Under the pieces are notes generated by a model, which was given only the letters and a program-made list of their open reading frames with translations, did no database searches and was not told where the DNA came from. DNA of 64,000 nucleotides, from contig CAVYNH010000006.1 in NCBI GenBank assembly GCA_963769885.1, positions 416,001 through 480,000 of the forward strand. Reading direction: 5' to 3'. Below, one piece after another: positions 1 through 64,000 of the stretch. Origin of the DNA: Methanobacteriota archaeon (GTDB lineage Archaea > Thermoplasmatota > E2 > DHVEG-1). Within the stretch, counting starts at the first letter, position 1, and each line of letters opens with the position of its first letter. Made by a program: the position numbers and the translations under genes.

Positions 1-121
1 GGATCAGATCGAAGGAAAATTTCTGTTTGTTTCTGGTCAGCAGGGTCACGGTCGTGGTCGCGGTGTTCTTGACGAGGTCTGGCTCTGAAAGGGAGATGTC
101 TTTGAAGCAGACAAAGTCCAT
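1..121 (-). CDS. Hypothetical protein, 5' part only (runs off the left edge); third gene of the PLP-enzyme/DUF1611 operon
   Basis: ATG at 121-119, 2 nt after the DUF1611 stop; open frame MDFVCFKDISLSEPDLVKNTATTTVTLLTRNKQKFSFDLI... to the window edge. Confidence 0.6.
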   Translation of the reverse strand, partial: MDFVCFKDISLSEPDLVKNTATTTVTLLTRNKQKFSFDLI

Positions 122-123
122 AG

Positions 124-1197
124 TTAGGTCACCTTCATGGTTAAGGTTTCGAGGGCGTCGACGATGCTATCTGCCTGGTCGCGGAGCGGGTCTATGACGG
201 GGACGTGGAATCGTTCATGGTAATGGGTTTTGTGGGTGTTCATCTCAGCTGGGGTGAGGTGTTCGTGGCTGAGGCCGATGCCGAGGAGGGGTTTTTCGGT
301 GATGAGCTCGGCGATGGAGACGACGCGTTGGGGGTCGGGCATAGGGTAGTCGGGGAAGCCGTCGAGGTGGGGGCGGCCCGGGGCGTCCATGAGAAAGAAG
401 CCGTGGACGCGGCCGGCGGTGAGGATTTCGAAGCCGCCGGGGAAGAAGGGGTGGACGAGGCTGCCTTGTCCTTCGATGATGATGTATTGGGGGTGGTCGT
501 CGTTCCAGGAGTCGAGAATGGCGCCTTCGATGCCGCCGCTGATGAAGTCGTTGATGAGGGCGTCGAGGACGACGCCGTGGGGCCAGCCTTGCATCCAGCC
601 GGTCTGTCCGGTGAAGATCATGTCGGCGGTGTAGCCATGGTTGCGGAGTTCGTTGACGAGGATAACGGCCATGGTGCGTTTGCCGATGGCGGAGTCGGTG
701 CCGAGGAGGGCGATGCGAGTGGCCGGGATTTTGGTGATTTCTCCGGTGTAGAAGCGTTTGTGGTCGCGGTAGATTTTGCGGATGTCTGTGATGGTGCAGT
801 GGTGTCGTTTGGCGAGGCTGACGCAGTGGGGTTTGTCGGAGATGAATTCGTGGAGGCCGGAGACGATGTTGAGTCCGTGGGTGAGGGCGGTTTCGACGGC
901 GTGTTCGTAGCCGGTGGGGAGGATGCCGCCTTCGGAGACGGCGCCGATGATGAAGGTGTCTGAGTTGGTCTGGTCGATGGCGGTTTGTAGTGAGGGGATG
1001 AGGGGGATACCGTTGGGTGTGCCGTCGAGGAGTTGCCCGGCGTCGCCGGGTGGGAGGGTGGTGTCGACGACGGCGGTGATGTCGTAGCGGCGGCAGTAGC
1101 GGATGAGGCCGTGGGCGGTTTTGCCGTCGGTGGTGGTGTAGAGCCGGTCTGCGTACACGATGGCGCGTGGTCGGTCCATGTGGTGGTTGCTCCCCAT
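124..1197 (-). CDS. DUF1611 (DgcN-like, P-loop) family protein
   Basis: GKTAHGLIRY N-terminus, NIVSGLHEF, LGTDSAIGKRT, FTGQTGWMQG, IEGQGSLVHP motifs typical of DUF1611. Confidence 0.85.
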   Translation of the reverse strand: MGSNHHMDRPRAIVYADRLYTTTDGKTAHGLIRYCRRYDITAVVDTTLPPGDAGQLLDGTPNGIPLIPSLQTAIDQTNSDTFIIGAVSEGGILPTGYEHAVETALTHGLNIVSGLHEFISDKPHCVSLAKRHHCTITDIRKIYRDHKRFYTGEITKIPATRIALLGTDSAIGKRTMAVILVNELRNHGYTADMIFTGQTGWMQGWPHGVVLDALINDFISGGIEGAILDSWNDDHPQYIIIEGQGSLVHPFFPGGFEILTAGRVHGFFLMDAPGRPHLDGFPDYPMPDPQRVVSIAELITEKPLLGIGLSHEHLTPAEMNTHKTHYHERFHVPVIDPLRDQADSIVDALETLTMKVT

Positions 1198-1234
1198 TTT
1201 TTTTGTTGGAAAAGTCCTCAGGCTTTTGTTTTTT

Positions 1235-2269
1235 TTAGCGGAATCGTCTGCCGGTGAGGACGATGACGTAGTCGGAGTTGAGGACGCGGTGTTGTTTGAA
1301 TTTGATGAGGGCTTCGATGGGGCTGGTGGAGGCGGGGAGGACGCTGAGTCCTTCGATGTCGAGGAGGAGGCGGTGGAATTTGAGCATGGTGTTGTCGCTA
1401 GCGTAGTCTGCCCAGCCGTTGGTTTGGTAGATGGCGTTGAGGGCGTGGTCGCCGTCGTAGGAGTGGTAGCTGATGAGTGGTTCGTTGATGGTGGTTTCGT
1501 GGAGGTCGTCGGGGTTGAGGTCTTCGGTTTTCGAGGCTCCGGTTTTGAAGCCGCGGACGATGGGGTTGCCGCCAGGCGTGCTGGCGCCGACGAGGTAGGG
1601 GAGGTGGTCGATCTTGCCTTGGTCGAGGAGTTGTTTGAAGCCGTGGTAGATGCCGACGAGGGTGGTGCCGTTGCCGACGGGGGTGGCGACGGCGGTGGGG
1701 CAGCGGCCGAGTTGGTGGTAGATTTCGGTGGCGATGCTCATGTAGCCGCGCCAGCCTTCGTTGCCGTTGCCTGGGTTTGCGTCGTAGTAGTGTTCGGTTT
1801 TGGCGAGGTGTCGACTGGCTTCGACGGCGTCTTCGTATTTGTCGTAGTCGGTGAGGATTTCGGCGCCGAATGAGTTGAGGGTTTCGCGGCGGTGTGGTGC
1901 CATCGTGTATTTTTCGGGGATGAGGATTTTTGCTTTGAGTCCGACGAGGTTGGCGAAGTAGGCGAGGCTGACGCCGTAGTTGCCGCAGGTGCCGACGGTG
2001 ACGGTGTCGTAGCCTTCGCGCAGTGCCTTGGTGACGTGGTATTGAGAAATACGGTCTTTTTGGGTTCCGGTTGGGTTGCTGCCTTCGAATTTCAGGTAGA
2101 TGTTGCCAAAACCCAAGAGAGACTCAAGGTTGCGTGCTTGAGTAAACAGTGTTCCCCCGACACCCTTGGCGGGTGGTGGCTCCTCGTCTTTTTGGAGGTC
2201 CGAGACATCCATTTTTAGTGAACTCCCTATGTCCTTTGCGGTCTTTGCTGCGTACCCTATATTGCTCAC
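1235..2269 (-). CDS. PLP-dependent fold-type II enzyme, threonine synthase-like (start may be ATG 2212)
   Basis: YLKFEGSNPTGTQKDR Schiff-base Lys motif, TCGNYG, PVGNGT Gly loop, VIVLTG C-terminus. Confidence 0.8.
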   Translation of the reverse strand: MSNIGYAAKTAKDIGSSLKMDVSDLQKDEEPPPAKGVGGTLFTQARNLESLLGFGNIYLKFEGSNPTGTQKDRISQYHVTKALREGYDTVTVGTCGNYGVSLAYFANLVGLKAKILIPEKYTMAPHRRETLNSFGAEILTDYDKYEDAVEASRHLAKTEHYYDANPGNGNEGWRGYMSIATEIYHQLGRCPTAVATPVGNGTTLVGIYHGFKQLLDQGKIDHLPYLVGASTPGGNPIVRGFKTGASKTEDLNPDDLHETTINEPLISYHSYDGDHALNAIYQTNGWADYASDNTMLKFHRLLLDIEGLSVLPASTSPIEALIKFKQHRVLNSDYVIVLTGRRFR

Positions 2270-2416
2270 CAGTTAAAAAAAGTTTGCAACGATGAGGCGT
2301 GATTTTTTGTTTTTTTGTGTGCGGATGATCGCGTGGTGGGTGGTTACTTGTGCATGATTTTTTTTTGGTTGGAGTGGTCGCGGGCGGTGGTGTGTGGTGA
2401 TGGGTTTCCCCCGAGG

Positions 2417-2425
2417 TTTTATATA
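2417..2425. promoter_or_regulatory. TATA box in divergent intergenic region
   Basis: TTTTATATA between the minus-strand operon and the plus-strand microprotein. Confidence 0.4.
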
Positions 2426-2489
2426 GAGCCATGGTATTGCCAGGCAGTAGGGTACTCTACAAACGTCTAACGTTGGAGCGGCAATACGT

Positions 2490-2624
2490 ATGACGCAGTA
2501 CTGTAGTGTGTGTGGCGACGAGTTGGAGCCCGAGGAAGAGCAAGAGGGGATTTGCGAGAGCTGTAAGCTGGCGCAGGTCGAGGAGCCGAGTTCGGATGAA
2601 GGCGAGGTTCAGCCGTCGCGGTAG
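2490..2624 (+). CDS. 44-aa acidic zinc-finger microprotein (not in ORF track)
   Basis: MTQYCSVCGDELEPEEEQEGICESCKLAQVEEPSSDEGEVQPSR*; two CxxC pairs; upstream TATA; downstream T-tract. Confidence 0.7.
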   Translation: MTQYCSVCGDELEPEEEQEGICESCKLAQVEEPSSDEGEVQPSR

Positions 2625-2655
2625 TCGTGGGTGTGTTCGGGTCTGGTAGCCTTCG

Positions 2656-2673
2656 GTTTTTTTGTTTTTTTTT
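2656..2673 (+). terminator. Oligo-T archaeal terminator candidate
   Basis: T-rich tract (TTTTTTTGTTTTTTTT) about 30 nt after the microprotein stop. Confidence 0.4.
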
Positions 2674-2748
2674 GTCGCTGTGATGGATATAATTAAATAG
2701 TCTTGGGGCGTTGACGGGGCCGGAGTAACCTACTAGGAGAACCGGTCT

Positions 2749-2982
2749 ATGGCTATTGGGTTTGTTTTGATCCACGTCGCACCTGCGCATGAGCATGAGG
2801 TGTACAATAAGCTGACCAAGCTGCCGCAGATCATCGAGCTGCATCCGCTGTTCGGCGAGTACGATCTCATCGCGAAGATCGAGGCGAAGGATTTTGAGGA
2901 GCTGGGGACGATCATCGTCAACCGGATCCGGTCGATCACCGGCGTGCTTGATACGAAGACGTTGACGGGGCTGACGTTCTAG
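2749..2982 (+). CDS. Stand-alone Lrp/AsnC ligand-binding (RAM) domain protein
   Basis: 77 aa; ELHPLFGEYDLIAKIE and ITGVLDTKTL pattern. Confidence 0.85.
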   Translation: MAIGFVLIHVAPAHEHEVYNKLTKLPQIIELHPLFGEYDLIAKIEAKDFEELGTIIVNRIRSITGVLDTKTLTGLTF

Positions 2983-3512
2983 TCTCTGTTTTTTTCTTTG
3001 TTGTTTTTTTGGTACATGCGGTAGGCGGTCTGTCGGTCTGGGAGGACTAGGCCGTTGTGCAGGTCGCCGGTGTACGCGGAGATGGTCGGCTGCGGGTGTC
3101 GTGAGGGGGCGTCCATTTTGAGGATGAGGAGTTGGCCGATGCGCATGCCTTCTTTGAGGGTGAAGGCGGTGTCTGAGGCGTTGAAGATCTCGAGGGTGAG
3201 GTTGCCTTCGGCGCCGGGGCTGATGAGCATGCTGCCCATGTGTGAGGTGATGCCGAAGCGGGCGAGGGTGGTGGAGCCGTCGTAGAGGCCGGCGTGGTCG
3301 TCGGGCATGGTGATGCGTTCGAGGGTGGAGCTGAGGATGAGTTTTTTGGGTTCGAGGATGTAGCTTGGTTGGGTGAGGATGTGTCCGGCGGGTTTGGCGA
3401 ACTGGTCGGAGAGGTGGAGGCGGATGGAGGCGGATTTGAGGACCGGCTTGGGGGTGATGCGCAGTTTCTTCTCTTTGAGGAGGCGCGTGATGGATTGGTC
3501 GGAGAGGAGCAT
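2979..3512 (-). CDS. dcd: dCTP deaminase
   Basis: MLLSDQSI start, STLERITMP, GSTTLARFG, ISPGAEGNLTLEIFN, GMRIGQL; somewhat divergent. Confidence 0.75.
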   Translation of the reverse strand: MLLSDQSITRLLKEKKLRITPKPVLKSASIRLHLSDQFAKPAGHILTQPSYILEPKKLILSSTLERITMPDDHAGLYDGSTTLARFGITSHMGSMLISPGAEGNLTLEIFNASDTAFTLKEGMRIGQLLILKMDAPSRHPQPTISAYTGDLHNGLVLPDRQTAYRMYQKNNKEKNRD

Positions 3513-3650
3513 GGGTATCGATGCGGGGTAGGGGTGGGGGGCTTAAAATAGCCTTCGTGGTAGATTTTTGGGTTTGCTGATTTGTGCGTTGTGCCGTTTT
3601 TCCTCACAGTGTTTTTATTGCTGGGATGACAGAAGAGGGTACTGGGAGAG

Positions 3651-4733
3651 ATGTTTTGTATGAGGGAAGCCCGTGGAGTTGTCGTATGTACGATCATAGC
3701 GGCTCTGTTTCTTGTGGGCATCTATCCTGTGGGTGCCCAGAGTCCGCCGATCGCCGATGCTGGTGGCCCCTATGTGGGGTACGAGTGCAATGTCCTGTAT
3801 TTTGATGCCTCGCGGTCGTTCGATCCGGACCATGATGCGTTGCAGTACCGGTGGGATTTCAACGGCGACGGGGTCTTTGATACGTCCTGGTCGTCGGAGC
3901 CGGACGCGTTGTATCAGTGGTTGGATGATTTCACGGGGACGTGCCAGGTCCAGGTTTCGGATGGGCAGTCGATCTCGGATGCGACTGCCGCTGTCCGGAT
4001 CATGAACGTGTATCCTGTCATCGAGTCCATCACGGGGCCGGCGTATCCCGTCGAGGTCGGCTCTGAGGTCTATATCTTCGTCTCATTTTTTGATGGGGAT
4101 GACCGCAGCGGCGTCCTCTCGGCTGATTCGTTCCAGGCGGTGTTCACGTGGAGCGATGGCACGCAGACGACGTATCAGGTGCCCAGCGGGGTCCAGACGG
4201 TCACCGGGACTCATGTCTACAGCGACCCTGGAGTGTACCCGGTCTTCGTCGAGATCACGGATGATGATAACGGCTCGTGTTCCGGTTCGTACTACTACGT
4301 GGTCGTGTTTGAGCCGAATCCGCTGCCGGGCACCGGGTTTGTGACGGGCGGCGGCTGGATCCTCTCACCGCCCGGTGCGTACCGGTTGAACCTGACGTTG
4401 ACCGGCCAGGCGAACTTCGGGTTCAACGCCAAGTATCACAAAGGCAAGCAGATCCCCTCGGGTGAGACCGAGTTCAATTTGCATGTCGCGAGCTTGAACT
4501 TCCATTCCACGGACTACGAGTGGTTGATCGTGACGGGGAACCGGGCCCGGTACAAGGGGAACGGCACCATTAACGGCGACGGCGACTATGCGTTTATGCT
4601 CACCGGAGTCGATAACGGGAACAGGGGGGACCAGTTCCGCATCAAGATCTGGGACAAGGCGATCGGCACCCTAATCTATGACAATAACCAAGACCAGATC
4701 ATCGACGGCGGGCAGATCGTGGTCCACCAGTAA
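3651..4733 (+). CDS. Secreted PKD-domain protein
   Basis: Signal peptide; PPIADAGGPY...FDASRSFDPD...YRWDFNGDG PKD repeat; second PKD (THVYSDPG); C-terminal GFVTGGGWI...FGFNAKY domain. Confidence 0.8.
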   Translation: MFCMREARGVVVCTIIAALFLVGIYPVGAQSPPIADAGGPYVGYECNVLYFDASRSFDPDHDALQYRWDFNGDGVFDTSWSSEPDALYQWLDDFTGTCQVQVSDGQSISDATAAVRIMNVYPVIESITGPAYPVEVGSEVYIFVSFFDGDDRSGVLSADSFQAVFTWSDGTQTTYQVPSGVQTVTGTHVYSDPGVYPVFVEITDDDNGSCSGSYYYVVVFEPNPLPGTGFVTGGGWILSPPGAYRLNLTLTGQANFGFNAKYHKGKQIPSGETEFNLHVASLNFHSTDYEWLIVTGNRARYKGNGTINGDGDYAFMLTGVDNGNRGDQFRIKIWDKAIGTLIYDNNQDQIIDGGQIVVHQ

Positions 4734-4869
4734 GCCAGAGGACCTTCCCCCCTCCCCTCCTTTTCTTTTCGAGTCTCTTCTCTGTTCTTCCTAATTCCCC
4801 CTAGTCCCTAAGGAGTTCCCGGCTTGATCCGCGTCAACCCCCCCGCTTCATTGTACAATAATTATTAGA

Positions 4870-4940
4870 CAGCCCCGGGCGGATTTGAACCGCCGACGTT
4901 GGCTCCAAAGGCCAAAATGTTGCCACTACACCACGGGGCT
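4870..4940 (-). tRNA. tRNA-Gln (anticodon UUG)
   Basis: AGCCCCG TG GTGT AGTGGCA ACAT T TTGGC CTTTGGA GCCAA CGTC GGCGG TTCAAAT CCGCC CGGGGCT G; full cloverleaf, A1-U72, discriminator G, no encoded CCA. Confidence 0.95.
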
Positions 4941-4968
4941 CCACGCAGCAAGGGAAAACAGCCACAGG

Positions 4969-4980
4969 ATTTTAAGGTTT
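4969..4980 (-). promoter_or_regulatory. Putative BRE/TATA for tRNA-Gln(UUG), overlapping the glnS stop codon
   Basis: Minus strand AAACCTTAAAAT about 30 nt upstream of the tRNA 5' end. Confidence 0.5.
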
Positions 4981-6654
4981 AGCACCCGCCGCGCCCTGGA
5001 TCTTCCCCCAGGTATCCCGCAGCTCCACCGACCGATTCAACACCAAACGCGTCGCAGTCGACCCCGGATCCACGCAGAAATACCCCAGCCGCTCGAACTG
5101 GAACCGGTCCAATGGCTTGCAGTGACGGACCGTCGGCTCGACCTTACAGCCATGCAGGACCTCAAGAGACCGCGGGTTCAGGAACTCCTTGAAATCCGCC
5201 CCCTTCTGATCCAGCGGGTCGCGTACCGTGAACAGCTTGTTGTAGAGCCGGACCTCCGCCTCCACCGCATGCCGGGCAGAGACCCAATGGATCGTGGACT
5301 TCACCTTGCGGCCGTCCGGGGCGTACCCACCCTTGGTCTGCGGGTCGTACGTACAGCGCAACTCCACGACCCGACCATCCTTCTTCACGACATCCTTGCA
5401 GGTGATGAAGTACGCGTACCGCAATCTGACCTCGCGGCCGGGCGCGAGCCGATAGAACTTCGGCGGCGGCTGCTCCATGAAATCCTCCTGCTCGATGAAC
5501 AGGGTCTTGGAGAACGGGATCCGTCGGGACCCCATGGACGGGTCCTCGGGGTTGTTGACCGCCTCGACCTCCTCGGTCGTCTCAGGATAGTTCTCGATCG
5601 TCACCTTCAACGGCCGCAGCACACCCATGTACCGCGGTGCCGCCCTGTTGAGGTCATCGCGGATGCAGTGCTCCAGGAACTCGTAGTCGACGATGCTGTT
5701 GAACTTCGCGACCCCGATGCGCTTGGAGAACAACCGAATCCCCGAGGGCGAGTACCCGCGCCGGCGCATCCCGGAGATCGTCGGCAGCCTCGGGTCGTCC
5801 CACCCGTTGACGTACTTCCCCTCGACGAGCTGCAGCAGCAGCCGCTTGCTCATCACCGTAAAGGTGAGGTTCAGCCGTGCGAACTCGATCTGCTGCGGAT
5901 GATACACCCCGAGCGCGTCCAGGAACCAATCGTACAGCGGCCGATGGTTCTCAAACTCCAGCGTACAGATGGAATGCGTGATCCGCTCAAGGGAATCCTC
6001 CAGCCCATGCGCCCAGTCGTACATCGGGTAGATACACCATTTATCCCCCGTGTTGTGGTGCGTCGCATGCAGGATGCGGTACATCACCGGGTCCCGCAAG
6101 TTCAGGTTCGGATGGTTCATGTCGATCTTCGCACGCAGGACCTTGGAGCCGTCCGGGAACTCCCCCGCCTTCATGCGGCGGAACAAGGAGAGGTTTTCCT
6201 CGATGGAGCGGTCGCGGAAGGGACCATTGATCCCGGGCTTGGTGAGCGTGCCGCGCAGGTCAGCGATCTGGTCTGCGGTCAAGTCGTCGACATAGGCCTT
6301 CCCTTTCTTGATGAGGTCCTCGGCGTACGCGTACATCTGGTCAAAGTAATTCGAGGCGTAGAACAGCCGGTCCTGCCAGTCGAACCCCAGCCATTTCACA
6401 TCGGTGATGATGGACTGGACGTACTCCTCCTCCTCTTTCGCGGGGTTCGTGTCATCGAACCGCAGGTTGCACTTCCCGTGGTACTCCTCGGCGATCCCGA
6501 AGTTCAGGCAGATGGACTTCGCATGGCCGATGTGCAGATAGCCGTTCGGTTCTGGGGGAAACCTGGTGTGTACGCGGCCCTGGTACTTCCCTGACTGAAG
6601 GTCCGCGTCGATGATTTCCCGGATAAAATCCCTGCTCGCTTGCTGTTCGCCCAT
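4972..6654 (-). CDS. glnS: Glutamine--tRNA ligase, bacterial type (no YqeY extension)
   Basis: [122 protein letters not shown]; 560 aa. Confidence 0.95.
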
Positions 6655-6695
6655 CTGACACCGACTCCCACATCAGACTCACTAGGAGTAGACAG

Positions 6696-6767
6696 CAGCC
6701 CCGAGCGGATTCGAACCGCTGACAAGAGATCCAGAGTCTCCTATGTTAACCGCTACACCACGGGGCT
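6696..6767 (-). tRNA. tRNA-Gln (anticodon CUG)
   Basis: AGCCCCG TG GTGT AGCGGTTA ACAT A GGAGA CTCTGGA TCTCT TGTC AGCGG TTCGAAT CCGCT CGGGGCT G; cloverleaf, A1-U72, discriminator G. Confidence 0.95.
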
Positions 6768-6807
6768 TTCACGACCAATGAAACAAGGTGCAGATAAAAA
6801 AACTCAC

Positions 6808-6820
6808 TATATAACCTTTC
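6808..6820 (-). promoter_or_regulatory. BRE+TATA promoter for tRNA-Gln(CUG)-glnS
   Basis: Minus strand GAAAGGTTATATA about 40 nt upstream of the tRNA. Confidence 0.6.
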
Positions 6821-6920
6821 AGGCCACCTGATGTCTTTGGGCGTCCTGCGGGCATAATATATCGAGGTGTAAAACGACCCGTGAAAAACGGATGAAGAAG
6901 AGTAAGAGTGAGGGGCGTGG

Positions 6921-7541
6921 TTAGCTGAGGGCGAAAACGTCGTCAGGGATATCGTCGAAGGAGATGTTGGTCAGCAAAACAGTGGTGGTCATATTTGGGC
7001 CGAAGATGGCGGGGGTGGATTCGATTTTGAGGGGAAGGCCGTTGTCGTTCCAGAGCCAGGCGCGAACGGTGGTGTTGGTCACGTGTGTGCCGGTTTGGTA
7101 TTGAACGATGGTGGTTTGTTTGCCGTCGATGACGTCGGTGCCGACCTGGGTGAGGTGGGCGGTGAGCATCTGGTTGGTGCAGTTGCCGACAATGTTGGGG
7201 ATGGGTATGGGAGAGTTGTCCCAGGTGTGGGTCATGATGTTATACATGTAGGTGCCGTTTGGGGTACTGATATAAGTGGCCGTATAATTTTCGACGTATT
7301 CTTGTTGTTTCATGTAGTGAGGTTTTTGCCAGAAGTGAGAGGTGAGGGTCACGTTATTGGTGGTGCCTATGGTGTCGGTGGTGACGATGGTGGTCATGTC
7401 GTAGTTGATAGTGGTGATCTGGTTGGCCTTGCTTACGAGGGTGGTGAGGGGGTTGGCTTGGGTGTTGGTCTGGGTGCATCCAGAAAGGAGAAGGATAGCG
7501 AGGAGGAGGGCTACACCGAGGAGTGCGTGTGTGCGTGGCAT
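6921..7541 (-). CDS. Lipoprotein, LolA/DUF4412-like fold
   Basis: Lipobox-like LLLSGC; GTDVIDGKQT...AWLWNDNGLPLKIE...DIPDDVFAL pattern. Confidence 0.65.
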   Translation of the reverse strand: MPRTHALLGVALLLAILLLSGCTQTNTQANPLTTLVSKANQITTINYDMTTIVTTDTIGTTNNVTLTSHFWQKPHYMKQQEYVENYTATYISTPNGTYMYNIMTHTWDNSPIPIPNIVGNCTNQMLTAHLTQVGTDVIDGKQTTIVQYQTGTHVTNTTVRAWLWNDNGLPLKIESTPAIFGPNMTTTVLLTNISFDDIPDDVFALS

Positions 7542-7604
7542 GGTCGTGGGAATCTGGTAGCGGTTTGATTAAGGTTCCGTTCTCCTGGCAGCTCCCGTGC
7601 TTTC

Positions 7605-8552
7605 TTATGGTCTGGTGAACAGGATTCCACCGTCGGAGGTGGAAGCGGTGAGGGTGTCGGCGTTGGTGACGTAAATGGTTATCCCCCGGCGGTATGCGCT
7701 ACTGACCCAGATGATGTAGTCCGCGGGCTCCGCGGGGTGGGCGAGCACATTGGGGATCAGGATCCCGCTGATGTTTTCCCCTGATTCGAGGAGTATTTCC
7801 ACGTGGTCGCGGGTCTGGGTGATCGTCGCGTTCTCGACTTGGGTGGCGTTGCCGTCCACGTCGTAGAAGGTCGCGGTCCAGTTCCCTGCGATGACCGGGT
7901 AGGTCGCCGCAGGCTCGATCTTGAGGAGGGTGGCGGTCACGTCGTCGAGGTAGTAGGTGCGGTTGGTCTCCCAGGTGCCCCAGACGCCGATGGCGGGGTA
8001 GAGGAGACCGGTGTCGGTGGTGGTGACGAAGTCGTAGGATTTCGTGAGCCAGGTGAGGGTGCCGTTGTCTTGGCCGTTGTCGGTGGTGTCTTGGTAGGTG
8101 AGGTCGGCTTTTGTGGGGGGCTGGGTGGTGACGCCGGTGATAATGGTGAAGGCGTTTACGCCGTAGTCCATGGAGGCGAGCTGGTAGGTGACGGTGATGT
8201 AGTATTGGGTGTTGGGTTGTGCGTGGATGGCTCTCTGGATCCAGATCTTGCCGGCGTCGTTGAGGTTGTTGAGGTAGAGTTCGAGGCTGCGGTTGCCGTC
8301 GTAGGACTGGTTGCTTGTGGGGGTGATCCACCAGGTGATGGGGGGGTCGAGCAGGTCGGTGCCGTTGGCGGTCCAGTTGTCCATGGAGGTTTCGAAGGAG
8401 CTGTAGGTGGTGTTCGCGGCCGGGGGGTTCTGCACGAGGGGCTGGGTGGCTGGTCTGCTGGTGAGGATGAGGGTGACGGCGGCCGAGGTGATGGAGAAGA
8501 TGATGAGGCAGCTGGCGAGGATGGCTTTGGTGACGAGGCGCATGATGACCAA
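7605..8552 (-). CDS. Secreted/membrane-anchored hypothetical protein with carbohydrate-binding-like beta domain
   Basis: N-terminal hydrophobic helix; SFET...SYDGNRSLEL...YYLDDV pattern. Confidence 0.6.
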   Translation of the reverse strand: MVIMRLVTKAILASCLIIFSITSAAVTLILTSRPATQPLVQNPPAANTTYSSFETSMDNWTANGTDLLDPPITWWITPTSNQSYDGNRSLELYLNNLNDAGKIWIQRAIHAQPNTQYYITVTYQLASMDYGVNAFTIITGVTTQPPTKADLTYQDTTDNGQDNGTLTWLTKSYDFVTTTDTGLLYPAIGVWGTWETNRTYYLDDVTATLLKIEPAATYPVIAGNWTATFYDVDGNATQVENATITQTRDHVEILLESGENISGILIPNVLAHPAEPADYIIWVSSAYRRGITIYVTNADTLTASTSDGGILFTRP

Positions 8553-9044
8553 GTATTGGGATAGGATCAGGTCTTTTTACCCTTGTGGAAAATGTTTGGG
8601 AATCGCCGAACTACTCGGGGTGGGTTAAGGTTGTGTGAAGACAATCGAAGTTTTGTCAGCGAGGAAGCAGCCGTAGAGGGGGCAGGTGGTCTGTTTGGTG
8701 ATGTCGTCGGTCTCGAACTCCCGCCGGCGGCAGAGATGGAGGACGATGGCCTTCAGGGGTGAGGTTAATACCGGTTGTTATTTGGGGATAGTGGAAAAAT
8801 GCTCGTAGAATATCGCAGTCACGTTGTTTTCGGTCCTTGTCTTTTTGTACACTAGGGGTTCAGGGGGGTGAGGCGCGGGGAGCCAGTAAAGCCTTTTGAG
8901 ATTAAGATACCCGAATTAAAATTGTTAAAAACATGAATTAAAACCGTGTTAATACTTCTGTTTTGAATTTTTATCTATTACAAACATTTAAATAAATGTG
9001 CAATATATTTAATCATGTCCTGATGTAACAGGGGAGGCAAGAAT

Positions 9045-9500
9045 ATGAGAGAAAGAACTATTTTGAAGAAAGCTGGAGTTTTTTCCGTGATAGCAGTATT
9101 GCTATTGACTGCGACTGGTATGACAGTAAGTGCAAGAAACGATACGACACAATCGGTCACCACTTGTGCACCCATTGGTGACCCAACGAATGTCACCTTC
9201 AACTTCAAAGGCGGTTTCGGTTTCACTATTGTGATAACAAATACTGGTAACGCAACAATGGCCATCAAAAATTGGACCTACAACATAAACATGACTCTGG
9301 GTCTGATTCTCCTTGGCAAAACAAAGAGTGGTACTAACATAACGCTTGCGCCAGGAGCATCAACCAAAATAAAAACGATACCCATCGGCATAGGTGTAGG
9401 AACTGTTGAAATTAACATGTCCGTGCCTGATGAATATGTGTATGAATATTGGGAACGTGTTTATTTTATCGGTCCTTTTGTTCTACCACCCCAATCATAG
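9045..9500 (+). CDS. Small secreted protein: signal peptide plus one Ig/CARDB-like module; AT-rich
   Basis: GGGGAGG SD; signal peptide; GG..FTIVITNTGNAT...GLILLG...LAPGA...IGIG...FIGPFVL. Confidence 0.7.
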   Translation: MRERTILKKAGVFSVIAVLLLTATGMTVSARNDTTQSVTTCAPIGDPTNVTFNFKGGFGFTIVITNTGNATMAIKNWTYNINMTLGLILLGKTKSGTNITLAPGASTKIKTIPIGIGVGTVEINMSVPDEYVYEYWERVYFIGPFVLPPQS

Positions 9501-9970
9501 ATAGCTAAAATCGACAACATACTTCCATAGAACATCCATTCGCTCTCTTTCTTATTTTTTTGCTTTCGCACAAAAAAACCATGATCAATTTTTGTCTCAA
9601 AACCATGTCAATACTTGCATCAAAAACAATGATAGATTTATATACTACAAGAAAAAACCTAAATTCAATCCCGTTTTCTATTGTTTACGTCAAGTCGACA
9701 TGCGTTTATACCGTGTTAATGCTTCTGATTTCTAAGGATATGTTTTTATTGAATTTTTTGAACTAATGATGCTATACCTAAGTGATAAGAACAAGAATGA
9801 CCTGCGGGTGATGATTACGCTGAAGAAATCAGGAATCATTCTCTCCGAGAAAATACGGCTTCTTTGGCATTTTTTTTCATTCGGAAGTACCGGAGCCTTC
9901 CCTCCTAAGAGAAAACCACCTCGGTGGAAGCGCTTAAAAACCCCCGCGAAGTATCCACCACCGACCCCCC

Positions 9971-10378
9971 ATGCATGAATGGGCCCTCGCCGAATCAATC
10001 CTCGCCGCCGCAGAAACCACCGCGGCCGACCAACACTTCAAGAAAATCAGCAGAATCACTATCAACCTCGGCGAACTCCAAAACATCGACCGCGGCATCC
10101 TACGCTTCGCGCTCAAAGAACTCGCCAAGGAACGCCCCCGTTTCACCGCAACGAGATTCAGCTTCAGAACCGAAGCAACAACCTTCTCCTGCACCGCCTG
10201 CCGCCAGCACTGGAGCCTCGCCGACATCAAACAAAAACTCACCAGCGACGAGGCAGAGGCGATCCACTTCATCCCCGAGGCCGCCCTCAGCTACGTCCGC
10301 TGCCCCCACTGCGGCAGCCCCGACTACCACATCCTCACCGGCCGCGGCGTCACCCTCGCCACCATCACCGGAGACTAA
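9971..10378 (+). CDS. hypA: Hydrogenase nickel metallochaperone HypA
   Basis: MHEWALA N-terminus, CTAC and CPHC zinc motifs, EAIHFIPE insert, TGRGV. Confidence 0.92.
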   Translation: MHEWALAESILAAAETTAADQHFKKISRITINLGELQNIDRGILRFALKELAKERPRFTATRFSFRTEATTFSCTACRQHWSLADIKQKLTSDEAEAIHFIPEAALSYVRCPHCGSPDYHILTGRGVTLATITGD

Positions 10379-10382
10379 AAAA

Positions 10383-11099
10383 ATGGACCCCCGACCCCAC
10401 ATCATCGACACCCGACTCCAAAAAATCAAGCGGGTCATCGCGGTCGCCAGCGGCAAAGGCGGCGTCGGCAAAAGCATGGTCGCCGCCACCCTCGCCCTCA
10501 CCCTCGCACAACACCACCGGGTCGGCCTCATGGACCTCGACGTCTACGGCCCCTCCACCCACCTCATCCTCGGCGCCAGCCACCTCACCCCCACCGAGGA
10601 CAAAGGCCTCATCCCACCAAAAATAAACGACCTCTCATACATGAGTCCCGTCCTCTTCACCCACGACAGACCCGCTCCCCTCCGCGGCGCGGCCGTCACC
10701 GACCTGATCCTCGAACTCCTCGCCGTCACCCGCTGGGGGCCACTGGACTACCTCATCCTCGACATGCCCCCCGGCATCGGCGACGAAACCCTCGATGTCC
10801 TCCGCCTCCTCCCCCACGCCCAGTTCCTCATCGTCACCATTCCCTCCAAAGTCGCGGCAGGCGCCGTCGACCGCCTCCTCGACCTCCTCCAAGAACTCCA
10901 CCGCCCCATCATCGGCATCATCCACAACATGACCACCGATCACACGCCCAAACCCACGACCACCAAGAAAGGAGTACGCTATCTCGGCAGCCTCCCCCTT
11001 GACCCCAGCCTCGAACCCGCCCTCGGCGACCCCGATCGACTCCTCGCCACACCCTTCGCACAAACACTAAAAAAAATAATCCCCGTAATCCAACGCTAA
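10383..11099 (+). CDS. Mrp/MinD-family ATPase, probable ATP-type HypB
   Basis: MDPR start, SGKGGVGKS, LILDMPPGIGD; no C-terminal CPxC; 4 nt downstream of hypA. Confidence 0.8.
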   Translation: MDPRPHIIDTRLQKIKRVIAVASGKGGVGKSMVAATLALTLAQHHRVGLMDLDVYGPSTHLILGASHLTPTEDKGLIPPKINDLSYMSPVLFTHDRPAPLRGAAVTDLILELLAVTRWGPLDYLILDMPPGIGDETLDVLRLLPHAQFLIVTIPSKVAAGAVDRLLDLLQELHRPIIGIIHNMTTDHTPKPTTTKKGVRYLGSLPLDPSLEPALGDPDRLLATPFAQTLKKIIPVIQR

Positions 11100-12388
11100 G
11101 GGACCGCGGCCTCCGCCAACAAATACGACCGTGCCTCACCCACCGTAAACAATGACCCAGTCACACAGATCAGATCCCTCTCCCCCGCCATCCCCATCGC
11201 CGTCCCCAACGCCTCCGGAACCGACTCGCATACCGTGATCTCCTTATCCCGCGAGAACTCCCGCGCCAGCTCCAACAGCTTCCCCGGCGCGCACGCCCGC
11301 GGGTTCAACGACCGCGTCAACACCACCCGCCACGCCACCGGCACGATGATCTCCAGCATCCGCCGCATATCCTTATCATGGCAGATCCCCACCACCAGCA
11401 CCACCCGACGCCCCGGGAAATCCGCCTCCAACGTCCGCCGCAGCATCCCCATCCCATGCGGATTATGCGCCCCATCCAACACGATCGCCGGCTCATCCGC
11501 CACCACCTCCATCCGCCCTGGATGAAACGCCCGATCGACTCCCGCCACGATCGCCTGATCCGACACGAACACCCCCAGCAGCTGCAGCTGCTCCACCGCC
11601 GCCAACGCCACCGCGATATTCTCCCCCTGATACAGCCCCAGCAGCCGCGTGCTCACCTCATACTCCCGCAGACTCCCCAGAATCCGGAACACCTGCGACG
11701 ACCGCGTCCGAGACAACCGAGACCACTGACCGTCACCGACAACAACAAGCGGCGCTAACCGCTTAGCCGCCACCTCCCTGATCACCTCCAGCGCCTCACC
11801 GGACGCCCCAGTCACCACCGGCACCCCCGACTTGATGATCCCCGCCTTCTCCACCGCGATCTTCTTCGCCGTATCCCCCAGAATCTCCGTATGATCAAGC
11901 GCGATGTTCGTAATCACCGACACCACCGGCACCACCACGTTCGTCGCATCAAACCGACCGCCCAGCCCCACCTCCACCACCGCATACTCCACCTGCTTCT
12001 CCTTGAAATACAGGAACGCGAGCGCCGTCGTGATCTCAAAGAACGTCGGCGGCTCCCCCTCCGCAATCATCCCCTCGACAACCGGCCGCACCCGATCGAC
12101 CAGCCGATCGATATCCTCACGAGAAATCGGGACGCCATTAATCACAATCCGCTCCGAGAACCACTGCAGATGCGGCGAGATATACACCCCCACCCGGTAC
12201 CCCCCCTGCCCCAACACACTCGCCACATACTGGCACACCGACCCCTTCCCGTTCGTCCCCGCCACATGCACAACCCGCAGCCCCTGCTGCGGATTCCCTA
12301 ACCGCTGCAGCAAAAGAGAGATACGCTCTAGGCCGAACTTCCAGCCGTACTTATCGAAGCTGTACAACCACCGGATTCCGGGACTCAG
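11096..12388 (-). CDS. folC: Folylpolyglutamate/dihydrofolate synthase (start uncertain; CTG at 12388)
   Basis: HVAGTNGKGS, SPHL, TFFEITT, VEVGLGGRFDATN, LDGAHNP, VTGSLFTVG. Confidence 0.92.
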   Translation of the reverse strand: MSPGIRWLYSFDKYGWKFGLERISLLLQRLGNPQQGLRVVHVAGTNGKGSVCQYVASVLGQGGYRVGVYISPHLQWFSERIVINGVPISREDIDRLVDRVRPVVEGMIAEGEPPTFFEITTALAFLYFKEKQVEYAVVEVGLGGRFDATNVVVPVVSVITNIALDHTEILGDTAKKIAVEKAGIIKSGVPVVTGASGEALEVIREVAAKRLAPLVVVGDGQWSRLSRTRSSQVFRILGSLREYEVSTRLLGLYQGENIAVALAAVEQLQLLGVFVSDQAIVAGVDRAFHPGRMEVVADEPAIVLDGAHNPHGMGMLRRTLEADFPGRRVVLVVGICHDKDMRRMLEIIVPVAWRVVLTRSLNPRACAPGKLLELAREFSRDKEITVCESVPEALGTAMGMAGERDLICVTGSLFTVGEARSYLLAEAAVP

Positions 12389-12389
12389 C

Positions 12390-13063
12390 TCAGTAGCCGT
12401 CAGAATACAACACCCCAGGATAACACTCGGTACTTCGTCAACCACGAGTCCCCCGGCAAAATCCGTACCTCCCTACCCTGGATTAGTAATCGCCCCTGCG
12501 CAAACAACTCGATCGTCCGCGGGAGGATCTGATGCTCCACCTCCAAGATCCGCTTCGCCAACGTATCCCTGGTATCACCCGGTAGCACCTTCACCGCCGC
12601 CTGCAGAATAATCGGCCCATGATCCATCTCCTCATCCATGAAATGCGTCGTACACCCCGAGATCTTCACTCCATACGCCAACGCATCCCCCTGTCCGTTC
12701 ACCCCCCTGAACGACGGCAGCAGCGCCGGATGGATGTTGATCAACCGGCCTTTCCACTTCCGCACGAACTCCGGGGTCATAATCCGCATGTAGCCCGCAC
12801 CGACCACCAAATCAACCTTATGTTTCTCGAGGGTCGTAGTAATCTGGGTCTCATGCAGCTCTCGGTTCTTCGCGACACATTCGATGCAATACCAGGGGAT
12901 TTTATGCTTCTCCGCACGCTTCAGCGCCTGCGCCTCCGCCCGGTCACTGATCACGAGTACCAACCGCGGCGTTGATTTTATGCTGCTCCGAGGCATCGAT
13001 GATGCTCTGCAGATCGGTCCCAGACCCTGAGGCGAGGACGCCGACGCGAAGAATCTTCCCCAT
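12390..13063 (-). CDS. purN: Phosphoribosylglycinamide formyltransferase; frameshifted in this assembly (about 12962, probably also about 12421)
   Basis: ATG 13063 gives MGKILRVGVLASGSGTDLQSIIDA; other frame has AGYMRI, INIHPALLPSFRG, GCTTHF, MDHGPII, EVEHQILP. Confidence 0.88.
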
Positions 13064-13109
13064 ATGATTCCCTCAATCCTGCACTGCGACCGAACCACGT
13101 GCGATGTTT

Positions 13110-14225
13110 TCAATGTTCCGGTACCGAGAAGATATGCTTCTGAATAGTCTCCCAGGGGGCATCCGTCTTGAATCCCGTCGGCGTGAAATGAGTGCGCGAT
13201 GCAAAAAATCCAGCCTGACGGAGAGTCTCAAGAACATGGTCGAGAGGAGGCATCGGCGATTTCAATATCGACGCGATTCCCTCAACAGTGTAGAAAAACG
13301 GAGGTGCCTCCGCTTCTTCCTCAAGGGCGGTGATGAGTTTCCAGAGGCTTGGTCGGGAGCCGAGCGTCTTGGTAGGGAGGAGCATGCGGACTACCTGGAT
13401 CATCGTCTTATTCTGCAGCGACCCCATCCACAAGGGGCCGACATCATGGCCCAAAGGAGTCGCGAGAGGGATAGTCGTCATAGGGATTGTGACGTAGTTC
13501 GATATGGATTCCTTCGCGGCCCGTTTCCCACACGGGACTTGGACATAGGCGCGAAAGTAATGATCGGCAGCGTAGCAAAGCAGCGGCTTGATGCCTTTGT
13601 CGTACTTGGCCGCCTCGCGGGCAATGATGCCGAGGAGGATGCGCAGGCCGGTCTCGCGCATACACGCGCCATGGGAGGGCCAGGCGGCGTAGCGGCGGCG
13701 GCAGACCTCGGGGAAGACGCCGCAGAGCGGCGCGGTGTCCGTGGCGGTGACGGCGAGCAATCCATTGGGCGCGATGCTACGCATGGCCGAGTCGAGAAAG
13801 GAGATTGGTGAGCCGAATGGGTCGATGTCTATGGAGTGGTAGCGGCTCTGGGAGAGGAGGGCGTTGAGGTCGGCGTGACAGGCGGTGGCGTTGTGAAGGT
13901 TGGCGCGCTGGATGTTGTCTTGGATGAGCTGGTGAGCAGCGTCTTTGGCGTCGTTAATAGTGACGTGGATGTCTCCTTCGAGTTCGTTGGCGAGCCGCAG
14001 GCCGCGGACGCCGCTGGCGGCGAGGCCGTCGAGGATGCGGGTGGGCTTCTGTCGTGTGTTGAGGAACCATTGGTTGGCGAGGATGGAGAGGTCGCGGCTC
14101 TGCTCCATGGAGGGGTTGTAGAAGGGCTGGGTGGTGCGGGCTGCCGGGCCTTTTTTCACTGTTTTCGGAGCCGCGGTGAGGGCGGTGGTGGTTCCTTCGG
14201 TGATGGTGTAGCGGGCTTGGGTCAT
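13110..14225 (-). CDS. trm1: tRNA (guanine26-N2)-dimethyltransferase
   Basis: FYNPSMEQSRD, LAASGVRGLR, IDIDPFGSP, VTATDTAPLCG, SRTHF..TGFKTDAP. Confidence 0.92.
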   Translation of the reverse strand: MTQARYTITEGTTTALTAAPKTVKKGPAARTTQPFYNPSMEQSRDLSILANQWFLNTRQKPTRILDGLAASGVRGLRLANELEGDIHVTINDAKDAAHQLIQDNIQRANLHNATACHADLNALLSQSRYHSIDIDPFGSPISFLDSAMRSIAPNGLLAVTATDTAPLCGVFPEVCRRRYAAWPSHGACMRETGLRILLGIIAREAAKYDKGIKPLLCYAADHYFRAYVQVPCGKRAAKESISNYVTIPMTTIPLATPLGHDVGPLWMGSLQNKTMIQVVRMLLPTKTLGSRPSLWKLITALEEEAEAPPFFYTVEGIASILKSPMPPLDHVLETLRQAGFFASRTHFTPTGFKTDAPWETIQKHIFSVPEH

Positions 14226-14248
14226 GAGAAAAGGGAGGTGGGAATGGG

Positions 14249-14809
14249 TCAGTAGAGTGGCGGGAGTTTTTCGGCCATGATTTTTTCGATTTTGTAGGGG
14301 AGGAGGTTGCGGTTGACGGGGGTGACTTCGAGGATGCGGATGTCGTCGCGGCGGCGGATGTCTTGGAGGAGCGGGGTGCGTGATTTCTTGTGGAGGGTCA
14401 CCATGATGGGTTTGTCGCTGTCGAGGGCTTCGATGACGACGTTGCAGAAGGGTTCGGAGAGCATCTCCATTTTGCCGATTTCGTCGATGATGATGATGTC
14501 GATGGCGTCTTCGTTGATGGCGCGTTCGATGGCTTTGACGCCGATGCGTTCGAGGTTGAAGAGGTCGACGCCGTATTTGCCGACCTTGTCTTTGCAGTCC
14601 ATGTCGAGTTTGGCGAAGACGGCTTTCTCCTTGGTCATCCAGTCTGCGACGTAGAAGCCGACCCGTTTCTTTTTCTCGACGATAGGCTCGGAGATCATCC
14701 CTTCGACGGTGTAGCCGCTCTTCTCGATCTTCTCAATGATCTTGATGAGGGTCTCAGTCTTGCCGACGCTGGGCATCCCGGTGATCCCTATCTTGGGGAT
14801 ATCGTCCAT
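14249..14809 (-). CDS. THEP1-like nucleoside triphosphatase (NTPase_1)
   Basis: ITGMPSVGKT, KVGKYGVD, IIIDEIGKME. Confidence 0.9.
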   Translation of the reverse strand: MDDIPKIGITGMPSVGKTETLIKIIEKIEKSGYTVEGMISEPIVEKKKRVGFYVADWMTKEKAVFAKLDMDCKDKVGKYGVDLFNLERIGVKAIERAINEDAIDIIIIDEIGKMEMLSEPFCNVVIEALDSDKPIMVTLHKKSRTPLLQDIRRRDDIRILEVTPVNRNLLPYKIEKIMAEKLPPLY

Positions 14810-14871
14810 AGCTCGTAGAGGTAATGCGATTTGAGTTTAGAAGGCTTTGGTCTACGAGGAAAACAGGCGGT

Positions 14872-15540
14872 TTAGGCCGGTTTTTTCTTTATAAAGAAAG
14901 GGCCGGCGAGGACGTAGACGAGGATCATGCCTAAGAGCAGGAGCGGGCCGGCGATAAAACCCAGGAGGGTGAGGGGGAGGGAGGCGAGGATGACGAGGCT
15001 CGCGACCACGGTTGTGTATCTCCCCAGTTTTGGGTACGGCAACGAGGCGACCTGCATCAGCCCCAAGAGGATGAGGACGGCGAAGATAACGAATGCAGGG
15101 AACCAGGAGGGTCCGAGGATCGCCAGGCAAACGAGGATGATCGTGCTCGCGGAGGCCGGCAGGCCGAGGAACGCCTCTTTCTCCTTCAGCAGATGGAAGC
15201 TGGAGAGCCGGGTCACGGCGCAGAACAGGAAAAACAGCATCCCGGCCAGCAAGAGTCCGAGGATGAGCGGCTGCAGGCCTGTGGCATAGATGCCGTAGAC
15301 GAAGACCGCCGGCGCCACGGTCAGGGAGACGAAATCGGCCATCGCCTCGAGGTAGTCGCCGATCTGTCCGCCGCCGAGCCGACGGGCGACGACGCCGTCC
15401 AGGCCGTCCGCCAGCAGCGCCAGCAGGATCAATGAGAACGCCAAGGGGATCTGACCAGAGAAGACGGCGAGAATCGCCAGCAGCCCGAAGCCTGCGTTCA
15501 GGATCGAGAGTCCGTCGGCGACCGTCAGGAATCTAAGCAT
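14872..15540 (-). CDS. pssA: CDP-alcohol phosphatidyltransferase, archaetidylserine synthase PssA
   Basis: ADGLDGVVARR...G..LEAMADFVS motif; RLSSF, FLGLP; multiple TM helices; overlaps psd. Confidence 0.8.
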   Translation of the reverse strand: MLRFLTVADGLSILNAGFGLLAILAVFSGQIPLAFSLILLALLADGLDGVVARRLGGGQIGDYLEAMADFVSLTVAPAVFVYGIYATGLQPLILGLLLAGMLFFLFCAVTRLSSFHLLKEKEAFLGLPASASTIILVCLAILGPSWFPAFVIFAVLILLGLMQVASLPYPKLGRYTTVVASLVILASLPLTLLGFIAGPLLLLGMILVYVLAGPFFIKKKPA

Positions 15541-16180
15541 GGTGCTGGGCAAGGGTATCCTCTCCTGCTTTCACCCGGTCATGGAGCCGCACTGCCAGGG
15601 ACGCGACCATAGCCTCTGGGAGGTACACATCCACGCGGGACCCCAGGCGGATCAGCCCGATGCGGCTGCCTCTCGCGACCACGTCGCCGGGCTTGATGTA
15701 GGGGACGATGCGGCGGGCGACCGTCCCCGCAATCTGGACGACCTTCACTGTCCCGCGGGGCGTTGTGAGATGGATGGTGACGCGCTCGTTGCGTTCCGAG
15801 TCCTTGGTGAACGCGGGCAGATGGCCGCCAGGGGCATGCTCCACCTTGGTGACAGTCCCATCGACCGGGCTTCGGTTCACATGAACGTTATGGATGTTCA
15901 TGAAGGTTTTCACCCAGTAGCAGGGGCCGACGTCCGGGTCGTCGATGGTGGCGATGCCGGTGATGACGCCGTCGGCGCAGGCAACGATGCCCACCCCTAT
16001 TTTTCGCTCCGGGTCGCGGAAGAAGATGACGAGCAGGATGATTCCGGCGAGGCCGAGGAGGGCGGCGATGAGGAAGACGATGTGGAGGAGGCCGTCGGAG
16101 GCCAGGGTGCCGACATCGAAGACGATGGTGGCCATTCCGACCCCGATGATCCAGAGGGGGCATCCTCGGGCGAGCCTCAC
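15533..16180 (-). CDS. psd: Phosphatidylserine/archaetidylserine decarboxylase
   Basis: FFRDPER, HVNRSP, ERNER, QIAGTVARRI, IRLGSRVD self-cleavage motif. Confidence 0.9.
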   Translation of the reverse strand: MRLARGCPLWIIGVGMATIVFDVGTLASDGLLHIVFLIAALLGLAGIILLVIFFRDPERKIGVGIVACADGVITGIATIDDPDVGPCYWVKTFMNIHNVHVNRSPVDGTVTKVEHAPGGHLPAFTKDSERNERVTIHLTTPRGTVKVVQIAGTVARRIVPYIKPGDVVARGSRIGLIRLGSRVDVYLPEAMVASLAVRLHDRVKAGEDTLAQHHA

Positions 16181-17100
16181 CGTTTCCCTCCGAGGAATTG
16201 TTCGAGGGGACCTTTGCGTTTGGGGAGGTTGATGACGCCCATGATGTCGTCGTAGAGCTCCGGGACGATGTGGAAGGTGAGGAAGAGGATGGCAATGAGG
16301 GCGAGCAGGGAGCCGGCTTTGCCGATGACGTTGTGCGCCATTTCAAAGGAGATACCGCTGCCGGTCATGAGGACGACGCCGGTGTTGCGGACGAGGTTGA
16401 GGAGGTAGACGGGGACGACGGTGGCGAGCAGCGCGACGGTTTTCCGTTTCGGCTTGATCTTGGGCATGGCGCCGAGCATCCCGACGAAGAGGAGGAGGGA
16501 TTGGACGGCGGTGCAGGCGAAGATGATGTGGATGGCGGTGTCATTGTAGGTGATGGTGGCCCCGGTCTGGGTGACGGTGAAACCGAGGAGGCGGAGCATC
16601 CAGACGGTCTGGTCGGCGACAATGAGAATGAGACCGTCGGAGAGGAACGGCAGGAGCTGTTCTATGGAGAAGTAGATGAGGCCGGCAAGGCAGGTGGCGC
16701 CGGCGATCCAGTTGAGGGCGGCGGGGTACTCCCGGCGTTTGGTAGAGAGCCATTCGTGGTAGGCGAGGTAGATAAGGACGTAGATGCCGATGACGCAGAT
16801 GGCGGCGTTGATGATGTCGCCGCCTTCTGAGAAGTAGAGGAGGTTGGTGTAGGTGGTCCAGAAGAGGGCGAAGAGGATCCAGCCGGTCATCTTGAATCGG
16901 CTGCCGCGCTGCTGTTGCTTGTCGAGGGTGCCGATGCCGAGGAGGATGAGGCCGGCGAAGAGGGGGATGAGGTTGACCCAGTGGTACGGCGGCAGCGGAT
17001 ACGGGAAGAGGATGAAGTTGATGAGGATCATGGCTGTGGGGCCGCCGAAGAACCAGAGGAGGATCCGGGAATCCTTTGTGTCGGGTGTGGTGGATGCCAT
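16177..17100 (-). CDS. artA: Archaeosortase A
   Basis: Polytopic membrane protein; IIFACTAVQS (catalytic Cys), LLNLVRN (Arg), SFEMAHNVIGKAGSL, VPEL. Confidence 0.85.
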   Translation of the reverse strand: MASTTPDTKDSRILLWFFGGPTAMILINFILFPYPLPPYHWVNLIPLFAGLILLGIGTLDKQQQRGSRFKMTGWILFALFWTTYTNLLYFSEGGDIINAAICVIGIYVLIYLAYHEWLSTKRREYPAALNWIAGATCLAGLIYFSIEQLLPFLSDGLILIVADQTVWMLRLLGFTVTQTGATITYNDTAIHIIFACTAVQSLLLFVGMLGAMPKIKPKRKTVALLATVVPVYLLNLVRNTGVVLMTGSGISFEMAHNVIGKAGSLLALIAILFLTFHIVPELYDDIMGVINLPKRKGPLEQFLGGKR

Positions 17101-17184
17101 TGCTTGAAGATCAATTGGGCTGTATGGGGTGAGTCTACAAAAACCCATTGGTACCGACCGCGAGCGTGTGGTGCGGGTTCTGCG

Positions 17185-18201
17185 TTATTTGACGTTGAGG
17201 ACGAAGATGAGGAAGACGAAGCCGGTGGCGATCTTGCTGGCGGTGGCGCCTTCGGCGCAGGCCGCGGAGAAGCTGATGATGACCCTGCCGATGCCGATGA
17301 TCCGGTTGCAGGTCATGGTGTCCTGGGCGCCGGGGAGGAGGACGCCGGGGAATCCGGTGCTCATCGTCCCTGAGAGGATGAGACCGTTGGAGAGGATCAT
17401 GACCCAGGTGACGTTGGTGGCGGTGCCCTGGCCGACGTTGCGGATGACGGCCGTGAGGTACGGGCCGCCGGTGACGTTCTGGATCAGGAGGACGGGAGGA
17501 TGCTGGATTTCCGGGGTGGAGAGGCTGAGGTCGTCGTAGTAGGCAGCGGTGGCGTTGATGCTGCGGAGATCAACGGCTTGAAGGGTGAGGGGGCCGCCGC
17601 CGGTGTTGTTGCATTGGTTGCTATAGTGTTTTTGGACGAGGAGTTCGTTGTCGTAGTAGACCGTGAACCAGTCGCTGGTGAGGTTTGCCTCGGTGCGGAG
17701 TTCGACCCAGCGGCCTTTTTTGAGGGGGAGGGTCATAGCGTCGTTCTCGGATTCGACCATGTTGGTGGCGGCGTCCGCGCTGATCGTGACCGCGTAGTTC
17801 TTGCTTCCGTTGTCCTGGTAGTGGCTGAGGAGGATGAAGTAGGTCTTGCCGGAGAAGTTCTCGGGGACGTACTGCCAGGCGGTGAAGGTGAAGGGGCCGG
17901 AGGCGACCAAGAACTCGTGGACGACGTCGGTCTGGGTCTGGATGAGATTCGCATTGGGGGTGCTTCGTGCCTGGGTGGTGGTGACGGTGCTGCCGCTGGT
18001 GGAGATGTTGTCCCAGCCTTTCCAGCCGCCGTCGTCCGGGGTGCCGTCGAGCCGCTGGCCGTCCTGGTAGCTGTCGAAGTTATCGCTCCAGAGATAGGTC
18101 AGGGGGTGCGGCGCGGGGATGGCCATGTGGGCGCCGGCGAGCGGGAGGATGCCGGTGCACACAATCAGTATTATGCAACATGTTAACATTTGTATTCTCA
18201 T
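17185..18201 (-). CDS. Secreted protein with lectin-like beta domain and C-terminal Ig/CARDB-like module
   Basis: Signal peptide; WSDNFDSY...GGWKGWD...YYDDLSL; C-terminus GG..LTAVIRNVG...GLILSG...IGIG...GFVFLIFVL. Confidence 0.7.
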   Translation of the reverse strand: MRIQMLTCCIILIVCTGILPLAGAHMAIPAPHPLTYLWSDNFDSYQDGQRLDGTPDDGGWKGWDNISTSGSTVTTTQARSTPNANLIQTQTDVVHEFLVASGPFTFTAWQYVPENFSGKTYFILLSHYQDNGSKNYAVTISADAATNMVESENDAMTLPLKKGRWVELRTEANLTSDWFTVYYDNELLVQKHYSNQCNNTGGGPLTLQAVDLRSINATAAYYDDLSLSTPEIQHPPVLLIQNVTGGPYLTAVIRNVGQGTATNVTWVMILSNGLILSGTMSTGFPGVLLPGAQDTMTCNRIIGIGRVIISFSAACAEGATASKIATGFVFLIFVLNVK

Positions 18202-18376
18202 GGGTGTGGCTCCCCCTGTCAGGTGAATCATCTTCGAATGGTATTCCTTCCTTTTAATAATTATGCCGTTTCCCCCAAGGGCTATTTAAATGTGGGGGGG
18301 GGGGTCGGATTCGAACACCCATAACACAATGCTTAAAGTCCGAGCGGCCGATTCGGGGTGCGGGGTTGCGTTCATT

Positions 18377-19039
18377 ATGAAGGTCACGCTGATCGGGCAC
18401 AGCCCGGACCCGGAGAAGGTGCCAGGGATGGCCGCGATGCTCACCCATTCGAAGACCACGCCGGAGTCGCTCAAGGACAAGCCGGAGCGGGAGCTGCGTG
18501 CGGTCCTCGGGCAGGTTATGGATCTGGGTCATACGAGCGTGGTGGAGCACACATGCTTCACGTTCGCGGTCAGCGGCGTGAGCCGCTCCCTGACTCATCA
18601 GCTGGTGCGGCATCGGATCGCCAGTTACTCCCAGCAGAGCCAGCGGTACGTGAGCCTCACCGAGCCGCAGTACGTCGTGCCGCCCACCATCGCCGGGAAG
18701 CCGGAGACGGCCGCGGCCTACCAGGCAGTCATGCAGGAGATCTGGAACCAATACAACAATCTCCTAAAGCAGGGGGTCCCCGCGGAGGACGCGCGGTACG
18801 TGCTGCCGAACGGGACGATGACGAACATCTTGGTGACCATGAATGCCCGGGAACTCTTGCATTTCTTCGAGCTACGCTGCTGCCAGCATGCCCAGTGGGA
18901 GATCCGCCGGCTGGCGGAGCTGATGCTTGCGGAAGTCCGGAAGGTCGCGCCGACGATCTTCAAAGATGCGGGGCCCTCGTGCGTGACCACAAGGGTTTGC
19001 CCGGAGAAGAAGACCGATTGTCCCTTGTACCCCGGGTGA
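18377..19039 (+). CDS. thyX: FAD-dependent thymidylate synthase
   Basis: GHTSVVEH, LVRHRIASYSQQSQRY, EDARYVLP, MNAREL, AQWEIR. Confidence 0.95.
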   Translation: MKVTLIGHSPDPEKVPGMAAMLTHSKTTPESLKDKPERELRAVLGQVMDLGHTSVVEHTCFTFAVSGVSRSLTHQLVRHRIASYSQQSQRYVSLTEPQYVVPPTIAGKPETAAAYQAVMQEIWNQYNNLLKQGVPAEDARYVLPNGTMTNILVTMNARELLHFFELRCCQHAQWEIRRLAELMLAEVRKVAPTIFKDAGPSCVTTRVCPEKKTDCPLYPG

Positions 19040-19046
19040 GGCGTGG

Positions 19047-19712
19047 ATGCGGCGTCCTCGAGTGACCCTTAACTGTGCGATGACCGCGGATGGGAAGACG
19101 GCGCTGCCGAGCCGTCGGCAACTGCGGATCTCTTCCGAGGAGGACCGGCGACGGGTCTACGAACTGCGGCAGGCCAGCGATGCCGTCCTCGTCGGCGTCG
19201 AGACCGTGCTCGCCGATGACCCCAAGCTAACGGTCAGCGAGAAGTACGTGAAACATCCACGGCAGCCGCTACGCGTGGTCTTGGATAGCCAGTGCCGTAC
19301 ACCGCCGGATGCCCTCGTGGTCAACGACGCGGCGCCGACCCTAATCTTCGCAAAAGCGGGATGCCTGACGAAATACAGCAGAGGCGTCGAGGTCGTGCCC
19401 TGTCCGCTGGACACGGAAGGGCAGCTGGATATTAACTGGGTGCTCCAGGCGTTGTGCGACCGGGGCGTCCGCCAGCTGCTCGTGGAGGGCGGCGGCACCG
19501 TCTTCTGGAGCTTTCTGCGGCTCGGGGTGTTCGATGCGCTGTTCGTGTACGTCGGCCCCCTGGTAGTCGGGGGGGCGCGGACGCCGACCATGGCGGCCGG
19601 CGTCGGCATCGCCGCTGAGGCTGAGGCCGTGCGATTGTCCCTGCGGTCGGTGGAACGCCTCGGCGCCGGGGTGCTGCTGCGGTACGAGCCTCTGAACAAG
19701 GATGTTTCCTAG
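19047..19712 (+). CDS. arfC: 2,5-diamino-6-ribosylamino-4(3H)-pyrimidinone 5'-phosphate reductase (RibD C-terminal family)
   Basis: AMTADGK, ISSEED, VGVETVLADDPKL, LRVVLDS, LLVEGGG. Confidence 0.8.
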   Translation: MRRPRVTLNCAMTADGKTALPSRRQLRISSEEDRRRVYELRQASDAVLVGVETVLADDPKLTVSEKYVKHPRQPLRVVLDSQCRTPPDALVVNDAAPTLIFAKAGCLTKYSRGVEVVPCPLDTEGQLDINWVLQALCDRGVRQLLVEGGGTVFWSFLRLGVFDALFVYVGPLVVGGARTPTMAAGVGIAAEAEAVRLSLRSVERLGAGVLLRYEPLNKDVS

Positions 19713-20131
19713 GTTTTTGGACGAAAGCGCCATACTGGCTTGTTTTTTCTGTCTTTGGCCAATAAGACGGGGAAAACCCTTATTATTCCTGAAACCCCTA
19801 CCGAGAAATCGTGGGGAATATATGAAGACCATAGCACCCCGGGGGGAATCGACGAGTGTGGTATGCGACTTTGGAGGCCTTTTGGGACCTCTTCCCATGC
19901 GGAATCTCCAACGTTCCATAGACTTTTCAGGGTCGATGGCATCCCATATCTCCTCTTTCTCCTCAGATGGACGATCGCCTCCCGATCTCCATGAAAGTAT
20001 GCATGTTGAAGCGTTCAAAGCCGCACAACGCTAACCCGCTGTCCCCCCTCGGTGCTATCCTCCTCCCGTTCTAGGCTGAAGAAAGATTTATTAAGAGGCT
20101 TGGTCCTTCGTTTTCTTGGAGGTTCAGGCGC

Positions 20132-22085
20132 ATGGGTCATCGCTGCTGCTTCTGGCTCTGCCTCGTCTGCATGGTAATGCCATGCACACCACTCGGATTC
20201 GCGCAGCCGACAGGGCAGCCGGCCCCCTTCGTCTTTCACCTCAGCTTCCCCGCCCCGATCATCCAGACTGTGGGCTCGGAATGCCGCATCACCTCCGCGG
20301 AGGCTCCAGGGCTCCTCGCGATCCCGGGGCAGCCGCTCCTGCCGAGGTACACGGTGACCGTCACCCTGCCGTTCGGCAGTAAAGTCGCCGACTTCCAGGT
20401 TCATGCATCTCCCGCCAGAGTCTCGATTCTTCCGTCTTTGCCCCTGCGTGCGCCATCCCCGGTTGGCATGTCGAACGGGGATACAGCCGGGGTGGACCCT
20501 GCCGCTGATTTCGTCCGGTTCCCGATGCTGCAGGCTGTCTACCAGGTCGGCACCGGCCTGGACCGCGCCGATACCCACGTGACGTTCCTGACCCTCGTGG
20601 TCTACCCCGGGCAGTACCAGGCTGAGACGAACACGCTCCACTGGATCAGCGACTGGACAATCGAGGTCTCGTACAGCATGCCGGAGCATCCGGCGAGCTT
20701 CTCCGGCGGCAGCGAGCTGGTCATCATTGCGCCATCGCAGTTCGCCCGGATCCTTTCCCCCTTGGTCGCCCATAAGCGGGCGTTGGGCATCTCCACGTCG
20801 CTGATCACCCTCACGGACCTCTACAATGAGTATTATGCGAAAGACCATGCCGAGCAGATCAAGCTGTGCATCAGAGACGCCGTTTATCAGGGGACGAAGT
20901 ATGTCTTGTTGGTCGGCGGCCTGAAATCCAAATGGTATGGGGTCCCGCGAGACTCCCTCAGCATCGGGGCCAACGACTGGTGGCTGCCTGTCCGGGTACT
21001 CGAACCTCTGGGACTTGAACAAGCCCCGCGACCCAGGGTTCATCTCCGACCTCTACTATGCGGATTTGTTCACGAGCCAGGGGCTGTTTTGCAGCTGGGA
21101 CGACAACGGGGACGGGGTGTACGGCGGGTGGAGCAACCCGAATGCGCTGGGGATACCACAGACGGACACCTTGGATTTCTACCCGGACGTCTACGTCGGT
21201 CGGCTGCCATGCCGGACCCTAGCGGAATGCCGGACGATGGTGCGCAAGATCATCGCCTATGAGACGACCCCGGCGGACCCCTCCTGGTTCTCGCGGGCGG
21301 TGGTGGCCGCGGGGGACCCGTACTACGACCCCGGGACAAATATCTATGAGGGGGAGGCAATCGGCGACGAGATCCTTTCCCATCTGACGGACCATTACCT
21401 TATCCATCTATATGCCTCGTCGAAGGATGAGTATGGTGACGGGACACCGCTGACGCGCAACATCCTGCGTGAGCTGGAGACCGGCTGCGGGTTCCTGGTT
21501 CTGGACGGGCATGGGGGGCCGTCGTGGTGGAACACCTGCTGGCCGGGCGACTGCAACCATACGATTCCCTTCGGCGGGTTGTCGGTCAAGGATTTGTGGC
21601 GGCTGACGAATGGAGAGCGGCAGCCGGTGGTGGTGATCGGTGGCTGTCACTGCTGCCTGATCAACGTCTCGGTATTGCGCAGCCTCGTGGACTGGGACAA
21701 TTCGCTGGCGACGTGGACGCATGGGCAGCCGACGGCGCGGTGCTTGGGTGAGGCGTTCCTGATGAAGCGGAACGGTGGTGGCATCGCGGTGCTGGGGTCG
21801 ACGGGTATGGGATATGAGCAGTCGGGGGAGAACGGGGATCTTGATGGGGACGGGCGGAACCTGCCGGATTGTGATGAGGGATTGGGCGGGTATCTGGAGA
21901 TCTTATTCTTCCGGGCGTATCAGAACGGGTCGCGGTCGGTGGGGCAGGCGTGGGGGCAGGCGATCTCGGCCTACTTGGATGTGTACCCGGGGATGCTGCA
22001 CCGGGCTGATGCCAAGACCGTTGAGCAGTGGATCCTCCTTGGTGATCCGAGCCTGCGGATTGGCGGGTACCTCTCGGAGAAATAA
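20132..22085 (+). CDS. Secreted C25 (gingipain-family) cysteine peptidase with propeptide; +1 frameshift at 20994-20996
   Basis: Signal peptide, PGQPLLP propeptide, YVLLVGG, ISDLYYAD, PDVYVGRLP, DGHGG (His), IGGCHC (Cys), WILLGDPSLRIGGY. Confidence 0.85.
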
Positions 22086-22107
22086 AACAGGGTTTTTTTT
22101 GTGTTGG

Positions 22108-23076
22108 TTAGGCTTCGGGCATGTAGTTCATCTTGTGGAGGCGTGAGGCGTAAACGTACCGGTATTTTTTGATGGCGTCGGGGAACTGGTTGATGAGGTC
22201 TTTCATGATCTCGTGGAACTCTTCGAGGGATTTGACGTGGTATTCGAGTTCGAGGTCGCTGATGCCGACGCTTTTGTCGATGCGGATGAGGTGGGGGTTG
22301 GTTTTGGCGTAGTTGATGATCTTGCCGCGTTGTTTGTAGTCTTTGAGGTCGATGTCTGCTTTGAAGAACTGGTAGCCGAGTTTGGCGTAGTCGATGTCGG
22401 CTCTGAAGCCTTGGATGACGCCGGTTTTGATGAGTTTTTTGAGGCGGTAGTTGACGACGGCGACGGTGGTGTCGAGGTGGTCCGCGATGTCTTTGACGGA
22501 CATGCGGGCGTTGGGGGCGATGAGGCGAAGGAGGCGGGAGTCGAGGTCGTCGATGGTGACTTGGTCGCCGCCGCCGGTGATCTCGAATTTTGTTCGGTCG
22601 GAGTGGTTGGGGTCGTCGAGGAGGTAGGAGTGGCGGTAGGTGTAGATTTGGATGTAGGCGCTGAATTGCTGTTCGAGGAAGTTGTCGCGGAATTTTCGGA
22701 GGGTGTCTTCCCAGAAGCTGTAGAAGTCGTTGATGTTTTTGACCCACATGATGACGGCGAGGTCGAAGCGGCCTTCGGCGCTGATGGTCCACCAGTTGAG
22801 TTTTTGTTTGGTGAAGTGGTCGATGAGTTCTTGTTCGCGTTGTTTGGTCATGTATTGGTAGACGAGGTAGACGCGGAAGCTGATGTAGCCGAGTTTGAAG
22901 GCGTCGATGACGGTGTAGAAGGTCTTGATGTACTGGTTTTCGATGAGTTTGTTGATGCGGTAGGCGACGACGGTTTTGCTCAGGCCGATTTTCTTTCCTA
23001 TCTTGGCGAAGGATTGTCGGCTGTCGAGGTCGAGCTGGTAGAGGATTTCGCGGTCTTTAGAGTCGATTTTGACCAT
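22108..23076 (-). CDS. Tandem-duplicated Lrp/AsnC transcriptional regulator
   Basis: Two HTH+RAM units (IDSKDREILYQL..DSRQS; IDDLDSRLLRLI..NARMS). Confidence 0.88.
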   Translation of the reverse strand: MVKIDSKDREILYQLDLDSRQSFAKIGKKIGLSKTVVAYRINKLIENQYIKTFYTVIDAFKLGYISFRVYLVYQYMTKQREQELIDHFTKQKLNWWTISAEGRFDLAVIMWVKNINDFYSFWEDTLRKFRDNFLEQQFSAYIQIYTYRHSYLLDDPNHSDRTKFEITGGGDQVTIDDLDSRLLRLIAPNARMSVKDIADHLDTTVAVVNYRLKKLIKTGVIQGFRADIDYAKLGYQFFKADIDLKDYKQRGKIINYAKTNPHLIRIDKSVGISDLELEYHVKSLEEFHEIMKDLINQFPDAIKKYRYVYASRLHKMNYMPEA

Positions 23077-23281
23077 GCTTGCGGTTTGTTATCACGCTTT
23101 TGAATTAAGTAATTTTCTCTTTTTGTTCAAAAAGCGCGTTATTTTTTTGGCCGATGAAAGATTCCGAGGATTAGTCAAAGAAGATGGGGGGTTGTTTTAC
23201 CATCATCCATCGGAGGAGGGGAAAGCGAAATCTCGGTGAACAACCTATATATAACCTGTCTTCAATGACGGTGCAGGACAA

Positions 23282-24718
23282 ATGTGTGGCATCGTCGGGA
23301 TTATCGGGGGACAACCAGTTTCTCGACTCATCTACCATAGCCTCTTCGCGATACAGCACCGCGGCCAATCCTCAGCCGGCATGCTGACCTACGACGGTAA
23401 CATCCACGTCACCAAAGACAGCGGCCTCGTACGCGACGTCTTCAACGACGAAAAAAAGATCATCAGGCCCGGCACCGTCGGCATCGGCCACACCCGCTAC
23501 TCCACCGCCGGCATGGACGACATCGAATCACTCAAGAAGAACGCCCAGCCCGAGTACCTCGTCAACCCCTTCCTCGCCGCCGTCCACAACGGCAACATCT
23601 ACAACGGCAACGAAATCGCCAAAGAAACCACCCGAGTACCCCGGACCGACTGCGACATCCAATGGCTCCTCCTCCCCATGGCCGACGCCCTCTACAAAAA
23701 AGAGGTCACCCCTGACCTCATCATGGACGCCTGCGCCGGCCTCATGCCCAAACTCAAGGGCAGCTACTCCGCCCTCTACATCGCCGACTCCGGCGACCAC
23801 CCCTACCTCTTCGCCATCACCGACCCCCGCAAACTCCGCCCCCTCGTCCTCGGCAAATCCAACGGCATGTACTGCCTCACCTCCGAAACCCGCGTCTTCA
23901 AACGCATCAACTTCCAATACATCAAAGACATCCCCGGCGGCAGCGTCATCATCATCGACGAACACGGCACCATCTGGGAAAAACAGATCATCAAGAAACC
24001 CGAGATGCCCTGCATGTTCGAGTTCGTCTACTTCGCCAAACCCGACAGCCGCATCAAAGACCGCAGCATCCACAACGTCCGCCAAGAAATCGGCCAACGC
24101 CTCGCCCTCGAACAACCCTCCGTCGCCGACATCGTCATCCCCGTCCCCGAATCCGGACGACGCTACGCCATCGGCTACGCCCGACAATCCGGCATCCCAT
24201 TCGAAGAAGGCATCATGAAAGACAAAGACGAACGCAGCTTCATCCAACAAACCCAAGAAAACCGCGACAAAACCGTCGAAGAAGGGCTCTCGTTCCTCAG
24301 ATCCGCCCTCGAAGACAAACGCGTCGTCCTCGTCGACGACAGCATCGTCCGCGGCACCAACATCCGAAAAATCGTCAAAGGCCTCCGCACCGCCGGCGCC
24401 AAAGAAGTCCACGTCAGAATCGGCTGCCCACCCCTCATCGCCCCCTGCTACCTCGGCATCGACATGCGCAGCCGCACAGAATTCCTCGCCCGCACCCAAA
24501 ACGGCGACATCAAACCCATCCAGGAAATCAGCAAAGAAATCGGCGCCGACAGCCTCGGCTACATCAGCATCGAAGGACTCCGCAAAGCCATCGGCTTCGA
24601 CCACTGCCGCGGCTGCATCGACTTCCCCACAGGCTACCCCCCAGAGATGCACGACGACGTCCAACGCCTCTACAACCTCAACCACCACCAAGGCATCCGC
24701 GCCTACGAATGCCAATAA
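23282..24718 (+). CDS. purF: Amidophosphoribosyltransferase (Fe-S type)
   Basis: MCGIVG, QHRGQ, GHTRYST, CMFEFVYFA, VDDSIVRG, PCYLGID, CRGC. Confidence 0.95.
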   Translation: MCGIVGIIGGQPVSRLIYHSLFAIQHRGQSSAGMLTYDGNIHVTKDSGLVRDVFNDEKKIIRPGTVGIGHTRYSTAGMDDIESLKKNAQPEYLVNPFLAAVHNGNIYNGNEIAKETTRVPRTDCDIQWLLLPMADALYKKEVTPDLIMDACAGLMPKLKGSYSALYIADSGDHPYLFAITDPRKLRPLVLGKSNGMYCLTSETRVFKRINFQYIKDIPGGSVIIIDEHGTIWEKQIIKKPEMPCMFEFVYFAKPDSRIKDRSIHNVRQEIGQRLALEQPSVADIVIPVPESGRRYAIGYARQSGIPFEEGIMKDKDERSFIQQTQENRDKTVEEGLSFLRSALEDKRVVLVDDSIVRGTNIRKIVKGLRTAGAKEVHVRIGCPPLIAPCYLGIDMRSRTEFLARTQNGDIKPIQEISKEIGADSLGYISIEGLRKAIGFDHCRGCIDFPTGYPPEMHDDVQRLYNLNHHQGIRAYECQ

Positions 24719-24740
24719 AAAAAACAACAAAAAGAGACCC

Positions 24741-25043
24741 ATGATCGAGATCATCGTCGGCAGCACCGAAGAACTCATCATCCGCTACCTCCAACGCCAC
24801 TATCCCGTCACCTTCGCCGAACTCCACAAACACCTCCACCTCAGCCACGCCACCATCAAACGCACCCTCCTCAAACTCCAACACCACGGCGTCCTCAGAG
24901 TCGACCCCCTCCCCGGCAACGCCTACATCCGCCTCGTCCGCAGTGACTTCTACTTCCTCGGCGACCGCAAACCCACCAAAACCACCCCACGCCGACCCAA
25001 ACCACCACCGCCCCCAGACTACGACGGCATCATGTACTCCTAA
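24741..25043 (+). CDS. Small winged-helix DNA-binding protein (putative)
   Basis: IIRYLQRHYPVTFAELHKHLHLSHATIKRTLLKLQHHGVL HTH pattern. Confidence 0.65.
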   Translation: MIEIIVGSTEELIIRYLQRHYPVTFAELHKHLHLSHATIKRTLLKLQHHGVLRVDPLPGNAYIRLVRSDFYFLGDRKPTKTTPRRPKPPPPPDYDGIMYS

Positions 25044-25124
25044 AAACAGGGGAAAAGGAAAAAGGCTTTATTCCTCCTTCTCCATTATCCTGCCCCGAAG
25101 ACCTAGAAGGTGGATGGACCAACC

Positions 25125-26834
25125 ATGGAGACAGCCTCAATTCAAGTACAAACAAACAACACCATACACACCAGACCAGCGGGCAAACCCAAGATCGCCT
25201 ACTTCTCCATGGAAATCGGCATCGACGAACACATCCCCACCTACAGCGGCGGCCTCGGCATCCTCGCCGGCGACACCCTCAAATCCTGCGCCGACCTCAA
25301 CGTCCCCATCGTTGGCGTCACACTACTCTCAGAGAAAGGCTACTTCTACCAAGAAATCGACCCCGACGGCAACCAAATCGAACTCCCCTACAACTTCAAC
25401 ATCAACGACTTCCTCAAGCCACTCCCCTCTAAAACCGAGGTCACCATCGAAGGACGCCCCGTCAACATCCGCATCTGGTACTACCTCGTCCAAGGCATCA
25501 ACGGCTACATCGTCCCCATCTTCTTCCTCGACACCAACCTCGAAGAAAACAGCACCTATGACCGCGAAATCACCAAATACCTCTACGGCGGCGACGCCAG
25601 ATACCGCCTCGCCCAAGAAGCCGTACTCGGCATCGGCGGCATCAGAGCCATCCACGCCCTCGGCTACCAAACCATCGACAAATACCACATGAACGAAGGA
25701 CACGCCGCCCTCGGCACCCTCGAACTCTACCGCCGCTACCAAGACATCGAACGCGTCCGCGACCAATGCGTCTTCACCACCCACACCCCCGTCGCCGCAG
25801 GCCACGACCAATTCGACCTCGGCCTCGTCAAAAACATGATCGGCGACATGTTCCCCCAACCCCTCACCCCCGACATCACCTTCGAAAACCGACTCAACAT
25901 GACTCGACTCGCCCTCTTCTTCAGCCACTACGTCAACGGCGTCGCCAAACGACACGGCGAAGTCAGCCGCATGATGTTCCCCGGCTACGCCATCGACTCC
26001 ATCACCAACGGCGTCCATACCGCCACCTGGGTCTCCGAGCCCTTCGCCAAAGTCTACGACAAATACATGCCAGGCTGGCGCTCTGACCCCTACCTCTTAC
26101 GCGCCGCCTTCGGCATCGACAAAAACGACATCTGGACCGCCCACGTCGAAGCCAAGAAAAAACTCATCGACTTCGTCAACAACCGCTACAACATCGGCAT
26201 GAACTACGACAACTTCACCATCGGCTTCGCCCGCCGACAAACCGCCTACAAACGCCCAGAGCTCCTCATCAGCGACCCCGGCAAACTCATGAGCATCGCC
26301 GAAAAAGCAGGCCCCATCCAGATCATCTACGCCGGCAAAGCCCACCCCCGCGATGGCAGCGGCAAGGAATCAATCCACCGCATCTACCAGGTCATGAAGA
26401 ATATCAAAGGAAAAGTCAAGATGATCTACATCGACAACTACGACATGGCCATCTCCAAGCTCATGACCTCCGGCGTTGACCTATGGCTCAACACCCCCCG
26501 CCGCCCCCAGGAAGCCTCCGGGACCTCCGGGATGAAGGCCGCCCACAACGGCGTCCCCCAGTTCAGCACTCTCGACGGGTGGTGGATTGAGGGCCGCATC
26601 GAGAACATCACCGGCTGGGCGATCGGCACCAGGAAATCCAACGAACGCGAATCCGACGACGACGCCGACCGCGACAACCTCTACACCAAGCTCGAATCCT
26701 GGATTATGCCGAAGTTCTACAAAGACCGGGAAAACTGGATTAGAACGATGCGCAGCTGCATCGCGATCAACGCCTCGTTCTTCAACACCAACCGCATGAT
26801 CCAGCAGTACGTCCTAAACGCGTACTTCATGTAA
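25125..26834 (+). CDS. glgP: Alpha-glucan phosphorylase (GT35)
   Basis: IAYFSMEIG, YSGGLGILAGD, HMNEGH, FTTHTPV, FARRQTAYKR, EASGTSGMKA PLP motif. Confidence 0.93.
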   Translation: METASIQVQTNNTIHTRPAGKPKIAYFSMEIGIDEHIPTYSGGLGILAGDTLKSCADLNVPIVGVTLLSEKGYFYQEIDPDGNQIELPYNFNINDFLKPLPSKTEVTIEGRPVNIRIWYYLVQGINGYIVPIFFLDTNLEENSTYDREITKYLYGGDARYRLAQEAVLGIGGIRAIHALGYQTIDKYHMNEGHAALGTLELYRRYQDIERVRDQCVFTTHTPVAAGHDQFDLGLVKNMIGDMFPQPLTPDITFENRLNMTRLALFFSHYVNGVAKRHGEVSRMMFPGYAIDSITNGVHTATWVSEPFAKVYDKYMPGWRSDPYLLRAAFGIDKNDIWTAHVEAKKKLIDFVNNRYNIGMNYDNFTIGFARRQTAYKRPELLISDPGKLMSIAEKAGPIQIIYAGKAHPRDGSGKESIHRIYQVMKNIKGKVKMIYIDNYDMAISKLMTSGVDLWLNTPRRPQEASGTSGMKAAHNGVPQFSTLDGWWIEGRIENITGWAIGTRKSNERESDDDADRDNLYTKLESWIMPKFYKDRENWIRTMRSCIAINASFFNTNRMIQQYVLNAYFM

Positions 26835-28676
26835 CAGCGTCTTTTCAAATTCGGGCCGTCTGCCCTCGATGTCTTCTACGAGCGCACGCAGGATTTCCGC
26901 GATGCTCCACGCCTGCGTGATGCACCCCTGCGGCGCGTACGGCGGCTCCGGGTCGAACAGCTCTGGAACCGTCCCATCCCACTGCCTCCCGAACACCTCA
27001 CGCATCGGCTCAAAGAACGTCGACTTTGCAAGCGCCCTTATAGAGGGATTGTAATCATGGGTTTTCACGAACGCGGTGATGAACGGTCCCAGAAGCCACG
27101 GCCAGACGATCCCGTTATGATAAGCGAGATCCTTATTGTACGGCCCGATCAACGACCCTTTATAGGCTGGGTCGTCAGCTGCCAATGTCCGAGGGCCGAA
27201 TAACGTGATAAGATGATCCTGGACCTCATCCACGATTTCCTCCTGGAGCGGTTCATCAGCGAGCGGGAAATCCAAGGAGACGAGGAAGATCTCGTTGGGC
27301 CGCCGGGACAGATCCTTCTTGTCAACCACGTCATACATCTGGTCGTATTGCCGATGGAAGCTATCATGGACTTTCTTGGCGAGGGGACTGTAGGTATCCT
27401 TCCGCTCAAGCAATGGGGCGCAGACGCCCATGATGCGTAGCGCGTTATACCAGAGTCCCTGGATCTCGACGGCCTTATACGCGCGAGGAGTCGGATAATA
27501 GTCGCCCATCTTGACATCCATCCAGGTCAACCCTGGTTCATGGCTGATCAGGAAATCCGTATCCATATGGATGCCATAGCGGGTCCCTTGGATGTAGTGT
27601 TGAATGATGCTCGTAAGGGTCGGCCAGATGATGAACAGAAAATCGAGGTCGTTCGTGTACTTCAGGTATTGGAAGGCTCGATCGATGAACCACAATGATG
27701 CATCCACCGTGTTGTAGGCGCTGGTGCCGTCGCGGTCCATGAAGACGTTGGGGATGAGGCCGCCCTGGCAGTACCCGGCGAGGCCAAGCAGCAGCTGGCG
27801 AGCCTTATAATAGCGATGAGTCACGAGCGTGGTCCCGGGGAGCGCGATGAGGGTGTCTCTGCCCCAGTCGCTGAACCAATGGTAGCCCGCGACCATGCTG
27901 ATGCCGTCTCCTTTCTGAACGAGGAACTGATCGCTGGCGAGCACGAGCGGCGAGTATTCCTCGGGGAGTCCTGCGTTGCGGAGGAGCTCATCTGTCCTGA
28001 GCAGTTCCTGATCAAGGATTCCTCCGGGGTTCTCCGGCAGCTCTGGCTCCACCGTCATGGTCAGGTAGTAGGAAGTCGCGCGTGGGACCGGTTTTGTGAA
28101 CACGCCGAGTCGAAGAACCGTGTCGATCCATGAGTCCTGCCGCTCGCGGTCGGCGGCATACCTGAGTTCCTCCCAGGATTCGTACGGCGTGTACGACGCG
28201 CCGTCAACACGGATCTTGAGTGTCTTCTCGATTCTACTCGTCGTAAACTCGATGTGGTCTGCGGCGTGGTGGTGCTGAAACGTGAATGCTCCAGGGGCGA
28301 GACAGTCGTAGAAATGCCGAGAGGTCACCAGCGGCTGATGGGAGAAGGTAACAGGATGGTGTGTTTGGACGTCGTATTTCACCAGGCTTGTGTTCATGCC
28401 ATAGTCCATGAAAAACGTCTTTTGGACCTCGACATCCCCGATGGTGTACGTGAGGGTCGGGAGGCGATTGAACGAGAAGCTTGGGATGGTTTCTTGCAGC
28501 AACAGCGTCTTATTGTGGTCAACGAGATAATCGAGGACGTTGGTGACGAACACCCAGCGGTTCGTCGGCGGGGTGAGGCTGGCGACGAGGAGGCCGTGGA
28601 ACTTCCGGGTCGCCGTCTGGCGGTGCGTCAGGGAGGCGTACCCGCCGAGTCCGTTGGTCACGATCCATTCGCGCAT
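26814..28676 (-). CDS. Glycogen debranching enzyme (amylo-alpha-1,6-glucosidase)
   Basis: EWIVTNGLGGYAS, AGYHWFSDWGRDT, YNTVDASLW, LTWMD, YHNGIVWPWL, QAWS. Confidence 0.92.
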   Translation of the reverse strand: MREWIVTNGLGGYASLTHRQTATRKFHGLLVASLTPPTNRWVFVTNVLDYLVDHNKTLLLQETIPSFSFNRLPTLTYTIGDVEVQKTFFMDYGMNTSLVKYDVQTHHPVTFSHQPLVTSRHFYDCLAPGAFTFQHHHAADHIEFTTSRIEKTLKIRVDGASYTPYESWEELRYAADRERQDSWIDTVLRLGVFTKPVPRATSYYLTMTVEPELPENPGGILDQELLRTDELLRNAGLPEEYSPLVLASDQFLVQKGDGISMVAGYHWFSDWGRDTLIALPGTTLVTHRYYKARQLLLGLAGYCQGGLIPNVFMDRDGTSAYNTVDASLWFIDRAFQYLKYTNDLDFLFIIWPTLTSIIQHYIQGTRYGIHMDTDFLISHEPGLTWMDVKMGDYYPTPRAYKAVEIQGLWYNALRIMGVCAPLLERKDTYSPLAKKVHDSFHRQYDQMYDVVDKKDLSRRPNEIFLVSLDFPLADEPLQEEIVDEVQDHLITLFGPRTLAADDPAYKGSLIGPYNKDLAYHNGIVWPWLLGPFITAFVKTHDYNPSIRALAKSTFFEPMREVFGRQWDGTVPELFDPEPPYAPQGCITQAWSIAEILRALVEDIEGRRPEFEKTLLHEVRV

Positions 28677-28686
28677 CCGAAGGCCG

Positions 28687-29937
28687 TCAGGGGTTGGTGA
28701 GGCATTCCTGGTAGATGTCCAGGGTTCGTTTGGTGACGGCGTCCCAGGTGAACTTGTCGATGACGCGCTGGCGTCCGCGTTCGCCCATCGCCTTGCCTTG
28801 GTCGGGGAGGCTGAGGACTTGTTTGACGCCCCAGGCGATGTCGTCGGGTGCGTAGGGGTTGACGTGGAAGCCGCATTGGTCGTCGCCGGTCGGGATGATC
28901 TGCTCGCGCATCCCGTTGGTCCCGCGGGCGCCGACGACGGTTGGCTTCGCCATGGCCATGGCCTCGGTGCAGACGATGCCGAAGGGCTCGTAGAGGGAGG
29001 GGAGGATGACGACGTCGGCGGCGGCGTAGTGCTGGATGCGTTCGGGTTCGCTGATGAACTCGGTGCGCATGATGACGTTGTTCTGGATGCCGAGCTCGGT
29101 GATCATGTCGTGGAGTTGGGCGTCCATGTCGCCGACGCCGAGGATGACGAGTTTGGTCTTGGGGAACTCGCGGAGGACGGTGGGCATGGCTTGGACGAGT
29201 TTGTCGACGCCTTTGACGGCGACGAGGCGTCCGATGAAGAAGAGCATGGTCTCGTCGGGGTGGATGTTGTAGCGGCGGCGGAGGGTCTCGCGTTGGTCGG
29301 CGGTGACTTTTTGTGGGTCGTATTTTTTTGGGTCGACGCCGTTCCAGCAGACGTAGATTTTGTCTGGGGGGAAACCGAGTTTATAGAGTTCGTCTTCCAT
29401 GGCGTGGCTGACGGTGATGATGCGGTCGGCGGCTTGGCCGCCTTCGTATTCGATGTCTTTGATGGTGTGGCTGCCGCGGCCGATGCTGCGGCCGACTTCG
29501 GTGGAGTGGACGTGGAAGATGAGGGGGATTTTGAGTTCTTTTTTGGCGACGATACCGCCGAGGATGCCGAGCCAGTCGTGGGCGTCGATGATGTCGAAGG
29601 TGCGGCCGTTTTTGCGGACGAGGCTGTTGGCGAGTTGTGAAGCGCTCATGATGTTATAGCTGAGGACGTCGGCGAAGAATTTGAAGTAGGGGCCCCAGCT
29701 TCTGAGTTCGTGGTCTACGCAGAGGTAGAAGGTGCTGGTGAGGTCGAGGGTTTTGGGTCGGTAGACTTCGACGCCGCTGGTGAGGTCCATGGTGGGGAAG
29801 GTGTTGTCGCGGTTGAGGCTGAAGACGGCGACGTCGTGTTTCCAGGCTGCCATTTTGGTGGTGACTTCGTGGACGAAGGTGCCGAGTCCGCCGTAGAGGA
29901 CTGGGGGGTACTCCCAGGAAAAGTGCACGATTTTCAT
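28687..29937 (-). CDS. GT4 glycosyltransferase, probable glycogen synthase
   Basis: WEYPPVLYGGLG, DAHDW, HVHSTE, PSLYEPFGIVCTEAM. Confidence 0.85.
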   Translation of the reverse strand: MKIVHFSWEYPPVLYGGLGTFVHEVTTKMAAWKHDVAVFSLNRDNTFPTMDLTSGVEVYRPKTLDLTSTFYLCVDHELRSWGPYFKFFADVLSYNIMSASQLANSLVRKNGRTFDIIDAHDWLGILGGIVAKKELKIPLIFHVHSTEVGRSIGRGSHTIKDIEYEGGQAADRIITVSHAMEDELYKLGFPPDKIYVCWNGVDPKKYDPQKVTADQRETLRRRYNIHPDETMLFFIGRLVAVKGVDKLVQAMPTVLREFPKTKLVILGVGDMDAQLHDMITELGIQNNVIMRTEFISEPERIQHYAAADVVILPSLYEPFGIVCTEAMAMAKPTVVGARGTNGMREQIIPTGDDQCGFHVNPYAPDDIAWGVKQVLSLPDQGKAMGERGRQRVIDKFTWDAVTKRTLDIYQECLTNP

Positions 29938-29953
29938 CTGGTGGTGTCTCTCC

Positions 29954-31153
29954 TCACGCGTTGTTGGTGACTTTTTCCTTGAGGTCTTGAAGAATGTTCA
30001 TGTAGTTTATGAATCCATCGTAGGGGACTTCGTAGGGGCTGAAGTAGGCGTGGACGGTGCCGTCTTCGAAGCCTTTGGTGGAGAGGTAGTAGAGGTGGTC
30101 GCTGGTTTGGAGGAGTCGCCAGACGTAGAGGAGGTCTTTGTCGACGGGTTTTTGTTTTTTGATCATGCGGCCGATGTCTTTGAGTTCGTTGAAGCAGGCG
30201 ATCTGCATGTTGTTGCCCAGCCAGGTGCTGACGTTGCGGTCTTCGTCTGCCCACGAGATGGCCCAGGGGACGTCGATGTCGCCGACGGCTTGGTATTTGT
30301 CGACGGCTTCGGTGACGGTGGTAAATTCGAGGTTGTCGTATTTGAGGACTTCGCCGGGGAGGTGTTTGAGGAATTCGAAGATGCCGGTGTCTTCCCATTG
30401 GTGTTCGCCGAAGGTCTCGTAGTCCATGAAGAGGTTGATGACGTCGCCGAAGCTGTTGGTCATCCAGCGGGCGTATTTCTCGGCGGTGAGGGGGTAGCCG
30501 CTCCAGTTCTTGGCGCTGAACCGGAAGCCGACGTCATCAGAGAGTTTGTAGTTGCGCATGAGGACCTTGATGGGGCTGTATTGGGATTTGTAGACGAAGT
30601 TCGGCGAGCGCCAGCCCAGGATCCGCTCCGAGCCCTCGGTGATGATGCCGTGGTAGCCCAGCTCCGCGGCTTTGCCGGCGATGCGGTTGTCGTAGATGGT
30701 CTCGGTGTTGCGGAAGGACTTCGGCTGGTAGTTGAAGATTTTCTTGATGGTTTGGCGGTGGAGTTTGACTTGGGCTTCGAACTCTTCGAGGTCGTCGAAG
30801 AGGCTGGAGAGGGAATGGAAATACGTCTCGTCCAGGAGGTCGACGCAGCCGGTCTTCACGAGGTCTTTGAAGCTGTCGAGGAGCTCTGGTATGAACATCC
30901 GGCAGTACTCGATGAAGGTGCCGGTGAGGCTGTAGGAGATGCGGAACTTGCCGTCGTACTTGCGGATGAGGTCCAGGAGCAGCCGGTTGGTCGGGAGATA
31001 GCATTTCTTGGCGACCTTTTCGAAGATCTTCTGGTTGAGCTCGTGGTTAAAATAGGTGGCGTATGGGTCCGCCGTGTGCCCGATGTTGAACACTGAGAAC
31101 CGGCTCAGTCTCATGGGCTGATGGACTTCGAAGTAGAACACGACAGACGGCAT
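29954..31153 (-). CDS. GH57 alpha-amylase-like glycoside hydrolase
   Basis: FEVHQP, ETYFHSL, FRNTE, FMDYETFGEH, SWAD, QTSDHLYY. Confidence 0.92.
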   Translation of the reverse strand: MPSVVFYFEVHQPMRLSRFSVFNIGHTADPYATYFNHELNQKIFEKVAKKCYLPTNRLLLDLIRKYDGKFRISYSLTGTFIEYCRMFIPELLDSFKDLVKTGCVDLLDETYFHSLSSLFDDLEEFEAQVKLHRQTIKKIFNYQPKSFRNTETIYDNRIAGKAAELGYHGIITEGSERILGWRSPNFVYKSQYSPIKVLMRNYKLSDDVGFRFSAKNWSGYPLTAEKYARWMTNSFGDVINLFMDYETFGEHQWEDTGIFEFLKHLPGEVLKYDNLEFTTVTEAVDKYQAVGDIDVPWAISWADEDRNVSTWLGNNMQIACFNELKDIGRMIKKQKPVDKDLLYVWRLLQTSDHLYYLSTKGFEDGTVHAYFSPYEVPYDGFINYMNILQDLKEKVTNNA

Positions 31154-31155
31154 AG

Positions 31156-32271
31156 TTACGCAAGACCCCTGTAGACCCGGAGCGTCTGGTCCGCTACCCG
31201 GTCCCAGGTGAATAATTGCACTTCTCTTTTTGAACTTTGCCTCATCGTGTTGCGCAACGGGTTGTACCGCAGGAGGGCAATGATCTTGTTCGCCATCTCG
31301 TCGGTATCCCAGAAATCGACCTTGAAACAGTTCTTCAGGACCTCGGAGACGCCTGCGCTGCGGGACACGATTGTTGGGGTGCCTGCGCTGATCGCTTCGA
31401 GGGCGGTGATGCCGAACGGCTCGCTGACGGAGGGCATGACGTAGATGCTGGAGATCTTGTAGATGTGCTGGACCTCGGCATCGGAGAGCTTGCCGGTGAA
31501 GACGACCTTGTTGGCGATGCCCATGTCGACGGCCTGGTTGATGAGCTTGGGCATCATGTCGCCGACGCCGGCGATGACGAACTTGGCGTCCTCGTATTCC
31601 AGGACCTTCTTCGCGGCTTTCAGGAAGAACTCGGGTCCCTTCTGGATCGTGAGTCGGCCGAGGAACAAGACGAGCGGTTTCTTCTCCCCTTCCTCTAGGG
31701 GGTAGACCGCGTTGTGGATGACGGTGATCTTCTCGGCGGGGATCCCGTATTTCTCGATGATGATCTTCTTGGTGTAGTTGCTGACGGCGATGATCCGGTC
31801 CGCCTTCTGCATCCCTTCCCGTTCCAGGTCGATGAACCATTGGTTCGGGTAGAGCATCCCGGCCCGGTCGTACTCCGTGGAGTGGACGGTCAGGATCAGG
31901 GGGATGTGGAGATTTTCTTTGATCTCGACGCCGGCCTTCATGGTCAGCCAATCGTGAACATGGACGACATCATAGTTGCCTTTCACGCGAGCCACAAGGA
32001 GTTTGTTGTAGCGGTGGACGAGGTCGAAGAACCGGCCGCCCAGGGACTTGTCATCCGGGCGGTCATAAGGGTAGATGGCGTTGCCGGGCTCGCCGACCTC
32101 GATGATCTTGATGTTCTTGTTGTCGCTGTTGACCTTCTGCCGTAATTTCGGCATGTAAAAATCGATTTGGACGTCTTTTTCAGCGAGGCCGTGGGTCAAC
32201 CCGTAGCAATGGGTCCCTAAACCACCTACTTTGAAGGGCGGGTATTCCCAGCCAAGCATCGCGACTTTCAT
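31156..32271 (-). CDS. GT4 glycosyltransferase
   Basis: GWEYPPFKVGGLG, HVHDW, HSTEYDR, PSVSEPFGITALEA. Confidence 0.88.
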   Translation of the reverse strand: MKVAMLGWEYPPFKVGGLGTHCYGLTHGLAEKDVQIDFYMPKLRQKVNSDNKNIKIIEVGEPGNAIYPYDRPDDKSLGGRFFDLVHRYNKLLVARVKGNYDVVHVHDWLTMKAGVEIKENLHIPLILTVHSTEYDRAGMLYPNQWFIDLEREGMQKADRIIAVSNYTKKIIIEKYGIPAEKITVIHNAVYPLEEGEKKPLVLFLGRLTIQKGPEFFLKAAKKVLEYEDAKFVIAGVGDMMPKLINQAVDMGIANKVVFTGKLSDAEVQHIYKISSIYVMPSVSEPFGITALEAISAGTPTIVSRSAGVSEVLKNCFKVDFWDTDEMANKIIALLRYNPLRNTMRQSSKREVQLFTWDRVADQTLRVYRGLA

Positions 32272-32867
32272 CTGAACTTTTCCTCACCAGAGTGCTAGGG
32301 CGGATCTCTGAAAGCTTCCCCCAGGGCAAACCTTTAGGTCTTTCCTCTGTTCCACTGCGTGCTCATGACAGAGCTGTGTGAAGCCCGTAGAACAACATCC
32401 TCTATTTATTACTTGCCTTTTGCTTAATCTCCTCTTTTTTTTCCTCGCGAGAAGCTTCCTCCAATCGGTTCTGGTTTCCACTACGACTTTCGTAGCCTAG
32501 AAGTGGGAATGATTAAGAGGCATATAACTCTATCTAAAAAAATTGAGAGAATTTTTTTCAAAACTCTTGTAACATATTTGATGTCGCTGTCACCCAACTC
32601 ACCCCGTGTTTTTGTGTTGGTGGGTTGGGTGCGGTGACGTGTCCGGTCCCAGGTGTTGCAGCAGTTGGGGCCGCGGCACTGCGCGTGTCGCGACAAGACT
32701 GTCGGATACCGTGGTTGTCCTGTCCTTCATCTCTTGACATTACGTCGGTCGATCGCACAGGGACCCTAAGCGGTATCAACCTGTCCCCTCAGTCTTGCCC
32801 CTCCAATCATCCTGTCATGGAGGTCTTCGTACCAAGGGGTACCCAAAATTATTGCGCGGTCCGTTCA

Positions 32868-33695
32868 TTAATCTTTCGATGCCGTCGGCCGGTAGGCGTT
32901 GATCTGGTCCCGTAGCGCCACCGCCTTCTGTCGCGCCGCCTCCGCGTAGTCCTCGCCAGCAGAGGCGTACAGGATCTCCCGAGACGAGTTGATTAATGCC
33001 ATTTCCCCTTTGTGGTTGGTCCCGTAGCGGATGGTCTTCTCCACGTCGCCGCCTTGCTTGCCGACCCCCGGGATCAAGATCGGGACATGGTCGCCGAGGA
33101 TGCCGCGGACCTGCCGCATCTCCTCCGGGTACGTCGCGCCGACCACCGCCCCACAGTTCTTGTTCACATTCCACTCGGCGATCTTCTTCGCCACAATCTG
33201 ATACAACGGCGTCCCGTCGACGTTGAGGTCCTGCAGTTCCCCGGCGGATGGGTTCGACGTCCGGCAGAGAATGAAACTGCACTTCTCCTTATAATCCAAG
33301 AACGGCGTCAGCCCATCCTTCCCCAGGTACGCGTTCACGGTTACCGCATCCGCATGGTACGTCTCGAACAGCGCCTTGGCGTACTGCTGCGCCGTGTTGC
33401 CGATGTCATTGCGCTTCCCATCCAGGATCACGAACAGCTCCTTCGGGATCACCGCCAACGTCCGCTCCAGTAGCACCGTGCCCCACGGACCCAGGACCTC
33501 GTAGAACGCCAGGTTCAATTTAAAGGCGCACGCGACATCCCGCGTCGCCTCAATAATCGCCCTGTTAAACTCAAAGACCGGATTCTTCTTCTCCTTCACG
33601 CAGACAGGGATCTTCCCCGCATCCGTATCCAGCCCCACGCATAACAGACTCTGATTTTTATGGACAATCTCCGTCAGCTTCTCATCCCACATCAT
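32868..33695 (-). CDS. pyrF: Orotidine-5'-phosphate decarboxylase
   Basis: LCVGLD, ILDGKRNDIGNT, CRTSNP, GAVVGAT, PGVGKQGG, NSSR. Confidence 0.93.
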   Translation of the reverse strand: MMWDEKLTEIVHKNQSLLCVGLDTDAGKIPVCVKEKKNPVFEFNRAIIEATRDVACAFKLNLAFYEVLGPWGTVLLERTLAVIPKELFVILDGKRNDIGNTAQQYAKALFETYHADAVTVNAYLGKDGLTPFLDYKEKCSFILCRTSNPSAGELQDLNVDGTPLYQIVAKKIAEWNVNKNCGAVVGATYPEEMRQVRGILGDHVPILIPGVGKQGGDVEKTIRYGTNHKGEMALINSSREILYASAGEDYAEAARQKAVALRDQINAYRPTASKD

Positions 33696-33798
33696 ACTTC
33701 CACCTACAACCCCGCCAGCCCCATCACCAACCATCTATAAAAAAACTCTCACCCACCAAGAATAGGTATTTAACACAACAAATAATTCACCACCCAAG

Positions 33799-34872
33799 AT
33801 GAAAATCATCTATGGCGTCTGCTCCTGGGGCCTCGGCCACGCCACCCGCAGCCTCCCCGTCATCCGCGCCCTCATCAACGACGGCCACCTCCTCACCATC
33901 GTCTCCCACGACCGCGCCCTCACCCTCCTCAAACAAGAACTCGGCGACCACGCCCTCTACCACGACATCCCAGACTACCCCATGCTCATCAGCGACAACG
34001 GACGCCAATTCCTCGCCAAATCAGCCATCTACTGGCCCCTCTTCATCCACCGCATCGAACAAGGCCTCACCCAACTCAAAACCATCCTCGCCCACGACCG
34101 CTACCACCTCATCATCTCCGACTCCCGCTACGACATGTACAACAGAAAAATCCCCTCCCTCTTCATCAGCCACCAGATGCGCATCATGAACCCCATGCGC
34201 ATCAAACTCCTGGAGCGCGGCAGCGAACGCTTCAACCAATTCTTCTTCAACCGCTTCACCGCCGTCATCGTCCCCGACACCAAAACCCACAGCCTCAGCG
34301 GCGACCTCTCCCACAACCTCAAACTCCTCAACGAAGACGCTATCCACTACGTCGGCCCCCTCTCCGACTTCCACAAAAAACGACTCACCAAGAACATCGA
34401 CTACCTCATCAGCTTCTCCGGCCCCGAGCCCCAACGCACCATCCTCGAAACCAAAATCATGGAACAACTCCAAGACCTCCATGGCACCATCGTCATCACC
34501 CAAGGCAAACCAGAGACCGCCACCAAAACCAAAAACAAGAACATCACCGTCTACACCTCCGTCAGCCGCGCCACCAGAGAAAACCTCCTCAACAAAGCCA
34601 AAACCGTCATCGGACGCTCAGGCTACACCACCATCATGGACCTCGCCGTCACCGGCACCAAAGCCCTCCTCATCCCCACCCCAGGACAAATCGAACAAGA
34701 ATACCTTGCCACCTACCACCAACACCACAACAACTACGCCACCGTCACCCAACCCCGCATCAACCTCGCCGACAACCTCCCACGCGTCAAGGCGACCACC
34801 GGCATCACCCACGCCCCCTCAGTCAAAACCACCGTCAATAATATCCTCGACATCATCACCCAACACACCTGA
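33799..34872 (+). CDS. Glycosyltransferase (GT28/MJ1255-like)
   Basis: GLGHATRS, SGPEPQR, RSGYTTIMD, PTPGQIEQEY. Confidence 0.85.
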   Translation: MKIIYGVCSWGLGHATRSLPVIRALINDGHLLTIVSHDRALTLLKQELGDHALYHDIPDYPMLISDNGRQFLAKSAIYWPLFIHRIEQGLTQLKTILAHDRYHLIISDSRYDMYNRKIPSLFISHQMRIMNPMRIKLLERGSERFNQFFFNRFTAVIVPDTKTHSLSGDLSHNLKLLNEDAIHYVGPLSDFHKKRLTKNIDYLISFSGPEPQRTILETKIMEQLQDLHGTIVITQGKPETATKTKNKNITVYTSVSRATRENLLNKAKTVIGRSGYTTIMDLAVTGTKALLIPTPGQIEQEYLATYHQHHNNYATVTQPRINLADNLPRVKATTGITHAPSVKTTVNNILDIITQHT

Positions 34873-34930
34873 TAAAACATCCTTACCGGAACCAGTATAA
34901 ACCGCAAGGCCTTATATCCCGATTGAGAGA

Positions 34931-36730
34931 GTGCGGAAACAGACTTCTTCACCATTTACCATTATAAAAAAATGGTATTTTTGGCTCATCCTCATCACCA
35001 CACTCGCGGTCGTACTGCGCTCCATCCCAGCCTGGACCAACGCTGCCTGGGGCAGCGACTTCGGCATCTACTACGGCCTCACCAAAGCCTTCCTCAACAC
35101 CGGTAACCTCATCAACGCCTACAACGGCTGGGGCGCCTCCTACCAATACTTCCCCGTCCTCTACCTCGTCACCGGCGCCGCCCACATGCTCTCCGGCCTC
35201 GATGTCCTCTACATCCTCCCAAAAATCGCCCCGATCTTCGGCGGCCTCACCGTCACCATCCTCTACTTTATCGTCTACGAACTCCTCAAACGCCGCGACA
35301 TCGCCCTGCTCTCCGCCGCCTTCCTCGCCGTCGCTCCCTTCCACGTCTACCAGACCAGCCACGCCGCCCCCCTCACCATGGGCCACTTCTTCATGCTGCT
35401 TTCCCTCTACCTCTTCCTCAAATACCTCCACAACCACCGCTACCTCGTCCCCCTCATCCTCTCCACCATCCTCCTCATCATGTCCCACCACCTCACCACC
35501 TACTTCTACATCATCAGCCTCTTCGGCATCGTCATCTTCCAAAGCATCTCCACCCCCCTACGCGACCTCAAACGACAAGTCACCTACGTTACCGCCTGCA
35601 GCCTCATGGCCTTCATCTACTGGTTCACCGTCGCGGTCCCCGTCTTCAACGTCTACCTCGGCAACAACCTCTTCGGCTCCCCCGGGATCCTCGTCGCCGC
35701 CTTCTACCTCGCTTTCTTCGGCCTCCTCCTCGCCTTCACCCGCCCCCAGATGCAAGCCTGGCGCCGCCACTTCGTCCTTAAACACTCGCCGAAAACCCCG
35801 AGCCCGGCCCGAGCCGGCATCCTCTTCGCCGGCACCGTCATCGGCCTGCTCTCCACGATTCTCGTCTTCTTCTTCATCCCCTTCCCAGTCTCGGTCCTCC
35901 GGATGAACACCACGACCTTGCTCTACTCCATCCCCGTCATCATCTTCACCGGCATCTGCGCCCTCGGCTTCGAGTACCTCCGCGAACTCGAGAACCACCG
36001 GATCATCCAAGGCTGGTTCTTCGCCATCTTCATCTCTTTCGTCTTCGCCTTTCTCACTGGCGATACCAAGCTCTTCCCCGACCGCCACATCGAATACCTC
36101 ATGGTCCCCATGTCCATCATCGCCGCCTACGGCCTCTACCGCTCTCTCAACAAACTCCATGTCCCAGCCTTACCCAGCCTCTCCTTAAGCAGAATCCCTC
36201 ACCGGCAATGGCTGCTCGTCGCCATCACCTGCTTCCTCGTCTGCACCAACAGCATGGCCGTCTACCCCGCGAAGAACTCCATCGGCGGCATCAACGAGAC
36301 CATCTCCGAGCCCGCCCTCAGCGCCATCCAGTGGATGACCACGACCCTAGACAAGAACCAGACGCTCGTCGCCTCCGACCTGCGCCTCACCAAGATCGCG
36401 TGGGCCGAAGGCTTCAACACCACCTTCGAGGACACCAACGAGACCTGGACGAGCACCGACTGGCACGGATGCCTCTCCGACCTCGAAGGCAACGAGACCA
36501 GAGGCCGCATCACCACTATCCTCATCGACGACGTCATGCAGACCAGCGTCGTGAACCTCGCCCTCCTCCGGAACGAATACATGACGAACGAATCCTACCT
36601 CAAATTCGCCTCCGAGCCCTTCGAGCGACTCTATCGTAACGAGACGCTGAATGCCAACGGTGAGGTCCTCCACTGGGTCGAAGTCTACGCCGTCAACTGG
36701 ACCTACATCGAACAGCAGACGACACAATAA
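34931..36730 (+). CDS. Polytopic membrane protein, GT-C-fold glycosyltransferase-like
   Basis: About 12 TM segments; luminal WGSDFGIYY after TM1; YQYFP; soluble C-terminal domain. Confidence 0.6.
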   Translation: MRKQTSSPFTIIKKWYFWLILITTLAVVLRSIPAWTNAAWGSDFGIYYGLTKAFLNTGNLINAYNGWGASYQYFPVLYLVTGAAHMLSGLDVLYILPKIAPIFGGLTVTILYFIVYELLKRRDIALLSAAFLAVAPFHVYQTSHAAPLTMGHFFMLLSLYLFLKYLHNHRYLVPLILSTILLIMSHHLTTYFYIISLFGIVIFQSISTPLRDLKRQVTYVTACSLMAFIYWFTVAVPVFNVYLGNNLFGSPGILVAAFYLAFFGLLLAFTRPQMQAWRRHFVLKHSPKTPSPARAGILFAGTVIGLLSTILVFFFIPFPVSVLRMNTTTLLYSIPVIIFTGICALGFEYLRELENHRIIQGWFFAIFISFVFAFLTGDTKLFPDRHIEYLMVPMSIIAAYGLYRSLNKLHVPALPSLSLSRIPHRQWLLVAITCFLVCTNSMAVYPAKNSIGGINETISEPALSAIQWMTTTLDKNQTLVASDLRLTKIAWAEGFNTTFEDTNETWTSTDWHGCLSDLEGNETRGRITTILIDDVMQTSVVNLALLRNEYMTNESYLKFASEPFERLYRNETLNANGEVLHWVEVYAVNWTYIEQQTTQ

Positions 36731-36748
36731 ACAAACAGTCTATTTTTA

Positions 36749-37699
36749 TCAATGAAACAGATACGGGCTCAGCGAGGAGACGATCGACATCGGGGAGGCG
36801 AAGACGTCGGTGGCGAAATACTGGTACCAGCCGCAGCCACGAGGGCAGGCCTGCATCGCCGTCCGCGCCTCATGTGCCTTCAGAGTCTGGAGGAACTCCA
36901 TAAAGCTTCCCTCGGTGAAGTTATAGAGATGCTGGCCGATGGTGCGGCAGGGATAGAAGAGGCCGCCATCCGAGTCGATGATCACCGAGGACGTCGAGCA
37001 GCCATGCTCGCTGTTGATATTATCCAGGAATCCCCGGGGCGTCGTAATGGTCTGGGGATACAATTTCTTCAACCTTAGGATTTCCTCGCGGAACCGGGCG
37101 GGGTCGGGGTAGAAATCATCCGTGCCGTCGAGATGGCAGGCGGGCATGACGACCGTCCGGGCATGGACGTCGAACACGCGCTTGACCTTCTCCTCAAGAG
37201 CCGGCAGGGTCTCTTTCGTGACAACAATCTGGATGCAGATCTCCGGGCCATAGGACTGGAACTCCGAGAGCCGGTCAAAGAACTCGAGGTTATCATGACC
37301 TTCATCGATGCTGATGTGCAAGTAGTCGATGTATTTTGCATACTCGGTCATGGGGCTTTTGTCGAGGAGGTGGCCGTTGGTGGTGAAGAAGAGATAGAAG
37401 GGCTTGGTGGCGGCGTGTGTGAGGATCTCGCCGAGGTCTTTTCGGATGAGGGGATCCCCGCCTTCGAGGCTGAGGACGATGATGCTGGAGGTGGCGAGGT
37501 TATCGAGGACCTTGAGGACCTGGTCGGTGGGGAGGTCCGGGGTTTTTTCTTTCCAGACGTTGCAGAAGGCGCATTGGAGGCTGCAGTGGTGGGTGACTTT
37601 GAAGGAGGCGTAGAAGGGGTAGATGGCTTCGCCTGCGAGCCGGTTGGCGAGGGCGTAGCGGACGGTGGAGAGGTATTTGGTGAGCGGGAGGGTTTTCAT
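36749..37699 (-). CDS. Radical SAM protein with C-terminal Cys-rich (SPASM-like) region
   Basis: CSLQCAFC, EGGDPLIR, TTNG; later CSTS...YPC...CPRGC. Confidence 0.85.
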   Translation of the reverse strand: MKTLPLTKYLSTVRYALANRLAGEAIYPFYASFKVTHHCSLQCAFCNVWKEKTPDLPTDQVLKVLDNLATSSIIVLSLEGGDPLIRKDLGEILTHAATKPFYLFFTTNGHLLDKSPMTEYAKYIDYLHISIDEGHDNLEFFDRLSEFQSYGPEICIQIVVTKETLPALEEKVKRVFDVHARTVVMPACHLDGTDDFYPDPARFREEILRLKKLYPQTITTPRGFLDNINSEHGCSTSSVIIDSDGGLFYPCRTIGQHLYNFTEGSFMEFLQTLKAHEARTAMQACPRGCGWYQYFATDVFASPMSIVSSLSPYLFH

Positions 37700-37823
37700 G
37701 TGGTCCTTGGGTGGGGTGTGTATTGAGTGAAGTAAGATAAGCATTGTCTTTTGGCTCATGGTGGTTTTATAGGGAGTGAGGCGGCGTCACCTTTTAATAG
37801 GGATACGGTATTCAGCACTTCCT

Positions 37824-37991
37824 ATGCCAAAGAAAGCTGAGAAGTGCAACTCCTGCGGCAAGGGGCTGCTCGAGCAGGGTTCGACGACGTTTCCGTGCCC
37901 GAGCTGCGGCACCATGGTCGGCCGCTGCAATAACTGCCGCGAACAGAGCATCGACTACATCTGCCCGCAATGCAGCTTCCGCGGGCCGTAG
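37824..37991 (+). CDS. Zn-ribbon small protein (DUF1610 family) upstream of EF-1beta
   Basis: Four CxxC motifs, FPCPSCG and YICPQCSFRGP end; conserved archaeal context. Confidence 0.88.
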   Translation: MPKKAEKCNSCGKGLLEQGSTTFPCPSCGTMVGRCNNCREQSIDYICPQCSFRGP

Positions 37992-38018
37992 AAGGATTTT
38001 GGGGAGGCTTGCGAGCGT

Positions 38019-38291
38019 ATGGGAGAAGTCATCGCGTTGATTCGTATGATGCCGGACGGCGTCCTGAGTGATGCGGAGATGGACGTCATCGCCGGTGAAG
38101 TCCGTAAGATTATTCAGAAGCCGATCCGCCTTGGGCGCGTCGAGGTCAAGAACATCGCCTTCGGGTTGAAGGGGCTGGATGTGACGATCGCGGTGCCCGA
38201 CTCCGAGGGCGGGCTGGACCCGATCGTCGAGAAGCTCGGGAAAATAAAGAAAGTGGATAACGTCGAGGTCGTCGATGTCGGCCGAATCTAA
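38019..38291 (+). CDS. ef1b: Translation elongation factor 1-beta
   Basis: MGEV..IRMMP, IAFGLKGL, EGGLDPI. Confidence 0.9.
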   Translation: MGEVIALIRMMPDGVLSDAEMDVIAGEVRKIIQKPIRLGRVEVKNIAFGLKGLDVTIAVPDSEGGLDPIVEKLGKIKKVDNVEVVDVGRI

Positions 38292-38989
38292 GTGAGTTTG
38301 CTGACGGTCAGCTGTCTGACCTGGTCCTGGCAGAGGATCAGGGCTTCTTTTCCGTTTTCCGTGGGGTAGTAGACGGGGTAAGCGCTGTTGCTGGTGTCGC
38401 CTTCGACGAGCTCCGCGAAATGCATCTTGTTGAGGTGCCACTTGACCACGTGGTGGTTCATGTTGAGCGCGTGGGCGATCTCGAGGAGATGGCGGCCGGG
38501 GTGGTCGGTGACGTACTGCAGGATGTCGTGCGCGTTCTTGTTGCGCAAGACGGACTCGGCGATGGCGCGCTGTCGGACCTCGAGGCCGCCTTCGACGAGG
38601 TAGTAGACCTTCTTGCCGCCGATAACGCGGCTGCGGACGAGGTTCGTCTGCTCCAGCTTCCGCAGGTGCCAGGCGGCGTTGCTTGGCTTCAGGTCCAGTT
38701 CCCTGGCGATCTCCCGGAGGTGTGAGCCGGGGTACTCGTCGATGTACTCATACAGATGTTTTCTGGTTTCGGTGTCGAGGACGTTCTCCGGCGTCACGTA
38801 CTTGATGCCGCCGAAGAAGAACAGGAACCCCAGGGCCACGGCGACGATTACGATGATGATCGCCGTCGACGACCCGCCGATGCCGTCCGACGGCGCCGTC
38901 GACGCCCAGGCTACGGGAGCAAGAGAGAGCAGGAGCCCACTCACGACAATAACCACGCAGTACGATGTCCGCTGCACGCCAAATCCCAT
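38288..38989 (-). CDS. Membrane-anchored double winged-helix regulator
   Basis: Two N-terminal hydrophobic segments; VLDTETRKHLYEYIDEYPG...WHLRKLE; second wHTH ILQYVTDHPG...WHLNKM. Confidence 0.75.
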   Translation of the reverse strand: MGFGVQRTSYCVVIVVSGLLLSLAPVAWASTAPSDGIGGSSTAIIIVIVAVALGFLFFFGGIKYVTPENVLDTETRKHLYEYIDEYPGSHLREIARELDLKPSNAAWHLRKLEQTNLVRSRVIGGKKVYYLVEGGLEVRQRAIAESVLRNKNAHDILQYVTDHPGRHLLEIAHALNMNHHVVKWHLNKMHFAELVEGDTSNSAYPVYYPTENGKEALILCQDQVRQLTVSKLT

Positions 38990-39087
38990 CCTTCTGACGC
39001 TACAACGCCTGCATCCTTAAAAGAATTTCCCCGATAAGCACCTTAAAGAGCGGCAGTGGCTAGGGTCAAGCAGAAAAGAGGCTTCAT

Positions 39088-40791
39088 CTACTTGTGGGTG
39101 AACACCCCGGTCAGCGTAGGCTCCCGGGCGTCGATCCGCACGAACCCGTACCGTTCGAATTGGACGATCTCCCCGACGGGGAGGCCGCCGACCGCCTGCT
39201 CCGCGTACCCCTCCGTGCTCTGCAGACTCTCAGGGTTGAACTCTTCATGGACGAAGAGGGACCCTGGGCGGACGATGGTCATCCGGATAAACTGGTCCGT
39301 CGTCCACTGCAGTTTCACGGACTCCGGCAGGATCGTCTCACCAGCGTACCCGCCGGCCAGCTCCTTGCCGGCATGCGTGAGCTTGATGTTGCAGAGGTCC
39401 TTGAGCCGGAAGACATCCCCTTTCTTGAACCGAGCGACATCCTCCCGCGGCACATAGAACACGGACGAAAGCGCGATTTCCCGCTCGCCCATCGCAGCCG
39501 CCGGATGCAGCCGAACCCGCTTCACCTTCAACGGCAGACCCGAGACGGTCAGTTTCACCGGATCCGGCACGAAAAAGAACCGCTTCACCCGAGGATCCAG
39601 AATCTTCCGATTCGCAGCCTCGACCAGGCTGAAGTCCACCACCGACTCCACCTTCGAAGTCCCCTGGGACACGACGAACTGGCGGATCGCCTCCGGCACG
39701 ATCCCCCGACGACACAGACCGCGCAGCGTCGGCAATCGCACATCATCAAACCCGGAGACCAGCCCCTGCTCGATGAGCGGCTTGATCTTCCGCTTCGACA
39801 CCGGCATCCCCTCGATGGAGAGCCGCGCGAACTCCATCAACTGAGGCTGCCGCAGCCCGAGCTTCTCCAGGATATGGAAGTACACCTCATCCCGCAGCTC
39901 ATACTCCTTCGTCCGGAACGGATGCGTCACCCCACTAAGGCTATCCTCGACCGCCCCCGCAAAATCATACGTCGGCCACAGCCGATACCGTGTCCCGGTC
40001 AATGGATGGGGGGATTCGATCACCCGGAACAACGTCGGGTCACGCATCGCCGTGTTCTTACTCGCCATATCGCCCTTCAGACGCAGGATCCCGTTCTCCA
40101 CCGATCCATCGATTAGCCCGTCGAGCAGCGCCCTCGAATCCTTGCGAGTCCGACACGCACAAGCCATCCCCTTGAACCGCGACTCACGAATCACCTCGGA
40201 AAGACAGGAACAGACATACGCATCACCCTGAACAATCAGCTGCCGGGCAAGCTCATAGTGCCGCGGAAGATGATCGGAGGTGTTGTATTCCTCATCCCAC
40301 GCGACCCCCAGCCACCGCAGGTCATCCCTCTGCGCCTCGTAGAACTCCTGCTGCGCATTCTCCGGGTTCGTGTCATCAAACCGCAAGATGAATTTCCCGT
40401 CGTACATCCGCGCGTACTCGCTGTCGATGATCGCCGCCTTCGCATGACCGATATGTAAATACCCGTTCGGCTCCGGCGGAAACCGGGTGACCACCCGCCC
40501 CTTCTGCGCCTCAGGCAGCGGAGGCAGCGCATACTCGCGCTTCTTCCTCTCCCGATGGAGGAGCTCAGGGGCAATCGCGGTCAGCTCCGTCCGCTGCTGC
40601 TCCACCGTCAACGCGTTGACCGCGGCGACGGCCTCATGGACAACGGGCATGATCTCCTTTGGGGAGACGGTGGTGCCTTTGAAGGCAGCGATGACCTTAC
40701 CGGCGACCGCCTTCTCGTTCGCCTTCCCGTCGAACTGCACGGCGTTCTGCAAGGCGTACTTACGTGCCTCATCGAAAAGCGAGCCGGGCAT
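39088..40791 (-). CDS. gltX: Glutamate--tRNA ligase, archaeal type
   Basis: ARKYALQNAV archaeal N-terminal domain, [40 protein letters not shown]. Confidence 0.93.
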   Translation of the reverse strand: MPGSLFDEARKYALQNAVQFDGKANEKAVAGKVIAAFKGTTVSPKEIMPVVHEAVAAVNALTVEQQRTELTAIAPELLHRERKKREYALPPLPEAQKGRVVTRFPPEPNGYLHIGHAKAAIIDSEYARMYDGKFILRFDDTNPENAQQEFYEAQRDDLRWLGVAWDEEYNTSDHLPRHYELARQLIVQGDAYVCSCLSEVIRESRFKGMACACRTRKDSRALLDGLIDGSVENGILRLKGDMASKNTAMRDPTLFRVIESPHPLTGTRYRLWPTYDFAGAVEDSLSGVTHPFRTKEYELRDEVYFHILEKLGLRQPQLMEFARLSIEGMPVSKRKIKPLIEQGLVSGFDDVRLPTLRGLCRRGIVPEAIRQFVVSQGTSKVESVVDFSLVEAANRKILDPRVKRFFFVPDPVKLTVSGLPLKVKRVRLHPAAAMGEREIALSSVFYVPREDVARFKKGDVFRLKDLCNIKLTHAGKELAGGYAGETILPESVKLQWTTDQFIRMTIVRPGSLFVHEEFNPESLQSTEGYAEQAVGGLPVGEIVQFERYGFVRIDAREPTLTGVFTHK

Positions 40792-40797
40792 CGTCCT

Positions 40798-41781
40798 CTA
40801 CTTCTCCCGAGTGATGGCGTAATCGGCTAAGGCCTGCAGCGTCTGTTTCACGAGAGAATCCTGCAGGATGTTGAGGCTGGCTTTCGCCTCTGCGTTGTAC
40901 TGTTGGGCGATAGACCTGGCGTATTCCACGGAGCCGGAGTCGCGGAAGATTTTCAAAGCGGCTTTGATGTCCTCATCCGAGGCCTTTGGGTTTCCGAAGA
41001 CCGTGTCGAGGGTCTTTTTCTGCTCCGGGGATGCATGATGCATGCAGTGGACCGCGATCAATGTCTTCTTCCCGTTCCTGATGTCGTTGCCGATGTCTTT
41101 TCCGAGGACAGTGACGTTACTACTCACGTCCAGGTAATCATCCCAGATCTGGAAGGATAACCCAAGGAACATGCCGTACTTCGCGAGCGCATCAACCTCT
41201 TCGGGGGAGCCGCCGCCGATGCGGGCGCCGCCTTTCGCAGCGAGCTCAAAGAGCACCCCCGTCTTCTTGTTGATCATCTGGAGGTATTCCTTTTCGGTGA
41301 TGGTTTTTCGCCGTTCAAAGTCCATGTCCAGTTCTTGGCCTTCACAGATGTTCAGGATGCATTGGACGAGGTCGCCGTCCAGTTCCTTGAACATCCCCAG
41401 GTCCACGTTCAGCTCCAGCATCGCCTCGAAGGCTTTCGCGAAGAGCAGATCACCGGCAAGGATCGCGGTCGCCTCCCCGTACTTCACGTGGACGGTCTGC
41501 AGGCCGCGGCGGATCAGGGACTTGTCCATGATGTCGTCATGGATGAGGGTGAAGTTGTGCATCAGCTCCAATGCGGCGCCGAAGGGGAGCACAGAACTCG
41601 CGTCGCCGAAGACGCTCTCACAGGCAAGCATGGCGATGGCAGGGCGCATGCGTTTCCCGCCGCCGAGGGGGAGGTGGCGTGCCGCCTCATAGAGCCGTGC
41701 GGGGTCGCTTTGCAGGAGGAAATGATGCCAGTAGGAGTCGAAGATGGTCACTCGTTTGGACAGCTCATCAGTCAATATCAT
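40798..41781 (-). CDS. idsA: Geranylgeranyl diphosphate synthase
   Basis: GGKRMRP, LIHDDIMD (FARM), FQIWDDYLD (SARM), GKDIGNDIRNGK. Confidence 0.9.
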   Translation of the reverse strand: MILTDELSKRVTIFDSYWHHFLLQSDPARLYEAARHLPLGGGKRMRPAIAMLACESVFGDASSVLPFGAALELMHNFTLIHDDIMDKSLIRRGLQTVHVKYGEATAILAGDLLFAKAFEAMLELNVDLGMFKELDGDLVQCILNICEGQELDMDFERRKTITEKEYLQMINKKTGVLFELAAKGGARIGGGSPEEVDALAKYGMFLGLSFQIWDDYLDVSSNVTVLGKDIGNDIRNGKKTLIAVHCMHHASPEQKKTLDTVFGNPKASDEDIKAALKIFRDSGSVEYARSIAQQYNAEAKASLNILQDSLVKQTLQALADYAITREK

Positions 41782-42811
41782 AGGTCACTTCCGTAGTGGA
41801 GAGCTTGTCGATGGAGTCCGCGCCGACGAGGAACATTGTGGTGCGCAGCTCACGGAGGATGGTTTCGCATTCGAGGACCGTGGCCTTCGCGTCCTTGAGC
41901 GCGGGTTTGAGCATGGCATGGGCGATGCCCGCGGCGCTGGCCCCAAGGGCGAGGGCCCTTGCGGCGTCCAGACCGGTGCGGATGCCGCCGGTGGCGATGA
42001 TCGGCAGCTCCCAGTTTGTGGCCTTGCCGACTTCGAGGATGGAGGTAGGAGTCGGGATTCCCCAGTTCCAGAAGGTGGTGCCTTGCCGGCTGTTGACCAT
42101 GTCTCCTTTTGCTTTGGCGCGGTAGTGTTCGACGGCCGCGAAGGAGGTGCCGCCGGCACCGCCGACGTCAATGGCCGCGATCTTGGTTTTTTTCAGGGAC
42201 CTGGCGACGTCTTCGCTGATGCCCGCTCCGCTTTCTTTGATGAGGATGGGGCGGCTGAATTCTCGGGAGAGCATGTCGATGATGTCGAGGCATCCTTTGG
42301 CGCGGGCTTCGCCCTCGGGCTGGATGGCTTCTTGGAGGAAGTTGAGGCAGACGGCGAGGACGTCCGCGTCGATCATGTTGACGATTTTTTCGGCGTTCGC
42401 GAGGATGTCTTGTTTTGACCAGAGGACCATTTGAGAGGCGCCGATGTTGGCGATTTTGAGGGGGATGTTGTAGTCGGTGATGACGCTGTAGGTGTCGATG
42501 AGTTTGTCGTTTTCGAGGGCGGCGCGTTGGGATCCGACGCCGAGGGCGAGCTGGTGTTCGGCGGCGGCCGCGGCGAGGTGTTCGTTGATCTTTTTTCCTT
42601 CGGGGTAGCCGCCGGTCATTCCCGAGAGGACGATGGGGGCGCCGAGGTGTTTGCCCAGGAGCGTGGTGGTGAGGTCGATGTCTGGTTCGTTGATTTCGGG
42701 GAGCGCGTTGTGTTTGAGGTTGACGTCGTCCCAGTAGTTGTGGGTCATGGCGACGTTTTCTTTGGCGGAGATTTGGATGTGGTCGCGTTTTCGTTCTTCC
42801 GTCTGGTTCAT
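41768..42811 (-). CDS. fni: Type 2 isopentenyl-diphosphate isomerase
   Basis: ERKRDHI, GMTGG, GVGSQR, LQEAIQPEG, IKESGAG, GAGGTSF, TGGIRTG. Confidence 0.95.
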   Translation of the reverse strand: MNQTEERKRDHIQISAKENVAMTHNYWDDVNLKHNALPEINEPDIDLTTTLLGKHLGAPIVLSGMTGGYPEGKKINEHLAAAAAEHQLALGVGSQRAALENDKLIDTYSVITDYNIPLKIANIGASQMVLWSKQDILANAEKIVNMIDADVLAVCLNFLQEAIQPEGEARAKGCLDIIDMLSREFSRPILIKESGAGISEDVARSLKKTKIAAIDVGGAGGTSFAAVEHYRAKAKGDMVNSRQGTTFWNWGIPTPTSILEVGKATNWELPIIATGGIRTGLDAARALALGASAAGIAHAMLKPALKDAKATVLECETILRELRTTMFLVGADSIDKLSTTEVTYDID

Positions 42812-43590
42812 TGTCGTGCTCCTTGGATGATGGTCTGCCTGGTTGATGTACCGTTGAGTGTATCGGCTAGCCGGTTTTTTACGTTGCCATTGACGAGTGT
42901 GACGTCGATGCCGAGGCGGGCGATGGCGGCGATGGTTTCGAGTTTGCCTTGCATGCCTCTGGTGACGTCGGCGCGGGTGTCGAGGCTGGTGGTGAGTCGG
43001 GAGAGGTCATTTACGGTTGTGGTTTCGATGAAGGTGGCGTCGGGGTGGGTTTTAGGATTGGCGGTGTAAAGGCCGTCTTCGTCGATGACGAAGATTGCTT
43101 TTTTGGGGTGGAAGTGGTCGGCGAGGGTCTGCATGAGGAGGTCGCCGCTGCAGATGCTGCCGGTGAGGCTTGTGTCGAGGGCGACGTCGCCGAAGGTGAC
43201 GGGGGTGAAGCCGGCCTTTTGGTATTTCGTGAAGAGGTCGTAATGGATTGTCTTGAGGGTGTGGTTGTCGAGTTCGAGGATGGCGTGGGGTGGGAGGGAG
43301 ACGGCGGGGATGCCGTGTTTTTGGAGGGCGTCGAGGATGTGGGTGTTGAGGTGGGTGACGCTGACGTGGGTTTGGGCGAAGCCGAGGATCTGGCTGGGGC
43401 GGGTGAGTCCGTGGTCGAGGTTGTGTGTTTTGGCGAGGATGTGGCCGAAGGAGCCGGCGCCGTGGACGATGATGAGGTCGTGTTTTGTTGTGGCGAGTTC
43501 GGCGGCGAGGCGGTCCATGGTGTCTGCTCGGTAGGTGTTGGGTGTGGCTTTGTCGGTGATGACGCTGCCGCCGAGTTTGACCAAGATCAT
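42808..43590 (-). CDS. ipk: Isopentenyl phosphate kinase
   Basis: KLGGSVITDK, VHGAGSFGH, ICSGD, DVTRGMQGK. Confidence 0.92.
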   Translation of the reverse strand: MILVKLGGSVITDKATPNTYRADTMDRLAAELATTKHDLIIVHGAGSFGHILAKTHNLDHGLTRPSQILGFAQTHVSVTHLNTHILDALQKHGIPAVSLPPHAILELDNHTLKTIHYDLFTKYQKAGFTPVTFGDVALDTSLTGSICSGDLLMQTLADHFHPKKAIFVIDEDGLYTANPKTHPDATFIETTTVNDLSRLTTSLDTRADVTRGMQGKLETIAAIARLGIDVTLVNGNVKNRLADTLNGTSTRQTIIQGARQ

Positions 43591-43651
43591 ATGGGTATGA
43601 GGATGGGGAATGCTATAAAAAAGTGTTGTGCCTGGATGTTTCCGCTCTTTT

Positions 43652-43927
43652 TCAGTCGTGTTTTTGACTTGAGAAGAGCTCTTTTCCTTTGTTTTGTTCG
43701 TGGATTAGCCACAGCGAGATGGGCATGCCGCTTTGGGGGCTGCGCATGATGGATTGGGACCAGGCCTGGAGTTCGTCTTCGGTGGTGTGTTTTTGGCAGT
43801 CTTCGCAGATGAAGAATTTGTCGCTGAAGACGAGTCCGTGTTGGTTTTCGTGGAGAAAAAACTTGGTGTGGCATAGTTCACAGGTTTTTTCTGCGATGGT
43901 CTCTTCCTCCATCACCGTGATTGTCAT
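43652..43927 (-). CDS. Small zinc-finger protein
   Basis: CELC and CEDC motifs; coding-like composition. Confidence 0.65.
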   Translation of the reverse strand: MTITVMEEETIAEKTCELCHTKFFLHENQHGLVFSDKFFICEDCQKHTTEDELQAWSQSIMRSPQSGMPISLWLIHEQNKGKELFSSQKHD

Positions 43928-44193
43928 TGGTTGGAATCCCACTCGCTGCTCTTAAATGTTTTCTCTGACGCGCGTGTGAAGAATGAGCTAGGAAAAAGAG
44001 GGAGGTAAGGAGGGATGGGATGCGTTTTTTTGAGGAGAGGATGTTTGGGGCGTGGCTGGGTTGTTTTACCTCCTTTACCTAGTCCAGCTACACATCTAGG
44101 AACCAGCTGCGGGTTTATGAAGGTGAGTGGGGGGTCGGCGAAACTATTCAAAGGCTTTGTCTCAAATCTATTTTTTTCCATGCGTATCGCCTG

Positions 44194-44532
44194 TCAAAAA
44201 TTGAAAATCCGTTCGTAATCCTTATGCGGAAACCATTCAAGGATGATGTTGAGAATCATAACGTGATCCTCGTAAATTGTATAGATCATCCTCCAAGCGT
44301 GGGGGAGGTTGTATTTCCAAAGGTTCGTGAGCTGGTAGCGTTTTGTATAACTCCGAGGCCAAAGCCGTCGAGGAATCTTCTTGCCGCTCATCGGGTTTAC
44401 TTTCAAGTCTCCGATGGCGCGTTCGAGAGAAGCATAGAGATGTCGTTCTTCGTAAGTTCCATTCTTTAGTTGATTGAATTTCTTCTCAAGAAGAAGTGAT
44501 GCGAAGGCGACGTGGATTGGTTTTGTGTTCAT
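44194..44532 (-). CDS. RelE/ParE-like protein (putative toxin)
   Basis: 112 aa basic; LKVNPMSG...LWKYNLPHAWRMIYT...HKDYERIF; ATGA overlap with the upstream gene. Confidence 0.6.
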   Translation of the reverse strand: MNTKPIHVAFASLLLEKKFNQLKNGTYEERHLYASLERAIGDLKVNPMSGKKIPRRLWPRSYTKRYQLTNLWKYNLPHAWRMIYTIYEDHVMILNIILEWFPHKDYERIFNF

Positions 44533-44786
44533 CGGAGTTTAACCCCGGATGATAATATTTTCTTAATCATCTCAGGATTCCACGTCCACACGAGGCGATT
44601 GTCTGTATCGACCATGATCTTCCCGGACTCGATGAGGTAATCAATGATCACGCAGAAGGTCTGGTACATGACTTTTTTCGGGAGTGCCTTCCACAGCTGA
44701 GTCTTCGTCTGGTAGTCCATTTTCTTCATGGTCTGTTCAACCATAAGAATGGTACTGAGGGTCGGGGAGTGTAATGGGTTGTTCAT
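44529..44786 (-). CDS. Small winged-helix-like protein (putative antitoxin); start could be further upstream
   Basis: PTLSTILMVE...KTQLWKALPKKVMYQTF..IIDYL..SGKI; coupled to the RelE-like gene; AT-rich. Confidence 0.6.
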   Translation of the reverse strand: MNNPLHSPTLSTILMVEQTMKKMDYQTKTQLWKALPKKVMYQTFCVIIDYLIESGKIMVDTDNRLVWTWNPEMIKKILSSGVKLR

Positions 44787-45012
44787 CGACTCATGCCTAT
44801 TATATAAGTTTATACAATCCTGATATTTATAGATTGCGTTTTCAATAGCTGACTGCTCTTGATTTGGATCCATTGGTACCTCCCGTTCAATATTCAGACA
44901 AGATGCTGTATGAATTCCAGTATTGATAAAGTTCAAGGTGGGCAGTGAAACTATTCAAGGACCCTAAAAAAATGAGAAAATAAAAGGAAAAAGATGGGGA
45001 GGAGAACCGTGT

Positions 45013-46110
45013 CTATTGGTTCTGCTCTTGGAAGGTGGTGAGGAAGGCGCAGAGCGCCTTGGTGGAGTCCAGGCTGACCGCGTTGTAGATCGAGGCGCGC
45101 ATACCGCCGACGTCGCGGTGTCCCTTGAGGCCGATGAGGCCGTTCTTCTTCGCCTCATCGACACACTTGGCTTCGAGCTCTGGGGTGGCGAGGTTGAAGG
45201 TGACGTTCATCAAGGAGCGGCTGTCTTTTTCGGCGACGCCGCGGTAGAACCCGTTGGAGCGGTCGATGACGTCGTAGACGAGCCTGGCCTTCTCGCGGTT
45301 CACTTTCTCGATGGCGGGGATGCCGCCCATGCTCTTGAGGTGGTCGAGGACGAGTTCGCAGAGGTAGATGGCGAAGCACGGCGGGGTGTTGTAGAGCGAA
45401 TCCTTTTCGGCGTGGGTCTTCCATTTCAGCATGGTTGGCGTGTTCTCCGGGACGCGGGTGAGGAGGTCTTCGCGGACGATGACGATGGTGACGCCGGCGG
45501 GGCCGAGGTTCTTCTGTGCTCCGGCGTAGAGGACGCCGAATTTCTTGACATCGATGACCTTGTCCATGAAGTCGGAGGAGTTGTCACAGGCCAAGGGAAC
45601 ATTTGAGGGGACGGTGGGCCAGGTGTGCCATTCGATGCCGCCGATGGTCTCGTTCGCGGTGATGTGGGCGAAGGAGGCGTTGTCGCTGAAGACGACGTTC
45701 TTGGGGATGTAGGTGAATTTCTTGTCCTCGGAGCTGGCGACGATCTTGACTTCGCCGTAGAGCTTGGCTTCCTTGATGGCTTTCTTGGCCCAGGCGCCGG
45801 TGTTGACGTACTCCATGGGCTTGCCCGGTTGTTGGAGGTTGAGGGGGACGTCGAAGAACTGGGTGGAGGCGCCGCCTTGGAGCCAGAGGATCTTGTAGTC
45901 GGTGGGGATGCCCATGAGGCCGCGGAGGAGTTCGGTGGCGTTCTTGTGGGTGGCGTCGTACTCCTTGGAGCGGTGGCTGACTTCGAGGACGGACATGCCG
46001 GTGCCTTTGTAGTTGAGGAGTTCTTTTTGGGCTTTTTCGAGGACCGGGAGCGGGAGGGCTGCGGGGCCGGGGTTGAAGTTGTGGACTCTCTTGGTGATGA
46101 GTTCTGGCAT
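45013..46110 (-). CDS. serC: Phosphoserine aminotransferase, bacterial type
   Basis: NFNPGPAALP, SHRS, LQGGASTQF, YAGAQKNLGPAG, NTPP, GHRDVGGMRASIYNA. Confidence 0.93.
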   Translation of the reverse strand: MPELITKRVHNFNPGPAALPLPVLEKAQKELLNYKGTGMSVLEVSHRSKEYDATHKNATELLRGLMGIPTDYKILWLQGGASTQFFDVPLNLQQPGKPMEYVNTGAWAKKAIKEAKLYGEVKIVASSEDKKFTYIPKNVVFSDNASFAHITANETIGGIEWHTWPTVPSNVPLACDNSSDFMDKVIDVKKFGVLYAGAQKNLGPAGVTIVIVREDLLTRVPENTPTMLKWKTHAEKDSLYNTPPCFAIYLCELVLDHLKSMGGIPAIEKVNREKARLVYDVIDRSNGFYRGVAEKDSRSLMNVTFNLATPELEAKCVDEAKKNGLIGLKGHRDVGGMRASIYNAVSLDSTKALCAFLTTFQEQNQ

Positions 46111-46166
46111 AGGTATCGGGAACCAGGTATGGCTCGGAGAGATTTAAAGGATTCGGAGGGGGTGGT

Positions 46167-47996
46167 TTATAGGAGAAAAGCTGTAGTTTTTCTTAAAAGT
46201 ATTTGACAACCCAGATGTGAGTCTCGGGTACTGTTACCGGAGGCATCGTAGGCGACTGCACTGACTTTGTGCTCTCCAAAGGAGAGAGCCCTCCAGGTCC
46301 ATTGGTAGGGCGCCTGGGTGTCGGTGGCTTTGATAGAGTCATCAAGGAGGAAGTCGACGTGGACGATGCCGAAGGGCGTCTGACTTGCGTTCGCCTCTAT
46401 CGTAAGTGGTCCAATGGCGAAGGGCTCTTTGGTTCGGAACATCTGATGATTGAGAATGTAGAGGAAACAATGCGGTCTGGTGATTTGAACCGCAGGGTGT
46501 TCGTACACAATGCTGACCACAGCGGTATCGGAGCTGTGGTTGCCATCATTATCAGTGACAGTTACGATCGCAGTGTAGCTGCCGACGGTCGCATAGGTGT
46601 GACTTGGATTCGGTTGATCTGAGGAGTTTCCATCGCCGAAGTCCCAGTGATAGGTGTATGGTGGTGTGCCGCCGAAGGCATCGCTTCTGAATTGGACCGC
46701 TTTTTGGTAGAAACCGTTGTATGGGCCGTAGGCATCAATAATGAGCGGCCCGCGGCCGAAGGCATAGAGATAACAGTATCCATCACTATTTTTACAACCG
46801 ATATAGACAGTGCCATCTTCACCAATAGCAGGCGACGAGTCTACCCAGCCAGAGGAAACCAAAATTTGCTCCCAGCGTTTGGTCCCGCTAGGGTTGATAG
46901 CAATGATTTTTCCTCCTTCAGCGTCTCCAATATGGGCACCGATGTAGACGATACCTTCGGCTGAGATTGCGGGTGAGGACCATTCAATAAAGCTACTGGA
47001 ATCAAGCACATAGGTCCAGCGCATCGTTCCATTCGGATTGATGGTGTAAATATCTTTGCCACCAATGTAAATGATCCCATCAGGTCCAATCGAGGGATTG
47101 ACTTTAGAACCAGATCCAATACGACAACGCCAGACCAACGAACCATTCGAGGGATTAAGGGCATATAAGTAGCCGTCCCAAGAGGCGATGTACACGGTGC
47201 CATCCGCGGCAATAGAGGCGGATCCCATGACGCGATCGCCAGTCTTGTATCGCCAGCGGAGTGCTCCATTCGGATTCACCGCATAAATATAGGTATCCGC
47301 GGAACCAAAGAAAATCCCTCCATCCAAGCCAATGACCGGTGCAGAGGTAACATACCATCCTGTATGATACCGCCACAATTCTGCCCCATTGGGAGTAAAT
47401 GCTATCAGACTGTTTTCAGGATCGTTAGTTGTAATATAGATTGTTCCATCATCAGCGATGACGGGAGAGCCATAACTGATAATGGAGCGGCAATTATAGG
47501 CCCATTTCACGGTCCCATCAGGATTAAAGGCATACATGTATTTGTTCCAGCATCCAACATAAATTGTTCCGTCAGCAGCAATGGCTGGCGTGGTTTCAAC
47601 AAATCCACCCGTATTTTCACCCATATAACGGCGCCATTTCATGGTTCCATTCAAGTAGGCAGCATTCATATAGAAATCGTTGCTCCCGAAATACAAAACG
47701 CCGTCCTTATCAATGGCAATCCCACCATCAATGGAAAAGGGGCCTACAAGTAACCGCCATTTTATTATCCCTGGAGAATCAGCGGTCGAGTACGGGCTCA
47801 GACCTGTATGTCGGGTATCATGGCAAGCCATCGGCCATGAAGAATTCTGCAGACCTCCAAATGAGACGCCAAGAATATTCTGAGAGTGCTCCTTGGTTGA
47901 CTGCGTCGCGACCGAGGGCGGGAAAAAACATTGAGCAATCATCAACCCCGCAAGAACAAGAAGACCAAACGCTCTGACCGGGCTCATCGGCGTCAC
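46167..47996 (-). CDS. Secreted PQQ-like beta-propeller + PKD + Ig-like protein (true end possibly 46193)
   Basis: Signal peptide, WPMACHDTRHTG, repeated SxPxI..DG.IY.G...YA.NPxG..KW blades, WDFGDG PKD, AYDASGN; lower GC. Confidence 0.85.
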   Translation of the reverse strand: MTPMSPVRAFGLLVLAGLMIAQCFFPPSVATQSTKEHSQNILGVSFGGLQNSSWPMACHDTRHTGLSPYSTADSPGIIKWRLLVGPFSIDGGIAIDKDGVLYFGSNDFYMNAAYLNGTMKWRRYMGENTGGFVETTPAIAADGTIYVGCWNKYMYAFNPDGTVKWAYNCRSIISYGSPVIADDGTIYITTNDPENSLIAFTPNGAELWRYHTGWYVTSAPVIGLDGGIFFGSADTYIYAVNPNGALRWRYKTGDRVMGSASIAADGTVYIASWDGYLYALNPSNGSLVWRCRIGSGSKVNPSIGPDGIIYIGGKDIYTINPNGTMRWTYVLDSSSFIEWSSPAISAEGIVYIGAHIGDAEGGKIIAINPSGTKRWEQILVSSGWVDSSPAIGEDGTVYIGCKNSDGYCYLYAFGRGPLIIDAYGPYNGFYQKAVQFRSDAFGGTPPYTYHWDFGDGNSSDQPNPSHTYATVGSYTAIVTVTDNDGNHSSDTAVVSIVYEHPAVQITRPHCFLYILNHQMFRTKEPFAIGPLTIEANASQTPFGIVHVDFLLDDSIKATDTQAPYQWTWRALSFGEHKVSAVAYDASGNSTRDSHLGCQILLRKTTAFLL

Positions 47997-48100
47997 CGCA
48001 ATCCCCCAGTTTCTCTTGTATTAATATACACTTAATCCATTAAAATCTTTCCAAGAGCCTTAAAAAGACCTCAACCGAACTAAAAGGGGACAACGCCTGG

Positions 48101-49494
48101 TTATTCGATGAGCTTGAATCCTTCTTCCAGCGTCACCTTGGAGATGACCAGCGGCGCCGGCTTCCCCTTCTCAGACGGGATCTCCGCCACCTCATGGACC
48201 GTAACGTGTACGCCGGGCCCGACCTTCGCCTCGTACGCCTCCCGCACCTTCTGAAGAATCACCTCGACCGATGGCCCCACGTTGCGCAGCTCCTCGTCAA
48301 TGACCAGCCGCACGTCAACCTCATCGACCTTCTCCTGCACGATTTGGTACTGCTTCACCTTGAAGGTCTTCAGATCACGCAACGCATAGTTGAGAATCGC
48401 GAATGACGCGGCCGGGAACACCCGGCCGTCCGGCAGCACCACGTACGTGCTCGCCCGCCCCGCCACCCCATGCTTCAGTGTCGGCGTCCGTAGCCCACAC
48501 GCACACGACGTCTCACCCTGCACCGCGACCCAATCATCGATCCCGGTGTACCGGATGAACGGCGTCCCACTCCCAAACAACCTTGTCATCACCAGATGAC
48601 CGGTCACCCCCTCCGGCACAAGCCGCTGATGCTCATCCATGACCTCCACCTGGAACAAGTCATGGTTCACATGCCACGTGCCTTCCAAGCATTCGAACGC
48701 GATATCCGCGCCCGACTCCGCCGCGCCATACACGTTCACCATCCGGCAGCCGAACGCATCCTCCACGTACCGCCGCGTGTACTCATCCAACACATACCCG
48801 CCGCACATCAGGACCTTCGGGCGGACGTGCTCCCCAAAGCCCCGCTTCTTCAGATGCGCGAGATGCTGGAACGTTACCGGGTACAAGATGAGGGCATCCG
48901 GACGGAACACATCCAGCTTCCCCAAAAGCTCCTTCATCGGCTCAAACGTGTTCGCCATCAACATATTCTTCTGCGTGTTCACAATCCTGATCCGCTCCGA
49001 GAACCCCCGCTGGAAGACCTCATCCGCCTTCCCCGGCGTGAAGTTCCCGATATGCGCGCTACGCGCCCTCCGCCAGTCCAACCCATATACTCTGAGCTCC
49101 CGCAGGAACGACCCTGCGGCCATCGACAGCGTCGCGAAATCCGTGTAGAACTGCACAGGCTTGCCCGTCGACCCGCTCGTGTTCAGCGGCACCGCCCGCC
49201 GACGCGCCCCCTGCGGCAGCGTCCCCTCCGGTACCCACCCATGATCTCCTGCTTGGACACTAACGGCAGCAGCGGCAGGTCAGCCGTCCCACGAATCCGA
49301 CCCAGGTCAATCCCCTGGTACTTCCGCTGGTACAACGGCGTCGTGCCCGCGGCCCGTACGACCCCGCGCAGCCCCCGGTCCCGAAACGACGCAAGATCCG
49401 CGGTCGACCGGCCCTCCAGCCGACCCGGCGCCCACAACGTATTCCGTAGAAACGCCTGAAGCACCCAGGGATTCACCAGCGGACTCAACGCCAT
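48101..49494 (-). CDS. Phenylacetate-CoA ligase (PaaK)-like adenylate-forming protein; frameshift at about 49230
   Basis: PLYQRKY...LPLLPLVSK in one frame; TSGSTGKP, YGAAE, PFIRY, CACG, YQIVQE in the other. Confidence 0.8.
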
Positions 49495-49552
49495 TCCCCT
49501 TCCGTTGAGCAATCATTAAATAGCTTCTTAACCGTATCGGTTCCCACACACT

Positions 49553-50503
49553 ATGACCCGGGATGCCGACGCCGCGTACCTCCACCTTCTCGACTATACC
49601 ACCATCCAGCCCGTCTTCATCCTTGGCCTCCACCGCAGCGGCACCACCATCCTCTACCAGACCCTCCAAGACACCGGCCTCTTCAACACCGTCACCACCT
49701 ACCACATCCTCAACTACGACTCCCTCCTCGCCACCCACGCCCAAGGACACGATACCCAAGAGCAACACGCCCTCGCAGAGATATTCAACACCCTCGGCAT
49801 CGCCACACGGCGCACCGACACCATCCCCATCACCCCCACCACCACCCAAGAATACGCCTACCTCTACACCCAACACGGCCACCCCCCACACACCACCACC
49901 GCCAACCACCACCTCCTCGACACCCTCTGCAAAAAGATCCAATACATCCAAGGCAACACCAAACCCATCCTGCTCAAGAACCCCAGCGACTTCCCCCACT
50001 TCCTCCAACTCAAAACCCTCTTCCCCGCCGCCCGCTTCATCTTCATCCACCGCGACCCCCTCAACGTCATGGACTCCACGCTGCGCGCCTGGCGCACCCT
50101 CTACCACACCCGCAACCCCTACACCGCCCTCTTCAGCCCCCACTACCGCCGCGCCTACGACAACCCCCTCCTGCGCACCCTCACCCGCCTCTACTACGCA
50201 CCCCCTCTTCCCCCCGGCCTCATCACCACCACCCACACCGCCAACCGCACCCTCACCCACTACCTCACCCACATCCACCAACTCCCCGCCTCGGACTTCA
50301 CCGCGATCCGCTACGAAGACCTCTGCTCCGACACCACCCCCACCATTACCCAGATCCTCCACACCCTCAACCTCCCCACCCCACCCAGCCTCCCCTCAAG
50401 ACTCACCCCCCGAGACCTCCCCCTCCTACCAGAAACCGCCCGCCTTCAACACTACATCACCACTACCACGGCCGCCTACCGGACCGCGCTCTCTTATACC
50501 TAA
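49553..50503 (+). CDS. Sulfotransferase family protein
   Basis: PVFILGLHRSGTT PAPS-binding loop, LLKNP, FIFIHRDP, IRYEDL. Confidence 0.85.
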   Translation: MTRDADAAYLHLLDYTTIQPVFILGLHRSGTTILYQTLQDTGLFNTVTTYHILNYDSLLATHAQGHDTQEQHALAEIFNTLGIATRRTDTIPITPTTTQEYAYLYTQHGHPPHTTTANHHLLDTLCKKIQYIQGNTKPILLKNPSDFPHFLQLKTLFPAARFIFIHRDPLNVMDSTLRAWRTLYHTRNPYTALFSPHYRRAYDNPLLRTLTRLYYAPPLPPGLITTTHTANRTLTHYLTHIHQLPASDFTAIRYEDLCSDTTPTITQILHTLNLPTPPSLPSRLTPRDLPLLPETARLQHYITTTTAAYRTALSYT

Positions 50504-50545
50504 GAACGAAACCCAGATAAATCAGGCCATCCTAATACAATCCGC

Positions 50546-51613
50546 ATGACCCACCACCCCTGGGCATACAGCCTCACCCTCCTTCTCCTTCTCCCCGCAG
50601 CCGCCGCCCTACCCCCAGCGACAACCACACACAACGGGGACTTCTACTACACCTACGACACCCTCACCAGCCTCCTCCAGCAACTCCCCACCCAATACCC
50701 TACTCTTGTGAACGTCTCCAGCATCGGCACCACCAGAGACCACCACCAGCTCTGGGTCATCACGGTCACCGACAACGTCACCATCGACGAACACGAACCC
50801 CAGATCCTCTACCTCGGCGGCCTCCACGGCAACGAAAAAGCAGGCTACCAAGTCGTCATCACCACCCTCCTCTCCATCCTCCAAAACTACACCACCTCAC
50901 ACGTCAACGACACCTTCACCGCCCGCATCCGCCACATCGTCAACACCACCGTCCTCTACTTCATCCCCATGGCCAACCCCGACGGCATCACCGCCGACAC
51001 CCGCAAGAACACCAGACCCACCGACACCCCCTTCACCGGCGTCGACATCAACCGCAACTTCCCCTCCCACTGGGACCTCTACGACCTCCACCCCTTCCGC
51101 TACACCTTCGGCTTCTTCCCCAAACGACTCGTCCGCACCACCGTCAAATACCCAGGCCTCGACACCCGCACCATCATCCACGAAGGAACCTACCGCGGCC
51201 CCGCCCCCCTCAGCGAAAACGAAACCCGCGCCCTCGACACCTTCGCCGCCGACCACCACCTCCGCATCAGCGTCGACTACCACACCTTCAGCCAAACCAT
51301 CATCTACCCCTGGTTCTGGACCAAGACCCCTGCCAACGACTCCGCCACCTTCCAGGCCATCGCCGCCAACATCTCAGCCATCGACCACTACCGCATCATC
51401 CAGGGCGCAGACTGGTACTACGTCATCGGCAACATCGAAGACTGGTACTACCAGCAGTACCATATCCTCCCCTTCTGCATCGAAGTAGGACTCATCGATC
51501 TGCCTTCCTACATCAACAACGAAAAAATAATCAATGACATCTGCCACACCCACCTCCTCGTCAACCTCTACCTCGCTGAACAAGCCCAGAGCGTTGGGGA
51601 AACCCAAGGCTAA
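50546..51613 (+). CDS. Secreted M14 zinc carboxypeptidase
   Basis: Signal peptide, LHGNE, ANPDG, GVDINRNF, SENET, DYHTFS, CIEVG. Confidence 0.88.
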   Translation: MTHHPWAYSLTLLLLLPAAAALPPATTTHNGDFYYTYDTLTSLLQQLPTQYPTLVNVSSIGTTRDHHQLWVITVTDNVTIDEHEPQILYLGGLHGNEKAGYQVVITTLLSILQNYTTSHVNDTFTARIRHIVNTTVLYFIPMANPDGITADTRKNTRPTDTPFTGVDINRNFPSHWDLYDLHPFRYTFGFFPKRLVRTTVKYPGLDTRTIIHEGTYRGPAPLSENETRALDTFAADHHLRISVDYHTFSQTIIYPWFWTKTPANDSATFQAIAANISAIDHYRIIQGADWYYVIGNIEDWYYQQYHILPFCIEVGLIDLPSYINNEKIINDICHTHLLVNLYLAEQAQSVGETQG

Positions 51614-52396
51614 TCGCTCACCTGTTTTTCCAAGACCTTCCGCGCGAACGTCAAGTACCCCGTATGGCCCAGCATGTCGAAACTCGGCCGCGTCCCTCGA
51701 TCCGAGACGACCATCTCCCGCTGGATATTCTCAAGCGTCCGACATTCAATGAACAGAAGCCCCCGGATCTCCTTCACCGTCTGCTCGACTTGGGAGATTA
51801 GCGGAGAGTAGGAACATAGGTACCCCCCAACCTTCAATGCCGCCCAGGCATGCGCGACCGCCGCCCACGGCGTCGGGATATCCAGGATGACGGCATCGAG
51901 GTCCCGCTCCTCAATCCCCGCGGTCACATCCTGCAGGCGCATGGCCACCAGCGACGCCAGGTCCGCCATCTCCAGGTTCGTCTTGGCGTGCTCAAGGAAA
52001 TCCTCACGGATATCATACGAGACGACCCGGCCGCTCGGCGCGACCGCCGTGGCCAGAGCCATCGTCAACGAGCCTGAGCCGATGCCCGCCTCCAGCACCG
52101 TCTGCCCAGCCTCAATCCCACAGGTACATAATAATCTGCGCCGCGTCCCGCGGGAGGATCACCTGCGCCCGGCGACGCAGCCCATGCATCTTATCCAAGA
52201 CCGAGGGGACGAGGACCCAGAAGAGCTTGGAGCCGATCCGGATCTGGCTGCCGTACACCGCGCCGACGAGCGAAGCGGGGTTCAAGACGCCGACGCCACG
52301 GATCCGGTCGGTCTTCCCGTTTGTATCAACCAGGATCTTCCGAAAACCCCCGTCCACGAGGACGACCCGGTCCCCGGCGGCCACGGTCCGGCTCAC
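51610..52396 (-). CDS. trmI: tRNA (adenine57/58-N1)-methyltransferase; +1 frameshift at 52123-52124
   Basis: LRRRAQVILPRDAAQI then CGIEAGQTVLEAGIGSGSLT, ILDIPTPW, RPSFDMLGHTGYL. Confidence 0.88.
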
Positions 52397-53433
52397 GCCT
52401 TCCACCTCGACCAATCGACCACCGAGCCGAAGGTCAGCTGCTCATGATCCCACTGATCCTGCCAAAGCTCTTTGCACGGACAGGCGAGATCGTCAAAGAC
52501 AGAGGGATCTTGATGCAGGGAGAACGCGCTGATCGCATCCAATATTTTCTTGTCGCACTCCCCGCAGTTATGTGGCCCTCGCTGGCTACCGCCGCCAACT
52601 GTGTCGCATTTGAGATGACCGGGGAAAAGCTGATGACCCTGCCGCAGCACCTCGACCAGCGTCCAGAGCCAGGGAGGGCGGTATTCGTCCCGGCGCCAGA
52701 GGAACTCGACAAGCGTGTGCCGCTGAATCGTGACTGGGTTCAAAGAAACAACATTGGTCAAAGGCGCAATAGCTCGAATACTCTCAATATTGTCTTCACC
52801 GGCCTCCTGCTCGGTGAGGAACGGGGGCTTTGATAGTAGATAGGTTTTCACCGACATCCTTTGCTTCTTCAAGAGGAGCGCGGCGGCCTTATACTGTTCG
52901 AAGGAAAACCCCTTGTTGATGGCATGCTCGCGGACGAAGTCGTTTGCGGTCTCGAGGCCGATGCCGATTTCGAAGACACGCGGATCAATACTCTTATGGA
53001 TCTGTTCCAGGGCCTCTGCGGTAATATATTCAGGGCGTGATTCCACTGCGATTTTTGAGGCTTTGGAGAATGCCGTGAGGATTGCTTCCCTCGATTTTTT
53101 TGAGAGCTCGCAATCATCGAGGAAGCTTCCTGAATTGAAGATCTTCACCAGAGGCTCACCGTGGTAGTCTTTTAGGGCGGCCTGGATCTGCTTTTCGATG
53201 TTTTCATCCGTGACCGGTCCTGCGGCGCTGTCGTTACCGTAGCCGCACATGGTGCAGCCGGAGTGATGCGCCCAGGAGCATCCAGGGGTGACGAAGATGA
53301 CGACAAACGCGTCGACAACCTCACTGTCCAGACAATCCTTCTCCGTCCACCAGCGGACCGGCCGGGTTACGGAGACTCGGTCGTGTGGGCGGGAGGCTTG
53401 GAAGGTCTTGCAGAGGTCCGACAGTTGGCTCAT
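52393..53433 (-). CDS. Archaeosine biosynthesis radical SAM protein RaSEA
   Basis: GCSWAHHSGCTMCG (Cx6Cx2C), KIFNSGSFLD, VESRPE, IGLETAND, KPPFLTE, YRPPWLW, RGPHNCGECD. Confidence 0.88.
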   Translation of the reverse strand: MSQLSDLCKTFQASRPHDRVSVTRPVRWWTEKDCLDSEVVDAFVVIFVTPGCSWAHHSGCTMCGYGNDSAAGPVTDENIEKQIQAALKDYHGEPLVKIFNSGSFLDDCELSKKSREAILTAFSKASKIAVESRPEYITAEALEQIHKSIDPRVFEIGIGLETANDFVREHAINKGFSFEQYKAAALLLKKQRMSVKTYLLSKPPFLTEQEAGEDNIESIRAIAPLTNVVSLNPVTIQRHTLVEFLWRRDEYRPPWLWTLVEVLRQGHQLFPGHLKCDTVGGGSQRGPHNCGECDKKILDAISAFSLHQDPSVFDDLACPCKELWQDQWDHEQLTFGSVVDWSRWKA

Positions 53434-54557
53434 TTCTTGTGTTTCTTCTTGCGGAGGACGAGGATGACGAGGGTGAGCGCACCGAGGGCGACGAGGACCT
53501 CGAAGCCGGGGGTGACCCCCTGGATGGTGGGCTTCGGCAGGGCGTAGTTCGGCGTGGGGTCAGCGGTGGCTCCAATCGCCGAATCAGTGCCCGTCGAGAA
53601 GGGGTAGGGGAGGCTGGAGGTGACGTTGTTGGCGTAGCGTATGGGGCTGTTGAGGAAGTAGTGGGTGGCCTCGGCGTAGAGTCGGATGCTGAGGTTGCTG
53701 TTTGGCGTCCAGCCGTGGAACTCGGGGGTGGTCTGGTAGTGTTCTGCGTCAATGCGGGTGGCGTTGATTTCGGCGCCGTTGTTGATGCGGTAGTAGACGC
53801 GGAAGTTCTCCTTGCTGATGCGGGGGTCTACCCTGATGGAGATGATGTCGCCGCTCTTAATGCCGAGGGGGCTTGAGGAGGTGATACTGAGGGTGTCGTT
53901 TGTGTAGGTGAAGTTGCCAGTGACAATGGTATGGTGTCCGCTGGGGTCGGCAGCGGTGAGGGTGCAGTTGTAGGTGCCCAGGGTCGTGGTGTTTTGGGTG
54001 TAGAGGAATTGGAGGACGCCGTTTTGGTATGAGGTTGTCGGTGTATGTGTTTGTCCTTGGGGGTCGGTGTAGGTGAAGGTGACGGATTGGACTTTGACGT
54101 TGTCGGTGATGCTGGCGGCGATGAGGATGGTGCCCCCTGGTGTCTGGGTGCCGGGGAGGGCGACGGCTTGGATTTGGGGGGGTTCGCTGTCGTAGAAGGG
54201 TGGGTTGACGAGGACGATGAGGATGAGGAGCCAGGTGAAGAAGTAGGTGGCGATGGCGGTGAGCCATTTGCTGCGTCCGAAGTCGGTGAGGTCGATGTTG
54301 AGTCTGGTGAAGAGGTAGCGGAGCCAGACGGTGTTGACGAGGGCGAAGAGGAGGATGAGTTCCCATTGGAGGAAGTTGCCGGTGAGGAGGGTCCAGAAGC
54401 CGAAGCTGATGAGGGCGATGAGGATGCCGAGGAGGAAGCTGATGAAGATGGTTTTGATGTTGCGTTTTTCTTTGGTGATGAATTTTTGTTCGTCGAAGGG
54501 GGGGATTTTGAAGTCTGGTTCTTCGGTGGGGGCTTCTTCTTTGTAGCGCTTTGCCAT
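53430..54557 (-). CDS. Membrane protein with C-terminal PGF-CTERM sorting signal
   Basis: Three N-terminal TM helices, extracellular beta domains, ends VTPGFEVLVALGALTLVILVLRKKKHKK. Confidence 0.8.
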   Translation of the reverse strand: MAKRYKEEAPTEEPDFKIPPFDEQKFITKEKRNIKTIFISFLLGILIALISFGFWTLLTGNFLQWELILLFALVNTVWLRYLFTRLNIDLTDFGRSKWLTAIATYFFTWLLILIVLVNPPFYDSEPPQIQAVALPGTQTPGGTILIAASITDNVKVQSVTFTYTDPQGQTHTPTTSYQNGVLQFLYTQNTTTLGTYNCTLTAADPSGHHTIVTGNFTYTNDTLSITSSSPLGIKSGDIISIRVDPRISKENFRVYYRINNGAEINATRIDAEHYQTTPEFHGWTPNSNLSIRLYAEATHYFLNSPIRYANNVTSSLPYPFSTGTDSAIGATADPTPNYALPKPTIQGVTPGFEVLVALGALTLVILVLRKKKHKK

Positions 54558-54625
54558 GTGAGGCCCTGAAGCCGTCACTGTTTAAAAATGTTGTTTCAGT
54601 GGTTCTTCCTGGCGGCGTGGTGGGG

Positions 54626-56128
54626 TTAGAGGAATTCGATGCTGGTGGGGAGTGTGTCGAGGTAGCGGGTGAAGCCTTTGGGCCAGTGGTCGGGGTTGAG
54701 GCCTTTCTGGGCGAGGAAGGCGGCGGTCCAGCGCTCTAAGCCGATGCCGCTGCAGCCGCTCCAGAGCGCACTTTTCTGTGCTTTGATGGTGAAGGCGCTG
54801 ACGTATTTGTCGCCGAGGATGCTGAGGTTCTGGAATTCAAGCCATTCGCTGTCTTTTCTGGTGCCGCGGTAGGGCATGTAGGCTTCGAAGTCCATGGTGC
54901 CGGTTTCTTGGTTGCCGGTGTCGCCTGCTTTTCCGGCTTGTTGCATGTACCAGGGGGTGACCCAGGCCATGCGCCATTCGAGGTCGAAGACGTCGTTGAA
55001 GACGTGCTTGTAGCGGTCGAGGAGTTTTTCGCGCAGGTCAAGGAGCTGCTCTCGGGTGCCGATGTAGACGGGTTCGATGCGGTGGAACTCGTCGACGCGT
55101 TCGATGCCGTGCCGTCCGCCGGACTCGTACCGGCCGCTGATGGCGGTGCGGTCGTAGACCAGGACCGGGAGTGAGGAGTCGGCGATGGTCTTTCCTTTGA
55201 AGCTCCAGTAAATCATGGGGCATTGGGCGTAGCAGATGCCGGCGGTCGGGGGGCTGAGGTTTTTCATGAGGAGGTCGGTGGGGATGTCTTTGGTGATCTT
55301 GGTGTGGTCGATGAACTCCTGCCAGGGTTCGACGTCGCGGGTCGCAGGCTCAGCGACGTAGTAGATCTCCATGGGCATGCCTTCGAGGTGGCCGGTCTTC
55401 AGCCAGATGTCGAAGGGGACGATGTGGGATTCGATGACTTCCTGGAAGCCGAGGGGCTTGAGGACTTCGTCGATGGCGATGCGTTCCATGGTCTTGAGGA
55501 TGGCGGCGGCCTGGGGGCGGTAGAACCATTTGCCTTTGGTGGGGCCTTGTTTGAGCCAGCCGCGCTGCTCCATCTCCTCGGTGGGGTCCTTGGCCCAGGC
55601 CGGTTTTTTCTCCGGGGATGCCCAGATGAGTTTCCAGAACTCGGCCTTGCCTTCGTAGAACTGGTTGTCGACCTTGTCCTTGACCACGGTGATCATGCGG
55701 TCGATGTAGTTGCGCTGCAGGAACTCCTCCGTCGCATCTGTTAGGGTGAGCGTCACGGTCTTGTCAGTGATCTGAACGGAGGCGAAGGGGATGGTGACCG
55801 GTTTGAGCGGGGCGTGCTCCAGCTCGAAGGTGATGGTGTACTGGGGGATGGTGATGGACCGGACGCCGAGGTGGTGCGACTTGCCGAACTGGGCGCCGAG
55901 CGCGTTCTTCACCTGCAGGAGCGCGTTGTGCGGCCGCAGGCCGGTCTCCGAGACGATCGTGAGGTGCAGGGTCTTGTCCTTGATCGTCCACGACTCAATC
56001 AGCGCGGTCCGGTTCGGATCCTTCGATAACAGCGTCTCATTGGTCCGGATGAGGAACGCGGTCAGATCCTTCTGAAGGGGTGTGAGGTCCGTGCTGAAGG
56101 AAAGGATTGCGTGCAGTTCGAATTTCAT
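54626..56128 (-). CDS. serS: Serine--tRNA ligase, methanogen (zinc-dependent) type
   Basis: MKFEL alpha/beta N-terminal domain (no coiled coil), DPTEEM, YAQCP, GIERVDEFHRIE, WLEFQN, LWSGCSGIGLERW. Confidence 0.9.
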   Translation of the reverse strand: MKFELHAILSFSTDLTPLQKDLTAFLIRTNETLLSKDPNRTALIESWTIKDKTLHLTIVSETGLRPHNALLQVKNALGAQFGKSHHLGVRSITIPQYTITFELEHAPLKPVTIPFASVQITDKTVTLTLTDATEEFLQRNYIDRMITVVKDKVDNQFYEGKAEFWKLIWASPEKKPAWAKDPTEEMEQRGWLKQGPTKGKWFYRPQAAAILKTMERIAIDEVLKPLGFQEVIESHIVPFDIWLKTGHLEGMPMEIYYVAEPATRDVEPWQEFIDHTKITKDIPTDLLMKNLSPPTAGICYAQCPMIYWSFKGKTIADSSLPVLVYDRTAISGRYESGGRHGIERVDEFHRIEPVYIGTREQLLDLREKLLDRYKHVFNDVFDLEWRMAWVTPWYMQQAGKAGDTGNQETGTMDFEAYMPYRGTRKDSEWLEFQNLSILGDKYVSAFTIKAQKSALWSGCSGIGLERWTAAFLAQKGLNPDHWPKGFTRYLDTLPTSIEFL

Positions 56129-56214
56129 GGGATGCCAGTCCGAATCCCTCCCGGCTACTTAATGCTTATTCATCCATTTGAAGCAGAAGACGGCACGAAA
56201 GAATACTGGCGGGC

Positions 56215-56451
56215 CTACTGTTCTGGCTCCTTTTTTCTCACCACGCCCTCCGCCACCGACACGCACGCCAGATAGTCATCCACGGTGTGCAGCAGCGACG
56301 ACACCGTCGACGCTGACATCGATGCTACGAGGCGGTTCCCGGTCACTGTTGACCTGACGAACCCCTCATCATCAAGCCGTACTGACTCAAGTACCCGATG
56401 CGCCTCCTCCGCCGACCGGAATTCAAGTGACAGCGTGCACTCCACCGTCAT
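56215..56451 (-). CDS. pcc1: KEOPS complex subunit Pcc1
   Basis: 78 aa; EEA..V..SV..DD...SLLHTVDDYL; follows rps15-DHH as in other archaea. Confidence 0.8.
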   Translation of the reverse strand: MTVECTLSLEFRSAEEAHRVLESVRLDDEGFVRSTVTGNRLVASMSASTVSSLLHTVDDYLACVSVAEGVVRKKEPEQ

Positions 56452-57788
56452 CCCTTCACCTGCCCGACCAGGATACGGTCCGTCTTCTCCAAAAACTCCG
56501 CCTCGCGATCACGCGCGATCGTCGCCCCAGCCGCGATCTTATGCCCCCCGCCGTGACCGCCGAGCTCACCACCGACCTGATGCATCGCCGCCCCCAGATC
56601 CAGCCCGCGGTTCACCAGATCTCGGTTCCCCCGGCAGGACACATGCAGCTCGTCATCCTTCCGCGTCAACGCGAACAGCGCCTTATCCGACCCGCAGACG
56701 TACATCGCCGCGATTCCCGCGATGACGCCGCCCAGCGACGAATCATCACTGATGAAATACCGCAATCCTTGGCGCTCGGTCATCGACCCTGGCAGCGCCC
56801 GCAGCGCCGCCAGGATCTTCCCTCGGTACTCCCGTTCGACCGCCTCCGCCATCGACCACACGCCCGCGCCTCCAAGGCAGACCGCCAGCCCGATCCCGCG
56901 ATGCCCGGACTTCCCACAGGCATCGACCACGTCCGCCAACCGCTCCAGATCATAGGGGACAGCCGGGGATCGATACCGCGGCGAGATCATCAAATCCAAC
57001 GCTTCCTTAATGCACCCGGCTTTCATACACAACAGAACCAGGTAGGACTGCAATCGCATGAGCGTATCGCCGCCGAGGTTGTCTACCGGCGTTCCGGGCG
57101 GGATGCCGAGCCGTTGGAGAAGCGCGGCGACCGCCTCCTTATCCCCGGAGATTCCCGGGAAATAGGGGTCGATCGACCAATACAATGCGTCACTCACCGT
57201 CTGGCCCTCAAGCTTGATGCGGGTTTTTTGCGTGACCAGGCCACTGCTCATCGCGCCCTGCACGATATCGCGGTTCACTCCTTGGAACCCGCCCATATGC
57301 TGCCGGTCCCCGATCGCGCCAGACACGGCAAGCCCCACGAGGTCAGCGTTCCCAGGGTTGACCATGGTCGCAAACAGATACGACAGCGTCGACCCACAGA
57401 CCGCATAGTTCCCATCAATCCCGCACAGATTCGAATTCACCTGGATGACCTTGTCTGAGGGCGACTTCGTCTCCGGCTGGTGATGATCCAGGATGATGCT
57501 CTTTCCTTTCAACTTCTCGATGCTGTCCAACTGCCCGCTCCCCATGTCGGAGAACAGGATGAGCGGGTCGTCCTCGGTCATGAGCCGGTCGAACCCCTTC
57601 GTGAACGGGTTGCGCATGAGGGTGGCGAAGAAGTCGTATCCCTCGCGAATCAGCATCCGGCAGAGGATCGCAGCCGCGGCGGTCCCGTCCGCGTCATAGT
57701 GGGAGACCACGCGGACGCGGGTGGACGGGGGAAAAGAGCGGAGAAGTCGGGCCGCTTCTTGGAGCCGGGCAGTAAGGTCCTCTGGCAT
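56448..57788 (-). CDS. DHH/RecJ-like phosphoesterase
   Basis: SHYDADG, SDMGSG, ILDHH, GAIGD, GGGHKIAAGA. Confidence 0.88.
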   Translation of the reverse strand: MPEDLTARLQEAARLLRSFPPSTRVRVVSHYDADGTAAAAILCRMLIREGYDFFATLMRNPFTKGFDRLMTEDDPLILFSDMGSGQLDSIEKLKGKSIILDHHQPETKSPSDKVIQVNSNLCGIDGNYAVCGSTLSYLFATMVNPGNADLVGLAVSGAIGDRQHMGGFQGVNRDIVQGAMSSGLVTQKTRIKLEGQTVSDALYWSIDPYFPGISGDKEAVAALLQRLGIPPGTPVDNLGGDTLMRLQSYLVLLCMKAGCIKEALDLMISPRYRSPAVPYDLERLADVVDACGKSGHRGIGLAVCLGGAGVWSMAEAVEREYRGKILAALRALPGSMTERQGLRYFISDDSSLGGVIAGIAAMYVCGSDKALFALTRKDDELHVSCRGNRDLVNRGLDLGAAMHQVGGELGGHGGGHKIAAGATIARDREAEFLEKTDRILVGQVKG

Positions 57789-57854
57789 GGTCACCCCAAA
57801 TGAATCGGGACACAGGTCCCTGGAAAAGAAAGGAAAACGCTCCTTTCCAATGGT

Positions 57855-58310
57855 TTATTCGAAGAGGAGCTTGGCTTGGTCCAGGCTGTACTTCCAGCCC
57901 TCGGGCAGACGGCCTTCGCGCAGGTAGTACTTGGACAGCCGGCGGATCTTGGACTCGGTGAGCTGCAGGTTGCGCTTGCTCTTGAGGTCTTTTTTGTACC
58001 CATCGATGTGCTTCTTCAGCTTCAGCGCGGTGCGGATCAGGGCCTGCAGGTCCTCGGGGATCTCCGGACGCATCTTATTCTGCTCCAGGATCTTGCTGAC
58101 AGTCTTGCCGGTGGCGACTTTGACGTCCGGGACCGCGTACTGGTCGCGGAGGATCATGCCGATCTGGCTTGAGGTCTTCTCCCCCTTGGCCAGCTCCACG
58201 ATGCGCGTTTCGATCTCCCGGGGGTTCAGTGCGCTCCACTCCGGGTGTTTTTCGCGTAGGGGACGGGTCGAGCCGGATTTGCCTTTCCGGCGAGAATGTA
58301 TTCGCGCCAT
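57855..58310 (-). CDS. rps15: 30S ribosomal protein S15 (uS15)
   Basis: MARIHSRRKGKSGSTRP, IGMILRDQY, IPEDL, ESKIRRL. Confidence 0.97.
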   Translation of the reverse strand: MARIHSRRKGKSGSTRPLREKHPEWSALNPREIETRIVELAKGEKTSSQIGMILRDQYAVPDVKVATGKTVSKILEQNKMRPEIPEDLQALIRTALKLKKHIDGYKKDLKSKRNLQLTESKIRRLSKYYLREGRLPEGWKYSLDQAKLLFE

Positions 58311-58356
58311 TTACAAGCACTCCACTCTGATAGGGAACTCCCTAATCGGCTTCTTC

Positions 58357-58364
58357 TATATAAA
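58357..58364 (-). promoter_or_regulatory. TATA box of the rps15 operon
   Basis: TTTATATA about 47 nt upstream of the ATG. Confidence 0.55.
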
Positions 58365-58496
58365 CGTAGAGGTCACGGCACTGCCTTCTCTTTTTTCTTT
58401 CCATCTCTTGTCCGCGAGGTCGCGTCTTAAAAATAGTCAGGGAAAGTGATAAATAGCTCGAGGTCATATTAAAAAGTAGGTTAGGGAGGACATACA

Positions 58497-59297
58497 ATGC
58501 GAAATGTCTTAGCCATTAGTAGTCTATGTGTTGGAGCTGTCATCATCCTCGCCGGGTTCACCCCCGCTCTCGCGTTAAACCCTCAAACAACCCAGACCGC
58601 ACTCGTCCCCATCGTGGTGGCGCAATACTTCGGAAGCGGACCTGTGTCCTCACGGACTATGGTCACCCCTGCCGATGCCGACAAGATTCAAGCCCTCGCC
58701 TCAGAGCTGTCCCTTGCACTGGACCGCCGTGACATGAGAGCGGCCGCCGACTGCGTAAACGCCCTTAAAGACCTTGGAATCGCGTTCGGGCCGGCGTTTC
58801 TGCCACTGATGAAATCCCAGGATACCCTATCCCGTCTTCCGGCGCTACTAGGGCATCAGGCCAGCACAGGCCCTGACGAGAACCTGTCCAACTCCGCCTG
58901 CATCCTCAAAGCTATCGGGGAAGGAATGATGATCGGCCCGATCGCAGAAAATTTCATCAAACAAGTCGCGGAAATCCTCCACAACGCCTCGGGGGTGCTA
59001 GAAGCGTTGGTTCTCCTTCTCGTCTTCCTGCCCTTAATCGTCCTTTTCATCCTCTTCAATGCCCTCATCCCGTTCCGCATCTTGATGCCGCATGGAACAC
59101 TCGTGTTGGCAAATGGCACGATCTCCACCCGAGGGGCTGAAGGATATAAAAAAGTGGACGTCGGCGCGAACCACGCCCAAGTCAACGTCACCACATTCAC
59201 AGGGATCACCCTGAACATCATCCCAATCAACAATCGCACGGGATTCTGCTTCATCCTCGGCTTCGCAGGAAAAACAGAAGGATTCATCGAAGACTAA
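58497..59297 (+). CDS. Secreted/membrane hypothetical protein
   Basis: GGAGG SD, signal peptide, internal long hydrophobic helix. Confidence 0.65.
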   Translation: MRNVLAISSLCVGAVIILAGFTPALALNPQTTQTALVPIVVAQYFGSGPVSSRTMVTPADADKIQALASELSLALDRRDMRAAADCVNALKDLGIAFGPAFLPLMKSQDTLSRLPALLGHQASTGPDENLSNSACILKAIGEGMMIGPIAENFIKQVAEILHNASGVLEALVLLLVFLPLIVLFILFNALIPFRILMPHGTLVLANGTISTRGAEGYKKVDVGANHAQVNVTTFTGITLNIIPINNRTGFCFILGFAGKTEGFIED

Positions 59298-59529
59298 GTA
59301 CCGCACCCCTTCGAAGTCCACCCCCCCTTCTCTTTTTTTCTTTTCTTTCAATGCTTCAAAGAAAGATCCTTCCATGGCGCCCTCACCGCCAACAATCTAC
59401 TAGCCGAACCAAAAAAGCAGGACCAAAAAAGCCCCTGATCGACACCAGGCGTCACAATCATTAACGATCCCCCCTCACACACCACCAACCCAAGTCTTAA
59501 ATAAACTCACCCCAATTCCACAGCCCACC

Positions 59530-60012
59530 ATGACCCAACCACAACCAACATTCCCCGCCCAGCTCCACACCACCCCCGTCAAAGACCACATGACCCCCCG
59601 CCGCGCCCTCACCACCCACACCCACGACACCCCCGCCCCCACCATCTGCGACACCATCCTCACCCACGGACACACCTGGATCCTCGACGACGCCGACACC
59701 CTCACCGGCATCATCACCACCATCGACACCCTCCCCATGTTCACTCCCCCCGCCGGCACCCACGACTACGACATCCCAAGCCCCAAATCACTCTCCTACG
59801 GACTTGCCCTCACCGCCGCCGACCTTATGACCAGCCGACCAACGACCATCCGCGCCACCGACCCCCTCAGCCACGCCGCCACCCTCATGAAAGAACTCCA
59901 CATCAACCAACTCCCCGTCGTCGACGACACCAACAAACTCCTCGGAGAAATCACCAGCGAACAGATCCTCAGCCTCTACCTTACCACCCAACACGCACCG
60001 ACCGACCAATAA
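59530..60012 (+). CDS. CBS-domain pair protein
   Basis: VKDHMT, TAADLMT, LPVVDD..KLLGEIT. Confidence 0.8.
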   Translation: MTQPQPTFPAQLHTTPVKDHMTPRRALTTHTHDTPAPTICDTILTHGHTWILDDADTLTGIITTIDTLPMFTPPAGTHDYDIPSPKSLSYGLALTAADLMTSRPTTIRATDPLSHAATLMKELHINQLPVVDDTNKLLGEITSEQILSLYLTTQHAPTDQ

Positions 60013-60062
60013 AGCAAACTATTTATTTTTCCAGCCAATCAGACCAACAGACAGGATGAGCG

Positions 60063-61550
60063 ATGACCCTCGACATCTATAACTCCCTCTCCCGGGCCAA
60101 AGAACCCTTCACCCCCCTCCACGACAACACCGTGAAGATGTACGTCTGCGGCATGACCGTCTACAGCGACGCCCACATCGGCCACGCCCGCACCTACGTC
60201 GCCTTCGACGTCATCCGCCGCTACCTCCAATACAAAGGCTACACCGTCACTTATACCCAAAACATCACAGACGTCGACGACAAGATCATCGCAGCCGCCC
60301 AAAAAGAAGGCATCGACCCCCTCGTCTACTCCCAGAAATACACCAAGCGCTGCCTTGACGACTTCTCCGCGCTCGGCGTCCGCCCCGCTGACCTCTACCC
60401 CAAAGCCTCCGAGAACATCCCGGCGATGCTCACCATGATTGAGCAAATCCTCGCCAAGGGCTACGGGTACGTCGCAGGCGGCGACGTCTACTTCTCCGTT
60501 GAATGCTTCGAACAGTACGGGAAGCTCTCAGGCCAGCGCCGCGAGGAGATGAAGGCCGGCGCCCGCATCGAGTCTGGCGACCTGAAGCAAAACCCGCTGG
60601 ACTTCGCGCTCTGGAAAGCGGCGAAACCAGGAGAGCCATCCTGGCCATCGCCCTGGGGCCCGGGGAGACCCGGCTGGCACATCGAATGCTCGGCGATGAG
60701 CGGAAAGTACCTCGGACTCCCCTTCGACATCCACGGCGGGGGCATGGATCTGCGGTTCCCTCACCATGAGAACGAGATCGCCCAGGCGGAGGCCGCGACC
60801 GGCAAGCCGTTCGCGCGATTCTGGATCCACGTCGGCCTGCTAACCATCAACGGCGAGAAAATGTCAAAATCCCTTGGGAATTACATCACCATCCGGGACC
60901 TCATGGCGAAATGGGACCCTGAAGTAATCCGGATGTTTTTCGCGCAAGCACATTATCGGAGTCCACCGGATTTCACAGAGAAGGCGCTTGCGGATGTCGC
61001 GAAAAGCCTTGAGCGGCTCCAACGAGTCAAGGAACGATTAGAGGATGTAGTCTCCACTAAAAGTGGGCCAGCTCGTCCTTCCATTTGCGAAAAGGAATTC
61101 TCATCATGTATCGATGCGTTGAAGATTGAGTTTTCAGCGGCGATGGACGACGATTTCAATACCCCACGGGCCTTCGCCGCGCTGTTCGAGTTCGTGAACA
61201 AAGCGAACAAGTACTTCGACGAGGAAAAGACGCCGTCTTCATCCCTCTGCCGACGTGCACTCGACCTATACCTTCATGCGGGGGGTGTCCTCACGCTGTT
61301 CCAACCCAAGCAGGTGGCACCAACGATGGATGATACGTCGTTGATTACTTCTCTTCAGGCGTTAGCCCGGCAGTATCATGCAGCATCCGCCGCATCGGTG
61401 GAGAGTCTCATCGATGCACTCCTGCAGGCTCGGGCCTCGGCTCGGGCGCAGAAGCACTGGCCGATTGCGGATGGCATCCGCCGGGACCTTGAAAAACTCG
61501 GCTTTGAGATTCAAGATACGGATCGCGGTCCGGTCTGGAGGAGACGATAG
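60063..61550 (+). CDS. cysS: Cysteine--tRNA ligase
   Basis: YVCGMTVY..AHIGHAR, PGWHIECSAM, FPHHENE, KMSKS, MDDDFNTP. Confidence 0.96.
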   Translation: MTLDIYNSLSRAKEPFTPLHDNTVKMYVCGMTVYSDAHIGHARTYVAFDVIRRYLQYKGYTVTYTQNITDVDDKIIAAAQKEGIDPLVYSQKYTKRCLDDFSALGVRPADLYPKASENIPAMLTMIEQILAKGYGYVAGGDVYFSVECFEQYGKLSGQRREEMKAGARIESGDLKQNPLDFALWKAAKPGEPSWPSPWGPGRPGWHIECSAMSGKYLGLPFDIHGGGMDLRFPHHENEIAQAEAATGKPFARFWIHVGLLTINGEKMSKSLGNYITIRDLMAKWDPEVIRMFFAQAHYRSPPDFTEKALADVAKSLERLQRVKERLEDVVSTKSGPARPSICEKEFSSCIDALKIEFSAAMDDDFNTPRAFAALFEFVNKANKYFDEEKTPSSSLCRRALDLYLHAGGVLTLFQPKQVAPTMDDTSLITSLQALARQYHAASAASVESLIDALLQARASARAQKHWPIADGIRRDLEKLGFEIQDTDRGPVWRRR

Positions 61551-61553
61551 CGC

Positions 61554-61964
61554 ATGAAGCGTATACTCGTAGGATTTGATGGATCTGAAGGTGCTGAGAC
61601 GGCGCTGAATAAGGCAATGGAGGTTATCGACGAGAACGGTGAGCTAGTGCTGTTGGCGGTGGTCCCGCTGCCGTCTGAGAAGGACCTGCTGGATCCGCAT
61701 AACGTGCAGACGCTGCGGAACCGGGCGAACAGCATCATCGCCACCGCGGTCCGCGACGTCGGGTGCCATGAGTTCGTTATCAAGGGGATGGTGCGCGAGG
61801 GTGAGGACATCGCCTCGGTCATCATCGATGCGGCCAGCGAGCTGCACGCGGAGGCGATCTTATTGGGGAGTCGAGGCTCCAGTCAACTTGGCCGCTATCC
61901 GATTGGCAGCGTGGCGAATAAAGTGGTGCAGTTCGCGAAAATACCTGTGATGGTCTGCCGCTAA
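61554..61964 (+). CDS. Universal stress protein
   Basis: KRILVGFDGS, LGSRG...IGSVANKVV...PVMV. Confidence 0.9.
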   Translation: MKRILVGFDGSEGAETALNKAMEVIDENGELVLLAVVPLPSEKDLLDPHNVQTLRNRANSIIATAVRDVGCHEFVIKGMVREGEDIASVIIDAASELHAEAILLGSRGSSQLGRYPIGSVANKVVQFAKIPVMVCR

Positions 61965-61978
61965 TACCGTCTCTTTGG

Positions 61979-62566
61979 CTATTTTCCCTTGCTTTGGTGG
62001 GCGCGGATGCTGGGGCGGACTTTTTCGGCGCCTTTGCCCTTGTACATCAAGCCGCGGCCTTTCTGTCCGGCGCTGGTCTTACCGCGTAGGACGCGGCGGC
62101 GGTTAGGGAAGGCGCTGATCCAGTTGATGACGGGGTCGTTTACAATTGCGGGGTGGGCGGGGTCGACGAGGATGACTTCATAGAAGTGGTTGGCGCCGTC
62201 TTTGCCGACCCAGTAGGAATTGAGGACCTCGAGGTTCGGGAAATGGGAGGCGGTGCGTTCCTCAGCGATACGTTGGACACTCTTGGCGGGGGTGAGCTTT
62301 TTGATTCCTCGTGCGGATGGTTTGCGGCCGCCTTTGATTTGGTGGCGGTGGAGGCCGCCGTGGCGGACGCGGGCGCGGACGATGACATAGCCTTGTTTTG
62401 CCTTGTAGCCGAGGGATCGTGCGCGGTCGATGCGGAGCGGTCGGTCGACTCGGAGGAAGTTTTCCTCAGTCCGCCATTGGATGAGTCTGTTTTTCTGTGG
62501 GGATTGGTAGGAGGTGTCTGGTTTTTTCCATTGGTCGCCGATGTAGTCGTATACGCTTTTTGCCAT
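61979..62566 (-). CDS. rpl15e: 50S ribosomal protein L15e
   Basis: [39 protein letters not shown]. Confidence 0.97.
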
Positions 62567-62985
62567 GGTATATCGCCATCCTCTGGGAGGGACTGGTGGG
62601 TAGAGGCATAGGAAGGGGAATGTTTATTTAAAACTTTTGTCGGCTCAGGATGAATGATGACCATGAACCGCCCTTCCGTGAGGCTGTATCCCTTAGACGT
62701 TTGTACGCGCCATCTTGTGCTTCACTTGGACGTTATTTTGAGCGGGAATTGTTGGTGGAGATTCAGGTGAGGGTGTGTATGTTCGCATGGAGATCGGTGA
62801 AATACCCCAAGTGCTCTCAAGATCGAGGGAATCGTTTGCCTTCCCCCTATATACGTGCCAAATCTCAGAATCGCCAAGATACGTAATATTTATCAAAATC
62901 TACAATGATTTCTCCTGAAAAGTAAAAATACATAGTTTTAAATATTTAGCAAACTTTAATTGTAGGTAGTACAGGAGGCTATGAT

Positions 62986-64000
62986 ATGAAGAAGGCATTT
63001 GCATATGTTATTGTGTCGATGTTGCTCCTCGGCGGACTGGGGACTGGCGTGCTGTCTATTGCGCCTCTTAGTGGAAAGAAAAACGACGATATCACTTCGA
63101 AGTCGTATCCCGATATCTCAGCGTATCGCTATGCAATCGCGATGCGGGGGGATCAAGGGATCATCGAGGGCTTCACCCTCGGCTCGAACCAACAGAGCCT
63201 GCCAGTCAAGAGTTATCCAATCGGGACTCTTATCTGGCAGTATACGATTACTGGCGGGTCTGATAACAGCCCGAAATCGATTGTCTCTCATCCAGACATC
63301 AACGGGGATCAGATCGATGACGTCATCATTGGCTCTGAGGATTACTACATCCGGTGTTTCAGCGGGGGCGCCATCGGGACCGGCCAGGTCCTCTGGGGTG
63401 TGACGATTACTTCTGGATCGGTTTACAACCAGGGTGACATCGCCATCATACCGGATGTGAATGGCGACGGGGTTGACGATGTTGTTGTCGGCGCTACTGG
63501 GGGCGCGCGGCTCATCCGGTGCCTTTCCGGCTCGAATGGGTTGACGATTTGGACCCATGACACCCATGAGTATGGTAGTGGCGGATGGGTTTATCAGGTG
63601 GACTGCACCTACGATTATAACGGTGACGGTGTTCGCGACGTGCTTGCATGCACTGGTGCTGATCCAAATCGTGTGTACTGTCTCAATGGTCTGACTGGGG
63701 TCTCGATCTGGGAGTATCCCCTGGGTGGACCCGGGTTTTCGGTCATAGGTGTCAGGGATTTCACTGGTGACGGCATCCCGGATGTTGTCGCCGGCTGCTC
63801 GAATGCTGCAGAGACGATCGGCTATGCCAAGGGGATCAATGGGGCAACGGGCGCCTTGGCCTGGTCCTTTACGACATCCTCCTCCGCCGGGTGGTCGGTG
63901 GGTCAGATGAGCGATGTCACGGGCGATGGCATCGATGACGTGGTCGTCGGGGACTTCTCGGGACACGTCTATGGATTGAACGCGGCGACGGGTGCTCAGA
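62986..64000 (+). CDS. Secreted FG-GAP/VCBS-like beta-propeller protein, 3'-truncated by the window (not in ORF track)
   Basis: GGAGG SD; MKKAFAYVIVSMLLLGG signal peptide; repeats DINGDQIDD, DVNGDGVDD, DYNGDGVRD, DFTGDGIPD, DVTGDGIDD; no stop seen to the window end. Confidence 0.85.
   Translation, partial: MKKAFAYVIVSMLLLGGLGTGVLSIAPLSGKKNDDITSKSYPDISAYRYAIAMRGDQGIIEGFTLGSNQQSLPVKSYPIGTLIWQYTITGGSDNSPKSIVSHPDINGDQIDDVIIGSEDYYIRCFSGGAIGTGQVLWGVTITSGSVYNQGDIAIIPDVNGDGVDDVVVGATGGARLIRCLSGSNGLTIWTHDTHEYGSGGWVYQVDCTYDYNGDGVRDVLACTGADPNRVYCLNGLTGVSIWEYPLGGPGFSVIGVRDFTGDGIPDVVAGCSNAAETIGYAKGINGATGALAWSFTTSSSAGWSVGQMSDVTGDGIDDVVVGDFSGHVYGLNAATGAQ

Follow-up and report, generated by a model that had tools for sequence, protein, structure and literature searches.

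Introduction

Reviews from 2012 (PMC3439900), 2016 (PMC5388404) and 2022 (PMC9499178) state that archaea lack glutaminyl-tRNA synthetase (GlnRS) and always use the GatDE amidotransferase, which in the archaeal indirect pathway of Gln-tRNA(Gln) formation works together with a non-discriminating GluRS (PDB 3AII). The same statement has been used in arguments about a late, eukaryotic origin of GlnRS and about the co-evolution of GatDE with archaeal tRNA-Gln. Archaeal non-discriminating GluRS is without the tRNA modules of GlnRS, namely the unpairing loop (residues 132-141, E. coli numbering), the G36-recognition loop (392-407) and the proximal β-barrel loop (473-494) (PMC2978374). On the tRNA side, the identity set of E. 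coli GlnRS comprises a weak 1:72 pair, G2:C71, G3:C70, G73, G10, the anticodon, A37 and U38 (PMC9976931, PMC9499178). When charging is reorganised, alterations at the acceptor end and in the D-arm separate the identities of tRNA-Gln and tRNA-Glu, according to PMC2777447 and PMC9976931, the latter citing Salazar et al. 2003.

For a transfer of GlnRS to Archaea, PMC8879553 cites Furukawa et al. 2017, and the preprint bioRxiv 10.1101/2024.07.04.601786 briefly mentions annotated GlnRS in Asgard archaea (Hodarchaeales, Kariarchaeaceae), which belong to a different phylum from the lineage considered here. The glnS genes described below are themselves annotated by NCBI, yet reviews up to 2022 still deny archaeal GlnRS.

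Here, we analyse a 64,000-nt stretch of DNA (the window) from an uncultured Thermoplasmatota archaeon, in which glnS lies between two tRNA-Gln genes. We propose, with a probability of roughly 0.85, that Gln-tRNA(Gln) is formed directly in this archaeon. A bacterial-type GlnRS, acquired essentially once, would have taken over from non-discriminating GluRS and GatDE, since lost, while the native tRNAs were retuned. The presence of GlnRS in a Thermoplasmatota archaeon is at odds with what the reviews say about archaea, and it concerns a large, environmentally common archaeal group.

A synthetase gene between two glutamine tRNAs

The locus comprises tRNA-Gln(CUG), glnS and tRNA-Gln(UUG), all co-oriented on the (-) strand and separated by a gap of 41 nt between G73 and the start codon and by one of 31 nt between the stop codon and the second tRNA (Table 1). 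ARAGORN and Rfam reproduce exactly the arrangement and both gaps given in a preliminary description of the window, the Rfam scores of 61 and 63 bits comparing with a gathering score of 29 bits. The 560-aa reading frame reported there is likewise present with all of the quoted GlnRS motifs, including EVRLRYAY, and the GluRS from which it had been distinguished is indeed a separate gene. Neighbouring genes, Trm1 and this GluRS among them, are archaeal in character, as had been claimed.

Table 1. Positions of the glnS locus elements and of GluRS within the window.
Feature	Position	Strand	Basis
Putative archaeal promoter (purine-rich BRE + TATA box, AAAGGTTATATA)	6808..6819	(-)	Read from sequence
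tRNA-Gln(CUG)	6696..6767	(-)	ARAGORN; Rfam tRNA 61.1 bits
41-nt spacer, tRNA-Gln(CUG) to glnS	6655..6695	(-)	Sequence reading
glnS, bacterial-type GlnRS, 560 aa	4972..6654	(-)	TIGR00440, Pfam, PDB matches, trees
tRNA-Gln(UUG)	4870..4940	(-)	ARAGORN; Rfam 63.2 bits
T/A-rich stretch TCTAATAATTATTGT, possible oligo-T terminator	4850..4869	(-)	3' of tRNA-Gln(UUG)
Archaeal-type GluRS (context)	39088..40791	(-)	NF003169, TIGR00463

The putative promoter element AAAGGTTATATA lies 41 nt from the downstream tRNA-Gln(CUG), and the same element, or its variants AAAAGTTATATA and AAAGGTTAAATA, is found at about this distance 5' of tRNA-Gln(CUG) in eight loci of other genera; it probably acts as a promoter. 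The spacer between tRNA-Gln(CUG) and glnS contains a Shine-Dalgarno-like GGTG (6659-6662) 4 nt ahead of the start codon (GGTG TCAG ATG), while no TATA-like element was seen within its 41 nt, which suggests that glnS is co-transcribed with the upstream tRNA; GGTG or GGAG also precedes the glnS start codon in relatives. Beyond the second tRNA, the stretch TCTAATAATTATTGT might serve as an oligo-T terminator, and the T-runs after this tRNA are clearer in relatives than here. The whole unit would probably be transcribed from the one conserved promoter 5' of tRNA-Gln(CUG), the tRNAs then being excised by RNase P and RNase Z. A bacterial sigma-70 promoter scan was set aside as inapplicable to archaea.

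Many other genera in the family show this tRNA-glnS-tRNA order too, whereas the nearest bacterial glnS loci have no adjoining tRNA; the linkage of glnS to its tRNAs is archaeal. The compact, domesticated unit envisaged in the preliminary description stands as a tRNA-glnS-tRNA unit, but placement of the second tRNA as close as 31 nt is confined to the window's genus. Other genera have 62-233 nt at this point, gaps that look like holding a separate promoter for the second tRNA. As noted above, the genes carry NCBI annotations, but no paper in the literature searched describes such an arrangement in this lineage.

Class and ancestry of the synthetase

Against the GlnRS equivalog model TIGR00440 the protein scores 722.8 bits (cut-off 425.8), and against the archaeal GluRS model TIGR00463 it scores 355 bits, under the cut-off of 401.75. 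It possesses the Pfam tRNA-synt_1c domain and both anticodon-binding domains, with the class I motifs HIGH (residues 41-44) and VMSKR (267-271). The GlnRSs of Pseudomonas aeruginosa (PDB 5BNZ, 721 bits) and E. coli (1GTR/1QTQ/1O0B; 697 bits for the 1GTR family) have the same domains and are collinear with it over their full length at ~60% identity. Alignment to these two enzymes is gapless through the unpairing loop (Leu136) and the G36-recognition loop (Arg402), and the 473-494 proximal β-barrel loop is present with a length that differs by 2 residues. Leu136, Arg341 and Arg402 are kept in the 13 archaeal GlnRSs of the family, apart from a single Val at Leu136. The four positions aligned to E. 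coli Arg30, Tyr211, Cys229 and Gln255, which we take to be glutamine-pocket residues, are all identical. Judged by these sequence features, the protein is a true GlnRS. An Asn at the position of E. coli Asp235 was considered as an archaeal adaptation to C3:G70 and ruled out, since Asn is common at this position in bacterial GlnRSs, the nearest ones included.

All trees were built by quick IQ-TREE searches under LG+G4. In one of them, 33 of 34 Thermoplasmatota GlnRSs form one clade (SH-aLRT 99) that lies inside bacterial GlnRS, with Sumerlaeota and Planctomycetota sequences as neighbours. Neither the eukaryote-like GlnRS clade nor the GluRS encoded in the window joins the bacterial group that contains the protein. 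The branch that unites the archaeal clade with the nearest bacterial GlnRSs has an SH-aLRT of 86 in this tree (90-91 in another), and the bacterial donor is poorly resolved. The placement agrees with the horizontal acquisition, and with the nesting in bacterial GlnRS, that had been expected at the outset, with the refinement that the acquisition appears to be old and phylum-wide and no local event. A bacterial-type GlnRS would thus have entered the Thermoplasmatota from a bacterium essentially once.

Because the source is a metagenome-assembled genome and the protein shares 66-71% identity with bacterial GlnRSs, an assembly or binning artefact that wrongly joined a bacterial glnS to archaeal DNA has to be weighed. 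The gene, however, sits 421 kb into a 785-kb contig, among archaeal tRNAs and genes, and its base composition is ameliorated and native, with a GC3 of 0.85 against 0.73-0.85 in its neighbours and a matching GC content. The module is also present, in conserved order, in more than 30 independent assemblies whose GlnRSs form an archaeal-only clade, and the closest database homologues (78-91% identical) are all labelled Thermoplasmatota where named. A chimeric join is implausible in view of these observations, and we consider the chance of an artefact negligible.

GatDE and GluRS in the window's genome and its relatives

Across a sample of 401 Thermoplasmatota genomes, GatE is found in 364 and GlnRS in 74, of which 46 also possess GatE; among the 37 genomes without GatE, 28 have GlnRS. 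Expressed as shares of the sampled species, 18% have GlnRS and ~7% have GlnRS but not GatE. Both pathways coexist in genus g18 and in families f9 and f24, and the complete GatDE route is in use among relatives from sister families. A GluRS tree was tried as a species proxy for counting GatDE losses and abandoned, as it lacks resolution inside the family; its starred branches force at least two changes.

The window's genome (2.09 Mb, 0.45% contaminated) is 92.4% complete, and in this assembly neither GatE nor GatB gave a match and GatD was not found, the sole match being an asparaginase-like sequence of 37 bits. AsnRS (425 bits) and GlnA (494 bits) are present. These absences lend support to the earlier suggestion that transamidation may have been replaced. 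GatD, GatE and GatB are also missing from a congener (G001) and from another 16 genomes in the family that have GlnRS, among them the single-scaffold assemblies G008 and G412, the absence of GatE from G412 being inferred from the tally. Within the window's lineage, GlnRS would have replaced the ancestral route of non-discriminating GluRS and GatDE, which would have been lost.

Given the incompleteness of the assembly, and given the 46 genomes of the phylum sample in which GlnRS and GatE occur together, both pathways might instead coexist in this organism, with gatD and gatE lying in the ~8% of the genome that is unassembled. Coexistence would need GatD, GatE and GatB all to be absent from the assembly by chance, and it sits poorly with their repeated absence from the family genomes just described. 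Moreover, both dual-pathway genomes that were checked keep an A73-type tRNA-Gln, whereas neither such a tRNA nor a relic of one was found in the window's genome. We therefore regard coexistence as very unlikely.

If glutamine is attached directly, as we propose, the GluRS of this genome must not leave Glu on tRNA-Gln, and would have stopped mischarging it once no amidotransferase remained to correct the product. The window's GluRS is of the same archaeal type as that of the indirect pathway (NF003169, 522.2 bits, cut-off 516; TIGR00463, 487.8 bits). A switch to a discriminating form is not visible in the protein, as no alignment column was found that separates genomes without GatE from GatE-bearing relatives; identity within the two groups equals that between them (64-65%). 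A fixed substitution marking such a switch was also sought under relaxed criteria and rejected, as this returned one weak Y/F column only.

tRNA-Gln variants and the two charging routes

The genome has only two tRNA-Gln genes, and both flank glnS. tRNA-Gln(CUG) has A1:U72, G2:C71, C3:G70, G10, G73 and an 8-nt D-loop, and tRNA-Gln(UUG) has A1:U72, G73 and a 7-nt D-loop; the tRNA-Glu of the same genome has A73 and a long D-arm. The body of the two tRNAs (A1:U72, acceptor stem) is shared with tRNA-Gln of the archaeal indirect pathway, which in turn has GatDE and A73, whereas the window's genome has GlnRS, G73 and a shorter D-loop, with GatD and GatE not found.

A comparison of tRNA features across 41 relatives follows the same division. 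G73 together with a short D-loop occurs in 30 tRNA-Gln genes from 18 genomes, and these genes flank glnS wherever glnS is assembled. One genome, G003, has a G73 tRNA-Gln without a glnS match and is uninformative, as its scaffold is interrupted by a gap of 100 N that lies 1.1 kb downstream from that tRNA. A73 with a long, tRNA-Glu-like D-arm is found in all 24 tRNA-Gln genes recovered from 16 GatE-bearing genomes, and G014 and G018, in which GlnRS and GatE are both present, have a third, A73-type tRNA-Gln. For both isoacceptors, the G73 form agrees in its anticodon stem with the A73 form of the same isoacceptor, which indicates that the change from A73 to G73 was parallel in the two isoacceptors. 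The possibility that archaeal GlnRSs of this clade universally require G73 was ruled out, since the glnS-adjacent tRNA-Gln has A73 in family f40 (in G117 and G179, neither of which has GatE), in f4, in a single genome of f13 and in L099; the clade does not strictly require G73.

In the sequence of events that we favour, both tRNAs would be native archaeal tRNAs of this organism that were moved to either side of glnS. The two isoacceptors would each have exchanged discriminator A73 for G73, the base used by E. coli GlnRS, and shortened the D-loop by 1-2 nt with loss of the tRNA-Glu-like GGUCAAUCAU arm. These changes would probably have made them good GlnRS substrates, and would probably also have moved them out of the recognition space shared with tRNA-Glu. 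The same principle of synthetase-tRNA co-evolution is seen in Helicobacter pylori GluRS2/tRNA-Gln (PMC2777447), although there one copy of a duplicated GluRS has become specialised and the amidotransferase is retained, whereas here a foreign GlnRS appears to have been adopted and the amidotransferase lost.

Of the E. coli identity set, the window's glutamine tRNAs have G73, G2:C71, G10 and the YUG anticodon; their 1:72 pair is weak as well (A:U, where E. coli tRNA-Gln has U1:A72). They depart from the set in having C3:G70 rather than G3:C70 and G37/A38 rather than A37/U38. These unmatched elements could be taken to mean that the GlnRS homologue is not the main source of Gln-tRNA, serving instead one isoacceptor or a regulatory or other role, or that an unrecognised amidotransferase acts behind an unchanged non-discriminating GluRS. 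The lack of a GluRS change that tracks GatE loss points in the same direction, as does a divergent GatE-like paralogue (~540 bits) in some relatives, such as G015, G022 and G052. In the window's genome, however, nothing resembling GatE or GatB was found; its GlnRS, a protein strongly conserved across the clade, has intact residues for catalysis, glutamine binding and anticodon reading; and both isoacceptors are linked to glnS and changed alike. We thus judge these alternatives very unlikely, and direct formation of Gln-tRNA(Gln) remains our preferred explanation.

Archaeal tRNA-Gln was reportedly proposed by Tumbula et al. (2000) to be orthogonal to GlnRS. It is conceivable, at somewhat short of even odds, that the genomes compared here record how this supposed barrier to GlnRS transfer was overcome. 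A second set of native tRNA-Gln genes would have come to lie next to the foreign synthetase and been retuned through D-loop shortening and, in several lineages, through the change from A73 to G73, giving two mutually insulated systems in one cell, with the A73 tRNA served by non-discriminating GluRS and GatDE and the G73 tRNA by GlnRS. This two-system stage would survive in G014 and G018, GatDE and the old tRNAs would have been lost repeatedly afterwards, and the window's genome would represent the final stage, in which tRNA-glnS-tRNA has been condensed to one transcription unit.

Matched relatives with GatDE only, with both routes or with GlnRS only, together with their tRNA variants, make a defined experiment possible on two questions opened by this locus: which changes in a tRNA allow an imported synthetase to capture an essential codon family, and which exclude the resident GluRS. 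Naturally insulated GlnRS/tRNA pairs may also be of interest to engineers of orthogonal translation.

A minor point concerns the naming of these proteins. The best NCBIfam model for the window's GlnRS is that of the Deinococcus-type enzyme with a C-terminal YqeY domain (NF011291, 851 bits; PMC1865053), which is matched over model positions 10-560 of 769, and NCBI names the archaeal proteins accordingly. The name is misleading, since the archaeal protein stops at 560 aa without the YqeY tail of the Deinococcus type; the corresponding structure (PDB 2HZ7) scores 509 bits, below the E. coli and P. aeruginosa enzymes.

A glutaminyl-tRNA synthetase between the two tRNA-Gln genes

The preliminary description reported a bacterial-type glutaminyl-tRNA synthetase (GlnRS) between both tRNA-Gln genes and proposed that a horizontally acquired glnS may have replaced transamidation; the observation is real and its reading is supported. 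All protein motifs quoted there occur in the 560-aa ORF, and the three genes share one orientation, with spacers of 41 nt and 31 nt. Both tRNA genes score 61-63 bits with the Rfam tRNA model (gathering score 29). The locus lies 421 kb into a 785-kb contig of a 2.09-Mb genome (7 contigs, completeness 92.4%, contamination 0.45%), and its neighbourhood includes an archaeal-type GluRS, Trm1 and dCTP deaminase. The composition of glnS (GC 0.61, GC3 0.85; neighbouring genes, GC3 0.73-0.85) is fully ameliorated to the host.

Elsewhere in the window, one ORF has a GC of 0.50 and a GC3 of 0.51, versus about 0.75-0.85 in its neighbours, and another interval is low in GC (0.47); both patches may be foreign or recently gained DNA. 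Beyond the window, ARAGORN called a 91-nt 'tRNA-???' whose anticodon has four bases (gtag); it may be a miscalled intron-containing tRNA.

Coordinates of features in the window and in related genomes (G, genome, G000 being the window's own; C, contig; L, extracted glnS locus of a relative)
Feature	Sequence	Position	Strand
tRNA-Gln(CUG)	window	6696-6767	minus
glnS ORF, 560 aa	window	4972-6654	minus
tRNA-Gln(UUG)	window	4870-4940	minus
Putative BRE + TATA box	window	6808-6819	
Archaeal-type GluRS	window	39088-40791	
Low-GC ORF	window	46167-47996	minus
Low-GC interval	window	8001-10000	
'tRNA-???'	G000:C6	618985-619075	
Divergent GatE-like paralogue	G015:C9	35088-36959	
Divergent GatE-like paralogue	G022:C1	36778-38652	
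Locus L011	G008:C1	595579-600153	
Locus L143	G054:C67	27457-31031	
Tandem tRNA-Gln(CUG) pair	L099	1259-1556	

The protein scores 722.8 bits against the NCBIfam glnS equivalog model (cut-off 425.8) and does not reach the threshold of the model for archaeal GluRS; its Pfam domains comprise the class Ib catalytic domain and both beta-barrel anticodon-binding domains. Comparison with solved structures gave 721 bits for Pseudomonas aeruginosa GlnRS (5BNZ), about 697 for the E. coli GlnRS family (1GTR), 509 for Deinococcus (2HZ7), 469 for human and 415 for yeast GlnRS, and 194 for an archaeal non-discriminating GluRS (3AII). Three modules of GlnRS are missing from archaeal GluRS, namely the unpairing, G36-recognition and proximal-barrel loops (PMC2978374). 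The first two (Leu136 and Arg402 in E. coli GlnRS) align to the archaeal protein without gaps, and the third is also present, with a 2-residue length difference from E. coli. Positions matching E. coli Arg30, Tyr211, Cys229 and Gln255 are conserved; an Asn at the Asp235 position was considered as an adaptation and rejected, being inherited from bacteria. The top NCBIfam model is a GlnRS/YqeY fusion, and NCBI names these proteins accordingly, although the archaeal protein ends at 560 aa without a YqeY tail.

A candidate sole route to Gln-tRNA

Neither GatE nor GatB was found in the window's genome, and the sole match to GatD was asparaginase-like (37 bits); these are absences from a metagenome-assembled genome, 92.4% complete, as are those from the relatives. 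The genome encodes AsnRS (425 bits, cut-off 343) and glutamine synthetase (494 bits). ARAGORN found 44 tRNA genes genome-wide, of which the two for tRNA-Gln are exactly the glnS-flanking pair, and BLAST with ancestral-type tRNA-Gln revealed no relic elsewhere in the genome. At the sequence level, these results support a known family, bacterial-type GlnRS, serving an archaeon as its sole route to Gln-tRNA.

Reviews have stated outright that GlnRS is missing from all known archaea (PMC9499178, 2022; PMC5388404, 2016), and a further 2022 review assigns the indirect route to 'almost all archaea' and has archaeal Gln-tRNA formation 'always' proceed through it (PMC8762117). Transfer of GlnRS to Archaea is asserted without detail in PMC8879553, and a 2024 preprint mentions GlnRS in passing beside cox genes of Heimdallarchaeia (bioRxiv 10.1101/2024.07.04.601786). 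Our search for GlnRS or glutaminyl-tRNA in Thermoplasmat*, or for archaeal GlnRS, returned no account of such a system; the genes described here are already annotated by NCBI and JGI.

Origin of glnS

Trees of 79 named bacterial GlnRS and eukaryote-like representatives, rooted on the window's GluRS, placed 13 GlnRS from the window's family (f1) in one clade (SH-aLRT 99-100). When 20 GlnRS from other families were added, 33 of 34 Thermoplasmatota sequences formed one clade (support 99) nested within bacterial GlnRS and adjoining Sumerlaeota and Pirellulales sequences (66-71% identity; join support 86), all trees being quick LG+G4 searches. This topology fits a single transfer from a bacterium to archaea in the distant past, with vertical descent thereafter and probably some spread of glnS inside Thermoplasmatota. 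The one sequence outside the clade, from f22 (locus L143), is placed next to sequences of Planctomycetota and Anaerolineae, and no tRNA adjoins its gene; either it was acquired independently, as a second event, or it was binned in error.

Identity features of the linked tRNAs

Both window tRNA-Gln genes begin 5' AGCCCCG and end CGGGGCU-G 3', thus carrying the archaeal A1:U72, G2:C71 and C3:G70 pairs yet discriminator G73; in reviews, A73 is described as usual for archaea and G73 as the determinant for bacterial GlnRS (PMC9499178; PMC9976931). Among tRNA-Gln genes from 41 relatives, G73 with a 7-8-nt D-loop (GGUUAACAU or GGCAACAU) occurs in 30 genes of 18 genomes, adjoining glnS in every case where glnS was assembled, and A73 with a 9-nt D-loop (GGUCAAUCAU or GGUCAAGCAU) occurs in 24/24 genes of 16 GatE-bearing genomes. 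The window genome's tRNA-Glu has A73 and a long D-arm like that of the A73 tRNA-Gln.

G73 tRNAs share the anticodon stem, and 83-88% full-length identity, with A73 isoacceptors of the same anticodon, and are therefore native archaeal tRNAs altered in parallel that did not arrive together with glnS. No tRNA adjoins glnS at the nearest bacterial loci. The window's glnS is packaged with native tRNAs that appear retuned. A strict requirement for G73 is ruled out by glnS-linked tRNA-Gln genes with A73, mostly with a short D-loop, in f40 (no GatE), f4, one f13 genome and locus L099, so that D-loop shortening is the more general correlate. No GluRS residue tracks the loss of GatE; should anything exclude GluRS from tRNA-Gln, the evidence places it in the tRNAs.

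L099 (uncultured Thermoplasmata archaeon ERP119294_co1_428) carries a tandem pair of tRNA-Gln(CUG) genes upstream of glnS and divergent from it, one intact with A73 and the other pseudogene-like, with a corrupted T-arm and 3' end.

Putative expression signals

A putative BRE and TATA box, AAAGGTTATATA, precedes tRNA-Gln(CUG) by 41 nt, and 8 other genera conserve both its sequence and its position. The 41-nt spacer preceding glnS has no TATA-like element and holds a Shine-Dalgarno-like GGTG 4 nt from the ATG (GGTG TCAG ATG), a motif also present in relatives. The tight 31-32-nt gap 5' of tRNA-Gln(UUG) is confined to the window's genus; in other genera the gap spans 62-233 nt, is AT-rich and contains TATA-like runs, and in one it reaches about 1 kb. 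From this layout, the simplest reading of the window's locus would be one tRNA-mRNA-tRNA transcript, cut by RNase P and RNase Z.

Distribution and coexistence of the two pathways

GlnRS scored above cut-off in 16 of 41 close relatives, every one in f1; sister families had GluRS only, and GatE in all but one. Across 401 evenly drawn Thermoplasmatota genomes, GlnRS passed the cut-off in 74: 34 in f1 (window's genome included), 10/12 in f9, 14/24 in f24, and others in f4, f12, f13, f20, f22, f40, f42, f43, f46 and f49. GatE occurred in 364 of the 401, and 28 of the 37 genomes without it carry GlnRS. Complete replacement, as in the window's genome, occurs in 18 f1 genomes and in f12, f22, f40, f42 and f46.

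By cross-tabulation, 46/74 GlnRS-bearing genomes have GatE and 28/74 do not; coexistence is typical of genus g18, f9 and f24. Related genomes preserve intermediate stages of replacement: G014 and G018, with both pathways, combine the glnS-adjacent G73 pair with a third tRNA-Gln(CUG), located elsewhere, of the A73, long D-loop type. The 'both pathways' count may be inflated, because several GlnRS-bearing genomes have only a divergent GatE-like paralogue (about 540 bits; canonical GatE 650-700). This f1 paralogue occurs in G015, G022 (alongside canonical GatE), G052, G192, G232, G314, G396 and G418, and is absent from the window's genome.

In locus L011, whose genome lacks GatE, the ~976-nt interval from the glnS stop to tRNA-Gln(UUG) contains a decayed, ancestral-type tRNA-Gln(UUG)-like sequence (CAAUCAU D-arm, A73, two acceptor-stem mismatches, no ARAGORN call) that may be a leftover of the old tRNA set. 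No tRNA-Glu adjoins the glnS module in the window; elsewhere one often follows directly, UUC behind tRNA-Gln(UUG) in f1 (L004, L009, L011, L052) and CUC immediately behind glnS in f24, f40 and f49 (L144, L145, L147, L148, L153), so that Gln and Glu tRNA genes cluster around glnS in many lineages.

Follow-up and report, generated by a model that had tools for sequence, protein, structure and literature searches.

A bacterial-type glutaminyl-tRNA synthetase gene flanked by two G73 tRNA-Gln genes in a Thermoplasmatota archaeon

Described routes to Gln-tRNA and the anatomy of the locus

Glutamine identity resides in the anticodon, the acceptor stem (pairs 1-72 and 3-70), the discriminator and the 10-25 pair of the tRNA, the discriminator being a strong kinetic determinant in E. 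coli (PMC9976931). The archaeal two-step route, as described in M. thermautotrophicus, relies on a non-discriminating GluRS and GatDE (PMC2330236, PMC2978374), the latter recognising A1-U72 and the D-loop of tRNA-Gln (PMC2330236). Archaeal tRNA-Gln is not charged by E. coli or yeast GlnRS (PMC2330236), and reviews up to 2022 state that GlnRS occurs in no archaeon, which they attribute to archaeal tRNA-Gln having an identity of its own (A1-U72, A73) (PMC2330236, PMC9499178). Apart from such statements of absence, the only literature found on an archaeal GlnRS was one passing mention in Heimdallarchaeia, and no paper was found that describes a tRNA-Gln/glnS/tRNA-Gln cassette. In Helicobacter pylori, GluRS2 (PMC2777447) is likewise a second synthetase dedicated to tRNA-Gln by way of the acceptor stem, with another enzyme retaining tRNA-Glu; however, that enzyme is a paralogue of GluRS and remains dependent on an amidotransferase, whereas the system described here would combine an imported GlnRS with a duplicated and retuned tRNA.

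The window, meaning the whole 64,000-nucleotide stretch of DNA analysed here, contained exactly two tRNA genes according to ARAGORN, both tRNA-Gln on the minus strand, and these flanked an intact glnS reading frame. The features discussed below are as follows:

4870-4940, minus strand: tRNA-Gln(UUG) (ARAGORN; Rfam RF00005, 63.2 bits; direct reading)
4972..6654, minus strand: glnS, bacterial-type glutaminyl-tRNA synthetase of 560 aa, without a YqeY tail (TIGR00440, Pfam)
6655..6695, minus strand: 41-nt spacer separating tRNA-Gln(CUG) from the start of glnS and containing a Shine-Dalgarno-like GGTG (direct reading)
6696-6767 (ARAGORN start 6695/6696), minus strand: tRNA-Gln(CUG) (ARAGORN; Rfam RF00005, 61.1 bits; direct reading)
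6807..6819, minus strand: BRE/TATA-like archaeal promoter motif AAAGGTTATATAG, ~40 nt upstream of tRNA-Gln(CUG) (direct reading)
39088..40791, minus strand: archaeal GluRS of 567 aa (PF00749, PF03950, PF20974; score below the glnS cut-off)

Both cloverleafs exceeded the RF00005 gathering score of 29 and carried YUG anticodons (UUG and CUG), which makes them members of the glutamine-acceptor class. Minus-strand reading bore out the original prediction of their make-up: an acceptor stem AGCCCCG/CGGGGCU (A1-U72, G2-C71, C3-G70) in each, an unpaired G73 (window position 4870 in the UUG gene and 6696 in the CUG gene), G37 and A38 in the anticodon loops, and compact D-loops of 7 nt (AGUGGCA, UUG) and 8 nt (AGCGGUUA, CUG). 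The discriminator call is sound, the base 5' of position 1 being unable to pair with G73. Also present were G10, U35 and G36, a U13-A22 pair in both genes and a variable region of 4 nt; CCA was absent from the encoded genes. tRNA-Gln(UUG) begins 31 nt past the glnS stop codon.

The glnS product matched TIGR00440 with 722.8 bits (cut-off 425.8) over model positions 1-524 of 524, contained the Pfam domains PF00749, PF03950 and PF20974, and had intact HIGH and VMSKR class I motifs in the alignment; searches against structures returned the GlnRS of P. aeruginosa (E-value 7e-216) and E. coli (2e-208). Set against the E. coli GlnRS/tRNA-Gln complex (PDB 1GTS, 1QTQ, 1O0B), the enzyme was colinear over its full length and kept HIGH, VMSKR and the Leu136 equivalent (Leu137), and the tRNAs shared G73, a weak 1-72 pair, G2-C71, G10, U35 and G36. 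Unlike in E. coli, the host is an archaeon, glnS lies between its two tRNA genes, Asn236 stands at the position of Asp235, and the tRNAs have A1-U72 (a weak pair in reversed orientation relative to U1-A72), C3-G70 instead of the identity element G3-C70, and G37/A38 instead of A37/U38. Asp235 of E. coli GlnRS is the reader of the 3-70 region, and D235N is a mischarging mutant.

With the archaeal two-step route the window tRNAs shared the A1-U72 first pair, G37 and the 4-nt variable region. They differed from the GatDE-type in having G73 instead of A73, and a shorter D-loop without CAA and a Watson-Crick 13-22 pair instead of a 9-nt CAA D-loop with a non-Watson-Crick 13-22; neither GatD nor GatE was found in the genome. 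More precisely, GatE and GatB had no match in this 92.4% complete assembly, whose incompleteness means that absence is not proof, and the single GatD-like hit was a 37-bit asparaginase-like match rather than a real GatD. No further tRNA-Gln genes beyond the two flanking glnS were present in the same 92.4% complete genome. GlnRS is therefore the only visible route to Gln-tRNA here. Together with the TIGR00440 score and the intact motifs, these absences support, at the level of sequence, the earlier suggestion that glnS is probably functional and not a passenger. The archaeal GluRS of the window must avoid glutamylating the cassette tRNA-Gln, given that no amidotransferase is visible in the genome, and presumably discriminates against it.

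As the host is archaeal, a sigma-70 promoter scan was set aside and upstream regions were read directly. Motifs of the AAAG-(G)TTA-AATA type lay at an equal distance in six relatives (G001, G012, G002, G023, G393, G015), and the AAAGGTTATATAG motif is a putative promoter. The spacers between tRNA-Gln(CUG) and glnS in relatives measured 30-45 nt, with GGTGA or GGAG ahead of ATG. Because such spacers are too short for a promoter and leader of their own, tRNA-Gln(CUG) and glnS are probably co-transcribed, and the whole cassette (tRNA-Gln(CUG), glnS and tRNA-Gln(UUG)) may be transcribed together. tRNA-Gln of the CUG lineage was also found upstream of glnS in nine families (f1, f9, f12, f13, f40, f42, f46, f48 and f4).

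Co-distribution of G73, glnS and GatDE

In the window's own family (f1, 54 genomes sampled), G73 tRNA-Gln was present in 34/34 glnS-positive genomes, and glnS was fragmentary, at contig ends, in three additional G73 genomes. The 14 glnS-negative, gatE-positive genomes had A73 tRNA-Gln only, with a 9-nt D-loop. A73 tRNA-Gln occurred in 20/21 genomes with an orthologous GatE versus 3/33 without. At least eight genomes were dual, with both systems and both tRNA sets (G018, G153, G163, G244, G274, G341, G346, G393), and in two of them, G346 and G393, A73 and G73 copies stood in tandem adjoining glnS. Sister species from the same genus as dual genomes (G213, G241) were without GatD, GatE and the A73 set, and the A73 copy of G373 was a pseudogene; within this family, loss of GatDE is accompanied by loss of the A73 tRNA set. 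One single-contig genome with G73 tRNA-Gln (G003) matched neither the glnS/GluRS family nor the GlnRS protein and was treated as uninformative, and two genomes (G285, G260) in which GluRS but neither glnS nor gatE was found were treated as assembly gaps. A second, divergent GatDE pair was seen in several G73-only genomes (G015 and others). The two-step route is still present in relatives, dual genomes included. A GluRS-side change after GatDE loss was considered and rejected: within one genus, comparison of six dual species with four that had lost GatDE showed no consistent substitution, and the four variable columns were unshared.

Across 401 genomes of the phylum Thermoplasmatota, which are related and not independent samples, the A73 tRNA-Gln pattern matched 312, in keeping with the earlier description of A73 as usual in archaeal tRNA-Gln, and true G73 tRNA-Gln occurred in 74. 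G73 was found in 53/75 glnS-positive versus 21/326 glnS-negative genomes. It was present without glnS, alongside GatE and a 9-nt CAA D-loop, in f39, f41, f35 and one f11 genome (G269). Conversely, the glnS-linked tRNA-Gln(CUG) had A73 in f40, f46, f4, f22, one f13 genome and one f9 genome (G055, G148), and most glnS-positive genomes of f24 had A73 tRNA-Gln only, unlinked to glnS. In f40 the glnS-adjacent tRNA-Gln(CUG) was A73 in 4/4 genomes, none with a gatE match, so that G73 cannot be indispensable to this GlnRS clade. Phylum-wide, G73 is thus enriched with glnS without being either required or sufficient, and the 401-genome sample rules it out as a strict marker of glnS. The association originally proposed, of G73 with glnS and with the absence of gatDE, consequently held within f1, where G73 tracks glnS and A73 tracks gatE, but failed as a strict phylum-wide rule; nor can G73 be read as the signature of an imported synthetase, given its occurrence in f39, f41, f35 and f11 and the A73 kept beside glnS in f40, f46, f4 and f22.

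Such a distribution raises the question of whether A and G simply interchange by drift at position 73 of Thermoplasmatota tRNA-Gln, its link with glnS reflecting shared cassette ancestry. Both bases occur with and without glnS phylum-wide, homologous glnS-linked tRNAs of f13 have G73 in one genus and A73 in the other, and the monophyly of archaeal glnS makes many co-occurrences a single event. We nevertheless regard drift as unlikely: the UUG tRNA gained G73 apart from the CUG lineage, to judge from its host UUG origin and the tandem A73/G73 copies of G346 and G393; G196, the sole f9 genome without gatE, has a UUG tRNA identical to that of its congener G148 except for A73 -> G73; the frequencies with and without glnS differ as given above; and the discriminator has a strong kinetic role in E. 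coli (PMC9976931).

The D-arm change, comprising D-loop length and make-up and the 13-22 pair, is a more consistent marker of the cassette tRNAs than G73, and had been overlooked in the original prediction. Cassette tRNAs had U-A at 13-22 and a D-loop of 7-8 nt without a CAA ending, versus U.U and a 9-nt loop ending in CAA in the GatDE-type tRNA-Gln of relatives. When sequences were classed by D-loop, the non-CAA class comprised 53 G73 and 12 A73, and the CAA class 31 A73 and 9 G73, all 40 of the latter class with a 9-nt D-loop. G1.U72 was confined to the non-CAA class (12/65 vs 0/40); the cassette tRNAs of relatives also had G.U at 1-72, never G-C.

Descent of the tRNAs and of the synthetase

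The cassette tRNAs are, judged by their sequences, of archaeal host descent and not imported. That they are foreign bacterial genes brought in alongside glnS could be argued from the tRNA-Gln found beside glnS in some bacterial relatives (Anaerolineae, Bacteroidales) and from the bacterial look of G73, U13-A22 and the 8-nt D-loop. However, the cassette tRNAs are almost identical to the host A73 type in the acceptor stem, T-arm and anticodon loop, including A1-U72, where bacteria have U1-A72; G37 and the 4-nt variable region are likewise the same, and what distinguishes the f1 UUG cassette tRNA from host UUG is essentially confined to the D-arm, position 73 and a few bases of the anticodon stem. 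Import of the tRNAs is therefore highly improbable, and we rejected it.

The 28 sampled archaeal GlnRS formed one clan (SH-aLRT 100). A tree joining them to Pirellulales (Planctomycetota), a grouping named post hoc after tree inspection, surpassed the quick free tree by 46 lnL units (p-AU 0.72), and Pirellulales enzymes appear to be the nearest relatives among those found. The Pirellulales enzymes and their tRNA-Gln(UUG) came from the loci L092, L094, L097 and L232, L233, L235; the enzymes had 67-71% identity and shared H181, E219 and N236, which are invariant or nearly so in archaeal GlnRS. Of candidate archaeal-specific residues, E219 alone passed the strict filter, and all three are also found in Pirellulales, so that they were probably inherited rather than arisen in archaea. 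Pirellulales tRNA-Gln(UUG) resembled the window tRNAs in C3-G70, G37, G73, U13-A22, an 8-nt D-loop and a 4-nt variable region, and was unlike them in U1-A72 and A2-U71; in the loci read, Pirellulales glnS had no flanking tRNA-Gln. C3-G70 and G37, earlier treated as merely archaeal, thus also occur in bacteria whose GlnRS has Asn at the Asp235 position.

Possible function and origin of the cassette

On the observed anatomy, gene content, comparative co-distribution and phylogeny, we consider it likely that the window tRNAs are dedicated substrates of a GlnRS acquired once from bacteria by an ancestor within Thermoplasmatota, retuned to it, and now the only Gln-tRNA route in this genome. The enzyme would be expressed from an archaeal-style unit of promoter, tRNA-Gln(CUG), Shine-Dalgarno-led glnS and tRNA-Gln(UUG). 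Relative to the GatDE-type, the tRNAs would have undergone three changes (A73 -> G73; 13-22 U.U -> U-A; D-loop from 9 nt with CAA to 7-8 nt without), all shifting toward the tRNA-Gln of the nearest bacterial GlnRS. The 1-72 pair may have stayed weak because a GlnRS with a conserved Leu136 equivalent must open it, and C3-G70 may be tolerated because this lineage has Asn at the Asp235 position. With GatDE and the A73 set presumably lost from this genome, direct charging by GlnRS would be the sole route.

G73 and the D-arm may raise GlnRS efficiency, block GluRS, or both. One possible reading, which in our estimate falls somewhat short of an even chance, is that they act mainly as anti-determinants against archaeal GluRS (and GatDE), making loss of GatDE safe, with GlnRS largely indifferent. 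In its D-arm (9-nt loop ending in CAA, U13.U22) and A73, the GatDE-type tRNA-Gln resembles the host's own tRNA-Glu(CUC) almost exactly, and the cassette tRNAs differ from tRNA-Glu(CUC) precisely there; GlnRS evidently works with the A73 cassette tRNAs of f40; the lack of a consistent GluRS substitution between dual species and congeners that have lost GatDE suggests that discrimination lies in the tRNA; and the D-loop is reportedly read by GatDE (PMC2330236). On the other hand, G73 does not block the two-step route in general, as it coexists with GatE, without GlnRS, in f39, f41 and f35, and positive recognition fits the direction of the changes, toward the tRNA served by the closest bacterial GlnRS group. 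The two roles are non-exclusive. Of the proposal that host tRNAs co-adapted to the imported synthetase, then, host derivation and differences from the GatDE-type at specific positions stood, whereas G73 proved neither necessary nor sufficient: it is often, not always, part of the adjustment, and the D-arm and, on the side of the enzyme, the Asn that occupies the Asp235 position seem to matter at least as much.

Retuning of dedicated host tRNAs around an acquired GlnRS could also be placed in a wider sequence of events, which we put forward tentatively: the locus may be one stage, among others still visible, in a stepwise replacement of the two-step pathway. A Pirellulales-like GlnRS would have been able to cross the supposed tRNA-identity barrier because the donor's tRNA-Gln already had C3-G70 and G37 like archaeal tRNA-Gln. 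A host tRNA would then have been duplicated beside glnS and retuned in its D-loop and at positions 22 and 73, giving in some species a second, insulated tRNA/synthetase pair for one amino acid alongside GluRS and GatDE, after which GatDE and the old tRNAs would have been lost repeatedly.

Contrary to the review statements of absence, this archaeon has a bacterial-type GlnRS. The identity-barrier explanation now becomes testable with an archaeal GlnRS clade, tRNAs that travel with it, relatives on the old route, dual species and minimal pairs at position 73. Two separate tRNA-Gln sets seem to coexist naturally in the dual genomes, a situation relevant to genetic-code engineering; if stepwise replacement is true, these species would offer a natural example of the installation of a new synthetase/tRNA pair, and a ready-made orthogonal pair.

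The GlnRS cassette and the genome that carries it

In the 64-kb window ARAGORN called two tRNA genes. Both are tRNA-Gln on the minus strand, and a gene for a bacterial-type glutaminyl-tRNA synthetase (GlnRS) separates them:

4870-4940, minus strand: tRNA-Gln(UUG), called by ARAGORN; 63.2 bits with the Rfam tRNA model (gathering score 29); 7-nt D-loop
4972-6654, minus strand: glnS, 560-aa ORF between the tRNAs, full-length bacterial-type GlnRS
6696-6767, minus strand: tRNA-Gln(CUG), called by ARAGORN; 61.1 bits with the same model; 8-nt D-loop
6807-6819: BRE/TATA-like motif ~40 nt ahead of tRNA-Gln(CUG), with a similar motif at like distance in relatives

The glnS product scored 722.8 bits against TIGR00440 (cut-off 425.8) and matched E. 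coli GlnRS structures with an E-value of 2e-208. The 41-nt spacer between tRNA-Gln(CUG) and glnS contains a GGTG element, tRNA-Gln(UUG) begins 31 nt past the glnS stop codon, and the same three-gene order was repeated in at least 21 genomes of the window's family. We infer that the cassette is transcribed as one unit, followed by tRNA processing. Its neighbourhood was unremarkable, encoding a PKD-domain protein and others that match no Pfam family, and neither an integrase nor a transposase was seen to adjoin it; the two ORFs directly upstream (206 aa at 6921-7541 and 315 aa at 7605-8552, both on the minus strand) had no Pfam match.

Both tRNAs have G2-C71, a 4-nt variable region and an unpaired G at position 73, and everything the original prediction had read from them (A1-U72, G73, C3-G70, G37/A38, short D-loops) was present in each.

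These were the only tRNA-Gln genes in the genome (2.09 Mb, 92.4% complete; the window sits on a 785-kb contig of it). No match to GatE, of the archaeal amidotransferase GatDE, was obtained in this genome, nor was GatB seen with the GatE model, which does detect GatB in control bacteria; the sole GatD match was a 37-bit asparaginase-like one. In the sequence at hand GlnRS thus offers the sole path to Gln-tRNA. Outside the window, ARAGORN also called a tRNA of 91 nt whose anticodon was given four bases (contig C6:618985-619075) and an 85-nt tRNA-Gly(UCC) (C4:320776-320860), each probably intron-containing or false.

Co-distribution of glnS, GatDE and the discriminator base

Reviews of 2008 and 2022 describe archaea as lacking GlnRS and propose tRNA-Gln identity as a barrier (PMC2330236, PMC9499178); the sole mention of an archaeal GlnRS found in the literature was a passing one for Heimdallarchaeia. 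We searched first 40 relatives and then 401 genomes sampled from the phylum for glnS, gatE, and G73 and A73 tRNA-Gln, reading ~105 distinct tRNA-Gln sequences in full. Co-occurrence of G73 with glnS, the test suggested by the original prediction, was borne out in the window's family (54 genomes in the sample): at least one G73 tRNA-Gln was present in all 34 genomes with glnS above cut-off and in none of the 14 with gatE and without glnS. Three further G73 genomes had only partial glnS sequence, cut by contig ends or broken into pieces. Conversely, of the 21 family genomes with orthologous GatE (E-values of roughly 1e-190 to 1e-215), 20 had A73 tRNA-Gln, as against 3 of the 33 lacking this GatE.

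Eight genomes (G018, G153, G163, G244, G274, G341, G346 and G393) combined glnS, GatE and both tRNA sets, with GatD confirmed in all three checked. In G213 and G241, of the same genus as these dual genomes, GatD, GatE and the A73 tRNAs had been lost together. Another relative with glnS and no gatE match, G373, retained a decayed A73-type tRNA-Gln(CUG) (locus L261, G373:C24:20329-20400, minus strand), its acceptor 5' strand ruined and its anticodon stem mutated, at which ARAGORN calls no gene. G73 and the D-arm may exert their effect on GlnRS, on GluRS with GatDE, or on all of these. Since GluRS showed no consistent change between dual and GatDE-lost species, it is slightly more likely that discrimination is a property of the tRNA. 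One single-contig relative, G003, had no match to the glnS/GluRS family or GlnRS protein, every other genome showing at least GluRS; its assembly may contain many frameshifts or another problem.

Several relatives, among them G015 (L258:3574-7033) and G022 (C1:36778-38652), carry a further, divergent GatDE pair that the window's genome lacks. Its GatE (645 aa) and GatD (488 aa), divergently transcribed, scored above NCBIfam cut-offs, ~150 bits below orthologous GatE, and some carriers, G015 among them, had only G73 tRNA-Gln and GlnRS.

Across the phylum sample, true G73 tRNA-Gln occurred in 53 of 75 glnS-positive versus 21 of 326 glnS-negative genomes. Five of these 21 were members of the window's family with assembly gaps, and 14 belonged to clean gatE-positive lineages (families f39, f41, f35 and one f11 genome), where G73 sits on a D-loop of the CAA type. 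In each of the four f40 genomes, which gave no gatE match, the tRNA-Gln(CUG) immediately preceding glnS carried A73, as it did in families f46, f4 and f22 and genomes G055 and G148; most glnS-positive f24 genomes had only A73 tRNAs, unlinked to glnS, plus divergent GatE. G73 is thus neither necessary nor sufficient across the phylum, and A73 is evidently tolerated by the archaeal GlnRS clade. There are nevertheless cases that point to selection: the UUG tRNA of G196, the only f9 genome without gatE, departs from that of its congener G148 by a single change, A73 to G73. Most other f9 genomes combined a G73 CUG tRNA linked to glnS with an unlinked A73 UUG tRNA and still had GatE (as in G376, C13:2674-4414 and C4:29289-29328); the pathways appear to share out the two glutamine codons between them.

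Origin of the enzyme

The 28 archaeal GlnRS sequences, from eight families, grouped as a single clan (SH-aLRT 100) nested among bacterial ones. A tree uniting it with three Pirellulales GlnRS was 46 log-likelihood units above the quick free tree (p-AU 0.72); this closest relationship is suggestive only, since the grouping was named after the first tree was seen. All 28 have Asn at the E. coli Asp235 position and Glu219, and 27 have His181; among 80 bacterial relatives only Pirellulales loci L092 and L097 showed all three states. The f46 GlnRS nests among window's-family sequences whose tRNAs have the G1.U72 of f46; GlnRS and the CUG tRNA linked to it seem to move as a pair.

Origin and probable retuning of the tRNAs

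In those Pirellulales genomes, tRNA-Gln(UUG) has U1-A72, C3-G70, U13-A22, G37 and G73, with a D-loop of 8 nt and a variable region of 4 nt; at C3-G70 and G37, therefore, the GlnRS lineage already suited archaeal tRNA-Gln. In the few readable bacterial pairs, Asp at the Asp235 position went with G3-C70 and non-Asp with C3-G70. In three Bacteroidales GlnRS (L144, L153, L158), Pro stands in place of E. coli Leu136 and Val or Ile in place of Asp235, with a C3-G70, A73 tRNA-Gln(CUG) just downstream of glnS, a pattern that suggests enzyme-tRNA covariation within bacteria too.

The cassette tRNAs themselves are archaeal: apart from position 73, the D-arm and a few bases of the anticodon stem, the UUG copy in the window's family is essentially the same as the host UUG tRNA. 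Their changes at 73, 22 and D-loop length are all toward the donor-like state. Just downstream of glnS in G346 (L214, C90) and G393 (L215, C158), an A73 tRNA-Gln(UUG) with a 9-nt D-loop and a short-looped G73 copy stand in tandem, which looks like a preserved duplication intermediate.

GatDE-type tRNA-Gln has a 9-nt D-loop ending in CAA, a mostly non-Watson-Crick 13-22 and always A1-U72, the pair read by GatDE (PMC2330236); glnS-linked tRNA-Gln has a 7-9-nt D-loop without CAA, and U13-A22 in the window's family. Among distinct sequences, from a sample deliberately enriched for G73 cases, non-CAA loops accompanied 53 G73 and 12 A73, and CAA loops 31 A73 and 9 G73. G1.U72 occurred in 12 of 65 glnS-linked (non-CAA) versus 0 of 40 CAA sequences, which fits a release from GatDE with a weak pair still kept. 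The D-arm and A73 of the GatDE type are nearly identical to those of the same genome's tRNA-Glu(CUC), and the cassette tRNAs have therefore moved off exactly the features formerly common to tRNA-Gln and tRNA-Glu.
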